A DNA stretch of 64,000 bases from Convolutriloba macropyga (taxonomy: Eukaryota). Below, one piece after another: positions 1 to 64,000 of this stretch (position 1 is the stretch's first letter; each line of letters opens with the position of its first letter). The stretch covers positions 15,996,001 through 16,060,000 of the forward strand of contig NC_134468.1 in assembly GCF_964194025.1 (NCBI RefSeq), given 5' to 3'. The notes below the pieces were generated by a model. That model ran no database searches and had not been told where the DNA came from. It worked only from the letters and a program-made list of their open reading frames with translations. A program made the position numbers and the translations under genes.

Positions 1-1064
1 TCTTCATTTGAACATTTCTTTATTTGAAGAAATGTTGTTATTTGATGGAACATACATAATTGTTCTTCGGGGAAGAAATGTTGGAACTATAATTGTTGCT
101 CTTTTCGTCATTTTAAGATTTATATTGGTAAGCCTATATCTAGTATTGTGTTTACTTTATATTTTCAACTTAATCTGAAAAGTTTTACTGTCTTTGTTGT
201 TTCTTACTTTTTTTCAATCAACATATATTGTCGATGGTTTTTGGTGTATCATCCCTTGTTTGGTCTGGGTTCATTCTGAATTTTATGTCATTTTTGGCAG
301 CTTCCAGCTTGAACTGGACCGTTCAATACTTTTTTATCCAGGTTCATTGTCAAAAATCAGAGTCAAATTTTAAAGTCACGCGCACAATGGCAGACTTTGA
401 TAACCAGTTAGATTTTGATCAGTACTGATTTTGGGACGGGGTCGTTATGGGGTTTACGGAACACATCTCAAAAATTCCCTCAAAATTCCCAACCTCTTTT
501 GAATCTTAGTTGGATTTTTTTTATGTTCTGAATACTTAAAATCTTGCAAGATTACTATTTCAAGTTGTCAGGAGGGTTTGTTTGCATGTTGAAAAAATTT
601 CAATTGCATGTGCAAATCAAAAAGATCAATCGCCTCGCGTGTAAATTTGAAAAATTAGTGCAAGTGTCGAAAAAGTTCGACAAGAGTTCTTGTATAGGTG
701 TTATTATGACTTGGGTTAATGAACAACAATTGAAAATTATTGAGCTATTAACAGCTGCTTCAAGAAGTAGGTCTTCACAGTGTAAAGTGGCTAACTACAA
801 TAGAATTTTCAGTCTGCTATTTAGGAGCTGAAACTTCTGCCATTGAATTTTGCGCCCCGATAGTTTCAAGCTCAGGTAGACGAAAACTTGGTCACCGTAA
901 AAAAACTATTTGTTCATTTAAAAACTTTTCTAATAAAAAATATTGAATTTATTAGAATTTATTAGATTAAATATAGAATTTAATCAAAATATAAAATATA
1001 AAACGCGAGTGAAATTATGCTTAAAAAACTGTCCATCAGTTTGTTGTTCTGTTTGTTCAACTTC

Positions 1065-1260
1065 TCAGGGACAGTGATCTGGTTTATTTCCTTCAGTTTT
1101 CCATTGTCCGAATAGGAAATATCCGACTGTGAGTCCGAGAATGACAGAGAAGAAGAGCCACATGTTGAATGTCATCACCACTAACATCAGAAGGTAGCTG
1201 ATTGACGACTGGAGGAAGTGAAGGAAAGTCTGAATTAGATGTTCACCAGACAAATGATGC
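1065..1260 (-). CDS. SLC31A1: Ctr copper transporter, exon 4 (TM2 MxxxM, TM3 GxxxG, C-terminus)
   Basis: ttccag| acceptor; HLIQTFLHFLQSSISYLLMLVVMTFNMWLFFSVILGLTVGYFLF...DHCP-stop; minus-strand AATAAA motifs at about 948-963. Confidence 0.93.
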
Positions 1261-2454
1261 CTGGAACAAGGAAGAATGGAAACTATTTGCCTCAACACCC
1301 CCTCAACCCTCCCGCTCAAAGTCCATTAACATGTATTTTGCAAACTAATGCTTACCTTGTATATCAATTGAATATATTTTAGATGCTATACCCAGCTTAT
1401 CAATCAGACAATTAAAAATGCTCAGGGGATGTAAAGTGCAATTTTACTACACGGCCGAGCTGACTAGTAAAAGTCTGCCTAGAGCCTGATCATTAAGCTG
1501 CCGAAATCTGACCACTCACGATCGAGCTAATGATTTTGTTCAGTACAAATGTACGTGTACGACTTGCACTATAGAGAAAGTAGTTAATTGTAGCTCTAGT
1601 GAGCAAAAACCTAAATTTTGTCCCCAAGCACACACTAAAGTGCAATGCGAAAAAGTTTTTCAAATAGTATTTGCCATGTGTTTGCGAGCACCAAAAATAG
1701 CAAAGAGTTCACATGATACTACACAAAGTCACAAAATTTTGCAATCTGTAAGGTGAATATGAGAAAAAGTACTGTTTAAAATCTCATAAAATAAGTGAAT
1801 ACGTTATTGAGGTTCGTCAGGTCTCTATTTTCATGGATTGACAATATGGGTATCTCAAAGAAAAAAAATTAAGAACGAGAGACGTTTTAAAAATGCACTA
1901 AAAATTGAGAGATATTTTAAAAACAAATTGCAAATTTTTCAAAACTAGCTAAATTCTGATCTTGGGGAAATTTTTTGTCTTGTTTAATACAATAATTGTG
2001 AGCCCCTCATCTTTCGTTAAAATGATTAAAAACTTCACTGCTTCAAAAAGAAACTAAGGATGGAACTATTATTTCCCACTTCTTTCACAAAGTATAAATT
2101 TGCCCTTCTATGTTACACCTGCTATGTTGCACTTCTCACCGTGGTGACTTGATTTTTTCACTAATGTTCGACTCTACTTATCCGTAGAGCTAGGACCCAG
2201 CCACACCATGTTCACTCAATTCATCATTCGGTTAGATTGTGCTCGTGGGTTCCAATAAAAATTACAAAAATTGATCTTACAGCGTTAAAGTTCTTCTTCA
2301 GTTGCTTTAAAATTTCCATATTTGGAGCTGAAACCAAAAGTTTATATTTGAGTATGAGCGATTTTCTTGTAAACAACATTTGATCTTGACAGAACAACAC
2401 GATCGATGATTCACTGATGCGATAGAAAGTTATCGAAAGTGCTGTAAGAAAATG

Positions 2455-4423
2455 GGTGTCCTGTTTTTTCACCCCTATTCTTTTAACCCCCTATATTTTA
2501 ACCCCGATTTTTTAACCCCTATATCATTTAACCCCTCAATTATTTAACCCCTATATTGTTTCACCCCGATTTTAAGCTTCCTATAATTGAGGATAATTAA
2601 GCCTCAATTATTTCTATTTTAATTAATGGAGATTAAAATCGGGGTGAAATGACTGAGGTGTGAACATGCTTTTCACACCTCAATCATTTCACCCCGATTT
2701 TAATCTGTAAATTCATGGATCATAATTGTCAGGGACATAGAGCAAACGACACAATAGTTTAATGCAAAACTATAACAATTAGCGAATTAGTTATCTCAAC
2801 TAATCCTTAATGGGGCAATTAAAAGCAATTGAAAACTGGATTTAACTCAAGAACATTTCTTGTTTTATTGCATTTTGAATTCAGCATGATAACTGCCGAC
2901 TTTGAGTTTACTATTCTTCAAAAAACAAAGAAATATTAGTTGTAGAGGGGCATGAGTTTTATGTTAAAAGATTAAATAAGTTTACCACTGCCTGGAATTG
3001 CTCAAAATATCAAAGTTACAAGTGCCGCGTTTCCGCTTTAACAAAAGATGACCAACTCATTCGCGTGAACGGTGAGCACAATCATAGTGCTTCGATTGGA
3101 AAGCCGGCCACACGAAAAGTTATAAAAGAGATTGAAGCCCTGAGTGAAAACCTAACACCCGCAGCAGCCGTAGCTTCCGCAATTTTACCAGTAACTGACG
3201 TTCTTTCGACCCAGTATGCGTTGCCGTCAAAACCAAATTTAATACAAACCTCGCAGCGCTTAAGAAAGGTTATACAAACAGTGTCAGTTCATGAGCCATC
3301 GGACCGGCATTTTGATATACCCGATAAGTTTCAAGAGTTTTTGCGGTATGACACCGGAAAAGATGACAACGAGCGTATTTTAGTTTTTGGCGATCCCCAT
3401 ATGACATCGGTTCTCGAAAGCTCCAAGTTTTGGCTTGGGGATGGAACGTTTAAACTATCGCCCAAAAACTTCTATCAAATATAACTTTTGACTAATTTAC
3501 AAAAAGACGCTGCGGTGCAAAAATTAAACTTTTTGAATGCCTCATCCGGTCACAAATTCCCAAAGAAGAAGAAGTATGAGAATTTGAAAGGGAAAGTGCA
3601 AAACTTGATGCAAATTTACAGGGATGAAACTGATATCCATTTTTTCAGGTCTATTGCCAGTTTGACTTAGTTGTGTATTTATCGTGTATTTTATTATGTT
3701 TGTTTTTGTGTTAATTTAAATTCGAAATCCATCTTAATATTTTTGAGTTGGCGCCCTCCTTGCGTCCTCACGGAGTTACGTCGAAGCCTCATATCGTGAC
3801 TCATTAGGGAATTTGATCCCGGGCGTTAACCCTATGATGGGACCCCTAATTGGGAACACAGTTTTGCAACATTTAGATATGAAGCTTGCACAGCGTAGCT
3901 GCTAGCAAAAATATCAATCTGGATTTCATTGGAAATTCTGTTAAATACACGGTTGAATTTTGTTTTGAATTGCTAATTTATGCCTGCTCAGAAAGTACGT
4001 TTTAAAATTTAGCTTTCATCCTTTCATTTGAAAAGTACCCGTTTTTCCGTCTTCTAGACTAGGACAGTTTTTGAACTTTTTTGATTCAAATCAAAGTGCA
4101 ACATAAAAGAGGTCAGACTTGTCAAGTGTTCTTTTTCGATCAAAGGCATTGTTCTAAAAAGCAGTCTCGTCATTATTCTTTGATTTGAAACAAACGCAAG
4201 CTGTTCAATGCCGCACTCTTGAAGGTCAGTAGTTTTGTGTTATTTAAGTCCTTTGAACTTTAGCTTTGCTAATTGTTCTTTTGGATGCCGAAATAGATAA
4301 AAGATTTCGGTGTTAAACCGATTTCGGGGTGAATAAATTGCGGGGTTAAATGACTGAGGGGTGATTATATACGGGGTTAAATTATAGGGGGTTAAATAAA
4401 TCGGGGTGAAAAGAAGTAGAATC
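2455..4423 (+). mobile_element. Mutator-like (MULE) DNA transposon, internally deleted, in Ctr intron 3
   Basis: Perfect 9-bp TSD AAGAAAATG at 2446-2454 and 4424-4432; G...C termini; imperfect ~120-bp TIRs built from ttaacccc/ttcacccc subrepeats; transposase remnants inside. Confidence 0.92.
2887..3670 (+). pseudogene. FLYWCH-MULE transposase remnant
   Basis: After a frameshift near 2925: GHEFY...WNCSKYQSYKCRV...GEHNH (FLYWCH finger), then FWLGDGTFKLSPKNFYQI (first catalytic Asp region), joined directly to a C-terminal piece (LTNLQKDAA...FFRSIASLT). Most of the DDE core is missing. Confidence 0.85.
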
Positions 4424-5306
4424 AAGAAAATGACGGAATGTGTTAAATGATGGACTGGCGCTATAAGAAATATTTGCAAATGAACTGATCCAGGTGGAGG
4501 CCCTCGTTCAAAATTGCCCTTAATTAGACCATTTCATACTATAATTACGATCTTCAGACCCACCCAATCGATGATCACCCATGATCAGACCTTTGTTCGT
4601 TCAAAATTGTTGGCGCGTTCATGTTTTCGTTCAAAATTAGCAATAATCAGACTTAGGCCTAGTTCACAATATTGGCGCGTTTTTGCCTCGCTCAAGATTT
4701 TTGGTTGCGTTTTCGCCTCATAAAAATTTCTGGGGTCATGTTTGGCTCAACCAAAAAATTGGATACGTTGTTTTGGCTCGTTTAAAATTATCTATGATCA
4801 GACTCTGCCACGTTCAATCATTTTGCCTTTTTAGAACACCCATTGCAATTAATGCGGTAAAATTTACATTTCCTAATAATTGTGGTATTTAGCGTTGCAT
4901 GCGGCGATTGCAGTGAAAAAACTCACCTATCAAAACCGCAAATCTTACACAAATTCAACGCTTAAATGCACCAAAAATCGTCGGAAAATTCACCGTTCTC
5001 AAGAGTTTTAAAAATACTCATGAGAATTGCGGTGAATGCGATGAAAAAAATTTTCAATTTACTTTGTTGAAGGGTAAATTCTAGTGCAAATCTAGAAAAG
5101 TGTGTCCTGTAGTAAACGTCAAGATTCATGAAAACACAGTCCCCGGCCAAAATTGTCCATGCCGATTTGACCTTTTTGCACGAGAGTTCCAAAATTATTA
5201 TAGTGAATTGCAGATTTTCTTCAAAATGCTCAAAAATGCAATCTTCAAGGCTCCATTCCCATTAAGCGACCGGGATGGGGCTATATAGATATGAAAGTGC
5301 GCATAC

Positions 5307-5454
5307 CGGGTTTGGGGGCAACTGTCACCAGATATGTCTTTACTTCCAGTGGGTTTCACTCTTGACATCAGTCGGGGCACCAGATCTCTGCCTGCCTTCA
5401 GTGCCTCGTATCCCACAGCGACGAAGCACCAGAAGAAACAGGACAACACCAGCT
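5307..5454 (-). CDS. SLC31A1: Ctr copper transporter, exon 3 (TM1 and cytosolic loop)
   Basis: atccag| acceptor; ELVLSCFFWCFVAVGYEALKAGRD carries the Ctr YExLK motif; donor CG|gtatgc. Confidence 0.88.
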
Positions 5455-5990
5455 CTGGATTAGAAAACAAGAAAATAATTTGTGATGAGAATAATATTTA
5501 TAACTAGTCAACATGGTTCGGCGATGTAATTAGATTTTCTTAAGCATTTTTGTCGAAATTGCTCAGGAACCGAATTTTTCAAGAATTTTTCAAACCAAGC
5601 AGTTTGATGCGTTGAAGGAATTGTTCGACAGTAACGAAATAAACCTACTTTCAAAGAACGTGTTTTCGACTTACAAGCCAATCGAAAGGGTTAGGAATAA
5701 GTTAAGTAGAGCCCACTTTTACAATGTATTAAGAGATAAAAGTAGAAATGATCTTCAAAAAGTGAAACTACTCAAAATTTAGGTACAAGTAAACGCTAGT
5801 AATGCACAAGTTTAAGTACAAAATTCAGACTTCAAAAGTTCAAGACATGTAGATATCAGCATTTTGTTGTTCATATGTATGTCTAGATTTTTTTAACGTC
5901 CGCTTGTGTTTCACCTTTTTGAAACTCGTTGCAGTTCTGTAAATAAGCTTCCGAAATTTTTTGCTTAAATATTTAAAATAATGAGCATAC

Positions 5991-6051
5991 CCCAAGTTTT
6001 TGTTGTTTCCCAACGTTCCCATAGGATTGTGGCCCTCTTCCCAATGTAGAA
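5991..6051 (-). CDS. SLC31A1: Ctr copper transporter, exon 2
   Basis: tttcag| acceptor; FYIGKRATILWERWETTKTW; donor G|gtatgc. Joined to exon 1 it gives MQFYIG, matching the Ctr MxFYFG motif before TM1. Confidence 0.85.
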
Positions 6052-7535
6052 CTGAAATATATTAAAAATTTATCCAGAGAACATCAAGATCTTTTTACAC
6101 GGATTCTTTGCCTTATAATTGGGCTTGCGTTTTTGACGTGCTCGACTATGTGTACCCCTACCCTCCCCTGCACCTAGATTTAATAGGTCTTTTTATAAAT
6201 TTGACCTCAGGACTAGGGTGGAAAGCTGAACTATATGTATAAAAATTTATCACAAAGTTGAGAGAATTGGGAAAGTTGAAAACATTGATAAGAGGACAAA
6301 GTCAAGTATGTTGACATAATTGATGGAAACTGACTTCACCATTCTATCAAAATGGTAGTAAAGCCAAAATGGTAGTTTTATAGCCAGATAAGGCTAAGGA
6401 GCAATTTTCTGCTAATCATATCTCTTGAAATCAGTTAGTCTATGCATAGCTATTGCAGAATTGCTGAAATGGCGAATGATATATACCAATTGCTGATGCG
6501 TCTCTTTCAAACTGCTCAGGACAATTAAGTTCAATATTGATGTCAAACGTACAAAACAAAAATGTTAAAATAATAGCCTCTTAGAAAGATTGAATAAGCA
6601 AAATAAGTGTTAGCGAAAAAAAATTAATAGACTGATGAGGTTCGTTAAATTTTCGGCGCCAAGATAGAAACATCAGGTGATAAACTTGTGCCACGAACAA
6701 AATTGAACAATCTTATTCACTCAATTAAAAAAGATCAATCATTACAGTTTCCATACAATGACCATTTGCACTTGAATTTAAATTAAGTTCCAGAACCTTT
6801 TTCCTTTTTTTTTTAATTCAGCTGCCCATTGCATCTCTGATTAATACAGCCTGAATTATTACAGCTACAAAATTAGATAAGCGTTTCCAGAAGTTTCAAC
6901 AGTAAATTAGACTTATCAAAAACATAAAACGAATTTCAGTTAAAGTTTGAGCAACGTAGGTTTAAATTATTTGCTGCAAAATTTCTGCTAAAATGTTTAT
7001 ATTGAATGATCTTGGTCTATTTACTTTGCTGTTAGGAAATCTAACATCGACGTCTTGTGCGAGCCTTGAAACGAACTGTTCAGGCGAATTTTGCTAATTG
7101 CTCTATGATTTATAAATACACCAATTCTAAAATTAATTTTGTACGGTAGAAGAGTATCGGTTTTGTCGTATTGTTTGGCTTTGAATAAAGTTCTCGTTTT
7201 AATAACGAGAAATTGAAACAAAACGCCGGCAAGTTAATAAATAAGTAAAAAAAATCAGCGGTTGTTAAAACTAAACAGAAAAAATTTTAGAAACATGCAT
7301 AAAAATTCAAGAAGTATAATACGGAAACACTTACAATAAGACGTTCAGAATGGATAGAGAATTCAACTTGTTTCATGGTATGTCCTATAAGTAAATAGAA
7401 TGTACTGACAAAACTGTTTGCCAACCCGAGCAGAGAGACTTTTATCATACATGAGAAGAAAGAGCTTTGGTAGGTTTCATAGGTTTAAAAATTAATTTAG
7501 AAAATTATTAAATCATTATTAAATTTGAAGTGTAC

Positions 7536-7613
7536 CTGCATGAGATGGATGTCGGAATCCGTGTGATGGTCGTTCGTATCGACCTGATGATTCATTCCGC
7601 CCATATGAGCCAT
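7536..7613 (-). CDS. SLC31A1: Ctr/SLC31 copper transporter, coding exon 1 (His/Met-rich ectodomain). Model: 7613-7536, 6051-5991, 5454-5307, 1260-1065; 160 aa
   Basis: caaaATG start; translates MAHMGGMNHQVDTNDHHTDSDIHLMQ; phase-0 donor CAG|gtacac. The four exons total 483 nt with consistent phases 0/1/2 and GT-AG ends. Family assignment is solid; A1 versus A2 orthology is not tested. Confidence 0.88.
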
Positions 7614-7738
7614 TTTGATCACTTTTTATGTTTTGCGTTCAAAAATCACACGAAAGAACAGTAATTATACGGTCAAGTTTACACGAACAGTAAAAGTGCA
7701 GTAAACTACACTAAAACTGCATAAATTTAAGTATTGTC

Positions 7739-7755
7739 GACGTCAGCTTTTTATA
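7739..7755 (-). promoter_or_regulatory. Candidate Ctr core promoter: TATAAAAA followed by CRE-like TGACGTC
   Basis: Minus strand reads tataaaaagctgacgtc about 140 bp upstream of the Ctr ATG. Supported by motif and position only. Confidence 0.35.
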
Positions 7756-9509
7756 AACAACTTTATCTTCCACTTATTGTTATGTTTTGCAATAATTTAG
7801 CGAAGTCAGGCTTCAAAAACGAGTCTGAATTTGGTACAATAAATGTTTGCTTCAGAGCTCTTTTCGGCAAATTTTGTTCAAATTAATCCAAACAGCGGTC
7901 AATTGAAAGCAAAATGTCTGAAGTTTGAGCACTTTTTCAAATGATGAGACTGCACATTTTGTTCACGAATATAACGAGATGAACAGTGACGTCTTATTCG
8001 CTCGCCTTAAAAATGCGTCTAATTCGGTTTGAAGCCAACAAAGGCTGAGTTTGCACAAATGACTTTTTGTCTTTGGAAGTTTTCAGTCTATATAAAGATA
8101 AAGATGGTTCTTTAAATATCTAATTATAAAAGAAAAGTTGAAAAGTAGTCGAGATTGTGCTCCAAGTGCATAGTTGGTTTTGGATTCTGTCATCTTTGTC
8201 GGGGCGTGAGATTTGTACTGATACTTTTATTTGGCAGTTTTATTTGGGAACTTTATTCCAGCCAGGCTTTATTTGTTTCAATTTTTGTGAGGTCAAAATA
8301 ACCATTTTGCAAAAATACAAAAACTAGTAGAATTGAAAAGTCCTTGCATAACTGAAACGAATCGTTAATAACAACTTTTCCATTTTTGTTTTCTCGAAGG
8401 AAAAACGGGGAACTTTTTTTAGAGCTCTTTGCGCTATAAGTGAGCTTAGGCGTGTCCAAAATTACAACAAAAAATCACGCACTTGAAAAACTCAGTATAC
8501 ACACATTGTGATTGATATCTAAAAGCGAATGACCTTTTCTGTTAAATTAAGCCAGACATGGTAGCTCCACGGTGTAAAGAGAGAAGTGTACAGAATATCA
8601 GCAAAAACACTAGCAGAAATAATCCATATTTATCTTCCAAAAAAGGCATCAAAAAATTCATATGCTCAGCAAGAAACGTGAAACGTCGCAACTGCTTCGG
8701 GCTGTTAAATCGTGGACACTTTCAAATTTTCATAAAAATCGCGTTTCTTGACTGTGCCGTCACAAAGGTAAAAAGTTGTTAACAAAGACCTTCTTAAGCG
8801 AGCGTGTTAAATTTTCGCAATTTAATGAGCAATAGGAAGCTATTGTTAGAATTGGCGGCAGACAATGATTTCGACGCAACGCAACCAATTATTTCGAAAG
8901 TTTAGATTTGAAAAAAAAAGATTTTCAATTTTTTTCTGGTTTTGAAAATTTCATAATTTTATCAGTTTTAGAGTTTTGAAAAACAGGCATAGTTTACGAG
9001 AGGAAACTGGGAACTGTGCATTCGCAACTAAAAATCCAACCTTAATCATTCTTATTCTTGGCATAAATGTCCACCAATTGACTCAAATATAGACACCCTT
9101 CAGAATATAAACAATAAACAACGAGGCTCGGTAATGTGCGATCGCACATAAGGTTCCGACCCAGCTCATCCACAATTTTGACATATCTCTCCAGCAAATG
9201 AAGAACAGATAGAAAAACCCTAAAATTCAAGTTTTTTTCAAAAAAACTTGAATGAAAAGTTAGCCTCCAACTCAAATAACTCAGTGGAGTAAAAAATGAA
9301 GCTTTAAATTACTGAGATATGCCAATTTTAAGAAAGCGAGTCAAGACGAACTGCAAAATCTAACAACAACAACAACAAACTTTAATTACATCAAAAACTT
9401 TATGTCCGTTTTAAAAACTAAAACTGAATAACAAAGTCATAATATACTCCGATAAAACTGAAACTAAACAAAATAACTTGTGGTTTGCCACAAACGATAC
9501 GGGATTGGT

Positions 9510-10740
9510 TGATTATAAGGCTTCGTAACAGTGAGACAATAAAGAACAAAAACAGTAAAGTTGAAAAATTCGCTTGTAATTATTAAAAACAATTAAATTC
9601 GAAGTAATGAAGACCATTAGAAATCAACTAAAATATCCCATAAGTTTACAAATAACAATGCTTCTATAGAAGGGGAATAACCACTGTCGGGATTACCTTG
9701 TTTATGCTGTTACAAAAAGAACAAAAGATAGACAACAAACAAAAAATCGACTACAACTTGCCAGAAAACGCTTTCGAAGCCGTAAAGCCATTATTTGGCC
9801 CCCAAACTATGTTCGATTGCACCTTCTTCGAACAATGATAATTTACTATGAAACTTGTATTGAAACTTGTAATTTGCCAGAAAAGATATGGGACCAGTCC
9901 ATAATAAGGCTTGGTAACAATTAGACAATAATGAACAAAAACAATAAAATTGAGATATTCGCTTATAATTAACAAAAACAATTAAATTCAAAGTAATGAA
10001 GACCATTAGAAATCAAACAAAATGTCGCATAGGTTTACAATTACTAATGCTTTTATAGAAAGGCATTAACAACTATCGGTATTACAATGTGTATGCTGTT
10101 ACAAAAAGAACAACAAATAGACAACAAACAAAAAATCAATTAAAACTTGCCAGAAAACGCTTTTGAAGCCGTTAAGCCATAATTTAGCCCCAAATTTATG
10201 TTTAATTGCACCTTCTTTGAACAATGATAATGTATTATGTGACCTCTCATTAATAAAAACTAGTTAACATGTAGACAAACTTCTTTAAAGTTGAATTCTT
10301 GAATTCTTCTAATGAATTCTTTAAAAACATATCGTTTTTGACAACTTCGTTTGACAACAATAATGTTAAATTTGGCTTGTAATTAACGAGACCAGGTAAC
10401 AAAAAGACAATAAAAGGAACCAAATTGCGAAATTAATGTTTTCTTTTTATTAAATTTTGGAAAACAATTGTTTTCAAAGTCATGAAAGCCATCAGCTGTA
10501 AGCCTATATCATAACATCGGCTCATCTGTTTTTCCATGAAAACCAAAGAGACGGGGTCCTTGTACAGGAAATTTCATACATCTAAAAAGACAAAGTAAAA
10601 ACGACAGTTAAAAACAAGATTAAAAAGTTGAATTATATTCTTCGAGAAAGTAGTGTCGAAGCCGTTAAAACCTTAATCTAAATCTTTAAAGATTTTGATA
10701 TTATTAATTGTGCTTTATTTTGAAAGTCAATAATGTGAAA
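9510..10740. repeat. Tandem ~390-bp repeat: two good copies plus one decayed copy
   Basis: 9513-9850 matches 9901-10240 (for example gaagaccattagaaatcaa and cttgccagaaaacgcttt); weaker similarity over 10370-10740. Confidence 0.8.
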
Positions 10741-12033
10741 TATGAACTGTCGATAACGTGATAAAGCGACCAATTTCGAAGACATGAGAAATGGGCAAAA
10801 AACTAAAAATTAAAAAAAATTTAAAATCTATAAGTTACAAAGCCAGAAAACCGTAACTGAAAGCGTAAAACCTCATTAAAGATTGAATTTGAATTCAGTA
10901 GAACAAAAAGACATTCTTGCATTTATGACACATTGCTACAGAATGACAAATTAACAAAAAAAATGGGGCAAATTTCTTTAAGCCATTTTTTATTTGTATC
11001 AAATAAAATTTATATCAAATACTTTAAAGTCAAAACGACCATAAGCTTTCAAGTAACAAATTAGATACAATAATTTAGAACTAATTAGGGACCAATTGGA
11101 TTTATCTCTAGTAAGCTTTGATTTGAAAAGTCCTGTTATTTAATTAACATAAAAAAGATCAGTTTTTTTTTTATGAAAACGACCGACTGATTGCAATCCA
11201 AATTATTTTTGGATTGTAACAGTCCAAGATCGGCCCAGAGTTAGCCCTGCAAATGCTGTTTGTCCGTTCAGAAAATCTAACTTTTCGAATGTCATATATA
11301 TAGATATTTTGTTTGTCAAAAAATCAAAAATGAATGTTCAGTTTTTGATAATCAACGAGTAAAGTTAGCAAAAAACGGCAATGTTTTAATTACAGAGCTT
11401 TCTTAACGAAAGTTGAAGTAGAAATTGTCCCCTTTGGAACCTACAAAGATTGTGTTAGTGGTGTTTGGTTGTGCACTTCCTGAAAACTTAATCAAAATTG
11501 ACTGAAGAAACATATTTCGTGCTGTTGTTGATGAAAGAGTCTGGATTTTGAAATGTTTAGCCAGATTTTTTGACAAAGAAATTGAATAGAAATAGCTGAC
11601 AATATTTTTTGTCCCTAAAATAAATTCAACAAGACTTTCTTTAAAAAATTCCAACGAACTTTATCAAAATTTGCTAATTTTTTCTATCAAAATTCCGAAA
11701 AAAGTGAATAAAATCAACGGAATTCACTCTATTATCTCGAAAGTTTAAGCCTCGATAACTCCCTGTAAAAACGAAAATTAAAAAAATCTTTTTAATTCCA
11801 TATTCTTCGCTGGACAAGCTTTTTAATGATATCAGTCTCAACTCTCTACAATGAATATATCGATCGGCCAAAATTGACTGAACAATAAAAACCCATTTGA
11901 GTATATAGTTCCTCCCCCCTCAAGAGGGGTCGGAACAATAATGGTTCATATAGTTAGTTAATTAACAGTTCTTACTTAATTCATTATTAACGTAAAAGTT
12001 AAATAAATAGTTTCATATCATATGTTTTGATCG

Positions 12034-12900
12034 ATGGCATCAATTCCACAAGTTAAATCCAAGACATCAGCGAAATGTGGCCGTTGCAATAAAGGAGTCA
12101 GGGATGATTGTCTTCAAATTGGTTGTGAGTCCTTCCAACTTCCTCTTCACGGAGCATAAGTGCACTTCTCTCAAGACGATGTTAAATGGTTGGGATCAAA
12201 TCGAAATTGTCTGTGGCTCTGCAACTCTTGTGTTGAACAGAATAACACGTTGAACAGAATAGTAATTCCGTGATTCGAAAACCAAAGCTAAGTTAAATTG
12301 TTTATTAAAGTCAGTGAGCGATAAATTGTTATGGATTTTAATCCAAGTATTTTATACAATAGTTTTTGAAAAGCTGTCCACTAAAACCTACCCATTTAGA
12401 GTGATATGGCCTCAGGTTGTTTTCAAGTCCTATAAATGCTTGAGATACAATTGATCATGAATGGTGTTATCGAGTAGGAGGACACTTACTTGAAGCAAAT
12501 TGAAGTGGAATCTAAAGAAGTCCATAATTTAATATCTCTTACGGGTTTGACTATTGGGGGAAACGCATTACTGGGTTTGAATGACTTGGATTGAAGGTCA
12601 ACCCATTGAAAAAAGCGAAGAGGAACTGCCGCCATATTCCTATAACGACATCATATTTGCTAATTGTTCAGAACTGTTTCGCGAGAAGTCAGTACAAACC
12701 ATAACATTCAGCCACAAATCTGCAAAAAAGGCACGTTTCTGAGGGATCGAATCCTGTTGAAATTTGATTATTCGGGTTACTTGAATCCAGTTGAATTTTG
12801 ATTATTTATCTGCTAACAATTGGGCAAAATTTTACGCTAATTACGTTTTCGAGGGATCTAATTCGTTCGAATATTGAAATCGGACATAGATTACCCCCAC
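12034..12900 (+). pseudogene. Decayed LINE (CR1/L2-type) ORF1 with PHD finger
   Basis: MASIPQVKSKTSAKCGRCNKGVRDDCLQIGCESF..H.A*...WLCNSC is a degenerate PHD finger. QLIMNGVIE downstream resembles the ORF1 NxIIxGIPE motif. Stops and frameshifts are present. Confidence 0.65.
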
Positions 12901-13853
12901 TCGGATCAGAACCTTTTTACAAGAGTAAAGAATCAACTGCCTGTCTCTTTTTTTAGTGTCAAATTACCGTATTTTGTTTGGAGAACTGATATAAATTACG
13001 CTTTGCCTTATTGTAGTGTGCAATCACTGCTGTGCTGTTGGTTATTTCATTAATTTAATGTGATCGGACAGAAAAACAAAAACTCAGGCGTGCTTCTTTC
13101 CTCTGGTCGCATCAGTTATCAAGTTAGAGCGGAACGCTAACACAATGCAGGATCTTTTTATGTATGCCAATCTAACTTGAGAAAAGATGTAAGAAATTGA
13201 AGGCAAAGAAATATGTCTATGACATGTTTGAGTTATAGGTCTCAATATGAAGATTGGGGGGCTGAGAATGTTGATTTACAAAAGAATGGATGTAAATGTA
13301 CACGCTTACTATTTACCAGTTGATCCGACATGAACTGCTTTGTAGATGAATTCAATATTTGTCCGGATCGAGCTGTCAACACTGTTTCAGGACATTATCT
13401 TGTAATAAATAAGCAGAGTTGAACTTATCCGAAATTCTGCTCAAAATTTGTATATAATACGTTGAATTGTGAAACCCTTTAAAAAGTGCCCTCGAATTTC
13501 GGAGCTTTTCTTTAAACATTTTAGTGCTTTCAAATCACCAAGAGCGCAGTGGGGAATTGGACAGCGGATAGTATTGTTCGCGACTCATTTAACGTGAGAA
13601 CAGTTTGGTAGATGTCAAACGGGGCATAAATTTTTCACTAAACCTTAAACTGAAAATTCAAGTCATTGTAGCGCAGTTCTTTCTTTTCATGATCTGGTTG
13701 TGAATCAAAGTGAAGTGCAATATGATGAAATGAAAACAAAACGTTTTCAGCACAGTCACTTGCATCATCAAGTAAAATTAAATTGAATTCTACTTTTAAA
13801 TTAAGTTTCCAGTGTTTCAAGAATTAGACTTTAAAACTTACCAAAACTAAAAA

Positions 13854-14958
13854 TTTTGAAGTGTACCTGAAAAAGGTGTATGTCTGTAACCGCGCGATGG
13901 TCAGTCGTATCAACTTGCTGATTCATTCCGCTCATGTTAGCCATTTTGATCACTTTTTATGTTTTGCGTCAAAAATTTACTTGAAAGGAAATAAATATAC
14001 GGTCAAGTTTACACAAACAGTAAAATTGCAGTGAACCACACTTGAATTTTTTGTTATCTTCCCTCTGTTGTTATGTTTTGCAACAATTTTGCAAAAAATG
14101 CGCTTCGAAAACGAGGCCGAATTTGATACAAATATTTGCTTCTGAGCTTTTTTTGCGAAACTGTGTTCAAATTAATCGATACAGCGGTCAATTGAGAGCA
14201 AAATTTCTGAAGTTTGAGCAATTTTTCAAACAATAAGTCTGCATATTTTTGTTTACGTGAAACGAGATGAGCATTGAAGTCTTACTTGCTTGCCTTAAAA
14301 ATGTTTTTAGTTTGGTTTGCCAACAAAGACAGAAATTGCAAAATGACTTTCTGTCTTTGGGAGCTTTCAATCTATGTGAAGATATTTCGTTGATGTCTAT
14401 AGTGTTTAATTATAAAAAAAGTTGAACATTAGTCGAGAAGCAATATAATTCGAGTGCAAAGTTGGTTTTGGATTCCGTCATCTTTTTCGGGGCGTGAGTT
14501 TTTTTCTGATAAATTTAATTTGCAATTTTAACTGCAGAATTGAAACCATTTTTTAAAAAGAGCGTTCGCATTATTGTTTTCAGGATGGAAAAACAGGGAA
14601 TTTTTTTCGAGCTGTTCCCACTATGCGCTATATGTAAGCTTAGCTTTTTCACGGACTTGAAGAACTGAGTATACACACATTGTGATTGACTTCTAAAGCG
14701 AGTTGTCGTTTCTGTTAAATTAAGCCAGACATGTTAGTAGCTCCACGGTGAAAAGAAAGCATTTTATAGACCGTCAGCAAAAAAATTGCAGAAATTATCT
14801 ATATTTATTTTCCATAGAAGGCAAAAAAATGCATAAGCTCAGCAGTAAAGGTATGAAACGCATCTGCTTCTGGTTGTGAAATCGTGGATACTTTCAAATT
14901 TTCATGAACTTCGCGTTTCTTGACTGTGCTAGCCGTCAGAATGATAAATAGTTGGAAC
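13854..14958. repeat. Local duplication, copy B (Ctr exon 1 plus upstream region)
   Basis: Direct repeat of 7523-8783 with substitutions and two deletions, one of which removes the TATA segment. Confidence 0.9.
13867..13944 (-). other. Duplicated Ctr exon 1 (alternative first exon or pseudo-exon)
   Basis: caaaATG, MANMSGMNQQVDTTDHRAVTDIHLFQ, identical CAG|gtacac donor, same 78-nt length. No duplicate of exons 2-4 was seen. Confidence 0.8.
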
Positions 14959-14999
14959 GGTAAATGGGTCGATGGTTATTATGCAATTTCATTTCGTCC

Positions 15000-17900
15000 G
15001 CAATTTTCGTAGTTATTAGTTGTTCTGTTTTTAGAAAAAATTGAAGTTTCGATTCTGATATTGTCTTAGTTGTTGTATGATGCCTTGCAATTTGTGTTCT
15101 TTGAGTTTGAAATAGTTTTAGTGCTTTGTTAAGTTGAGGGGTTTCGAGGTGAATTTGAGGGAAACTCTTTGTGTGTTTGAAGCTCTCATTTTTATGTGTT
15201 TTGCTATTTCTAATACATTTTTCTTATTTTCGGTTTTTTTTCAGGAATCCCTTTTGCGTCTCATAATTTAGCATCCTTGTTATGAAGATCTTCCTGATTA
15301 TAGTGTCGTCCTCGTCTTCCAGTTAGCAGTTTTTTATTGTTCCCTGAATCTACCGAAAGCAAGCTTCCAACAGACTGCCCTTTTTGTTCTTTCATTGCGA
15401 AAAGAACAAAATTGCGGTACGTGATAATTCTACTTCGGTAGAACGCTTCATCTTTCGCTGCCGAAAATTCGAGTTATCAAATTTTCTAATATTACTGTTC
15501 AATATACTTCTGCAATCTGTACCAATACTAAAACATCGAGGAAATTCCATTGTCTCAAGAGGACCACTGCTTGTCTCCGCACAAGAGTCTAATTTGGTCT
15601 GTCTTTCATCAATATTTCTTCCAATTTGAGATACTCCGTTTGGTTAGTCTACTAATTGTATTACAATTGCAGTTTAACTTAAGTGAAATCGATTTGTGAC
15701 GCGAATCCACTGTCGAATGTGATAATTGAATTCACAACTTTTTGGATTGTTGATGGAATGCCGTTGCAATTTCACTAAAAATAAATTTTTTTTGAAACAC
15801 AATGCCTTTACACTTAATTTGCTAAGTGAGCTCAATGAATAAGCGAGAGAAAGAACAAATGGTTTTCACTACATTTGTGAACAGAATGAACAGCTGCTTA
15901 AAAAGAGGGCGGTGTGACCACCGTAATTTCTCTATCGCAAAAAAAAATTGTTTTTGTAATTATATCATGCATAGCGATATAGGGTCATAATTTAGTACAG
16001 ATTTCCCATTTATCCCACATATGTGCCGCTTTAACAATTTTTTGAGCACCTCAATAGTTTAAGTTAACAGAAATTGATGGCATTTACAAAGCGTGATGCT
16101 TTTTACAGGAAAATTCCATCAATGACTAAATAAAATATGCATAGATAATAATACCAAAATCTGCTACCATATCTAAAAATCTATAATTGCTGATTAATAT
16201 TGCTAGTAAAAATAAAAATGTCAACGAATTGCATTTGACGCAAATTTAAATAAATGAAAAATTGAAAAGAGAACACATCTTGTCACTTTGATAATCGGAT
16301 TGTGACAGATTTCTACTATGTATGAAATAAAAAATAAATTTCAATGACATTAATTAAATTTTTATTGAGACTTTTAAAAAATTGTAATGAAAGAATATCG
16401 CGAAAGTGGAATAATTAAAGAGAAATGTTAAACAAATTAAATGAAGTTCATTTCCCTTTCGTAATCAGAGTAGATATAATCCAAGAGAGAAGCTTGAGCA
16501 CGTCGGATTTAAGGATCTAGCGGGCTGGCCATTGGGAGTTCAAAATCAGTCTCTACTATAGATGGTTGAGCGTCTCCCTCTTGGTTGACAGTTGCTATTA
16601 CAGAATTGTGCGTAGGCTGACGTTTGGGTTTAAAACTAGATTTGGCTTCGCTTGCTGAGCAGACGGAGCCGGATGTTCCAAATCCATTATAGGATGGAGC
16701 TCGTTGATTACTTTTCCCGTCGAAGTGAATGGATTGATGAAGAAGACGCTGAAGTTTTGGGTGTCGCATCAATTTATCACGAGTACTCTATGGCTATGGT
16801 TGTGACGGTTTTCGTGCTGACATTGACTGAAAATTATTGCTTTTTACCGACAGAATTCCTCATATACTTTCGGCTTGACGATGTTGGATTTCTGTCTCAT
16901 AGCGGTATTTTTTCTTCAGACCCTTCTGTTGTCTTTTCGTTTAATATTGGCCTCTGTTGAGCAGATATTCAGCGTGGTGTATTCCGTTCTGCTTTTGTAC
17001 CCAATTTTCAAAATCAATATTGCCTACTCTGACCTCTTGTAGTCCTGGTTCTTTGATTACTTTAGCTGTTTGCAAAGTACCGGAAACTACAGAGTATGGT
17101 GCAAGACATCCCCCAGGCCGCAAAGATTCTTTTGATGGATACCCAACCGTGTCGTCAAAAAGTGGGCAACTGGACCTGTCTCTGCGTCTCAATAATGGTT
17201 GCTTAGTGGAGTATATGATTTTCTGCAAAAGTGTGCTTGGAAGGCTGATACGTTTTTTATTTTTCAGTTTACCTTTTCGTAATTGGTATACTATTGACTT
17301 TATTGATTCTTCAATTGTGAATGCAATAGAAATACATTCAATTTACATAAATTTTAAGGGCTTTTTATTGGTTTGTATCAAACGTTAAAAGTTTGTATCA
17401 ATTTGCAACAGCGGTGTTTAAGTTCTTACTAATAAATTTACAAAAGTTTTTAATTATATTTCATATCTGACATCTTGCTTGATCTAAACGGATGCTTTGC
17501 GGTCCTCCGTGTATGTGAATTTATTGATCCAGAAGGGCCATGAAACGTACATCTTGATGGTTTCGTTCATAATTGGTCCAATAAAAAAAGTCTTTTTATT
17601 TTTCTCCATTTGGTTCAGAGCAATTTTCATGAGATTTACACTCTGATGCCGGATTTATGGTTTAGGCGTTGCACCAATATTGGCAAAAGGCTTGAATTTG
17701 GTAGATTTGTTGAGAATTTATCGATGCATACAGGGCCAAAACGCATATTGACCGAGGGAGATCATACCCCCGCCACCCGAGTGTGTCTAGTGGAAGGACT
17801 TTGTTTCTCGGTTGGATTTTGGAATTCCGTCACAATCGTTGAAGAACACTCTTTCTGAACGTACGTGTAAGTCATGACAATAGAATAGCATACAAGCGCT

Positions 17901-20900
17901 GACGTTTTTACATCTTTGCTCGGTATTTTGAAGGACACTGTCGCTAACTTCCTCCAAAATAGCATCTTTGGCCGTCCACACCGTGAGAAAATTTTTGTCA
18001 AAACTGTGACAAATTTTTCTCAAACACTGACCCCTATTGACAATTCCATGTTTGGAGATGACGAGTTTTCTTCATTGGAGGGGCGGGTCACAATCTTGTC
18101 TGAACTGGGCGTAGATTGAAATGTGGAGTATAAAATATTAAATTAGTGCCAACCATTGTAGTTGAAATTTGAGGGTAGATAAGTGCTGCGTTGGCAAATC
18201 GAAACTTAGCAATGGTTCTGTACGGTGGTTTAATCCAAAGAGCAATTCGGAATTATTCTCATGTTGAGTATACTAGTGGTCCAAAAGGAATATACTTTAT
18301 TTACAGCGTTATGTGTTGCGCTTTGCAATTTGATGGTGCAAAATTAAAACAAATTGTTGCTCTAGCATCACAAATGCAGTTGGTTGTTCAAACCGCAAAT
18401 TCTTCGTCTTATTTGTTTGAGATTTTTGCTTCTTGATTTGCTTTGCGAGAAAAATAATTTACTAGACCCACTATAGCACCTGGAATGAGCCGGATATCAA
18501 AATCAAAAGGTAATAAACGGTTAAGCAAAGGTATCAATCGGCTGTTGCAAAACTTGTTAATCGGTTTTCTTTCACGATTGATAATCAAACTTAATGATAT
18601 GTAAAGGTTAATGGTTTTCCAAAGAGATCTTAAATAACTTCCGTAGACCAAACTACTCTCAAAAGTTGCAATTTGTTGACATTACACCGATCTTCAATGC
18701 TACGAAGGAACCGTGATGCAAACGCTACTGTTTGTCAACTTGTTGGTGAACGCTGTTCCAATGTTGCACCTAAGCCAGTACGTGTTGCATAGCATGTTAC
18801 GCTGGTTTACAAGCTTGGATTATAATGTGTGTTTTCAGTTGCTCTTGCAACATAATTTTTGATGTGCTGGAAGTAGGTTTCTACATTTTAATTCTGTTCA
18901 AAATTTTTGTTCTTTTTCAAAAGTGGTAGTAAAAGATAGCATCACTGTGAAAAATTTGGAATACATTTTTCCAAATAATGAACTCAATCTAAAAATGATT
19001 GCAGTTGTGTAAGTCTTTTAATTGTCAAAAGTTGAAAAAGGCAGATGTTTTTGATTCTTGTTAATAGACTCCCGGTTGATTATATCTATAATCTACAATT
19101 TGGCATTTTGAGAGGTTAATCCTAAGATTGTTGCTTTCAAACTTTTTAAGACAATGATTGACCAATTTTAGATGCACCTCTTTAGTTCCTCTACTAACAG
19201 CAATAATATCCTCTAAAAATCAATGTGTGTTTTTTAAACCGACACAGGGTTGTGAAAAATGCCGTATCACTTGATGATTGAGCTATGACTTTTGTTGGTT
19301 GGTGTCTATTAAATTGTCAAAAAAACTTGTCATTCGATGATTTTTTTTTACAAATTTCTTTCCTTTAACAAAAATTGATAGGCACAAATTTTTTTTACGA
19401 ACAAAACTTTTCAGTTCAGTTTTTACTAATGGTTGAGGCTTCATTTTTATACAATTACTTTTTGGTGTGTCGGTGTATAATCTTTAGGCAATATTGAACT
19501 AGCTGTGTGCTTTCAGGACTTACAGATTCGGGAAATGAGATCAGAGAAATGAAATTGTTTTTGTGTTTTGAGTGAATACTGATTTTTATTAACATGCAGT
19601 ACAAGTTTTGATTGAATCAAGGATGGGCTTTTTTGAGAAAAAATGTCTCTTCTGATTTTTGGCCGGTGTCTTCCTTCTACTACTGTAAGCTTAAAGTTTT
19701 CAGTCTTTACATTTCACAGTGGTGACAATAACTTCAACTATTTTCATTATATCATTTGAAAACTAAAATAGATGGTGCGCCAATGAAGGTTTTACCCAAT
19801 AGCTGCTTTCATTGTTCATAGCCAAGGAGTTTGCTACATGATTATAATTGATCTTTCATTTGTTGCAGGAATCTACTAACTTTTTTTTCAATGTTTCCGA
19901 AACATGATTGTATGTTAACTGGCTTGACTGCTCTAAGGTTTTGCTGCTGATTTTTTATCTTCGGCGTCAATGTTTCGTAATTTTGTTTCCAATTTGTTTT
20001 TGGTGTCCAATAAACTTTACCAAAATGGTTAAAAATTCCGCAATTTTTGCATGTTTTCTTTTGAGCTGGGCAAATTCGAAGCTGATTGGGGAGTCACAAA
20101 TTTCCACAGTTGGGGCAGTTGGTAGGTTTTTAAATTCGCTGGAGGAGAGCGTGGCTTGTTTGAATTCCTTTGGAAGTTAAGAGATGGATTACGACCAGAG
20201 CCACTCGGTCTACGCAAAGTTTCCGACTTTCTTAGTTCAATTTGGAAGTCCATTTCTATGTTGATAACTAACTCCAGTGCAGTTTTAGGGGCTCTTGTTT
20301 CCTTTAGATGTTCGCGTTGTTTATCGCTGTCCAGCAAAATTGCAAAAGACATCTAAACAATTGATTATTTTTGGCTATCAAGATCACAGTTAAAAGTGAG
20401 CTTGCGCAAACATTCGTATACTTTTTCAACTGGTTTCTCTTTGAGTCGTTGTCTCCAAAGGAAGGAATAACCATCAAAAGTTATGTTCCTCTGTTATGTG
20501 AAAATTTTATCAAAAACTTTCCAATGTTTCCACGTTGTTATTGGGGCAATCGTAAAGATTGGTTCTTGAGAACCGAATATCTTGCGAACTTCTGTTCCAT
20601 GACCTAGATAGCAAAACGACGCTGCCTCACTATCACTTCTCTAGAGGTAATCTCAGGACAAGATCCCCGCGGCCTTAATTTTTTGAGATATGTTGAGCCA
20701 AAAATACTGAAGTTGTTCCTTACGTATTCTGCAATCGTGATCGCTTTGAGCAGAACTTCGTTCCACATTTTCTTATAAAACAGGCACAGGTGTTAGTGTT
20801 ACTTTTTCCGGCGGTGCTTCTAGTAGAATAGCAATGGCAAAATGGCCAGTTTTTAGCTGATACGCCATCGTTTCTATCGCAGTGGGATTCTAAAGTTAAC

Positions 20901-21354
20901 TTCCGAGTTCAATTGCGAGGATAGCACGTTCAATTGATTCCGACTGCGCCACTTTATGCTATGTTTCGATAGCCTAGTAATTGCATTACATTTACAGCTC
21001 GGCTTTAGAGAATTCAATTCGTGAACTCGCAAATCCACAGTCGAATGTGATTATTGACTTTAGCATTTTTTGGATTTTCGATGAATGCCGTAGCAATTCC
21101 TCTTATCTATGAAACGCAATGCGTTTCCACTAACTTGCTAAGTGAGCTCAAAGAAAGAGCGAGTGGAAGAACAACTGAATTTTGTTTTGTAAAGAGAGTG
21201 AACAATTGGTTAAAAATTGGGCGGTGTGAACACAGTAACGTCCTTTACAGACGGAGGCGAGATGGAAAATTGTGAACAACTTTATATCATAATTATATCA
21301 TGCAAAGTGATATAGGGTTATAACTTATCACAGATTTCCCATCTATACCTCACA
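15000..21354 (-). mobile_element. Heavily decayed Ty3/gypsy element(s): LTR-gag-pol-LTR-gag
   Basis: LTR-like direct repeats at ~20955-21354 and ~15640-16019, both starting TGTG on minus. PBS TGGCGCAGTCGG at 20951-20940. RNase H remnant RLIPLLNRLLPFDFDIRLIPG; integrase-region remnants at 17400-18020. A second gag remnant lies at 15630-15000. Confidence 0.8.
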
Positions 21355-21399
21355 GTTCTTCATCAATTTTGCATTCCCTAACCTTCTTCCTCTTTCAGA

Positions 21400-24300
21400 T
21401 GATCCTTCAATTTTTTCTCCGTATATCAATTCAGTCAGATGTACCACTGACACGGGAAGTCTTTGCACAAACCCATACACTGTAGTAAAATCCTTTGCTA
21501 GGATGGCCAGCTCTTGAAATGAAACTCGTAGTTTTGCCTAGTGAGTGGAGTTATTGTCAGGTTTTACCAAAAAGCGTCAAGCTTAGTAGTGTTTTCTTTA
21601 TTATCTCCTTTGCTGACTGCGGCATGTTTTGTCCTCCAAAAATTTAATCAGACAAATGGTGCTCAAATCCGAAGTTATTGAGTCGGATTGAAATTCGCTT
21701 GGCAAATGCACTTACAAAAGTTGCTTTATTGAGTTTACTGTTTCAAATTTGAATTTCAAAAAGCGAAGTACTCTTCTCAACTCTAGCTAGCAAAACGCAG
21801 ATCAACTGATCAATTGAACTAGAAACAGAAATTCAGATGTTCAAATTATTAGTTTACATTCAACTATAAATTCCGATTAGTTTCCGATTCATACTTTAAT
21901 CACGCCTAATAAAGCGGAAATTAGAAATCTTTATAGAGGAAGAACGATTTAACGGCGAAATACTGGTTGGCATAGCGACCAAAAAATCGGCTGTTTAGAT
22001 GTCTGATCAACAAAAAAGTAAGATAATATAATTATGAATGGAAATTGAAAATCAAAACTAATTTAATTGCATGTCATATGACATCAGCTTTCACTTTTCT
22101 TACTGATCACTTGCGTATTTTATTTTTTCAAGTTCTAACGACGTATCGTAAATCAACTGCTCGAATCAGTGTTGAGCACATTTCTTTATTTGCGAGCCAA
22201 AAATAAAATTTTTGTTCTTGCTTTTTCCTTTGCTTTTCACTTTCATTCTCACCATACTTCTTGGGAGAAATTTATTCGTTTTTTCTATCGTTCCTTCGAT
22301 CCATCTTTTTGATCAATCTTATTTTTTATCAAACAAGAAAATTATTTTCCCAACAGGGTGCTTAAAAAAAGCAAATCTTTGAAATTGTAAAACTGATGAT
22401 ATCTGTATCAAACACTCAAAAAACTTAGGAACAACGGCTTTCCTAAATTTTTTTGCTTTCTTTTTAGAGACGTCATATTTGTTCATAGCACTTCAGATGT
22501 TTCTTGCTTTTTCATTCTTCAGATGTTTCTTGCTTTACTTTTTCATTACTTCTTACCGCAATCACCCTGCCAAAAACACTTCAATTCAGCCATTCAATTC
22601 TGAATTACATCAGCATCAATGTTTGTATTTATTTCTACCTTAGAAAAGTATCATCAATAACTAGATCTTTTGAGCATTTTTGACAGAGAATCTGCTATTG
22701 AAATTGTTCGTCAGTGGATATTGAGGAAGTTTATTTCAAAAAATATTGAAGGCCAGTGATTTATAAAGGTAACTTAAATTTTAATAGCACTGCTGCACTT
22801 CGCTCCAACAATTATGGTCCGCCAAAATATCCAGCAATCTTAATAAAACAAATCTCACAGTTGCCCTTTGAACGAAGAAAAATTGCTTTTGGAGTATTTA
22901 AAGTTAGAAAATCTGTCCAAACGAGCCCGGAAACGTTCAGTTTTTAATGTATGCATTTGACTGGATTTTGATTATCTGCTTTTATCGGTTCCATCGTTCT
23001 AACTTAGTTAAACTTGAAATCATCTTATCATGCAACCGATTCTTTTAAAGCAGTTTCAAATGCTCACAGAACTTGGCCAGAACATTAGGTGGCCAATGTC
23101 TGAAAGAGAAAATTTTAGTGCCTCAATTTCTCATTTATAAAATCGAATGATGAAAACGTGTCCACGCATTTCACAAATTATATACCACTTTTGACTCTGG
23201 AATTTAGTTACGCAAAACATGGAAAAACGTTATTTATATCAAGAAGTAGAATTTTAGTTTGTTCTGAGTATTCATCAATAAACATCCAAATTTTTCAGCA
23301 ATTAATTAGCCAAAAAATTTGCCAATTTTTTAAGTAATTAATTGAGACCGAATTCGAATTCCATTGTTCTTGTGAATGATGCTATAGGTAAATGTAAAAT
23401 CGTTTATTGTCTTCCTTAACCACTACTACTATCGAGAGGGAAATTTTTGAAGTTGATTAGCAGTTAGTGTTTCTTCCATTTCGGTAATCAGATACCATAA
23501 CCCTGGGAGAAGGTGCTGTGGAAAGGAGTTGCTTTTATTGTGGAAACTATGGTCTTAGGTGGTGGAAATGTTTGCTGGCCCTAGAAACACGATTTGTGAA
23601 AAATGAGAGCTCCTATATTCAATTTTGAAGAGAAGTTGAATTTAAATAGCTCAGTGTCCACAAGTTTCCTCACACGCTTACAACAATAATCTTAAAACAT
23701 AGGTCGTGAAAAAACTCGACAAAATCTAGCGTTTATTGTAAATTTTTTTGAAATTGGCCACGTGATATACTCCCCGTACAACGCAAAAATCTTTCCGTTT
23801 TCTGCTTTGTGCATATGATTAAATTTTTGTCCGACTGTCACTTGTATTCTTCAACTAAAGTGGAGTTTGATCTTAATTTTTTTCCAGACTATTCTTCACT
23901 TATTCCAACATGAATACATTAAACGCATTTGTTCAAATCAGGCGTTTGAAAAAGATGAAAAGAAAAATTAAAGTGAAATTATGTTCCACGTCGACTTGCT
24001 ACTAAAATCAAGGCAAAAGCTATTCTAGGGCATCATTCGAAGCTAAATTGAAGATAGCTGTTCTGGTTTCAAAAATTCATTTTAAAATTTTCATATTTAA
24101 TTAAAGTTCGATCTTTCTGTACAAACACACAATACAGATCTTTCATACTTCGTGCACGCAGTTTGCACATCGAACTTAATTGAACAAAAAAATATTGACT
24201 TCATTTGACGCCTGAGCAGGTAATTCCGAGTCATACCAACGAGTAGACAACTGATTTTAATCCGGCAGTGTAGATATTTACAAATTTCTCATATGGATAT

Positions 24301-24800
24301 ATAACAGAGAAACTAAGTAAATTCAAATTTTGTCTCATACTTCAACGAAAAAAACGCTTCAAATTTATATTTTTTGTAAGTCAACCCAATTAACGTCAAG
24401 ATATATTGACTAGATAACCATCCACAGACAAGGGTTCATGTTAAAAACTGAGCACGAAAATTCTGAAGTTTCTTGTTCAATGTTTTTTCAAAAAGTAGTT
24501 TATTCCAATCAAGCATTGTCAACCTCACAATTGAGTTTTGCATTTCAGTAGAAAAAAATTTTGGGTTCCAGAACAATTTTTTTGTTCTATTAGACTGATA
24601 AAGATTCTAAGTGATTAATGGACGTCCAGATAACCGTGTAAAATCAAGTTGCAACTGTTTTTCTTCCAAAAGTATTGTAATCTTTATGTCTGCAAAGAGA
24701 GTTTTACAGGGAGTATATTCCAACTGCCCATCATATTTTGAACTGATTCAAAATTATTTTTAAAACGTGCTGCCGGTAATGCCCAGTTTAGCTGTTTTCT
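21400..24800 (-). mobile_element. Possible very old non-LTR retroelement remnant
   Basis: Only scattered weak motifs: MGSWNI (~24730, APE start-like), VSDY (~23490, SDH-like), and a NYRPIS-like piece (~21530). No open frame. Confidence 0.25.
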
Positions 24801-25625
24801 AGGGATACAATTAGATTTTGATCAATTGCGTAAATGATATTTGCTTGCAACTGACTTATTACCAGAGATACCAGGGCAATTAGGACGAGTCTCAGGAGCT
24901 TCTATGGAATAGACTTTTCAATAGCCTAAACTGTTTTTGTTCCTTGGGACTTTTTTCGTGGGATGTTTTTAAATTCCCTTTGAAATGTAAAATTGCTAAC
25001 TATGTTTATAGAAACGGGTCTTTCTTATTTAATATTTTTATCACAACAATTAGGTTACCAGCAGTTTAGGCTACCTACTAATTCCACTACAGAACATAAT
25101 AAAAAACATAATCGTTATGCTAAATACGGAATGCATTTGAAATAAAAATTTTTTAGCTTGGCGCTTCTTTCCTCAAAACTTAAACACCAGAAGATATGAT
25201 AGCAGATAGACTCATGCGTTGTATTAAGTACTATAATAAAATTCGGCATTAAAACAAACTTTTAAGAATGACAAAATTTGTATTTTTCTGATCAGCAAAA
25301 CCTGCCGCTTCATTGAAACCAATATTTTTTGTTCTTATTATTCTCTGTTTAAGGAAAAATAATTGACCGAGAAAGACAGAAACTTTTGTGGCTCTAATTT
25401 TAATTTATACTTAAAGGAAAATTTTTAGTCTATAGCTTTACCATGATGCCAGACAAATAATGTTCTATACTTCATTTTTTCTTTTTTCTATCATTTCTTG
25501 TTTCTTTTTATATTTCTTTGTATCCATCTAAAGTCAGCAAAAATGTAAATATTATTAGATAGATGAAAGATTTTATTTCTTAGTTTTATAGTTCATAGCG
25601 TCTTTGACAACGATAAAATGCACAA

Positions 25626-26022
25626 TGTCATACACTATTTGAATTCGACAGTCACTTGCAGTGCGCGTTAGCTTACTTCTTTCAAAAGTTTGATTCGCGG
25701 AGCGAAATCAAAACTTAAACTATTTTCGCTTACTTGCGGTGAGAGATACAATGAGAGAGAGAGAGACAACTGAATTTGAATTAAGGAAATGAAGTTATAA
25801 CTCAAGTGCTTATCAACATAGCATGAACGTGTGGTCAGACATATCTGATCACGAGGCGGGAAACAAAACGTAAATGAGTAAAGATCAACTCGTGACAGGA
25901 AGTTTGAACAAGAATAAAAATTTGAAATGAAGGTCAAAATGAAACGAACTAAATAAAAACATCATATAAATTTTACTGCACCAAATAAATGAAATGAACA
26001 TAAGACATCCACGGGTATCACA
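25626..26022 (-). repeat. 3' LTR of outer gypsy element
   Basis: 397 bp; I counted 13 mismatches against the 5' LTR over ~126 bp compared. Confidence 0.93.
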
Positions 26023-26199
26023 TATTTCTTGTTGCAACAAAGAAAAATTGTGACATTAGCGATTCGTTTTTTTGATAATAATAAGAATAATAATGTTTAC
26101 AAATTAATATTTGGGCTCCGGTTAAATAAATAATAACAAAATATGTACTGGTTATCATTGCCAAAAAAAGAAAAATACTAATTTTTAAGTTTACAGTTT

Positions 26200-29100
26200 A
26201 CGCAGTTTTGGTTGCGTAATGAATTTAGTCGGACATTTTTTGATGTCGGAGTATCTTGTTCGAGAATTGAGAGAACTTGCGGGGCAGCTGGCGAGATTTC
26301 TCCGATACTTGGAGAAATATTGGTTTCTTCAGGCTGTTGGACGGCATCATTTTGGACAGTTACAACAACCGATGCACGTGGGGGCTGAAAGTTCTCAACG
26401 TCTCCCTCTCGGCGTGGACTTTTAGGTGGAGCTGCAATTGTTGAATCCGAAGACGAGTTGACGGAGCCGTTTTATGAAGGGCTACGGCGGTTTCTATCGG
26501 AGGATCTTTTACCCTGTGTAGTTGAAGTTGCTGGAGCGGACAATGATGCAGGCTGGGGAAGGATAGTAATCTCGCTGTTTGAAGCGGCATTCTCTTCCTG
26601 TCGTTGATTTCGGTGAGGGGGAAAATTTGGTACTTATGGGATGTGCCACGCATCGCGCGTGAACTGTGTGATCTTGAGGATGAAACCCCACTGCCCGGTT
26701 CACGCTTGCGATGTTTCATATTTTTATCACCCTGGATTTTCCGGGTGAATTGTTTAGTATGGCTTTGGATGTGCTCCTCCAACAACTTATCTCCGATTCC
26801 TGGTCCCCGTCGGTCCGCATAGACTGTCAGTGGAGTCTGTCTTTCTTGCAAAGTTCCAAATTTTGCTATGTCGTTATTTCGTACCGTGACAATAGGTTTT
26901 CCAGGTTTTTTTGTTGTCGATGTTGTAGGGCTCACTTTCAAAATGCTTTAGCCTGAAGCAAGATCCTCGTATAGGTCCTCTAAGTTTTTCTTTGAGCGCC
27001 GCTTGCCGTGTATCTTCCTGGCCAATTTGAGCTGAACATCTCGTTCTTTAAGTGGTATTGGAGGATAGCCGGATCTAAGGAAGCGAAACTGGCCGTCCGT
27101 GCTCTCCTTTTCTCTTTCATGAGCTTCCCGCGTAGCCCGCGTCACTGCAGATTCTACATCGATGTCGCTTCCGCAGCCATTTGTCCATTTCTCGACCGGT
27201 AGATTTTCCTCTGGGGTGACTGTGTCTTCATCTAAATAGTGGTTCACAATATTTTTATATGAGAGGTTAGAAAACTTAGGCTTAGTTGAGTTTGCTCCCA
27301 GAGGGGTACTACCCAGTGGGCCAAATTGTGTTTCGAAGGCCGATATTTTTGTTGTATTCTGCTGACATATCCGCAATTGGTGAATGATAATCTTTAATGC
27401 ATACTTTACGTGAAATGCGTTATTAGCCAACTTTTCTTCTTAGATAAATGCAAGTCGACTCTTAATCGTTTGAATGAGTCTTTCTACCAAGCCAATAGCG
27501 TGAATATTGTTTACTGGAGCTTCAATAATTTCATTAACATTTTTATTGCAGAAGTTCATTACTTGATTGCCAAGCAAACTTTTTGCTTGATCCAAACGAA
27601 TAGATCTGGGAAATCCGTGATTTTCAATGTACATGTCCAAAAACTATAAAACGTTCGGACCATTAGCTTTTTCATAAATACATGCAGTGGCGTATTTAGA
27701 AAAATGTTCAATAGCGGCTCAAAAATATATCTCATTGCTCTTTTCATTGAAAATTGGACCTACAAAATCATTTTGAAGTTCTTCGTTTGGTTCAACACAC
27801 GGTACATGGGGTCGAAATTGTATAGCAGGAAATACAGATTTAAGATTCTTACCGATTACTGTTCGCGGTTTGCACTCCGTTGCTTTAACTATAAGCTCGC
27901 GATTCATGTATGGCCACCAGCAGTGCGTGGCCATGCAAATCATTTCCCAGGTACCTGGGTGACTTGCGTGGATGCCATCAATTAACGCTTCTCGGAGAAC
28001 GTTTGTTAAAGCCACCATTTCATCATTACAAACACAGCCGGAACGGACATGGAGGTCTCTCCAAAAAGATTGTATGTATGGGTTGAGTTCTTTTAGGCGA
28101 CTTTCGTTTTTCGTGAGCATACAATCACGTACCTCTTTTAAGACAACGTCTTTGCTTGTTAGGGAAGCAATTAGGGACTTAATGAATATTTTATTCAATA
28201 TGATTGAATGTTAGGATCTGTGTGCTAGGTGTTAGGGGGGTACTGACGTTAGAAGATGGGGCTAGGGATGTTGGAGTTGAGATTTGGGTAGAACTTGCGG
28301 GGCGGGTGTCACTTGGGGAAGTAGAGCGTTGATTTGCGGCTCGAGATATAGTTGGAGGCGTAGATGGTGGATTCACCGTGCGAGGGGCGTCAGTTAAACG
28401 AACTTTAGTGATGCGCTTTTTAGAAGGCATGTTGGATGAATTCTAGTCAATATAGTTAATATCTAAGGTGTTTTTGAATTGAAGAGAGTTATTTGATTAA
28501 AAAGTGGGCAACTGATTTCCAAGATGATTTGAGGCAAAAAAACACTGGTTCTATTTCTGGGTTGTGACTTTTAGAAATATTTGTGGAATGTCTCTTAATT
28601 TGCGGGAAATTAGACCTGATGAATTGAGTTTAGCGCGTTGCGAGAGATAATTCATTCCGAGTTTGGAAGGGTTGTTTAAAATGATTTGTATTTTGCTTAG
28701 CGAGTGAAGTGTTAATTGGTACTTGCGATGCGGGATATGCATATTTTAAATTGCTGAAATTACCTCTAGTAATTGCGATTTGATTTCGTGGCGCGAGTGA
28801 TAACTGAGAATCATGCTCATGTACACGGGTAGCGTGTGTGCTAATTAAATTTATCGCATTATGTGTAACCCCAATTTTAGATGCGATTTGATGTGCGGGA
28901 TTATGTGCTTGTATTAGTTTGTTCAAATTATTTGCAGATTCAGTAGTTTTTAATTTGAGTGAATTAACTGATGCAGAGTTAAGTTTTGATTTTGCCACAA
29001 TAAATTCCTCATCATAGACAGAAATTTTCTAGCTTTCTGATTCGGATGCCGGGAAATGTAATGTACTAAATATACTAATCCCATTTTTGCTCCAGGTATG

Positions 29101-31424
29101 TGTTCAATATCGAATTGAAATGAGAGTAGTCTGTCAATCCAGCGAGTTAAACGCCCGTTTTATGATTTATTGGATCGTTTTTCTTCCAATATAGAAAAGA
29201 GAGCTCTGTGATCTGTAATAACTGTAAAATGTTTGCCATAAAAATAATTTTGAAAACATTCATTAGACCAAACTACCCCAAGAATTTTGAGTTCATTGAC
29301 ACTATATCGTTTTTAAAATGAATTTAAAAATCGGGTCTCCACCAATCAACTGTTAATTGTTCAAGGACTGCCCCGAAACCGGAACGGGAGGCGTCACATT
29401 TTACGAGCGTCTCGAGTTGCGGGTTATAATGGCTATTATCCTTGACATTCGCAATGCGACTCTTTATTTCGAAAAAAAACAACTTTCATGCACCTCAGTC
29501 CAGATAAATTTTGATGACTTTCCTAACAAAGGAAGGATTGGGTGGCTAATTTGAGCTAAGTTTGGTATAAAGTTACTGATGTAGTGTACTGATCCCAGAA
29601 AAGAACGGAGTTTCTTTAAAGTCTTTGGAGCCTCAAGAGTCAAACTAGCGGAGGTCTTGCTCTCGATAGGCTAGATACCTGACTGTAAAATTTGTTAACC
29701 GAGCCAATCTATTTTAAATTTATAGAAAGGACATTTTGGAAGGTTGATCCTAAAATTTTCGTCATTTAAACGTTTGAGACAATTGAAAACGTACTGTTTA
29801 TGTTCTTCCTCTAATATTTTACTTACAATCAGAATATCGTCGAGAAAACAATAAGTATTTTTTAAACCAAATAGAGTATAATCCATAGCTTTTTGAAATT
29901 CTGCCGGCCATAAAATCTTGTTTGGAATCTGTACGTGCCTGTCATATCTCCGCTTATTATATTGAAATTACAATGGTTTGCTGTGTTAGGGTCTAGATTT
30001 AATTGGCTATACGCGTACCTAAAATCCAATGTAGAAAAATATGTTGTGTTCTGCGGTGAGGGAGCACTGATTTGTTGAGAAATAGATTCAATAAACGTAT
30101 CAATTTTAGGCATTTGATATTCGTTTTTATAAACAACTTTATTTAATATAGTGAAATCAAGTGCAAGTTTAATCGTTTGATCTTTCGTTAGAGTGACTAA
30201 AATGGGAGATATAAAATACCTGTCAGGGCAACTAGAGAGTTTTTTATGTGTTTCTGTCTTGTAAATTTTTGAGTTCCTTATTATCTTTATCTTTATAGTT
30301 TGAACAAAGGTTTATAAGTATGCGTCTACCCCTTTCGCGTCTAGGTTGGAACTCTTTGTGAAAATTAGATTTAGCCTCATGGTTTTTTGATCTTCTGACA
30401 CGCAAGATCAAATTAAGAAAGTTTTTTGCGATATGTTTTTTGATGAATTCTGACGATGAAGAAATGTTGTTGACTTGGTTACCTTGAGATGAAGAAGATT
30501 GTGTTACAGCTAGGACCAGCTGGTCGAACAGATCAGATTAGACATTTGAGACCGTCCGCAAGGACAGTGAAAGTTGCTGAGGTTGATAAGCAACCGTTGT
30601 TTGTAATGGGGGTCTGTATTTTTTTTCAAAGTGATTTGGTTCATTTGAGAATGTTCTAAGTTGTGGACTGACCTTCTCATGAATCCAAATAGCATGTGGA
30701 CTGCTTTTCACTACTTGCGACGCGAGTGATCGATTGAGAATACTGCACGCGCTCCAGGAGTCCACGAAAAGTGTAGCTGAAATGTTGCCGATTTTGATGG
30801 GCATATCAAGGGGTTCGATCTTTGCTATGCCGTTCTTGATTAGTGCAACCGTTTTTTCTTCCCCACTGCTGTAGTCGGATTCGTAGAGTTTGGTCAACCG
30901 AAGAAAATTTACTGAATCTTCCGGGTGCGGTTCTTCATCCACTATGTTCACGGTTCTCTTCTTAGAGTTTTCAGGTTTTGCGTTCTTTTATTTTCTGCGG
31001 ACTTTAGCGAAGTGGTTCATTAACCCGCAGTTGTTACAAGTTTTGCCCTTCGTGATGCATTTATTGCGATGATTGGGTAGTCAGTTCACACCAAAATTTG
31101 AGCAAAATAGAATAGGTTTATTATTCGGCTTCTGGAAATTTTTCGACAATGACCAATTTGATGATCGGGGGTTGTTCGGAAACTGAATGGCATTATGCGG
31201 TTGAATTGGATGCTGATTTCGCATCCCGAGTTTCATATTGATGGCCAACTCTATTGCCCGGCGCGAGATCTACTGTCTGTTTGAGGAGCTCTTTTTGAAT
31301 CTCCGGATCAATCAGGTTGGTGATGAATACATCACTAATCAGGGTTTCCTCTTTAATTTCGAAGTCGCAGTTTTCAGCTATTTCTTTTAGCTTGCGTTGA
31401 AATGTTTCACCCCAAAGCTGTTTT
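26200..31424 (-). pseudogene. Outer element gag(C-term)-protease-RT-RNase H-integrase, frameshifted
   Basis: LFVDSWS (protease); FSTLDFRYAYSQL and YCFLDDIL (RT); HASHPG...ECKPR (integrase zinc finger); PRSIRLDQ and GLVERLIQTIK (integrase DDE); long C-terminal tail. Confidence 0.9.
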
Positions 31425-31429
31425 CACCC

Positions 31430-31799
31430 TGTGATACCCGAACATTTATTTATTCTTCAATTTCATTGATGCAGTAAAATTTATATGATGCCCTTAATTA
31501 AGTTCATTATTTTAATCTTTATCTTATGATCTTGTTTCAACTGTCTGGTTAGTTTCCCGCTTCGTGATCAGACATGTCTGATCACGCATTCACGTTGTGC
31601 TCGAGTGGCTTCAGTTTATTAATTTCATTGTTCTGACTTTCTGCAATTCAATTCAGTTTGCAAAACCTTCTCTTGATTTCCCGCTCCTCAAGTAAGCGAA
31701 ACAAAAGTGAAAGTAGATCTCGCGCCGCGAATAGTCAAATAATATTCTCTTTGTAATCTCGCACCGCAAATCATTACAGCAAAACAATAAAGTACGACA
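31430..31799 (+). repeat. 5' LTR of inner gypsy element
   Basis: 370 bp, TGTGATACCCG...GTACGACA; shares its start and an internal palindrome with the outer LTRs. Confidence 0.92.
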
Positions 31800-34700
31800 T
31801 GGCGCAGTCAGCAACGAAAAGAACACCCCTTGGAATCGACCCTTTCTGGGACAAACCAACACCGGATCCACCACTCCACTGGGAGAAGTGGAGGGTACAA
31901 TACAAACTGGCACTCTTAGCCAAAGAAAACATCATTTTGGACACGCTACTCGGCCCAAAACCTGATACGGTAGAACTACCTCTAGAGCCAATCTACGAAG
32001 AGACAATTGTGGGTGCATCTGCACAATCAGAGAGGGAGAGGAACGTGCGCAACGCGCAACAAAAGATGAACTGGCAAAACAAATGCCAACGACTTATTGA
32101 GGTAGGCATCATGTGTGGCGACAAACCCTGGTCATTGGCAGACCGAAAAACAGTCTCTCTTCTTTACTTGAGCATCGGAATAGAGGGACGTCGTATCCTT
32201 AATTGTAAGAACCCGCATATCATGAAAGACACTCTAGCTACTGTCGATTTTTGGAAAAACGTGGAGGAAGCATTCATTCGCCCACGCAACATAACATTTG
32301 ACAGACATGTCTTCCTGATCACAAAACAGCTTAGAGGAGAAACTGTAGAGCATTTCTATGGTAAATTAAAAGAACTGGCGGAAAACTGTGATTTTGAAAA
32401 CAAAGAAGAAACTCTGATACGCGATGTATTCATCACAAATGTGATCGATCCCGAAATCCAAAAAGAACTACTAAAACAAACGGTAGAACCGCGACAGGCG
32501 TTGGAACTCGCAATCAATATGGAACTCGGGATGCGAAACCAACATCAAATACAACAGCACAATAAAATTGTTGTTCCGGCGAATGTCAATGCTATTCAAT
32601 CCAACAACAACTCACGAAGACCGTATTGGCAGAACAATAATAAAGTTCCAAAACAAAATAATAGATCAACACTGTATTGTTCGAATTGTGGCGGAGTCTG
32701 GCTCCCAAATCATCGCGAAAAGTGCATTGCAAAAGGAAAGACATGCAACAATTGCGGGTTATTAAATCACTTTGCAAAGGTCTGCCGTAAACAGCAAAAG
32801 AACATCAACGTAAAGCCACAAGATCCCAAGAAAAAGATGGATCGGGTGGTAGAAGAAGAGCCACACCCAGAGGACTCGGTAAATTTTGTCCAACCGGCAA
32901 AACTCTATGAATCAGACTACAGCAGCGGTGAAGAGGACAACACACTCGCATTGATTGAAACCGCAGTGGAGAAATTTGAACCCCTCAATATTGGAAATGT
33001 CAATACAACTCTACTCGTGGACTCCGGGAGTGCATGCAAAATACTTCATCATTCACTCGCGTCGCAAGTGGTACAAAGCAGCCCCCGCGCTTTCTGGATT
33101 CACGAATCGTCACCACCACAACTACGAAACTTCTCTAACGAACCAATACAGGTACTGGGGAAGATTCAAGCCCCCGTAACGAGCAAAGGATGGGTATGCG
33201 ACACAGCAACTTTCACAGTTGTGGCCGACGGTTTAAAGTCCTTAATAGGTCGTGATTTGTTCAACCAACTTGGACTTGCTGTAACTCAGTCTACACTTAT
33301 TAAAGGTAACAGTGTCAACAATATCGCATCCCCTGAATTTAAAGAACAGATAGCCACAAAATTTCCTGGTTTGGTATCACGCATTGGACGATCAAAAAAT
33401 CATGTAGCAAAATCTAAATTTCACAAGAATTTCCAACCTAGACATCAAAAAGGTAGACGAATTCCTATCAATCTTCAAGATAAAGTTAATACAGAACTTA
33501 GAAAACTATTAGCTGAAAAACACATTATAAAACTGTCAAGCTGTCCTGATAATTATTTCATGTCACCTATTGTGGTTACAGTTAAAAAAGACCAAACGAT
33601 AAAGCTTGCACTGGATTCAAAAGTTTTGAATAAAGCTATTCACAAGAACAAGTATCAAATGCCAAACATTGATACGCTAATTGAATCGATATCTCAGCAA
33701 ATAAGTGCTCCCGCTTCGCAAAACATAACGTATTTTTCTACGATTGATTTGAAATACGCTTATAGTCAATTAAATCTGGACATCAACACAGCTAGTCATT
33801 GTAATTTTAATATTATTAGTGGAGATATGACTGGCACTTACAGATTTCAAACAGGATTTTACGGACTTACAGATATGCCAGCTGAATTTCAAAAAGCTAT
33901 GGATTATACTCTATTTGGCTAAGAAAATACATATTGCTTTTTGGATGATATTTTGATTGTTAGCAAAGGGTCTCTGATTGATCACAAAAATTATGTCATG
34001 AAATGTCTCCAACGTTTAGACGACAAAAATCTTAGGATAAATCTTCCTAAATGCCACTTTGGTAAATTAGAAATTGATTGCCTTGGGTATCACACATCAC
34101 AAGAAGGTATTTTGCCCCTCAAATCTAAGACCGCGGCAATTCTGGCTCTCGAAGCTCCGAAAACTTTAAAGAAACTCCGTTCATTTTTGGGATCCGTTCA
34201 TTATATTGGGAAATTTATCCCTAATCTAGCCCAAATAAGTCATCCTCTTCGCCCGCTACTGCGGAAGTCTTCAAAATTCATCTGGACAACTGAACATGAA
34301 AACTGCTTTCAAGAAATTAAGACTCGCATAGCGAACGCAACTGCAAATAGTCATTACAACCAGCAACTCGAAACACGCGTGAAATGCGACGCATCCCGCT
34401 CAGGTCTTGGCGCGGCTCTCGAACAATTAACTGTAGATGGGTGGAAACCAATTGCATTTGCGTCTCGATTTTTAAATTCCTGTGAAGAGCCTTATAGTGT
34501 AAATGAACTGGAACTTTTGGGTGTAGTCTGGTCAACAGAATATTTTAAAAATTAACTGTATGGAAAACAATTTAATGTAATTACCGATCACAGAGCACTT
34601 CTCTCGATTATGAAAGAACATAGATCTAATAAATCATACAATAGTAGATTGACCCGCTGGGTCGATTGCCTTCTTCCTTTTCAATTTGATATCGAACACC

Positions 34701-35167
34701 TTCCTGGGGCAAAAATGGGTTTGGTCGATTATATTTCCCGCAATCCATCCCAAAAAGATAAAAAGATCTCTACATGCGATGAAGAATTTATTGTTGCCAA
34801 ATTGAAACTGATCTCGAAATCAGTTAACGCATTAGAATTAAACACTGAACACCCTGCATCACATTTACACCAGTTATTAACAAATTACACTCTCGGCCCG
34901 CAAAACACATCTAAAATTGAGATACTTGATCCCGCATTTCAAACTACACCTAAAATTGGGACCACTAATAACTCAGTAAATTCAATTAACACCCGCGCTA
35001 CGCGAGTACGCGAACATGTATTTGGCAATTCACTCGCTCCGCAAAATCATGCCTCAAATAGTATTTGTCAATTAAACAATTTAAAGTACACTCGCGTCAC
35101 AAAATCCACTTTGCACCTCTCTCGCCCTGCAAAATACCAGCAACAACAAACAATTAATCCAAATTAG
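31799..35167 (+). pseudogene. Inner element gag-pol (gag, zinc knuckles, protease, RT, RNase H) in a single frame with premature stops
   Basis: ORFs 31799-33922, 33941-34555 and 34610-35167 share one frame. Motifs: CNNCGLLNHFAKVC, LLVDSGS, STIDLKYAYSQL, YCFLDDIL, VKCDASR. TAA stops at 33920-33922 and 34553-34555. Confidence 0.93.
31800..31813 (+). promoter_or_regulatory. Primer-binding site, tRNA-Ser type
   Basis: TGGCGCAGTCAGCA directly after the LTR's terminal CA; complementary to a ...UGCUGACUGCGCCA tRNA-Ser 3' end. Confidence 0.8.
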
Positions 35168-35343
35168 GAATAAAGTGACATACGCGCAGCGCGAGCATTC
35201 ATTCACTCAATTACAAATCATTTCCCGCTCCGCAAGTAAGCGAAACAAAAGTGAAAGTAGATCTCGCGCCGCGAATAGTCAAATAATATTCTCTTTGTAA
35301 TCTCGCACCGCAAATCATCACAGCAAAATAATAAAGTACGACA

Positions 35344-35878
35344 CACCCCAAACAGTTTCACCCCAAAGCTGTTTTGTTATTAGAAAAACGTGGCGATCGA
35401 ACGTGATGTTTCGAGGTCGAATGAATGCGGTTTCCACAATCTTCCAAAATTCTGCAGTTGACGAGGTATCGATCATTAAATGAGTGATTTTACAGTTCAG
35501 AATTCGAAGTCCTCCCACCCCAATGCACAAGTAGGGAAGTGAGACTGTTTTTCGATCCGCAAGTGGCCATGGCTTGTCTCCACCCATTATGCCAATTTCG
35601 ATTAGTTCTTTTCATTTGTTTTGCCAATTCGTTTTTGCTGAGCGTTTCGGGCATTTCTTTCTCTTTTCTGATTGTGCCGATGAATGCATCATTGTTTCTT
35701 CACTTCACTATCTCGGGTTTTGGTCCAAGTAAAGTCTCGAGGATTATATTCTCCTTTGCGAGCAGTGCCAATTTATATTGCATTCTCCATTTTTTCCATC
35801 GAAGAGGGGGATCGGGCGTTGGCTTGTTCCAAAAGTGTCTATCCTGAGTGGTGTAAGTTTGTTTGCTGGCTGCGCCAT
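35344..35878 (-). pseudogene. Outer element gag N-terminus, separated from the rest by the nested insertion
   Basis: MAQPANKLTP...KPTPDPPLRWKKW...LADRKTVS...FIRPRNITFDRHVFLITKQL, homologous to the inner gag. Confidence 0.9.
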
Positions 35879-36266
35879 GTCATAAATTATTTGAATTCAA
35901 CAGTCACTTGCAGTGCGCGTTAGCTTACTTCTTTCAAAAGTGCGATTCGCGGATCGACATCCGAACTTTAACTACTTTCGCTTAATTGCGGTGCGAGATA
36001 CAAAGAGAAAGATACAACTGAGTTTGAATTAAGGAAATTAAATTATAATTCAAGTGCTTATCAACAAAGCATGGACGTGTGATCAGTCATGTCTGATCAC
36101 GAGGCGAAAAAAAGGTAAATGAGTAAAGAGCAACTCGTGACAGGAAAGTTGAAGAAGATTTAAAATATGAAATGAAGGGCAAATTGAAATGAACTAAGTT
36201 AGCACATCATACAAGTTTTACTGCACCAAATAAAAAAACGAACATAAGATATCTACGGATATCACA
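35878..36266 (-). repeat. 5' LTR of outer gypsy element
   Basis: 389 bp; followed directly on minus by PBS TGGCGCAGCCAGCA. Confidence 0.93.
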
Positions 36267-39200
36267 CACAAACTAAGACTGTGCCACAACCTTTATTATT
36301 TTACTTTTTTTGGTCTTTCGTTTTAGATAAGAAAATCTTTTTGCATGAAAATTTGGAAAAGTTATGAAAGTAAATAAATGAGATACTGTTTTTTTTTCAA
36401 TTAACATATCTGTAAGTAGTATAAATTGTCCTTATTTATGTAGTTATCAAGAATCACTGTTCGATTTTTTGTTACAGTTTTCAATTAGAGACCTTTGTCG
36501 AATCAAAAGTTTGAACTTTATCTGGGGAGTTGTCGTTCTATTTGCTTTCCTCTCTAACTCAGTAGCTAATTTCTAACTAACTACCTTCAAATTCTTCAAC
36601 TTAAGTTTGTCTCATTTTTTTTCTTGGTTCTTTGATTTAAATGCCTGAGAATTTTTGTGAAGGAGGTTAATGACAAAAATATTAAACACAATTTAAGTCA
36701 AATAAACGTAGCATATATAACCAGACCAATTTTGCTTGTCCTTTATAACAGCAGCACTGTCTTGGTGAATCTTGAAGTGTTAACTTAGAGTAACCTTAAT
36801 TTTCGCAAGCAGTTCTAATGATTCATAAAGACAGATAATTTAATTAGACATGATTTTTAAATAAATTTTCGGTTTATCTCTGCAGCTCAACTTTTTTCTA
36901 TAGTTTTTTAATGGAAAACTTGAAGCCAGACACTTAGAACGGCAAATAATTTTGTTTGCAGGGTGCAAAAATGTGCAATTGATTTTCCAAAAAATCATTA
37001 CAAGAATTACTTGAGCTAATTTACACCAGATACTGATTTTTAATTGAACTGAAGACTAGTGTGAGGTAAAAACTGGCAATTGAAAGGTCAGACAACATTT
37101 TCTGGCAATTTATTCAGAGAAGACGAAAAGTTCAGAGACAAATTAAAGTTTTTGCAATTAACAATACATAAGTTGTGAAGGTACAGATAGCATTTTTTAC
37201 TCTTTTAAGCGCCCATTTCTGCATTTAGAATTGCTGAAAGTCACTCAATATTTCCTGTTTTTTTAGCATTAGCGTGAAAACTTTCAGAGTTTAGAGGTTT
37301 TTCAGATTTTCAGTTTCTTAAGCAACCACCTCAAAAAAACAGGAAATTTTGAATTCTTTCTCTTGAAGGGTCAGAATTATACCGTTATTATTTTCAAAGC
37401 TATAAGAGCTTTTTCAAAACAAACTACTTTCTACTTTTTGCGTGTGTGAATAGAAATATTTACATTTTTAATTATTTTAGTAATTATTTAAGTTATTTTA
37501 ATGAGCAAAATTGACCGTTTTCCATCAAAACTATTAAACTATGAAATTTGCTCTTTTTTGGTTCAAAACTTCCTGATCAGTTTCAAAAGCTTAGAAAAGC
37601 AGGGATTATTTTTTTTCAAGTGTGCGCAAAATGTTGCATATTGTTTTAAGCGTTTTCTCAAAGCAAATAAACCTTTTCTTTACCCTGCCCTTATAACTAT
37701 GAAAAATGTACTGCTTTCTGTTCAAACATTGACCACGGTTCTACTGGTGTTCTTTAATCAATTTGGGGTTGTATCTTTTAATAGGCATCGCACAAAAACC
37801 TTTTTTACTGCAAAAAAATCAGTCATATTTGCATCACACTTTTTCAGCGCGTTTTAGTTTTAGATGCATCCAATTCCTTTGGAAACTCCTGGTGATTTTC
37901 TGTAGTTTGAATATTTTTAACATTCAGTGGTCTATACTATTTCACTCAAATTTTGCAAAGATATTGCTTTCGAATACAAAATTTCTAAAACAAAATCTTG
38001 TAAAATTTTTCAGAGATAATTCCAATTCGTTAGGATCAAACCGTTCCATACATGACTTATCAATGGTTTTTGCGCGCAAATTGAAACCTTACAGGAAAAA
38101 CTTGAAAATTGAAATTATCTGTCTCTTTGCAGTTTATCAGACTTGACTGCGTGTTACAAGACTTGACTGCGCGTTTAAATCTTTCAAAATCCTAGCGTCT
38201 CAATTAAATGAACTAAAGCGTTTTGTTGACAAAAAGCGGCTGAGCACTGCAGCGATATGAGCGACATTTAAAGTACGTATTACTTGTTACAACTGGTCAC
38301 TGATCTTTCTGTATTCATAATTATCAAAAGTTTCTTATGAAAAAATTAAATTCTGAAAGTGATTACAAGTCAGCAAGCAAACGCACATTTGTGTGTGCAG
38401 GCTTTAAGTTGAGGTTTCAAAGATAAATCACGGCAAATCTGATTGAAGCAACTTCGAGGAGTGAAGCCCCTTTTGGGATTAGCGTGCCTCTCTTTACTCA
38501 TATTTCAATCTACTGGGGATATAATGAGGGGGAGGGAGTTGAGGGGGGGGGGGGGGGAGGGGGTGCAGGTTGTTTGTTACATTGAAACATGGACGCATTG
38601 CTGACTGCAGTAGTAGTAGTTATTGTTGCCTTCACCAATTTAGAACAGACTTGGAGGTATTGCATTAAACGTAAACACGGAGAAGAAAATAGTTCGCACT
38701 TCGGATATATATCTATTTTGTGGAATGAACGAATGAATGGCTTTTATGACGTAACCGGGATTACAATATGCAATCGTCAGGCATGTTATTTGAGCTGAAA
38801 ATTTCGTCTCGTTATCACAACCTTTTGCCACTGTTACTTAATTCAAGGGCAAAATTACAGTAGTATAAGTCGAGCGGCATGTTGGTTGACAAGAGCGAAA
38901 ATTTCGCATTGATTATAGAGAATGTAGAGCGAGTAAACACATTAATCAATCATTTGATACAGTTTTTGAGGTCAATGTTGTCTGAGTGGAGATGGATTTG
39001 ATGAAATTTGTGATAGTAATGTGTTGCTCTCTTCATCTAATGCTACAAAAGTACACCATGATCACTAACACATTCATCAGCAGCAGTAGCACCAAATGGC
39101 ATTAAGTAAATCGCATAAAAGGAAATTGAAAAGGAAGTCAACTGTGGTAATTATCAGAGAGCGTCACAGACCACGTGCTGTGGTGGTTGTAGTCCCGTAT

Positions 39201-39405
39201 TCTATTCTTAAGAAGCAACTTAACTTAATCGAAGCGTAAACAACTATCTAGATACAAACAAGTTTAAACAACAAAAGCTATGGTGCGATACAATCATTTT
39301 CTTCTATCTCCACAATCTAAGATTTGATAAGTATGTTTTTGCTTTTTGAATAAGATTTTAAGTTTTCTATCAGTTAGTTCCACAAGCAGGAAAGGTCAAC
39401 ATCAG

Positions 39406-40993
39406 TTATCGCCTGCCTCCTGGGGCTGGGTTCAGAAATCTGCCACCCGGAGCGGGGTTCAAAATTCGACCCTTGGTTGGTGGTGGGTTGACGTTGACTG
39501 TTGGCCTGGCCGAGTTCACACTGACTGATGATACGGATGGTGAGGAGTTCAAGGTCGGGTTCATAAACAGGGGAGGGTGCTGTTTGTTTTGCTGGGCGTA
39601 AATTGAGTTTGATCCGTTTGCATTTGTGAGTGATCCAACCACTGCGCTTACATTGTTGCTTTGGTGTGGTTGCTGCTGTTGTTGTTGCTGCTGTATTTGT
39701 TGTTGCTGTTGCTGAACTCGCAGAGCGGCCGCCTGGTTAGCAAGAGCTTGCTTTCGTTCTTCCTCTTTTAGCTTCTGGATCACTTCTTTCTCCTGCTGCA
39801 ATGCTTGCTCCACAGCCAACTTCAGCCGGTTGGTGTGCTCCTTTTTCACGGCCTTCTTGTTGTTGTTGACCAAACACTGTTCGCAGATAATTTTTCCAGA
39901 ATCCGAGTCCCGTTTCCAGGCAGTTGTGAAATCTGTCTGGCATTGAGCGCACTGCAAGGGATCTTTTTTCTTGCCGTCTTTCTTCTTATCGTTGCAAGGT
40001 TTCATAAGCGTGTTGACCAAAACATTCTCCACTGTTTCCTCCAGGCCAGTCAAGTAGAGAAACTCGATCGTGGGCCACACCAGGAAATCCAAGTTGGAAG
40101 GGGGTGGTCGCGGAGGAGGTATTTGAAGAAGAGTCTTTTCAAGCTGCTTCTTCAGGGCAAGCTTGGCTGCCTGTTCACGCTTTGCAGCCGCCGCCGGGTC
40201 CACACGTACTGTGGGCTGCTGTTGTTGCGGCTGAGTGGGAGTACTCCTGTTTTGTGCTGTCGAGTTGTTAGTAGTTCCGGGAGTAACCGAAGGAGGGGGT
40301 CCTCGGAAGAGAGCATTGGGCACAACGTTGGGCGGTAATGCAGCTGAGGTAACTTTAGCGGCACTTGCCAAGTTGCTCTGAAGCTGAGACGCAACTGATC
40401 TGGCAGCAGCTTGTTGAGACTGAGGGTTCGTGTTAACAGTCGGAACTTGAGAGTTGGTTGCAGTTGGAATAACAGTAGTTCGTCTCTGGTTAGCGGCTGC
40501 AGCTGCCAACTGTTGTTGGGCAACCGCTGCCTTGATTTGAGTTGATTGCTGGATCTGTTGCAACAATTGCTGCTGCTGTTGAGCAGCAGTGAGCAGGTTC
40601 TGGTTCGCATGATTCTGCAAGTTGTTCACAAGGGCGTTCACACTTTGCACTGAGGGTACTTGGCCCGTAGCGGTGCTTTGGGTTAGACTAGGAGCAGGAG
40701 TGCTGACAGTGGGCACGTTACTCAGGTTTCCAGTTGCAGTGACAGCAGTGCTATTGCCTGTATTGTTGTTCGTGTTTGAGGTAGCAGCGGAATTAGCAAC
40801 AACAGCAGCACTGGCTGTAGTCTGGGGAGCAGGATTCGACGATGGAGCTGGTTTGGGTGTTTGGGAAGCTTTCAACTTCTTTAACAGAAGCAAGTTAGTT
40901 TCTTCCAGCATTAGCATAGCTCTGATTTTAGCAGCTTCCAGTTTTCTCTGTTCACAATCTTCAGGGTTCTTTTCAACATCGGGTTTGAGATCC
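39406..40993 (-). CDS. GATAD2: GATAD2/p66 NuRD subunit, terminal coding exon. Model: 50597-50365, 50072-49932, 49495-49463, 40993-39406; about 664 aa
   Basis: tttag| phase-2 acceptor. CR1 coiled coil LMLEETNLLLLKKLKASQ; CR2 AAKLALKKQLEKTLLQIPPPRPP...EFLYLTGLEETV; GATA-type finger CAQCQTDFTTAW...ICEQC followed by KKEHTNRLK...ALQQEKE. Confidence 0.95.
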
Positions 40994-41133
40994 CTAAACA
41001 AAGTCAAACGGTTAACTTGATAGCTACATTGAATGGTTTGGTTTTACGTGTCGTAAACAATGTTCCTATCAAAATTTGAAGTGGCAACAACTTTTACATT
41101 TGAAAAGCACATTGATAGTTTAAGAAACAAATC

Positions 41134-41892
41134 TCACATTTCACTCAATAGTGTATCTAAATCTTCCAATTCAAAGTTGGAGATATTTTCGTCCGACTCG
41201 AAGTTGCAGATATTTTCATCCAACTCAAAGTTGAAGATATTTTCGTCCAACTCGAAGTTGCAGATATTTTTGTCCAACTCAAAGTTGGAGATGTTTTTGT
41301 CCAACTCGAAGTTGGAGATATTTTCGTCCAACTCGAAGTTGGAGATATTTTCATCCAACTCGAAGTTGGAGATATTTTCGTCCAACTCGAAATTGCAGAT
41401 ATTTTTGTCTAATTCAAAGTTGCTGATATTTTCGTCCAGCTCAAAGTTGCAGATATTTTTGTTCCTGCTAAGTTTTGCTGCGACCATGCTATCAGAATCC
41501 TCTGATTCGGACAAGCTTCTTTTAGTTGCAACATTTGGTTCAAGACGCTCTTGAGCTTCACTTGAGTCTATAACTTCAGGATTACGAGTTCTTATCAACT
41601 TGCACTGAACAGACATGGCCGTCCATCTATAACTCATATCCCAGCCAGCTTTACTCGCCAATTGCTGTATAATATCACTTAGTGAGTTCTCGCCCATAGG
41701 TTGAATAGCAAACCATTTCGTCTTATCATCTATAAGCCTGAGTGCTCGACAATAAAATTTGGTAGCCCGTTTTGGCAACTTTGATATGTACAGTTTGAGA
41801 ATTTCAAACGGACAGTTTTTGCTTTTAGTTGGATGCAGATAGAGTTTCGTATTTCTTCCATTGAATATGAAGTAAGGAGAACCATCGCTTTC
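41134..41892 (-). CDS. Crypton-derived DUF3504 protein, C-terminal half plus acidic repeat tail
   Basis: The frame is open from 41892: ESDGSPYFIF...NCPFEILKLYISKLP...FYCR...WFAIQPMGENSLSDIIQQLASKAG...WTAMSVQ, then repeats and a stop. Confidence 0.78.
   Translation of the reverse strand, partial: ESDGSPYFIFNGRNTKLYLHPTKSKNCPFEILKLYISKLPKRATKFYCRALRLIDDKTKWFAIQPMGENSLSDIIQQLASKAGWDMSYRWTAMSVQCKLIRTRNPEVIDSSEAQERLEPNVATKRSLSESEDSDSMVAAKLSRNKNICNFELDENISNFELDKNICNFELDENISNFELDENISNFELDENISNFELDKNISNFELDKNICNFELDENIFNFELDENICNFESDENISNFELEDLDTLLSEM
41165..41460. repeat. 27-bp coding minisatellite, about 11 copies
   Basis: Unit tccaactcgaagttggagatattttcg, encoding I(S/C)NFELD(E/K)N on minus. Confidence 0.95.
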
Positions 41893-43600
41893 TTAAGTAA
41901 TGCTTCCTTTTCGCACAAAAAATTAAATTTGAAAAATACTTAAATATTTGAGAATATGCAAATTAAATGAAACTTTTTCAAAGCAATCGGCTCCTTTTCT
42001 AACTAAAAGCGCATTGATAATAAAGCCACAAATACTGGCACAATTACATAGATTTCACTTCACTAATTTGGTGAGTTATAATGCAAATACGCCAGATTTT
42101 TTTTTTCAATTTTAAGGCGGAAATTTGTTCCTTAAATATTTAGTATCTTTATAAATTCGCTTAACCCGTGTTCCCGATAAATGCGCTTGGTTTTCATCAC
42201 ATAGCAAAACATACACAGCAGACTGCCGTAAAATAGCTGGATATCGATGACTTCCATTGTGATCAGAATCCATGCTATTGCCACCATTTTAATTAAAAAC
42301 AGACACAAAATTATGAAACAAACAAGCCAAATTAATCACGGTTATTAACTGGGAGATAGAAGGGGTTAGTGCATTACACCTATCAAACATTAATAAAGTA
42401 AGCAAAAGTCTGAGTATAAAGCTTTAAAGAGCTTTATGGGTATTTTTTGAAGTTTCGTTTTTGATTTTAACATTACATTACGTCGACTCGCTGCTCCGAA
42501 TGCTTCAATAAAAGCGTATAAAGTAGAACGAGAGAAAAAATTATCAATTACAATAACTGCTTCAAACTTCGTTCGAGAGCAAATAAGCATAGTAGGTAAT
42601 ATGCCAAAAAATAACAGCGATAGCCTAGAAACAGTAATTAAAAGAATAGAACCTGATTTTTTTCTCTAAAATGTTTCTCTACAACTTGTAATTTCTTAAA
42701 TTCACATGGGACCAGGAAAAAACACGACCTGATAATTTTTCAAAAACACTGTTTTCCTACTACTTGCGATGTCTTTAATTGGTTTAAACTCATGCACTGT
42801 AAAGCTGCTCTCAAACAAATTTCGATTACTTTAAGATATCCACAATTGAGCTCAAGATCTTTAATTATGTTACCAAAATTCAATTCGAGAGAGAACAGGC
42901 CATTTTGTGAACGAGTAAAGTCAAATGCGACAAAAACCATTGACACAAAGGTCATGAAAAAAAAGTCACTCTAACAAGTGAAAAAAAGAATTCACTCACG
43001 CAAATCATTACAAAGGTTGCTTAATGAATTAACAAAAGCCGATTTGAAGTGCGCGTGACCACCCACATATTGGTGAGAAAATAAAATCATGAGAAGACCA
43101 ATAATAGCTCAGCTCAGCCATCACAACACCAAAAAAATGAGTAACCAAGCTTCTACACAGCCGAAAAGTTGCTAAAAACAGCCACCAGTTACCCTACTGA
43201 ATGACGTTGTGATTGATACAGATCAAAAAATTGATATCATGTATTTGTTTGAAGGGCAAACGTTTTCTAATTTATTCCGCAGTTTCATTAGATTAGATAA
43301 ATATACCCCCACCCAGTCTCTGATTATTAGGATGATAAGTTTAACACTAACACCATTAAGCAATTACTCTATTGGCTTTGTGTTTGACTTCGATTGCAAA
43401 TTTTGTTGAACGAATATTAAACTCTATCTTGTTAAAACTGAGTGAGGTACGCAAAAAATCAAACAAGAAAATTATGACACAGACAAGTAAAAGGAAAAAG
43501 AGAATATCGTTAGAAACACGAAGAGCGCCTAAATGACCATTTAAGTACATATCGGAGACTTTAAAACTAAGATATTTTAAAACAAAGCCCCTTTACCGGA

Positions 43601-44101
43601 GGTGAACAGACAAAACAGTCCCAGACAAAACAGTCCCGGACAAAACAGTCCCAAATAGCAAAATATTCCCAGACAAAACAGTCCCAGACAAAATAGTCCC
43701 AAGAAACCAGACAAAACAGTCCCAGACAAAATAGTCCCAAGGCCATTATTATAGCTCTCACACGTATGATTTAACAAGCGGATAATTTAATCCCATGTTC
43801 GGTTGTGATAGTTTCATATCAAGTCCCACGGGCCGCTGAGGCATGGCCATGGCCATTAAGTATGTTAAAACATACGGGTAATAGCGACTGCTAATTTGTT
43901 GTCGGATTATTGAACGAACATTTCAAAGTACATTGGGTATAATGGCATTAGGTACATTTTATTTGGGACTATTTTGTCTGGGACTGTTTTGTCTGGTTTC
44001 TTGGGACTATTTTGTCTGGGACTGTTTTGTCTGGGAATATTTTGCAATTTGGGACTGTTTTGTCTGGGACTGTTTTGTCTGGGACTGTTTTGTCCGGACA
44101 C
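43601..44101. mobile_element. Foldback/Mutator-type MITE with ~140-bp TIRs made of 15-bp subrepeats
   Basis: Left arm (cagacaaaacagtcc)n, right arm (gggactgttttgtct)n; flanked by tttaccgga and gttaccgga (9-bp TSD with 1 mismatch). Confidence 0.88.
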
Positions 44102-44199
44102 GTTACCGGAAACTCCCTTTCCATTTTTAAAGCAAATATGACAACCGCTTTGTAACAAGTGTCTGGAAAATTAAAAGGAGCAAATACAATGGCTATCAT

Positions 44200-44760
44200 T
44201 TTCGTAGTGACATGAAATACGGTACCGGGAACGCACTTGACACGGAAAAAAATCGCCGCTTTAAAACAAATGTTCAATCAATTCAACATTTCAATCCACT
44301 TTTGGCAAAACCAATATTGAGAATATTTTCACTAGATTCTCGCAAATAATTTTCATCTAAAAAAGATAAATGTCAACCAATTCACATGTCCCTCATTTTC
44401 CAGGCTCCTTTATAGTTTCAACCTTCTATAAAACGTGCTGAAACCCATGCCAGCCCGATTTTTTGTTAGGCCAATTTTGGCTGATAAATATTTCAACAGT
44501 ACTTCACTCATAGTTTTTATATTTAATCGATGGTTTTGACCAATGGTTAATATTTTTGGAGGGATTTGAAACGTGGTACCCCTGCAACGCACGTGACACC
44601 TGGAAAAAATGAATACCCGCTTGAAAAAATGTTCAATCAATTCAACATTTCAATCCACTTTTGTTATAACCAATATTAAGAAAGATTCTCGCAAATTTTC
44701 ACTAGATTCTCGCAATTAATTTCCAGCTAAAAAAGAAAAAATGTCAAATAATTCACAAAT
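44200..44760. repeat. Diverged tandem duplication (~360-bp spacing)
   Basis: aatgttcaatcaattcaacatttcaatccacttttg occurs at ~44269 and ~44629, with colinear flanks. Confidence 0.75.
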
Positions 44761-47059
44761 ATCCCCCATTTTACTTGCCCATTTATTGTTTCCACAATCT
44801 TTGAAACGTGATTAATTTCATGACAGCCCAAATTTTTCGGCCAATTTTGGCTGATCAACGTTCCCCAAGGAGAGCTTCGAGAGATATATTGATGCACAGC
44901 TCTCGCAAAAATGAATTTATACTTGAACATTTCAAAGTTTTCATATCGCGAAGACAGATCGAAACCTTGGCGTTCACAACAGTACTTCTCTCATAGTTTT
45001 TTTATATTTAATCTTCAAAAGGTCAAGAAATAGAAGTTTTTGGAGAATTGTGTCCTCAGTTTTCTGACCTTTTGTTGCTTATACAAGGAAACGAGCAATA
45101 CATGAACAAAGTCGCTAGTTCGGGCCCCTGTTTCACGCAAAAACAAATTAAATGCATCAGTTATTCTAATACATGTGGCTGGAGCAGCGACTTGTTATAG
45201 AGCAGAAATAAGCCGTCTTAATCTCGAGGTATCAATAAAACAGCCCAAAGGTTGAACTGTAGATTTTAGGGCCGAAGCAAGGCTCGATTACGTCATATAT
45301 TAACTGAATTAACCAATTTTGGCCCGCAAAAAGGCTAACGTTTCGTTTTTAGCCTTTTTGCCGCCGATGCTAATTTAACTGACTTATGTTAACTGATGTT
45401 GCGTTGAACATCGTATCGACTCGGCATTATCGATTAGAATTGGAAGCCATTTGTTGAATCTAAACTGCTGCCTATAAATTCTCAATTTTTGGACAAACAT
45501 TTCCGGTATTTCGTTTTAAAAGAGTTCATCGTGTTTAACGGTCATAAGGCTCGAATAAGTATAGGCTTGAATCAGTTTGATAAAATTACTAATAGCAAGC
45601 ACTCTACATCTGCATTAATAAAATTGATTAGTTCTCCAACCACGGAGCAAAAAAAATAAAGAAAAACAATTATTTTCTTATCCAATAGTTAAAATAAGCA
45701 AACAAAGTGTATCTAACAGAGAAGAAACAAGATCAAAATAATTCTAGTGTTACCTTTGAGTATTACCTAAGGTATTATTCATCAGGGAAAAATAATTTTA
45801 GCGACATTTCCAATATTCCATAGTTTAAATGTCATCAATCTAAAACAATTTTTTGAGATTTTTTTTGGTCAAAATAGGATTCTCGTTATTTATCAAAAAA
45901 CAAAATTCTCATTTTGAACTGTCGAGGCTTTTAAAATCTAAGCTACATTTGTCAATTTTTCTCTTAAACACTGACAACCATGGAACAAAATCCAGGCAAC
46001 AGATATTTGTTTGAATTGCATTAGCTGTTGATATTAGCTACTTGGGATAAAGACTTGTACATATTTCAGCTAAACAATTGCCAGGTCTTGAGCGTACAAA
46101 AAATAGGAAAGGATTATTTCCAAACATCATCGATTCTGGCGTAATAGACTGAATCATTAACCACTCGGCTTTCAGGGCCTTGTGAATCATCTTACAATCG
46201 GTTTTGTTTTAGAAGCACTTATTTTCTAAGTCACGCAAAAATCAAGAAGTCAAGCAAGAAAAAGTCACTCGAGAAGTGAAATCAAAAGAATGTTCTAGAA
46301 CAAAAACGTTCAAGCAATTTAAAAAAACGTTGGACAAATTGCTCTCGAACGACAGGTGGGGCAATTTAATTCAGGGGCTGTAGCCTAGATAAATGTTTCT
46401 TTATGGGTGCAAAAATATCACAAAAGTAATGGATTCAAACCCCCCGACCTCCGAAAACCTCCTTTAAGAGCTCCCGACCTCCGGAGTCCTCCAATTAAAA
46501 ATTTTGAGCTAGTGCAAACGCAAATTAATAATCCACCTTGTTGGCTTTAAAAAGCTCTCTGAGCTGCATGATTGGCATCGCTGATAATCAAACTTTGGTG
46601 ACTCACTGGTATTTGGGAGCATTGAACGCATTTCCCCCGTTCATATCCGCTATTGTTATTCAACGAAAAGCATCGCTCTATTACATTCTTTTCAGTCCCG
46701 CTGAACCATTGTAACTTAGAGGAGACCTTTTTCAAAGACTTGTCACCTAACTAGGAGACAATTATCAGGTCACAACAACCACTATTGTCTCGCCGAGTTT
46801 TAAAAGTTCAATAAAAGTCTTGCTAATGAATTAAACAAGAAAGAAACAAAGAGCTCTCAAATATCATTAGGCCCAAAAGAAGCAAAAATGGGTCTTTTCA
46901 TAAATGCCGAGATTTCAAATTTTTGACCCCAACCAGCTTAAATTGGAGGCGCACCATAAATTTGAATTCTTTTACTGGCGGAGTATTTTTAAAGGAATTG
47001 ATAACAGCTACCAAAAATTAGTAGAAGTACTTAGCACTATAATGCGAAAAGGGAAGCAG

Positions 47060-47635
47060 TTCCGTTCCAATTAACTTAATTTTGGATTCGGGACCCCATG
47101 CCAAATCATGATGCTCACGACGGTTTCGGACACCAAAATATTTGCACACTATATAAAAGGCAGTTGCCAGCAACTTCGAAGGATCATCAGCTCCCAATAT
47201 ATTCTGAAACCATAAGTACTGCTCCATTTCTTCCGTTATTATTGCTGACTTAATGCCAGGTCTTCGGAAACCTAACCCACTGAGTTCTTTCACTTTATTT
47301 TGCAACACAGATCGAAATGAGGCGAATTCTCGCCCGTAGAAAATACTTAGTTTGGTGTCTTTGCTTTTGATGTGCATTTGCAGTATCTGTGCAATATGAA
47401 GCAACGTTTCGGAAGAGTAAAGCTGGCCCTTTTTGTCTCTCGTTTCTTGAATGAACATCTCCAAGTAAGGCAACATATTGTCTCGACGAGAATCTATCAA
47501 ATCATCCAACGAAATCAGCTCAAATTGATCGTCTAATTCCCGTTTCTTTTTCATCCACGCAAGCCATTGCAGCTTTACCCATTTCACTTTGCTCAGGGAA
47601 TTCTTGGATAGGAATTTTACTCTCAACGAGCTCAT
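47060..47635 (-). CDS. Crypton-derived DUF3504 (ZMYM/QRICH1/KCTD1-like) protein, N-terminal half; gene or pseudogene
   Basis: KNS..KVKW...W.AW, LEMFIQETRDKKGQLYSSETL, ITEEMEQYLW...ILGADDPSKLL, FGVRNRREHHDL, in the motif order of the DUF3504/Crypton recombinase domain. Confidence 0.8.
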
Positions 47636-48514
47636 TTAGTACTCGAGTCAGAATTCAGTGCTTTCAAGAAGTCAGCGTAAATTAAACTCGCTTCCTGAAA
47701 AGTCACTCCTGGTTCCATTCACGCGCCGAAACAAGATTAATGTTGAGTCATCTAGTTCTTCCAATGATGATATAAAAACGTGCAATAAATGAGAAACTAT
47801 TTCAAGAACATGCGTTTTTAATGCGCATCAACTTAATTGTCTAAATGGTTAACTGTCTTGACTGATTGGCTTAAAATAAAAAAGTAGTCCCTAGCAACAC
47901 TGTTCATCATTCTCACCCACCCCACCCCACCCACCCCCCCCCCCTCCCTGAAACACGCGCAAGCATACTCCACCTTAATTGCTGTACTCGCTTTGACGAA
48001 ACTGGGGGATTCAACATTCCTATTACCCAACTGCTATCCTAAAGAATTTTCTTTGTGCTTAAAAATCTATTTTTCTGCTCGCTAATTTGGGTCAAGATTT
48101 TGAATATCTTGGTTTTCATTTCAGGCAACCCAAGTTCAGTCAATTTTTGCACAAATTACAACAATGACCTCAAAGCTTTTCGCCTAGTCTGCAACATTGC
48201 TGCAACAGCGCCATTAGGGTTTCTATGCCGTAAATTTGTCACTGTTCAGCATTGGTTCATTTAATATTCGTCTGATACAGGAAAGGGAAATGTATCAGAC
48301 TAAAAATGTGCACTGTGTTCGTAACAATCCGTGATGCTTTAGTGTGCCATCAATCGAACGACGTGAAATGATTTACCCGTTCAGCAAAATGTGTGAACAA
48401 TGAAGAAATGATAGTTGGCGATGTGCAATATAACACACTGCGAGCTCAATACTTAACGTGACTTCGATAGTGTTTACTTGGCTTTAATTGAAAGCTTTAG
48501 CCGGCAATTTTTTT

Positions 48515-48649
48515 GGATCGATTCTGTCCCCCCCCCCCGTGTTTTTTACGCCCCCCAGTTACAAATTTTTTGCAGTTATATAGCACGTGCGCCTGGGGGC
48601 GTAAAAAATATCAGCCCACTAAGCTGTGGGGGCAAAACAGAATAGATTC
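48515..48649. mobile_element. 135-bp MITE
   Basis: TIR ggatcgattctgt / acagaatagattc; internal inverted repeat ttttttacgccccc / gggggcgtaaaaaa; inserted in a T run. Confidence 0.7.
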
Positions 48650-49462
48650 TTTTTTTTGAGTAACTTAGGCTACCAAATATCATCACATAAAACAGAAATG
48701 GTGCACACCAATAAGCTTAGATTGATCTTTCTTGCAGCCGAAACAAATTTTATAGGATGTAAAAACGGGAACGAGGGGAAACTTGTATTTTAAGTTCAAA
48801 AATTGCAATTTTTAAAAGGTCAGCTTAGAGCTTACAGCCTAGAAATCACTCTATGATGTCCCATGGATCGAATAAACTACCTGACCCTGTTAAAGTTTAT
48901 TTCAAGTCCTGAGTATTCCTACCCGGCATTTAGTTTGTGGTGGATTTTTTTCGGTACCTTTCCCATACTTCCATGGTTAAACTTGGCAGCAGCTCAGCAG
49001 TGAAGAAAAGAGCACATGCTATATTTAAAGTTCAACGAGAGAAAGAGAAAGAGCCAAATCAATATTGTTACATGGTGATATTTTCTCATACGGTTACTGA
49101 CTGCGATGCTATTACTATTCAATCCAACCTCAATGAACAAATTTGGCACAAAACACATTTTATATCTGCTGAAAAATAACTAAGCATGTTTCGGTTTTTC
49201 AAGTGATCGCTCGATTTTTGTGCGCTGATACATTTTCATGTAACTAGACAATAAATTGAGAGACAATATTTTGCACATTCTATATTTATCGTGCTCTATG
49301 GAGGAGTTTTAGTTGTTTAACTGCACAAAAATACTCGAATGCATTTAATTGAGCCAAACAACGCGACTTAGTTTGACTTAATACACAAAACCAATATCTT
49401 TGCGGTTGATACAGTTCCATTCATTGATACAGTTCCAAAATCAAAATGATCTCAATTTCTAC

Positions 49463-49495
49463 CTCTCAAGGACTCTATCTTCCAACTCCTGGTGC
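49463..49495 (-). CDS. GATAD2: GATAD2 candidate 33-nt microexon (HQELEDRVLE)
   Basis: ccatctag| acceptor and AG|gtagaa donor; symmetric phase 2; open frame. Confidence 0.4.
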
Positions 49496-49931
49496 CTAGA
49501 TGGAGATTTTGAGTCTAGAACTGATCATTTTTACCATCTCACTCTTCAGTGACTTACAATTAAGGCATCGATGATGAAAAGGCCCATAAAGAGCATCCAA
49601 AATTCAATTTAATAGATCTGTCTTTGAGAATGAGTAAGGGGGGGCTTTGATCTTGATATTAATATATGACAATACAGATATTTCAAGATGCACATAAAGT
49701 TGTCAAATCTAGTTAAGAATTCATAAGACAGCAATCTGAACAATGAGGCTTCTTGTTTAGAAGAAAACCCAGCAACCAAATAACTTATGTCATGAAGTTT
49801 AATGTCAGACGTGAGAATAAGGGCGCTATTAATTCATATGTCACAATATAGACAAGAATGCAAAGTATTACGCAACACTTGATTACCTATGGAAACGTGT
49901 TACGCAATCAATACAAATAATACACACTAAC

Positions 49932-50072
49932 TCAGCATGCTGGTCTGTGTTGGAATTTTCCACTGATTTTGGACCAGCACCGCCTTCAGCTAGCTTTGAA
50001 TCGGGATCCGCTTTGACGTCACTGTGAGAAAGAACCGATTCATTTGTATTGCAATGTTTCTTGCCAGAAGGT
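49932..50072 (-). CDS. GATAD2: GATAD2 probable coding exon 2
   Basis: tttttag| acceptor, 141 nt open in phase 2-2, donor GA|gttagt. Confidence 0.62.
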
Positions 50073-50364
50073 CTAAAAATTAGAACGTTGCTCAACACAT
50101 TCAAAGTGCAACCTGTATGTTAAGATTTAGATTTAGCAAAACGGCGCACTTTTGTGAACAATACACCTTATTTCGTCATACTAGCTAGCATTTACATACA
50201 ATCTACGCAATTATTAAATATATGTAAATGTATTATTCATCAATGATAGCAATTGATTTGGTTGAAATGACTACCCTACCAAGTATAGGCAATCACGGCT
50301 ATTGCGTCACATAACAAATATTGACAAAACTGATCTCAAGCACGTTTTAATTCATGTTTCATAC

Positions 50365-50597
50365 CTGCACCCATTTTCGGGGGAGTTCTTAGCGTCCTCC
50401 GCAATGTTATCATTGTCAACCACTTGAAGTTTCCGTTTCATTTGTGATGACTTTGCGATCTCTAGACTATTTTCACTAGCTCCGTTCAAGCACTGATCGG
50501 AAGTCGTAGATAGGCCTCCGTTAATCGAAGCACCGTTGGTAACCGCAAGCTTCACTTTTGCCGCAGTGGATTCTCGTTTCTCGCTCAAAACTACCAT
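50365..50597 (-). CDS. GATAD2: GATAD2 probable coding exon 1
   Basis: caaaaATG, 77 codons plus 2 nt, donor AG|gtatga; phase-compatible with the downstream exons. The peptide itself is not diagnostic. Confidence 0.65.
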
Positions 50598-51047
50598 TTT
50601 TGTTCAGATTTTGTTCAGCTCTAGAACCGAACAATGACAAAACGCGTTCAGACAATTTTCTTTGAATAGGGAATTATTGTTGGGTTCTGTTTTTAGAGGT
50701 AGAAGTCAAGCTAACGTTCAGTGTCTTGAATCTTTTCTAATTCGCAGATCACAAAATTGGAAGTCGGTCTCTGAACAAACCCAGGCACTGTTGGGGGCTC
50801 CTGAAACAAGCTTACGAAATAACTCCTCATATCATAGCATATTTCGTATGATATTTCTGTATACGTCAACCAATGCCATTAGGACAAACCCAGCAAATTG
50901 CTGGAAAATAGCAGCGCTTGATTCTTTTGAGCAAAATTGTCATCGAAACAATAGAGCAAAAGAAAAAAACGGTGAAATTTAGGAGCATTTATTTATAATG
51001 ACGCATTAAAAGTGCTTTAAAAGTTGAATTTAAGGAATTTGGCAGAA

Positions 51048-54000
51048 ACTCTCAATTCGAGGATTAAAGTACAAATAAACACATGAACGTTCAATAAAGT
51101 TATCTAAAAGACATTAATGACAAGTCTTCACCAGTTAATCCTGTTGATTCTGCGGTTCGATCTTGTTTGAGGCCGTTTTGGAAAGCCGAACAGAGAGAGT
51201 GATCTTTAAACACAATTCCAGCACAGTAAGTAAAAAACGATACTATACTAAATAATTCGCAAAATTGTTACGAGTTTAAATGCTATTTTGGTTGAAAAAC
51301 ACAACACAAACCCGTTTGGTAGAACTTTTATTACCGGAAAAAATATTGCAGTTTTAAATGAACCAAGCTATAATTCTATTTTTAAGCAAGAAAATTTCCC
51401 AGAAACATTTGCTCTATATAAGGCGCCAAAGCCAAGAAGCACCGCAATAGAGCAATATTAAAACTACATTGAAATTAAAGGCAAATTAATTAAAAGTAGA
51501 GTAGAGAATTAATCGGTTTCATTGCCTTATTTTAAAATTTTTATTCTCATTAAACTCTTTCAATGAAACTCCAAACGAAACTCAACTTTTTTTCTTTACT
51601 ACAGTACTTCAACAGCAAACAAACGAGCTTGAAGCAAAAGAGTATGAACATTGAATTTAATTCCATTTTTCAGCAAACATCGAAGATTCCTTTTTGTAAA
51701 TATTGAAGTTCCTAAAATATCAATAAAAACAACTACAAATCACTTCAAATAGAGGAAGAAATTTTCCGATAAAACCTTTATCAAGTTTAAAAAACGTTAA
51801 CTTAAGATTACTCTATACCAATAAACTAAAAATGACAAAAAAACCGTTAAAAATGCACCATTTTGGACAAAAAAGAGCCTAAGAATGTCCTGTTCACCTT
51901 AAATTCAGGCCCACCCTCTTAGCAAGCTCATCACTCTAAGCACTTGAAAGACCAAAAAGCCAGATAAGAGCCTCTAATGAAACTCAATGCCCACTGGGCC
52001 TCAACTTTTTATCCCGTTTCTAAAGCTCAGTAATGGAAAACATTTTACCAACAAAACAGCACTATACAAACCAATTCTTATAATAAGAAGGTGAAAAAAA
52101 CCAGGAAGCTTAGGCATTTTTTAAAATTTAGTTATTTTCTGGAAAAAATGGTGCTCAAATGAAAAAAGCTACCGGCTTAAACCTAAAACCCTTCCATAGC
52201 TTCAACTATGCCTCACTAAAAATTAAAATCTCACTAAAAATACAAGTTTTACGAAATCAAAAGTGTCATGAACATAACAACACCAGCTCAAACTCAAGAA
52301 AACTAAATGGATTAAGTTATGACAATACAGTTAATTGAAGCAACCCCCTCCCCCCCCCCCAATATCAAGACAAAATACGAAGACTGCAAAAATAACATAT
52401 GACGCAAGACTTCAAAAAAACAACCACAAATGTGCGCGAATCCGAAAACGCTCACTAATGTTTGATTTCACGAAAACAAATGGGACTAAGATTAAGAAAA
52501 GCAAAGCATTGAGAGTAAATTAATTTACGCCTCCTTAGAAATCCGATGAGGCCATATATCAGTAAAAATAAATGATTCAATCGAGCCAAAGACGTTAAAC
52601 TCAGTTGAAACATGAACAGTTGCAAAAATTCACGTCTAAGATGCTTTCTCAGTTTCTAATGGCATTCATAAAAAATTAAGCAGAAAAGAAGAGAAGTCGA
52701 ATTGACTCAAAGTCAATCATTCTCTCAAAATCCGAAAATTAGTTCAAGACCCAATTTCTCATTTTACAGGCAGTTTGAAAAACAAATCACGCCTCAAAAC
52801 CACTCCATTTTCTTTTCCTGGCCTGCGTTGTCTTAACTTAGATCACAACTTCTATTTGAATCCCCCTTGATATCAAAAAATGGGAAGTGTTTGAGCACAT
52901 CGATTGAAAACACAGCGGCTCAATACCATCCCCATCCTCTGAAAATTGAACACCAAACTACTTCTCGGCTACTGCCTTTGAAAAAACTATATAAAAATCA
53001 ATAGTAATCATGTTAGACAAAACGGATAGAATTTTCACATTTTTTACATTTTCAATTTATCAATATCATATTCAACAATTTTTTGCTGTTACTGTTAAAT
53101 CATGTTTCCTCTATACTGGAGAAATAACTCAAAGATTTTCCATATTCCCTTTTTTGATATTTCCCAAAAAGTTAAGAAAAGCATTGACAGTAACTTAAAA
53201 CCTTTAAATTAAATTATGCCTCATTAGAAATCCGATTAAGTCATATATCAGTCAAAATAAGTGATTGAATTGTGCTAAAAAGACGTTAATTAAACCCAGT
53301 TGAAACATGAACAGTTGCAAAAACTCACGTCCAAGACGCCTTGTCAGTTTCTAATGGCATTCATAAAAAATTAAGCAGAAAAGAAGAGAAGTCGAATTGA
53401 CTCAAAGTCAATCATTCTCTCAAAAACCGGAAATTAGTTCAAGACCCAATTTCTCATTTTACAGGCAGTTGGAAAACTAAATCACGCCTTAAAACTACAC
53501 GCTTTTCTTTTCCTGGTCTATATTGTCTTAACTTAGATCACAACTTCTATTTGAATCCCCTTGATATCAAAAATTGGGAAGTGTTTGAGCACATCGAATG
53601 AACAGCGGCTCAAAACCATCCCCGACTTCTGAACATTGAATACCAAACCATTTCTCGGCTACAGTCTATATAACTTTATAAAATTAATCGTTATCATGTT
53701 AGACAAAAAGGATAGACTTTTGAAATTTATAATTTTCTACACTTTCAATTTATCAACCCCATATTTAACAAATTTTATACTGGAGAAGTAACTCAAAGAC
53801 TTTCCACACTCCTTTTTGATTTTTCCCAAAAAAATTCTTTCCGCAACTGCACTTCGTTTAATTCCTCTGTAATTAATTTTGAAAAATGTTTCGTTTAATA
53901 TATTTCAAACAAAAAAGAAATAGAGAAGCTTGATCTCAACGTTGGTAATAGATAGGGTATAAAACAACCAGCAAAACAGTTCCTTTTAGTTCTTTGTCTT

Positions 54001-55535
54001 TCCTTTAATCTTTCAATTTAGTTTAAAAAAATTGCTTTTTAGGTTTTCAAATAGCAAATGCACCTTGTATCCGAAATAAGTTAGTTATTTTTCAAAAAAA
54101 GTGCATAATAATCTGACATATCTAAATAGCTTATACATTATAAGGCATTTTTGAAACATTTATTCGAACGATTTCGTTTTCCGCTTATGCACCACCGAAT
54201 GATCGATATGATCAACCCCTCTTTTGCGAGACATTAACTGGTTCAACACTTCGCCCTTCTCGTTATCCATCGCAACATAAGATTTGAAGAGAACAATACC
54301 ATGCACCAAAGATGTTTCAGTGTGATTAATAGCGTGAAGCAAGGACTCATTGCACTGATTGATAACCGATTCTTCAACGGACAACTCGATTCTGATTTCC
54401 GATGTCATGACCAATCAATAAACAAAGATTACCAACAACTTGAAAAAAAACCACATTCAGTCAACTTGTGAAATACACTTCAAAATGAAGACCATTGAGC
54501 CTACTATTCAGACACCACAACTAATTTTGACAACGCAGATCGATCATCAACCCCCTTTTACCTCCAACTACTTCCACCGACCTCCACCGCTTCCACCCGA
54601 AAGATGTAAATGCACCAACATATTGTATAGTTGAAGCTATAATAGCTTTTGAGGGTATCGCCATTCTATAGTTCTCATGCATGTGATCGAGTTATTCAAA
54701 ACGTTCATAAATTTCTATGTTCTTTGTACTATCAGTCTGATAATAAGAGAAATAAGAAACAATCTGCGCAGTGTTGGAAAATAACGTGAGAAGATTAGGG
54801 ACATGCTGAGATGTTTCTTAATGGAGTCCGGGCAGACTGACTAAAGTTTCTATTTGTCTGGTACAGTAATTGTTACTATTGAAAGTCAATGGTACAGCGC
54901 TGAAACGCAATGTGACCAAAGTCCGAGTAAGGAATTTGACAAAAACTTCGATTACAAACTCTCAATGCAAGGATTAAAGTACAAGAAAACAGACATTCAA
55001 TAAAGTCTTCACCAGGTAATCTTGTTGATTCTGCGGTTCAATCTTGTTTGAGGCCGTTTTGGAAGCTGAACGGAGAGAGTGATAGTTAAACACAATTCCA
55101 GCACAGTTAGTAACAAACGATACTATACCAAATAATTCGCCAAAAACTGTTACGTGATGAAATAATATTTTGGTTGAAAAACACCAAACAAACCCGTTTG
55201 GTAGAACTTTAATTACCGGAAAAAATATTGCAGTTTTAAATGAACCGAGCCATAATTCGACTCTTTATTTTTATGCAAGTAATTTTCCCCAGAAACATTT
55301 GCTCTATATAATGCACAAAGCAAAGAGGCACCGCAATAGAGCAATATTAAAACTACATTGAAATTAAAGGCAAATTAATTGTAAGTAGAGCTGAGAATTT
55401 ATCGGTTTTGTTGCCTTATATTTTTCAGCAAATATCGAAGTTTCCTTTTTAAATATTGAAGTTCCTAAAATATCAATAGAACAACTACAAATTACTTCAA
55501 ATAGGATTGAAGAAAATTTCCGATAATAAAACCCA
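51048..55535. repeat. Duplicated block: 51048-51775 resembles 54958-55535
   Basis: Long near-identical runs such as gttgattctgcggttc...gaggccgttttgga and caccgcaatagagcaatattaaaactacattg. Confidence 0.88.
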
Positions 55536-58500
55536 ATTAAAATCTACTTGAGTTCTATTCATATCATAAAACCAGCTTGCAAACGAAACTTTAATATTTT
55601 CTTTTTCAATGCAACTGAAATCAAACAACCGAACTTTTTTTGAAGTTTAAACCAAAAACGGGGAAAACTACTGAGTTTAATGTCCGTTTTTCTGTTTTCA
55701 AGAAAATTTTGGAACCCGTGTTTTTGTAATTTGACAAATCTAACGCTTATGAAATCTATGCTGTCTTACAAAAAATAAACTCTTAAAACGTTGAAAAAAA
55801 AACAGCTTCGAAGTAAGATACAGTTTTTAGTATGGCCTCGTCATTTTGGATTTTTTTTCAGTTTAATAAATCACTTTTGAGGTTCAAATATTGCCTTAAA
55901 ATTAGATAGAGAGTAGATGGCCAAAAAGGCGGATGAATTTGCTCTACCACATAGGAACATAAAGAGGCAGCCAACAAAATGATACAAAGTGACCGTCTAT
56001 TCGTTTTTCTCAAAAAGTTTTCTCAATTTCAACACTGAATTCTCTATGCAATTAAAAATTTAATCGTGTTGAAATTTTAATCAATTTTAATAAAATTAAA
56101 AGTTAAAAATTTAATCAATAAAATTTTAATCAAGATGGCGAGAAAAACCGCGGTTGACTTTACTCTACCACATAGCAACATAAAGAGGCAGCCAAAAAAC
56201 GGTAAAAAGTGACCGTCTATGTTTTTCTCAAGAAGTTTTCTTCACCAATGTCAACACTGAGTTCTCTATGGAATTTAAAACTTTAATCAATTGCGCTCAG
56301 ATGACCTGCGCATATTTTTCTAATGACAAGTGTAAATTCATTTAGAGAAAGCACAATTCATTTGTTGAGCAAGATAGGTCGTGCATGGTCAGAAATCTTA
56401 CCAAATCATTGAACTAAACATCAAACTAAGTATAGAGGAGTGAAATCACGCTCAAAAATTCATAAGCTGAGCGATAGACGCCGCGACATAGCAAGAAATG
56501 ACCTGAATTACAATCCAACGACTTCAGCAGATTAAGTTTACTACAAATAAAATTAGACCTTAAAAAAATTAATAAATGCATCAATTCCTTGACAGATATC
56601 AAATGAAAATAGAAACCTACAAAAAATAAAAATAGCCGGAAGAACACAAAAAATGGCAAAAAAATCCAAACCACTTTTCTTCAAGAACTCGGTGTCGAAG
56701 TCGTCCTGACCAATAAAAACTAATGAAAACCATTTGCACTTTTTATAGCTAGAAATAATAAAACGGCTTTTTGAAAAACCAAGGAAATCCAAAGATAAGA
56801 AAAAAAATTAGATATTGAAAAGTTTCTGACAAAACGGCTGCCTTTAGTAATAATATCAGGTTAATTTACGAAAAAAAAAATCCACGTAAAAATGTTACAA
56901 TTGGAAAACTGAATTAATTATAATGAAACTTTCAAAAAATTTAGAACATAGCCGGAAGATTGTCGGAAAAGAGCAACCATTGACCTCACCGACCGCCTTT
57001 GAGATTCAAACACTAAGAAAAAAGAGAAAAAATTACGAAAGTCCAACATTTTTTCTAAGTGTCAAAATGATCTAATTTTTTCTTGCAGTTTCCTTAGACT
57101 CAATAAATATGGTTAATTCAGGCTCCAGATTGGAGAACAAGCAAATTAATACAAATACCGGTTAGCAGTTCACTTTAAAAAAACACTAATAACTTAACGC
57201 GCTAAGTATTTAAACATGGAGACTTAGTGACCGGGGTTTATTGGTTTATCCTGACTTTTTGATTCCGCTTTTTGGCTATGAACGTTTTCAAACAAATTTG
57301 CTGGGAATTCTAAATTCTATTCAGTTGAAACAGTTAGTGTGTGAGGTAGGTCAGAAGTCCAACGCGGAAGTCACGACTTACAAAAATTTGATCGAAAGGT
57401 AAAAACGAATTTAAAAACATAGGCGGACAAGTCCTGAAATAATCCAAGAATTTGTGTCAAGCGTGGGGTTGAGGGGGGTAGGGTCGGGAGATCTGCATGA
57501 GAGGGGGCACAAATTGCCAGCTGGAGGGTACGGGGGACAGTTGGGGTGGGGGTGTTGACTCAAAGAGGTCAAACTTTAAGATTAAGAACCGCCCTTCACC
57601 ATGAAAATGTCACCTCAAAACAGTTTTGGTGAATCACACTTAGTTAGGATATTTTTGAAGAGAGCCGCTCAGCCACGTATTCCCCTCAGGTCTTTACCTA
57701 TTAATCTCGTTTTTGAGGATGAAAAGTTAAAAGGGTCACACAAACAATCAGTCAAGCGAAAAGTCGCACAAAGACCACAGGACTAATATAACTGCTAAAC
57801 TTCGTTCGAGAGCAATTTATAATAAAATTAAAAGTGTACATAATTTTATGATCATCATGTCGAAAGCCAAGGGCTCTGTTAAAAAATGTAAAAAATCAAA
57901 AAAAAAAAATTGGGAAGTAGTGAAAACTTGCTAGATATACACGAGGCAATCAGGGGCAGGAAAAAAGACGAACAAAAAAACTACAAATTAAAAAAATGAG
58001 ATTTCTCGTAACAGTTATTTTCATACCGTAACTGTAATGTTCAAATTTTAGCAAAAACAACACCAAGCTCAAACAATATATTTGGCGAACTGAACTCCGA
58101 AAACTGAAAATGACAAAAAACAATCCAAAATCTTAGAAAAACGGAACTCATCGCAAAACTAAGTAATTTCGAATTTGCCTGTCTTCAAAACATTTTTTCT
58201 TGCTCTACAGAATAAAACATCTACAGAATAAATAATTGCAGGCTAACAGAAATTAGGCTGACCTAAAAGCGACAACAAGAAGCAAGAACTAGTAGGAACA
58301 AAAACAAATAATACAGAAATAATAGAAAAACTAAAGATACGTTCTTGACGATGATGTCCTCACAATGATCTTATAAAAAAGTCCTTAAGGATCTTGATAT
58401 TATTATCTTAGAAACCAATTTGTTAACACTATGAACTAACCAGTTACCCATCCTCAAGAACTGAAAAGCTTCATAGGCCACTAAAGATAAAAAACTCAAA

Positions 58501-60850
58501 ATGACTATATTTTTAAAAATCAAAATAGCAAATTTTACTAAAACGTCTCTCAAATTCGAAATATTAATATCTTGAAACCTGTTTTATTGCCACTAGAAAC
58601 TATCCAATAACGTTATTTCAGACCCTAGGGAATTGTCACAAACCCCTGAAGATTCAAAACTCGGAAAACAGCAAAAATTGGCAACAAATTCGAAAAAAAA
58701 ATTGTAAATCTTAATGACAAGTCTCCAAAATTCACGATATCTATATCCCTAAAACCAATTCTTTATATCTTGAAAATATCCAGTCGTAGTCGTCAGTATT
58801 AAAAGTCCTTACTATCCAGTATAAAAGTCCTAAAATTCTTTTACTTGCTCCTAAAAGTCGAAAAACGCAAAAAATAACAAACTTGAAAGAAATTGTAAAA
58901 AACAGTATCATTTCGCGTGCTTAAGTTTGATATACTGAAACACATAACTCGCAAAAGAAAATGTCTTCCAAAAGACCTTTATCAAATTTAAAAAAAAACT
59001 TCAACTTATGAATACTCTATACCAAGAAACTAAAAAATGACAAAACCGTAAAAAATTGCACCACTTTGGGCAAAAAAGCGCCTAACAATGACGTGTTCAC
59101 CTTAAATTTAGGCCTTCTCAGCAGCTTCATCAATCCAAGCACTTGAAAGACCACTAAAGCCAGATAAGAACCTTTCATGAAACTCAATGCCCGCTGGGCG
59201 TCACCTGTTTATCGCGTTTTGAAAGCTCAAAGTCATAGAAAACATTTTACCAACAAAACATAGCGCTACACAACCCAATTCTTATACTAAAATCGTGAAA
59301 AAAACCAGAAACTTAGGCATTATATTGAAATCCAGTTAAATCAGGCCCACCCTCTTAGCAAGCTCATCACTCTAAGCACTTGAAAGACTAAAAAGCCAGA
59401 TAAGAGCCTCTAATGAAACTCAACTTTTTATCCCGTTTCTAAAGCTCAGTCATGGAAAACATTTTAGCAACAAAACAGAGCGCTTTACAAACCAATTCTT
59501 ATAATAAGGTGAAAAAAAACCGGGAAACTTAGGCATTTTTTAAAATTTAGTTATTTTCTGGCAAGGAAATGGGGCTTAAATGAAAAAAGCTATCGGCTTA
59601 AACCCAAAACCCTTCCATAGCTTCAACTATGCCTCACTAAAAATTAAAATCTCACTAAAAATACAAGTTTTACGAAATCAAAAGTGTCATGAACATAACA
59701 ATACCAGCTCAAACTCAAGAAAACTAAAGAGATTAGGTTATGACGCCACAGTAAATTGAAGCAACACACCCCCACTCCCTAATATCGAAACAAAGTACGA
59801 AGACTACAAAGATAACATATGACGCAAGACTACAAAAAACTACCACAATTGTGCGCCAAACTTAAAACGCTTTAAAATGTTTTAAATTTCGAAAACAAAT
59901 GGGAATTAAATTAAGAAAAAAAGCATTGACAGTAACTTAAAACCTTTAAATAAATTAATTTATGCCTTATTAGAAATCTATTAAGTGATATATCAGTAAA
60001 AATAAGTGATTGAATTGTGCCAAAGACGTTAAACCCAGTTGAAACATGAACAGTTGCAAAAATTCACGTCCAAGACGCCTTGTCAGTTTCTAATGGCATT
60101 CATAAAAAATTAAGCAAATAAGAGAAGTCGAATTGACTCAAAGTCAATCATTCTCTCAAAAACCGGAAATTAGTTCAAGACCCAATTTCACATTTTACAG
60201 GCAGTTGGAAAAATAAATCACGCCTTAAAACTACACGCTTTTCTTTTCCTGGCCTACATTGTCTTAACTTAGATCGCAACTTCTATTTGAATCCCCTTGA
60301 TATCAAAAATTGGGAAGTGTTTGAGCACATCGTATGAACACAGCGGCTCAAAACCATCCCCAACTTCTGAACATTGAATACCAAACCATTTCTCGGCTAC
60401 AGTCTATAAAAAATAATCGTAATCATGTTAGACAAAAAGGATAGAATTTTGACAATTTTTTACATTTTCAATTTATCAATCTCATATTCAACAATTTTTT
60501 GCTGTTTCTGTTAAATCATGTTTCCTCTACCGCACTTCGCTTAATTCCTTTGTTTAAATTATTTCGAACTAAAAAAATTTGTTTAATATATTTCAAACAA
60601 AAAAGAAATAGAGAAGCTTGATCTCAACGTGGGTTTTGGATACGGTATAAAGCAACAAAAAAAATCCTTTTGAGTTTGTTGTCTTTCTTTTAATTTTTCG
60701 TTTTGGTTAAATAAAATGATTTTTAGGTTTTCAAATAGCAAATTCACCTTGTACCTGAAATAAGTTAGAGTTGTTTTTAAAAACCAAACTGCATAATAAT
60801 CTGATACAGTTAAAAAGCTAATATATTATAAGGCACTTATGAAACATTTT
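51773..60850. repeat. Duplicated block: 51773-54160 resembles 58972-60850, each with its own internal tandem repeat
   Basis: A ~680-bp unit occurs at 52520, 53200 and 59950; the gcacttgaaagac...aaagccagataag unit occurs at ~51940, ~59140 and ~59375. Confidence 0.88.
55915..56290. repeat. Tandem ~220-bp duplication
   Basis: ctctaccacatag.aacataaagaggcagccaa...aaagtgaccgtctat occurs twice. Confidence 0.8.
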
Positions 60851-61279
60851 TTATGCATTCAGAGAAACATTACAATCTTTATTTAGCTCTTAAGTTAGTT
60901 TCTTGGATTTTAATATCGGCTCTCTTTCAATGTTCTTAGCAATTAAAAAAGGAACATGCAAATTCCTAAAATGATATATAAAATTCATCATGCAGGTAGT
61001 GTATGTAATAAATAAATAAACAGAAAAAGTTATTTTTGAATTGTGAACACCGAAAAATTGAAATGATAGACAGATAGATAGATTAGTATATAGATAGGTA
61101 GGAACAGCACACATAATGAACTAAATTTAAATTCACGCAACGTTAATTGGCCAAACTGAATTTGGCCTGCGTCCTTCTTGAATTTTACTAAAAAGTCATT
61201 TTTGTATATTTTTTTGGCAGCTAAGGAAGATTTGGACAAGGTTTCATTCGCCCTCAAAATTTCATAATGACATCTTACA

Positions 61280-62400
61280 CCACTATTGATCAGCCCCTGT
61301 TCAATGCGTTTAGTTCTAGCAATGATTTTATTTGCTAATTTTTTCGTCCGATTGTGAAAATAAAAGTTGGCCGTTGGTATTGGAATGCCAGAAGTATTTC
61401 TTAATGCTTGCTTTTTATAACTAAAAATTTGTCTAGTCTATAGTGCAACCCTGTATTCTATTAACATTCGAACAGGTAATATGGTACTGATCAGCTTAAG
61501 ATCGTGAGATGAATCAAACTTTCTACGATTCTACCAAGCTTTGACTGCCCAGTTTAATTGTTTTTTCGAGAGTTGTTATCAGATTCTGAGATAATGAGCA
61601 TAGAACTACTGCTGGATATTGCAGGTGACTTATAACAAAAGAGTTAATCAGTGTTTTTTTTGAAGCTTTCAGGAACGCAGTTCCGTAATGTATAGACTGA
61701 TTTTATGCCTTCTGTCAAGCATCGTAAAATATTTTTTACCTCGGATTGAAAGGTGAGTTTTTTATCAATATTAGCCCCAAAATATTTTACTTCCGTTTTT
61801 TCTTTAACCTTTTGTCCATCAATTGTAACTGACATATCTTTAGATTCCGTGGAGCCAAATAAAATGAAATCCGTTGTGTCAGCATTGAGCTTAAGAGAAT
61901 TGCAATCAAAGTAATCAACCAATTTTTTTACATCCTTTCGAAGAATTTCTGGGCTATCTTGAGCTTTTTTTCGGAGAAAATGACTGTGTATTGAACTATA
62001 TTAAAGGCTATTTTGAATTGCAGGTCGTTATCGTACATATTGAATAAAAGGGGCCCGAGAACAGTACCTTGCTGAAGCCTTCTGATTTATTTAAACCAGT
62101 CAAATTTTATATACCAGATCGTCTATCGTGGAATAATTTTTCCTGAACCCAAATGGCGTTTTGCTGTAGATATTGGCTTTGTGAGGATATTCTTTCTTCA
62201 ATTTTCTTTTTAAGTAGTTTTTCAAAACGCGTGTTAAAGAGATTGGTCTATAGTTTAATGGATTGTCAGTATCACCTTTTCTAAATAGCGGAGTGATGTG
62301 AGCAAATTTTAGTAGAGAGTGATGTGAGGGGATACAATTCTTGGGGTCACAATTCTAACTAATCGAATCCTAAAAAATATTTTAAATAGTTTTTGACAGT
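61280..62400 (-). pseudogene. LINE (CR1/L2-type) reverse transcriptase remnant
   Basis: ITPLFRKGDTDNPLNYRPISLT, QGTVLGPLLFNMYDNDL, NSLKLNADTT, VKYFGANIDKKLTF; interrupted by deletions and frameshifts. Confidence 0.88.
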
Positions 62401-63579
62401 CCATTCATTGCCTTGAGTTTGAGCATAGCCAGTTGATTGTAAAAACTAAGATCAAATCAAACAAAAAACATTTTACAAACAACCGAGTTATTCGCGAACT
62501 TTTCAAAAAGTTTTGATGAATTCTGAAATCTACGCCAAAATTTTATTCGGACAACTTGTGAAAAATATCTATTCAATTAATAGTGATTTAGTCGGATATG
62601 TGAATCCAACAAAGTTTTTCTTTTCCTTTTTCCATTGGAATTTTAAAAAATTTTCCATTCTGAAGTTATTTCCATTCTCATGAATTTCATCAAAAATTTG
62701 TAGAAATTTGTAAAAAAAACTTTGTAGAAATTTCTAGTTTCTTTGATTTCAAATGAAGACTTGGACAAACATGAACAATAAGACATCAGCATAGTAAGGA
62801 GGCCTACACACAGGCAAAAGGGTAATTCTCCTTTTCTCAGCTTATCAGTTATTTTTTAATTGAATCTCATTGTTTTTTGAAATTCAACTTAAAACTGGGG
62901 CAGCCTTTTCTGGATGATACTATGCGGATGATAACCTGAAAAATTAACAAGTCGTGAACTCAACAAGTCGCTTGCTAGTCTTGTTGCGTAAGTATATTTA
63001 TCCTCAAGACTTATAGTTATTCTCATAGGTATAACAATATGCGCTGCAGAAGTTTTAGGCTCGGAAAAAGACTTTAGGCTTTTTCTGAAAAAACTCCAAC
63101 AAAGACGCAAATTCAAATCTGTAAACCTTGTGACGTCCAGTGCCAAAAAATTCAGTTCACAAGTTTTCGTCATAGAGGCTCAGCATACAATACACTAATG
63201 GTGGCCTTAAGGGTTTTTCGTATAAAAGAGGCACGGGCCATTTTCATTCCTATAAAATACGAGTGTGTAATAAAATTTACGAACCAGTTAAGTCTTTCTA
63301 GTAATAGGATTTGATGGAAGAAATGATCGCACAAAAATTTGAGCACAAATGGGCACATTTTTGATACAGAAACTTTGATATGCGATTGACGAGTTTTAAG
63401 GAACATTGCAAATTGAATCTGGAAACAAAGCACTATGTGATAAAGATAACACGAAGCCAATCGAAACAATCAAACTTTTAAAATGACTGAAAAAGCAAAA
63501 TGTTATAACTCAATTGGACATTTGAAAAACAACACCCGTACCGAACCCCCAGAGCCCATCAGGACTGATTCAGAGATTT

Positions 63580-63915
63580 TCCGGAGGCCAAGTCTCGGCA
63601 GAGAGATGCCAATACTTGGGTAGCGGAGCCAAGACTTGAGACATCTCTGGGCAGAGAGAGGCCAAGACTTGGGTTTTACTGGGCAGCGCAGAACCCAAGT
63701 CTTGGGTTTCTCTGAGCAAAGTTAAGGTTGACATCATGAAGATCTGATGTTTTAAATTTAATGAGGGCAACTTTTTTTATATAAATTTGGCGCCCAATTA
63801 CACGTTTTCTGTCAAAAAAATCATTTGCAGGTGAAATTCGTGAACTTCACCCCACGACTTGGGGCTTCTCTGGGCAGAGAAAATCCAAGACTTGGGTTTC
63901 TCTGCCAAGTCTTAG
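63580..63915. repeat. Cluster of ccaagacttggg subrepeats in both orientations, probably a non-autonomous DNA element
   Basis: At least 7 copies of ccaag(a/t)cttgg and repeated ctctgggcagaga; termini not resolved. Confidence 0.5.
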
Positions 63916-64000
63916 AATCGGTATCTTCTCTTGACGTTCACTAATTTACAAAATATCCCTAAGATAGAAGTAAAAACTGAGTGTTTCATTTCCAAATAGG

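Follow-up and report, generated by a model that had tools for sequence, protein, structure and literature searches.

Genes that carry a DUF3504 domain and were domesticated from Crypton transposons include QRICH1, ZMYM2/3/4, WOC, KCTD1 and KIAA1958 (Kojima and Jurka, 2011, PMC3212892). The same paper describes a Crypton-derived recombinase ORF that resides in an intron of ATF7IP in birds and is conserved between species, and for which splicing to the host gene was predicted without mRNA support (PMC3212892, section 9). A third relevant system is the coregulator Zincore (QRICH1-SEPHS1), which, according to the account given in PMC13538652, has been captured on DNA together with ZFP91 (PDB 9hjt; Bianchi et al., 2025).

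A coding sequence related to these genes is found in the acoel Convolutriloba macropyga within the gene for the NuRD subunit GATAD2/p66. The following features of the window, i.e., the whole stretch of 64,000 nucleotides that was analysed, are of importance here:

LOC142335584, minus strand, GATAD2/p66 host gene
50597-50365 and 50072-49932, minus strand, exons 1 and 2 of the canonical isoform X2
49931-40994, minus strand, last GATAD2 intron (8.9 kb), from mapping of the annotated protein
47635-47018, minus strand, ORF1, 205 aa with ATG start
47018-47118, minus strand, ORF1 tail, intronic in the RefSeq model
41892-41134, minus strand, ORF2, 252 codons, stop-free
41165-41459, minus strand, 27-bp tandem repeat of 10.9 copies encoding NFELD(E/K)NI(S/C)
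39406-40993, minus strand, terminal exon of GATAD2/p66, shared by the isoforms, with CR1 coiled coil (P66_CC) and CR2 GATA zinc finger

Mapping of the annotated protein placed both recombinase ORFs in the last GATAD2 intron on the strand of the host gene, in agreement with the nesting proposed in an earlier note made from the letters of this DNA, and the two stop-free frames with DUF3504 motifs in order that this note had described were recovered as ORF1 and ORF2. ORF1 is not part of isoform X2. ORF2 ends with a TGA at 41136-41134, 141 bp ahead of the start of the terminal exon at 40993 (about 140 bp had been given), and, as no start codon is located close to its 5' end, an upstream exon is needed. 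In the terminal exon, the GATA zinc finger scored 27.9 bits against a cutoff of 26.8 (PF00320). The coiled coil, which is the MBD2/3-binding part of p66, reached 19-20 bits with P66_CC against a Pfam cutoff of 26.4; the best named homologs are p66-alpha/p66-beta from many animals.

We consider it probable that a functional, catalytically dead Crypton-derived module, made up of exons from the two ORFs, serves as an alternative 5' part of GATAD2/p66 and is present in a fused isoform. Homology, dead site, single-copy depth, haplotypes, gene structure and phase compatibility are direct observations within this explanation.

With regard to homology, the HMM search that had been suggested as a check yielded matches above Pfam gathering scores at both ends. 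ORF1 matched QRICH1 (PF25561; 5.8e-8, 33.2 bits, cutoff 30.8) and profile positions 1-49 of DUF3504 (PF12012; 1.3e-10, 42 bits, gathering score 29.7), and ORF2 matched DUF3504 profile positions 94-160 (2e-9, 38.1 bits, gathering score 29.7). The full isoform X1 (P0241) presents the domain series QRICH1, DUF3504, P66_CC and GATA, with 57.9 bits for DUF3504 (cutoff 29.7) and 29.0 bits for PF25561, slightly under the cutoff of 30.8; neither MYM (zf-FCS) fingers nor a CARD or BTB domain was detected in it by Pfam. Alignment with catalytically intact relatives revealed an incomplete R-H-R-Y tetrad, just as had been read from the letters: the first arginine is kept (FGVR), the H-S-L-R motif is changed to M-S-V-Q (TAMSVQ), with Met in place of His and Gln in place of the second Arg, and the GH(R)S...Y segment with the catalytic Tyr is absent. 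Judged by these aligned residues, the module is a catalytically dead Crypton-type tyrosine recombinase. A frameshift suspected near 47620 need not be assumed, as homology of ORF1 to its relatives begins at residues 1-9, a TAA directly precedes the ATG and ORF1 is intact in both haplotypes. The AlphaFold model has a mean pLDDT of 74, with values of ~90 at residues 10-120 and below 50 at the disordered splice junction (residues 170-193). QRICH1 in the Zincore complex was its top Foldseek match (9hjt_H; E 3.8e-6, TM-score 0.31, 20% identity in the structural alignment), followed by Cre and Tre (probability 0.98-0.99, TM 0.35-0.40), and the model points to a tyrosine-recombinase fold of the module.

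RefSeq isoform X1 (XP_075240226.1) comprises 952 aa and starts at the ATG of ORF1 at 47635. Its protein is reproduced exactly by 47635-47119 + 41891-41138 + 40993-39406, with GT-AG at every junction:

47119-47635, minus strand, exon A, QRICH1-like N-terminal (core-binding-like) domain and start of DUF3504 with FGVR
41138-41891, minus strand, exon B, C-terminal part of DUF3504 (AGWDMSYRWTAMSVQ, dead H..R), acidic tail and 9-aa repeat array
40994-41137, minus strand, intron of 144 nt between exon B and the terminal exon

The donor of exon A reads C/GTGAGC (slashes mark splice junctions) and the acceptor of exon B reads CTTAAG/AAAGCG, with its AG at 41893-41892. Exon B ends in phase 2, as does canonical exon 2 of X2, at a donor AT/GTGAGA that overlaps the stop codon of ORF2, and continues in frame into the terminal exon of p66. 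The product predicted from this model would carry DUF3504 first, followed by CR1 and CR2, and would lack the p66 N-terminus. The fusion with p66 is predicted by the RefSeq model together with splice-site logic, its junctions being derived from the annotation. The intron between exons A and B drops 20 family-conserved codons in the model; other in-frame splice pairs are available (47076, 47038 or 47031 to 41891 or 41887), among which sequence alone is not decisive.

The earlier note had envisaged a fusion of opposite polarity, in which GATAD2 exons 1-2 are spliced to an AG at 41889-41888, giving a p66 N-terminus linked to the C-terminal half of DUF3504 that ends at the ORF2 stop and is devoid of CR1 and CR2. 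This AG does exist, and an exon beginning at 41887 would be in frame with the phase-2 donor; yet a phase match of this kind is a one-in-three chance, the context of the AG is poor, and no model or data speak for such a transcript, which would encode only half a domain and leave ORF1, equally constrained, unused. XP_075240226.1, the sole annotated fusion, runs from the DUF3504 module at the N-terminus to the terminal exon and uses the AG at 41893-41892 instead, and we regard the reverse chimera as very improbable.

Gene predictors at times join a nested gene to its host. Exons A and B could belong to an independent nested gene, with the 144-nt intron retained or the transcript separate and with translation ending at the TGA of ORF2; the product would be a stand-alone dead recombinase of 424 aa, and the RefSeq fusion a merging artefact or a minor form. 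Such a gene would resemble its closest paralogs P0002, P0003, P0005 and P0009, which are stand-alone proteins with similar disordered tails; ORF2 does carry its own stop, and the signs of purifying selection presented below fit equally well. On the other hand, the 144-nt intron, and with it the stretch from the ORF2 stop to the terminal exon, contains no AATAAA/ATTAAA poly(A) signal, and a nested-gene transcript would therefore still run into the p66 exon. The consensus GTGAGA donor that overlaps the stop codon and shares its phase with canonical exon 2, and the fusion modelled by RefSeq, also argue against an independent gene, which we rate as unlikely.

According to the preferred explanation, that of a fused isoform, transcription would begin inside the last GATAD2 intron and translation at the ATG at 47635. 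Splicing from 47119 to 41891, and then from the exon B donor over the ORF2 stop to the common terminal exon, would yield, in frame, a protein of 952 aa with the dead recombinase in place of the first 125 p66 residues ahead of CR1 and CR2. The module would combine an N-domain like that of QRICH1 with truncated DUF3504 sequence and an acidic linker of 9-aa repeats. We infer that the dead recombinase could act as an adaptor that binds DNA or zinc-finger proteins, and so provide one NuRD isoform with a different targeting specificity.

The two ORFs are held apart by inserted sequence:

41899-47058, no strand assigned, insertion of 5.16 kb bounded by inverted repeats
43593-44102, no strand assigned, nested MITE-like element, 96% complementary over its 139-nt inverted arms

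The ends of the insertion, TGCTTCCCTTTTCGCA at 47058-47043 on one side and TGCGAAAAGGAAGCA at 41913-41899 on the other, make up an inverted repeat of 15/16 nt. Among 5000 shuffles, 1 reached its score, as did 5 of 1541 real window pairs; the break in the ORF coincides with this boundary repeat. The insertion makes up the central part of the intron between exons A and B (47118-41892) and contains mostly single-copy sequence plus nested high-copy repeats. The MITE-like element, with ~8 shared letters at its joint (43592 to 44103), is missing in the second haplotype, as it is in the contigs of the runs labelled X1-X4. Inspection by eye revealed no target-site duplication flanking the insertion, further copies of it were not present in the window, with its terminal 16-mer occurring only once, and tblastn with seven relatives detected neither homologous sequence nor a missing middle exon between the ORFs. 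Within the ORF1 tail, 47118-47059 still encodes the family-conserved REHHDLAWGPESKIKLIGTE and homology of the relatives reaches about 47066-47054; from 47058 the frame enters the inserted element and runs to a stop at 47020-47018. These features are consistent with an inverted-repeat element that would have inserted into a formerly intronless gene, causing the 5.2-kb interruption, and that would now be spliced out between a donor taken from former coding sequence and an acceptor immediately beyond the element, with the loss of ~20 conserved codons.

An element of this kind may instead have killed an intronless gene, leaving a pseudogene of recent date or a Crypton remnant in decay, whose ORF halves are still open merely from shortness of time; X1 would then be an artefact of gene prediction. 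Introns are absent from all relatives examined and the break lies at the inverted-repeat-bounded insertion, precise excision of which would leave an in-frame TAA (41895-41893); moreover, no splice pair restores the ancestral junction. The probability that ~350 codons stay open over ~0.5-1% neutral divergence was estimated at ~0.2-0.4. The haplotypes provide the evidence by which this alternative is to be weighed.

The sequencing runs retrieved, also with part of the GATAD2 terminal exon as a positive control, were DNA-like throughout, and the lack of RNA hits among them carries no weight against expression. Both ORFs occur at single-copy (baseline) depth in these reads, which show even genomic depth and no splice joints, a second copy of the module is not present in the window, and the closest paralog in the same genome is ~40% identical. 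The many dispersed copies with intact catalytic residues that the earlier note had set against its own reading were not seen; depth is at baseline and the tetrad is dead. Haplotype L008 differs from the window by 4 SNPs in 1,050 coding nt and by 131 in 6,843 intronic nt (Fisher p 5.7e-5; intronic divergence 1.9%). All four coding SNPs, three in exon A and one in the non-repeat part of exon B, are synonymous (P 0.0034). Outside the 9-aa repeat array, where the second haplotype is short of two units, an in-frame difference, there are no coding indels; the intronic alignment has >1,000 gap columns. The ORF1 tail (47018-47118) shows zero differences in 101 nt, which is not significant. Low divergence extends beyond the ORFs into the adjoining intron (46800-47017 and 41893-42999), a point that fits a pseudogene as well, and reduced coding divergence alone is therefore no proof. 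The module shows signs of purifying selection between the haplotypes, the synonymous-only pattern being based on four SNPs. Because both haplotypes share the insertion, it predates their split, and yet both keep every codon; in addition, canonical splice sites yield an in-frame product. Given single-copy depth and synonymous-only differences, we do not consider the ORF pair a decayed insertion, decay being improbable and the fused isoform as a whole probable. The wider suggestion of a domesticated dead recombinase joined to a NuRD subunit holds in general terms, in view of the single copy, the haplotype constraint and the absence of the module from the orthologous intron of another acoel.

In a tree built without vertebrate sequences, the dead module is located in an older, acoel-only clade of intronless, mostly dead paralogs, and those examined are single uninterrupted ORFs. 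One clade member, P0007, has the full set of catalytic motifs and a Phage_integrase match. P0008, a sister paralog from the same genome, combines DUF3504 with C2H2 zinc fingers in one ORF; fusion of the module to DNA-binding proteins therefore does happen in C. macropyga. A homologue search with P0003 returned only P0002 and P0003, which are saturated in dS at a dN of 0.45 and whose adh_short neighbour is missing from the window. The module is absent from the orthologous GATAD2 intron of another acoel. Of the lineage specificity that had been proposed, the placement in GATAD2 is the part that holds, the dead module itself belonging to the older acoel clade. A more general view, to which we assign even chances, is that acoels have a clade of Crypton recombinases to themselves, immobilised and mostly dead, whose members were captured time and again to form the N-terminal part of proteins that bind DNA or chromatin; the p66 isoform would then represent NuRD with its own ex-transposase targeting domain, saved after being struck by a transposon through conversion of part of its coding sequence into an intron.

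To our knowledge, most of what has been learned so far on Crypton domestication comes from genes that are ancient and fixed (ZMYM, QRICH1, KCTD1), in which the steps of capture are no longer visible. The GATAD2 locus looks like a young capture in progress; the module is a separable exon pair with its own ATG, is phase-matched to the host terminal exon and is absent from the intron of another acoel. The locus also shows how an insertion into coding sequence can be tolerated via intron formation. If the X1 fusion is real, it would be a new example of a chromatin regulator that has acquired the protein of a mobile element, a transposon-derived fold for recognition of DNA or zinc fingers would be tied directly to a histone deacetylase and remodelling complex, and X1 versus X2 would offer an experimentally tractable contrast for DUF3504 function.

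Compared with known systems, the module shares the two-domain tyrosine-recombinase architecture of active Crypton transposons, but is a single-copy sequence in which H, the second R and Y are missing: its tetrad is broken, near-identical copies are not indicated by the baseline depth and none lie in the window, and the only terminal structure seen is that of the inserted element and not of the module. As in the bird ATF7IP case, a Crypton-type ORF is nested in an intron of a chromatin regulator (PMC3212892); the catalytic residues are kept in the bird ORF and dead in C. macropyga, where a secondary insertion moreover divides the ORF and the fusion forms part of a RefSeq model. Zincore QRICH1, as presented in the citing article, provides a precedent for a dead recombinase fold working as an adaptor for zinc-finger proteins on DNA, the likeness to it being one of fold at a low TM-score (0.31) and a corresponding adaptor role in C. 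macropyga an analogy that we infer. Like the domesticated Crypton genes, the module is a recombinase-derived domain without catalytic Tyr, second Arg and His, is single copy and conserved, and would be fused to other modules of a transcription or chromatin regulator (PMC3212892). It does not qualify as an ortholog of WOC, ZMYM or QRICH1, as Pfam finds no MYM or CARD domains and the clade is acoel-only in a tree in which vertebrate sequences were not represented. In contrast to those genes, it belongs to a separate acoel-restricted clade without MYM, CARD or BTB, its predicted partner is p66/GATAD2, and it would constitute an alternative 5' exon pair instead of a fixed part of the gene.

The open reading frame of the terminal exon (39406-40993) is 100% identical to the RefSeq 'uncharacterized protein LOC142335584 isoform X2' from the acoel Convolutriloba macropyga, its named relatives are p66-alpha/beta (GATAD2) proteins from many animals, and Pfam detected a GATA finger and, weakly, P66_CC. 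Isoform X2, the canonical GATAD2/p66, was exactly rebuilt from 50597-50365, 50072-49932 and 40993-39406. This exon map places two DUF3504 (Crypton-type recombinase) ORFs inside the 8.9-kb last intron on the same strand, and the nesting proposed in an earlier note is thereby borne out. ORF listing and translation gave the frames below.

47635-47018, minus strand, ORF1, encoding 205 aa
41892-41134, minus strand, ORF2, second open frame
41165-41459, 27-bp tandem repeat in the last 295 nt of ORF2, 10.9 copies, NFELDENIS units

Profile searches as proposed earlier recovered DUF3504 in both ORFs above gathering scores: Pfam matched ORF1 to QRICH1 (5.8e-8, likewise above gathering score) and to DUF3504 profile positions 1-49 (1.3e-10), and ORF2 to positions 94-160 (2e-9). 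With tblastn, seven relatives matched the two ORF pieces and nothing else across the 64-kb window; the intervening 5.2 kb gave no match to any of the seven. In an alignment with relatives having the full recombinase motif set (NHSLRAT...TGHRS...Y), ORF1 retains the first Arg (FGVR), ORF2 reads M-S-V-Q where motif-complete relatives read H-S-L-R, and the GH...Y segment is absent from the window recombinase. The earlier description of both frames, with kept FGVR, dead T-x-H-S-x-R and missing GH...Y, was accurate on all these points. The coding minisatellite is length-polymorphic between haplotypes (10.9 vs. 8.9 units). The opposite strand is likewise open over 41060-41554, spanning the minisatellite, and the open frame within it is therefore a property of the repeat.

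Isoform X1 (XP_075240226.1, 952 aa), a predicted RefSeq DUF3504-p66 fusion sharing a 90% cluster with X2, was exactly rebuilt from 47635-47119 (exon A), 41891-41138 (exon B) and 40993-39406, with the junction sequences C/GTGAGC, CTTAAG/A, AT/GTGAGA and TTTGTTTAG/G in that order. The second donor (AT/GTGAGA) overlaps the stop codon of ORF2. Exon B and canonical exon 2 have a phase 2 end in common and are thus alternative partners for one acceptor. Pfam yielded the domain order QRICH1, DUF3504, P66_CC and GATA, and the predicted X1 product carries a dead recombinase in place of the p66 N-terminus, with the coiled coil (CR1) and the GATA zinc finger (CR2) kept. Fusion with p66 through an alternative first exon is the most likely reading and probably the correct one. 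The chimera envisaged in the earlier note, a p66 N-terminus joined to the C-terminal DUF3504 half without CR1 and CR2, is highly improbable, annotated X1 being the reverse, with DUF3504 N-terminal and both CR1 and CR2 retained. A stand-alone nested gene, in which the ORFs would be expressed apart from p66, is rather unlikely; neither AATAAA nor ATTAAA occurs from the ORF2 stop to the terminal-exon acceptor. Sequencing runs mapped to the locus are DNA-like, covering the intron at even depth and yielding contigs of 33-44 kb; poly(A) RNA-seq exists for C. macropyga (PMC13650328). A G-rich (GGGGTGGG)n tract at 47914-47943, ~280-310 nt upstream of the ORF1 ATG and within the most polymorphic upstream 200-nt bin (11 SNPs, 17 gap columns), might lie near an alternative start site.

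Among 1.8 billion representative proteins 1,178 matches were found, none exceeding 41% identity. In a maximum-likelihood tree the window protein falls among 10 proteins forming a clade (support 100/99) whose hallmark is an AGWD motif, with P0002 and P0003 as sister (96/73) and P0008 next (99/93). All traced members stem from three ENA assemblies, namely that of C. macropyga, holding P0003, P0008 and the second haplotype L008, and two others containing the closest GATAD2 relatives (63% and 59% identity). P0002 (L001:10001-13157) and P0003 (L002:10001-12676) are orthologous intronless dead DUF3504 genes from two acoel species, with cores 67% identical and a common dead AHSLD motif; each is followed immediately downstream by an adh_short gene (75% aa identity), and this conserved synteny identifies them as host genes, not mobile copies. 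Only P0007 combines a complete motif set with a match to Phage_integrase. In P0008 (L010:5001-8121, ENA ERZ25071359, C. macropyga) a single ORF of 350 aa encodes QRICH1, DUF3504 in full and a pair of C2H2 fingers, and a multi-C2H2 ORF of 519 aa follows on that strand after 500 nt. P0008 makes a second case, within this genome, of a fusion between the dead-recombinase clade and a DNA-binding protein. In the GATAD2 locus of the other acoel species (L003) no DUF3504 is present between the exon-1-like segment (3818-4201) and the terminal exon (9926-11443); the GATAD2 placement is therefore confined to the Convolutriloba side, and the dead module itself is older.

All located relatives (P0002, P0003, P0005, P0007, P0008 and P0009) are single uninterrupted ORFs. 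Window homology runs beyond the model donor to ~47060 (REHHDLAWGPESKIKLIGTE) and picks up again at 41889 (SDGSPYFIF), with the following feature exactly at the break.

47058-47043 and 41913-41899, inverted repeat, 15/16 nt

Its score was reached by 1/5000 shuffles and 5/1541 real window pairs. Excising the inserted element preserves the frame, but a TAA remains at 41895-41893. Around the 5.2-kb insertion no target-site duplication can be seen, and its interior is mostly unique sequence. An element may have inserted into an intronless gene that would have been rescued via a GTGAG pre-existing in R-R-E-H codons and an AG just beyond the element, splicing that would have cost ~20 codons. AlphaFold pLDDT values below 50 at junction residues 170-193, between two confidently modelled parts, are consistent with codon loss through intron formation. 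Further in-frame donor-acceptor pairs are available besides that of X1.

L008 (ENA assembly ERZ25071359) is 97% identical to the window across 13.5 kb; the reported genome heterozygosity is 3.65% (PMC13650328).

Differences between the window and L008
Introns: 6,843 aligned nt, 131 SNPs (1.9%), >1,000 gap columns
ORF1: 618 aligned nt, 3 SNPs, no other differences
Non-repeat exon B: 432 aligned nt, 1 SNP, no other differences

SNP density is lower in coding than in intron sequence (Fisher p 5.7e-5), a contrast to be read alongside low-divergence tracts at 46800-47017 and 41893-42999, outside the coding comparison. In this small sample 4/4 coding SNPs are synonymous at third position (probability 0.0034 using the intronic transition share, 0.012 on transitions alone), and the sole coding length difference is the in-frame loss of two repeat units. 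The insertion between the ORFs is found in both haplotypes, so that both have been intact since before their split. Genome copy number, raised as a check in the earlier note, is that of unique sequence, read depth across both ORFs equalling that of the unique flanks and high depth being confined to 42520-42719, 43520-44119 and 46120-46519. A very young pseudogene, which would likewise present open frames, is improbable; the feature is genuine, under selection and not just a decayed Crypton.

The intron also shows insertion polymorphisms.

43593-44102, MITE-like element nested in the 5.2-kb insertion, 139-nt inverted arms made of 15-nt subrepeats

The family of this element is at very high copy (depth up to ~345,000 vs. 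a baseline of ~35). This copy is missing from L008 and from contigs of all four DNA runs, and 8 letters are shared at its joint, a pattern pointing to recent insertion and a target duplication of 8 bp. Arms related to these are also present in another acoel assembly (L001:13446-13802) and at a C. macropyga paralog locus (L002:12848-12913). The second haplotype has ~430 extra bases (L008:8799-9233) at window ~42545, the edge of high-copy repeat 42520-42719, another insertion polymorphism within the same GATAD2 intron. A direct duplication of ~300 nt (44187-44488 and 44541-44858, 76% identity) lies inside the inserted 5.2-kb element.

The best Foldseek neighbours of the model were QRICH1 in the Zincore-ZFP91-DNA structure (9hjt_H, E 3.8e-6), followed by Cre recombinase. 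In PMC13538652 Zincore is cited as a zinc-finger coregulator complex. By analogy, we infer that the module may serve as an adaptor binding DNA or zinc-finger proteins, which would retarget a p66/NuRD isoform. Crypton domestication is already known, and what is new here is the partner, p66, and a visible capture route. According to Kojima and Jurka, Tyr and the second Arg are lost in all vertebrate DUF3504 genes, which are still conserved (PMC3212892). The same authors described a Crypton ORF in an intron of bird ATF7IP, with a predicted, unproven splice fusion (PMC3212892), an arrangement resembling the DUF3504 ORFs in the GATAD2 intron with their predicted fusion X1.
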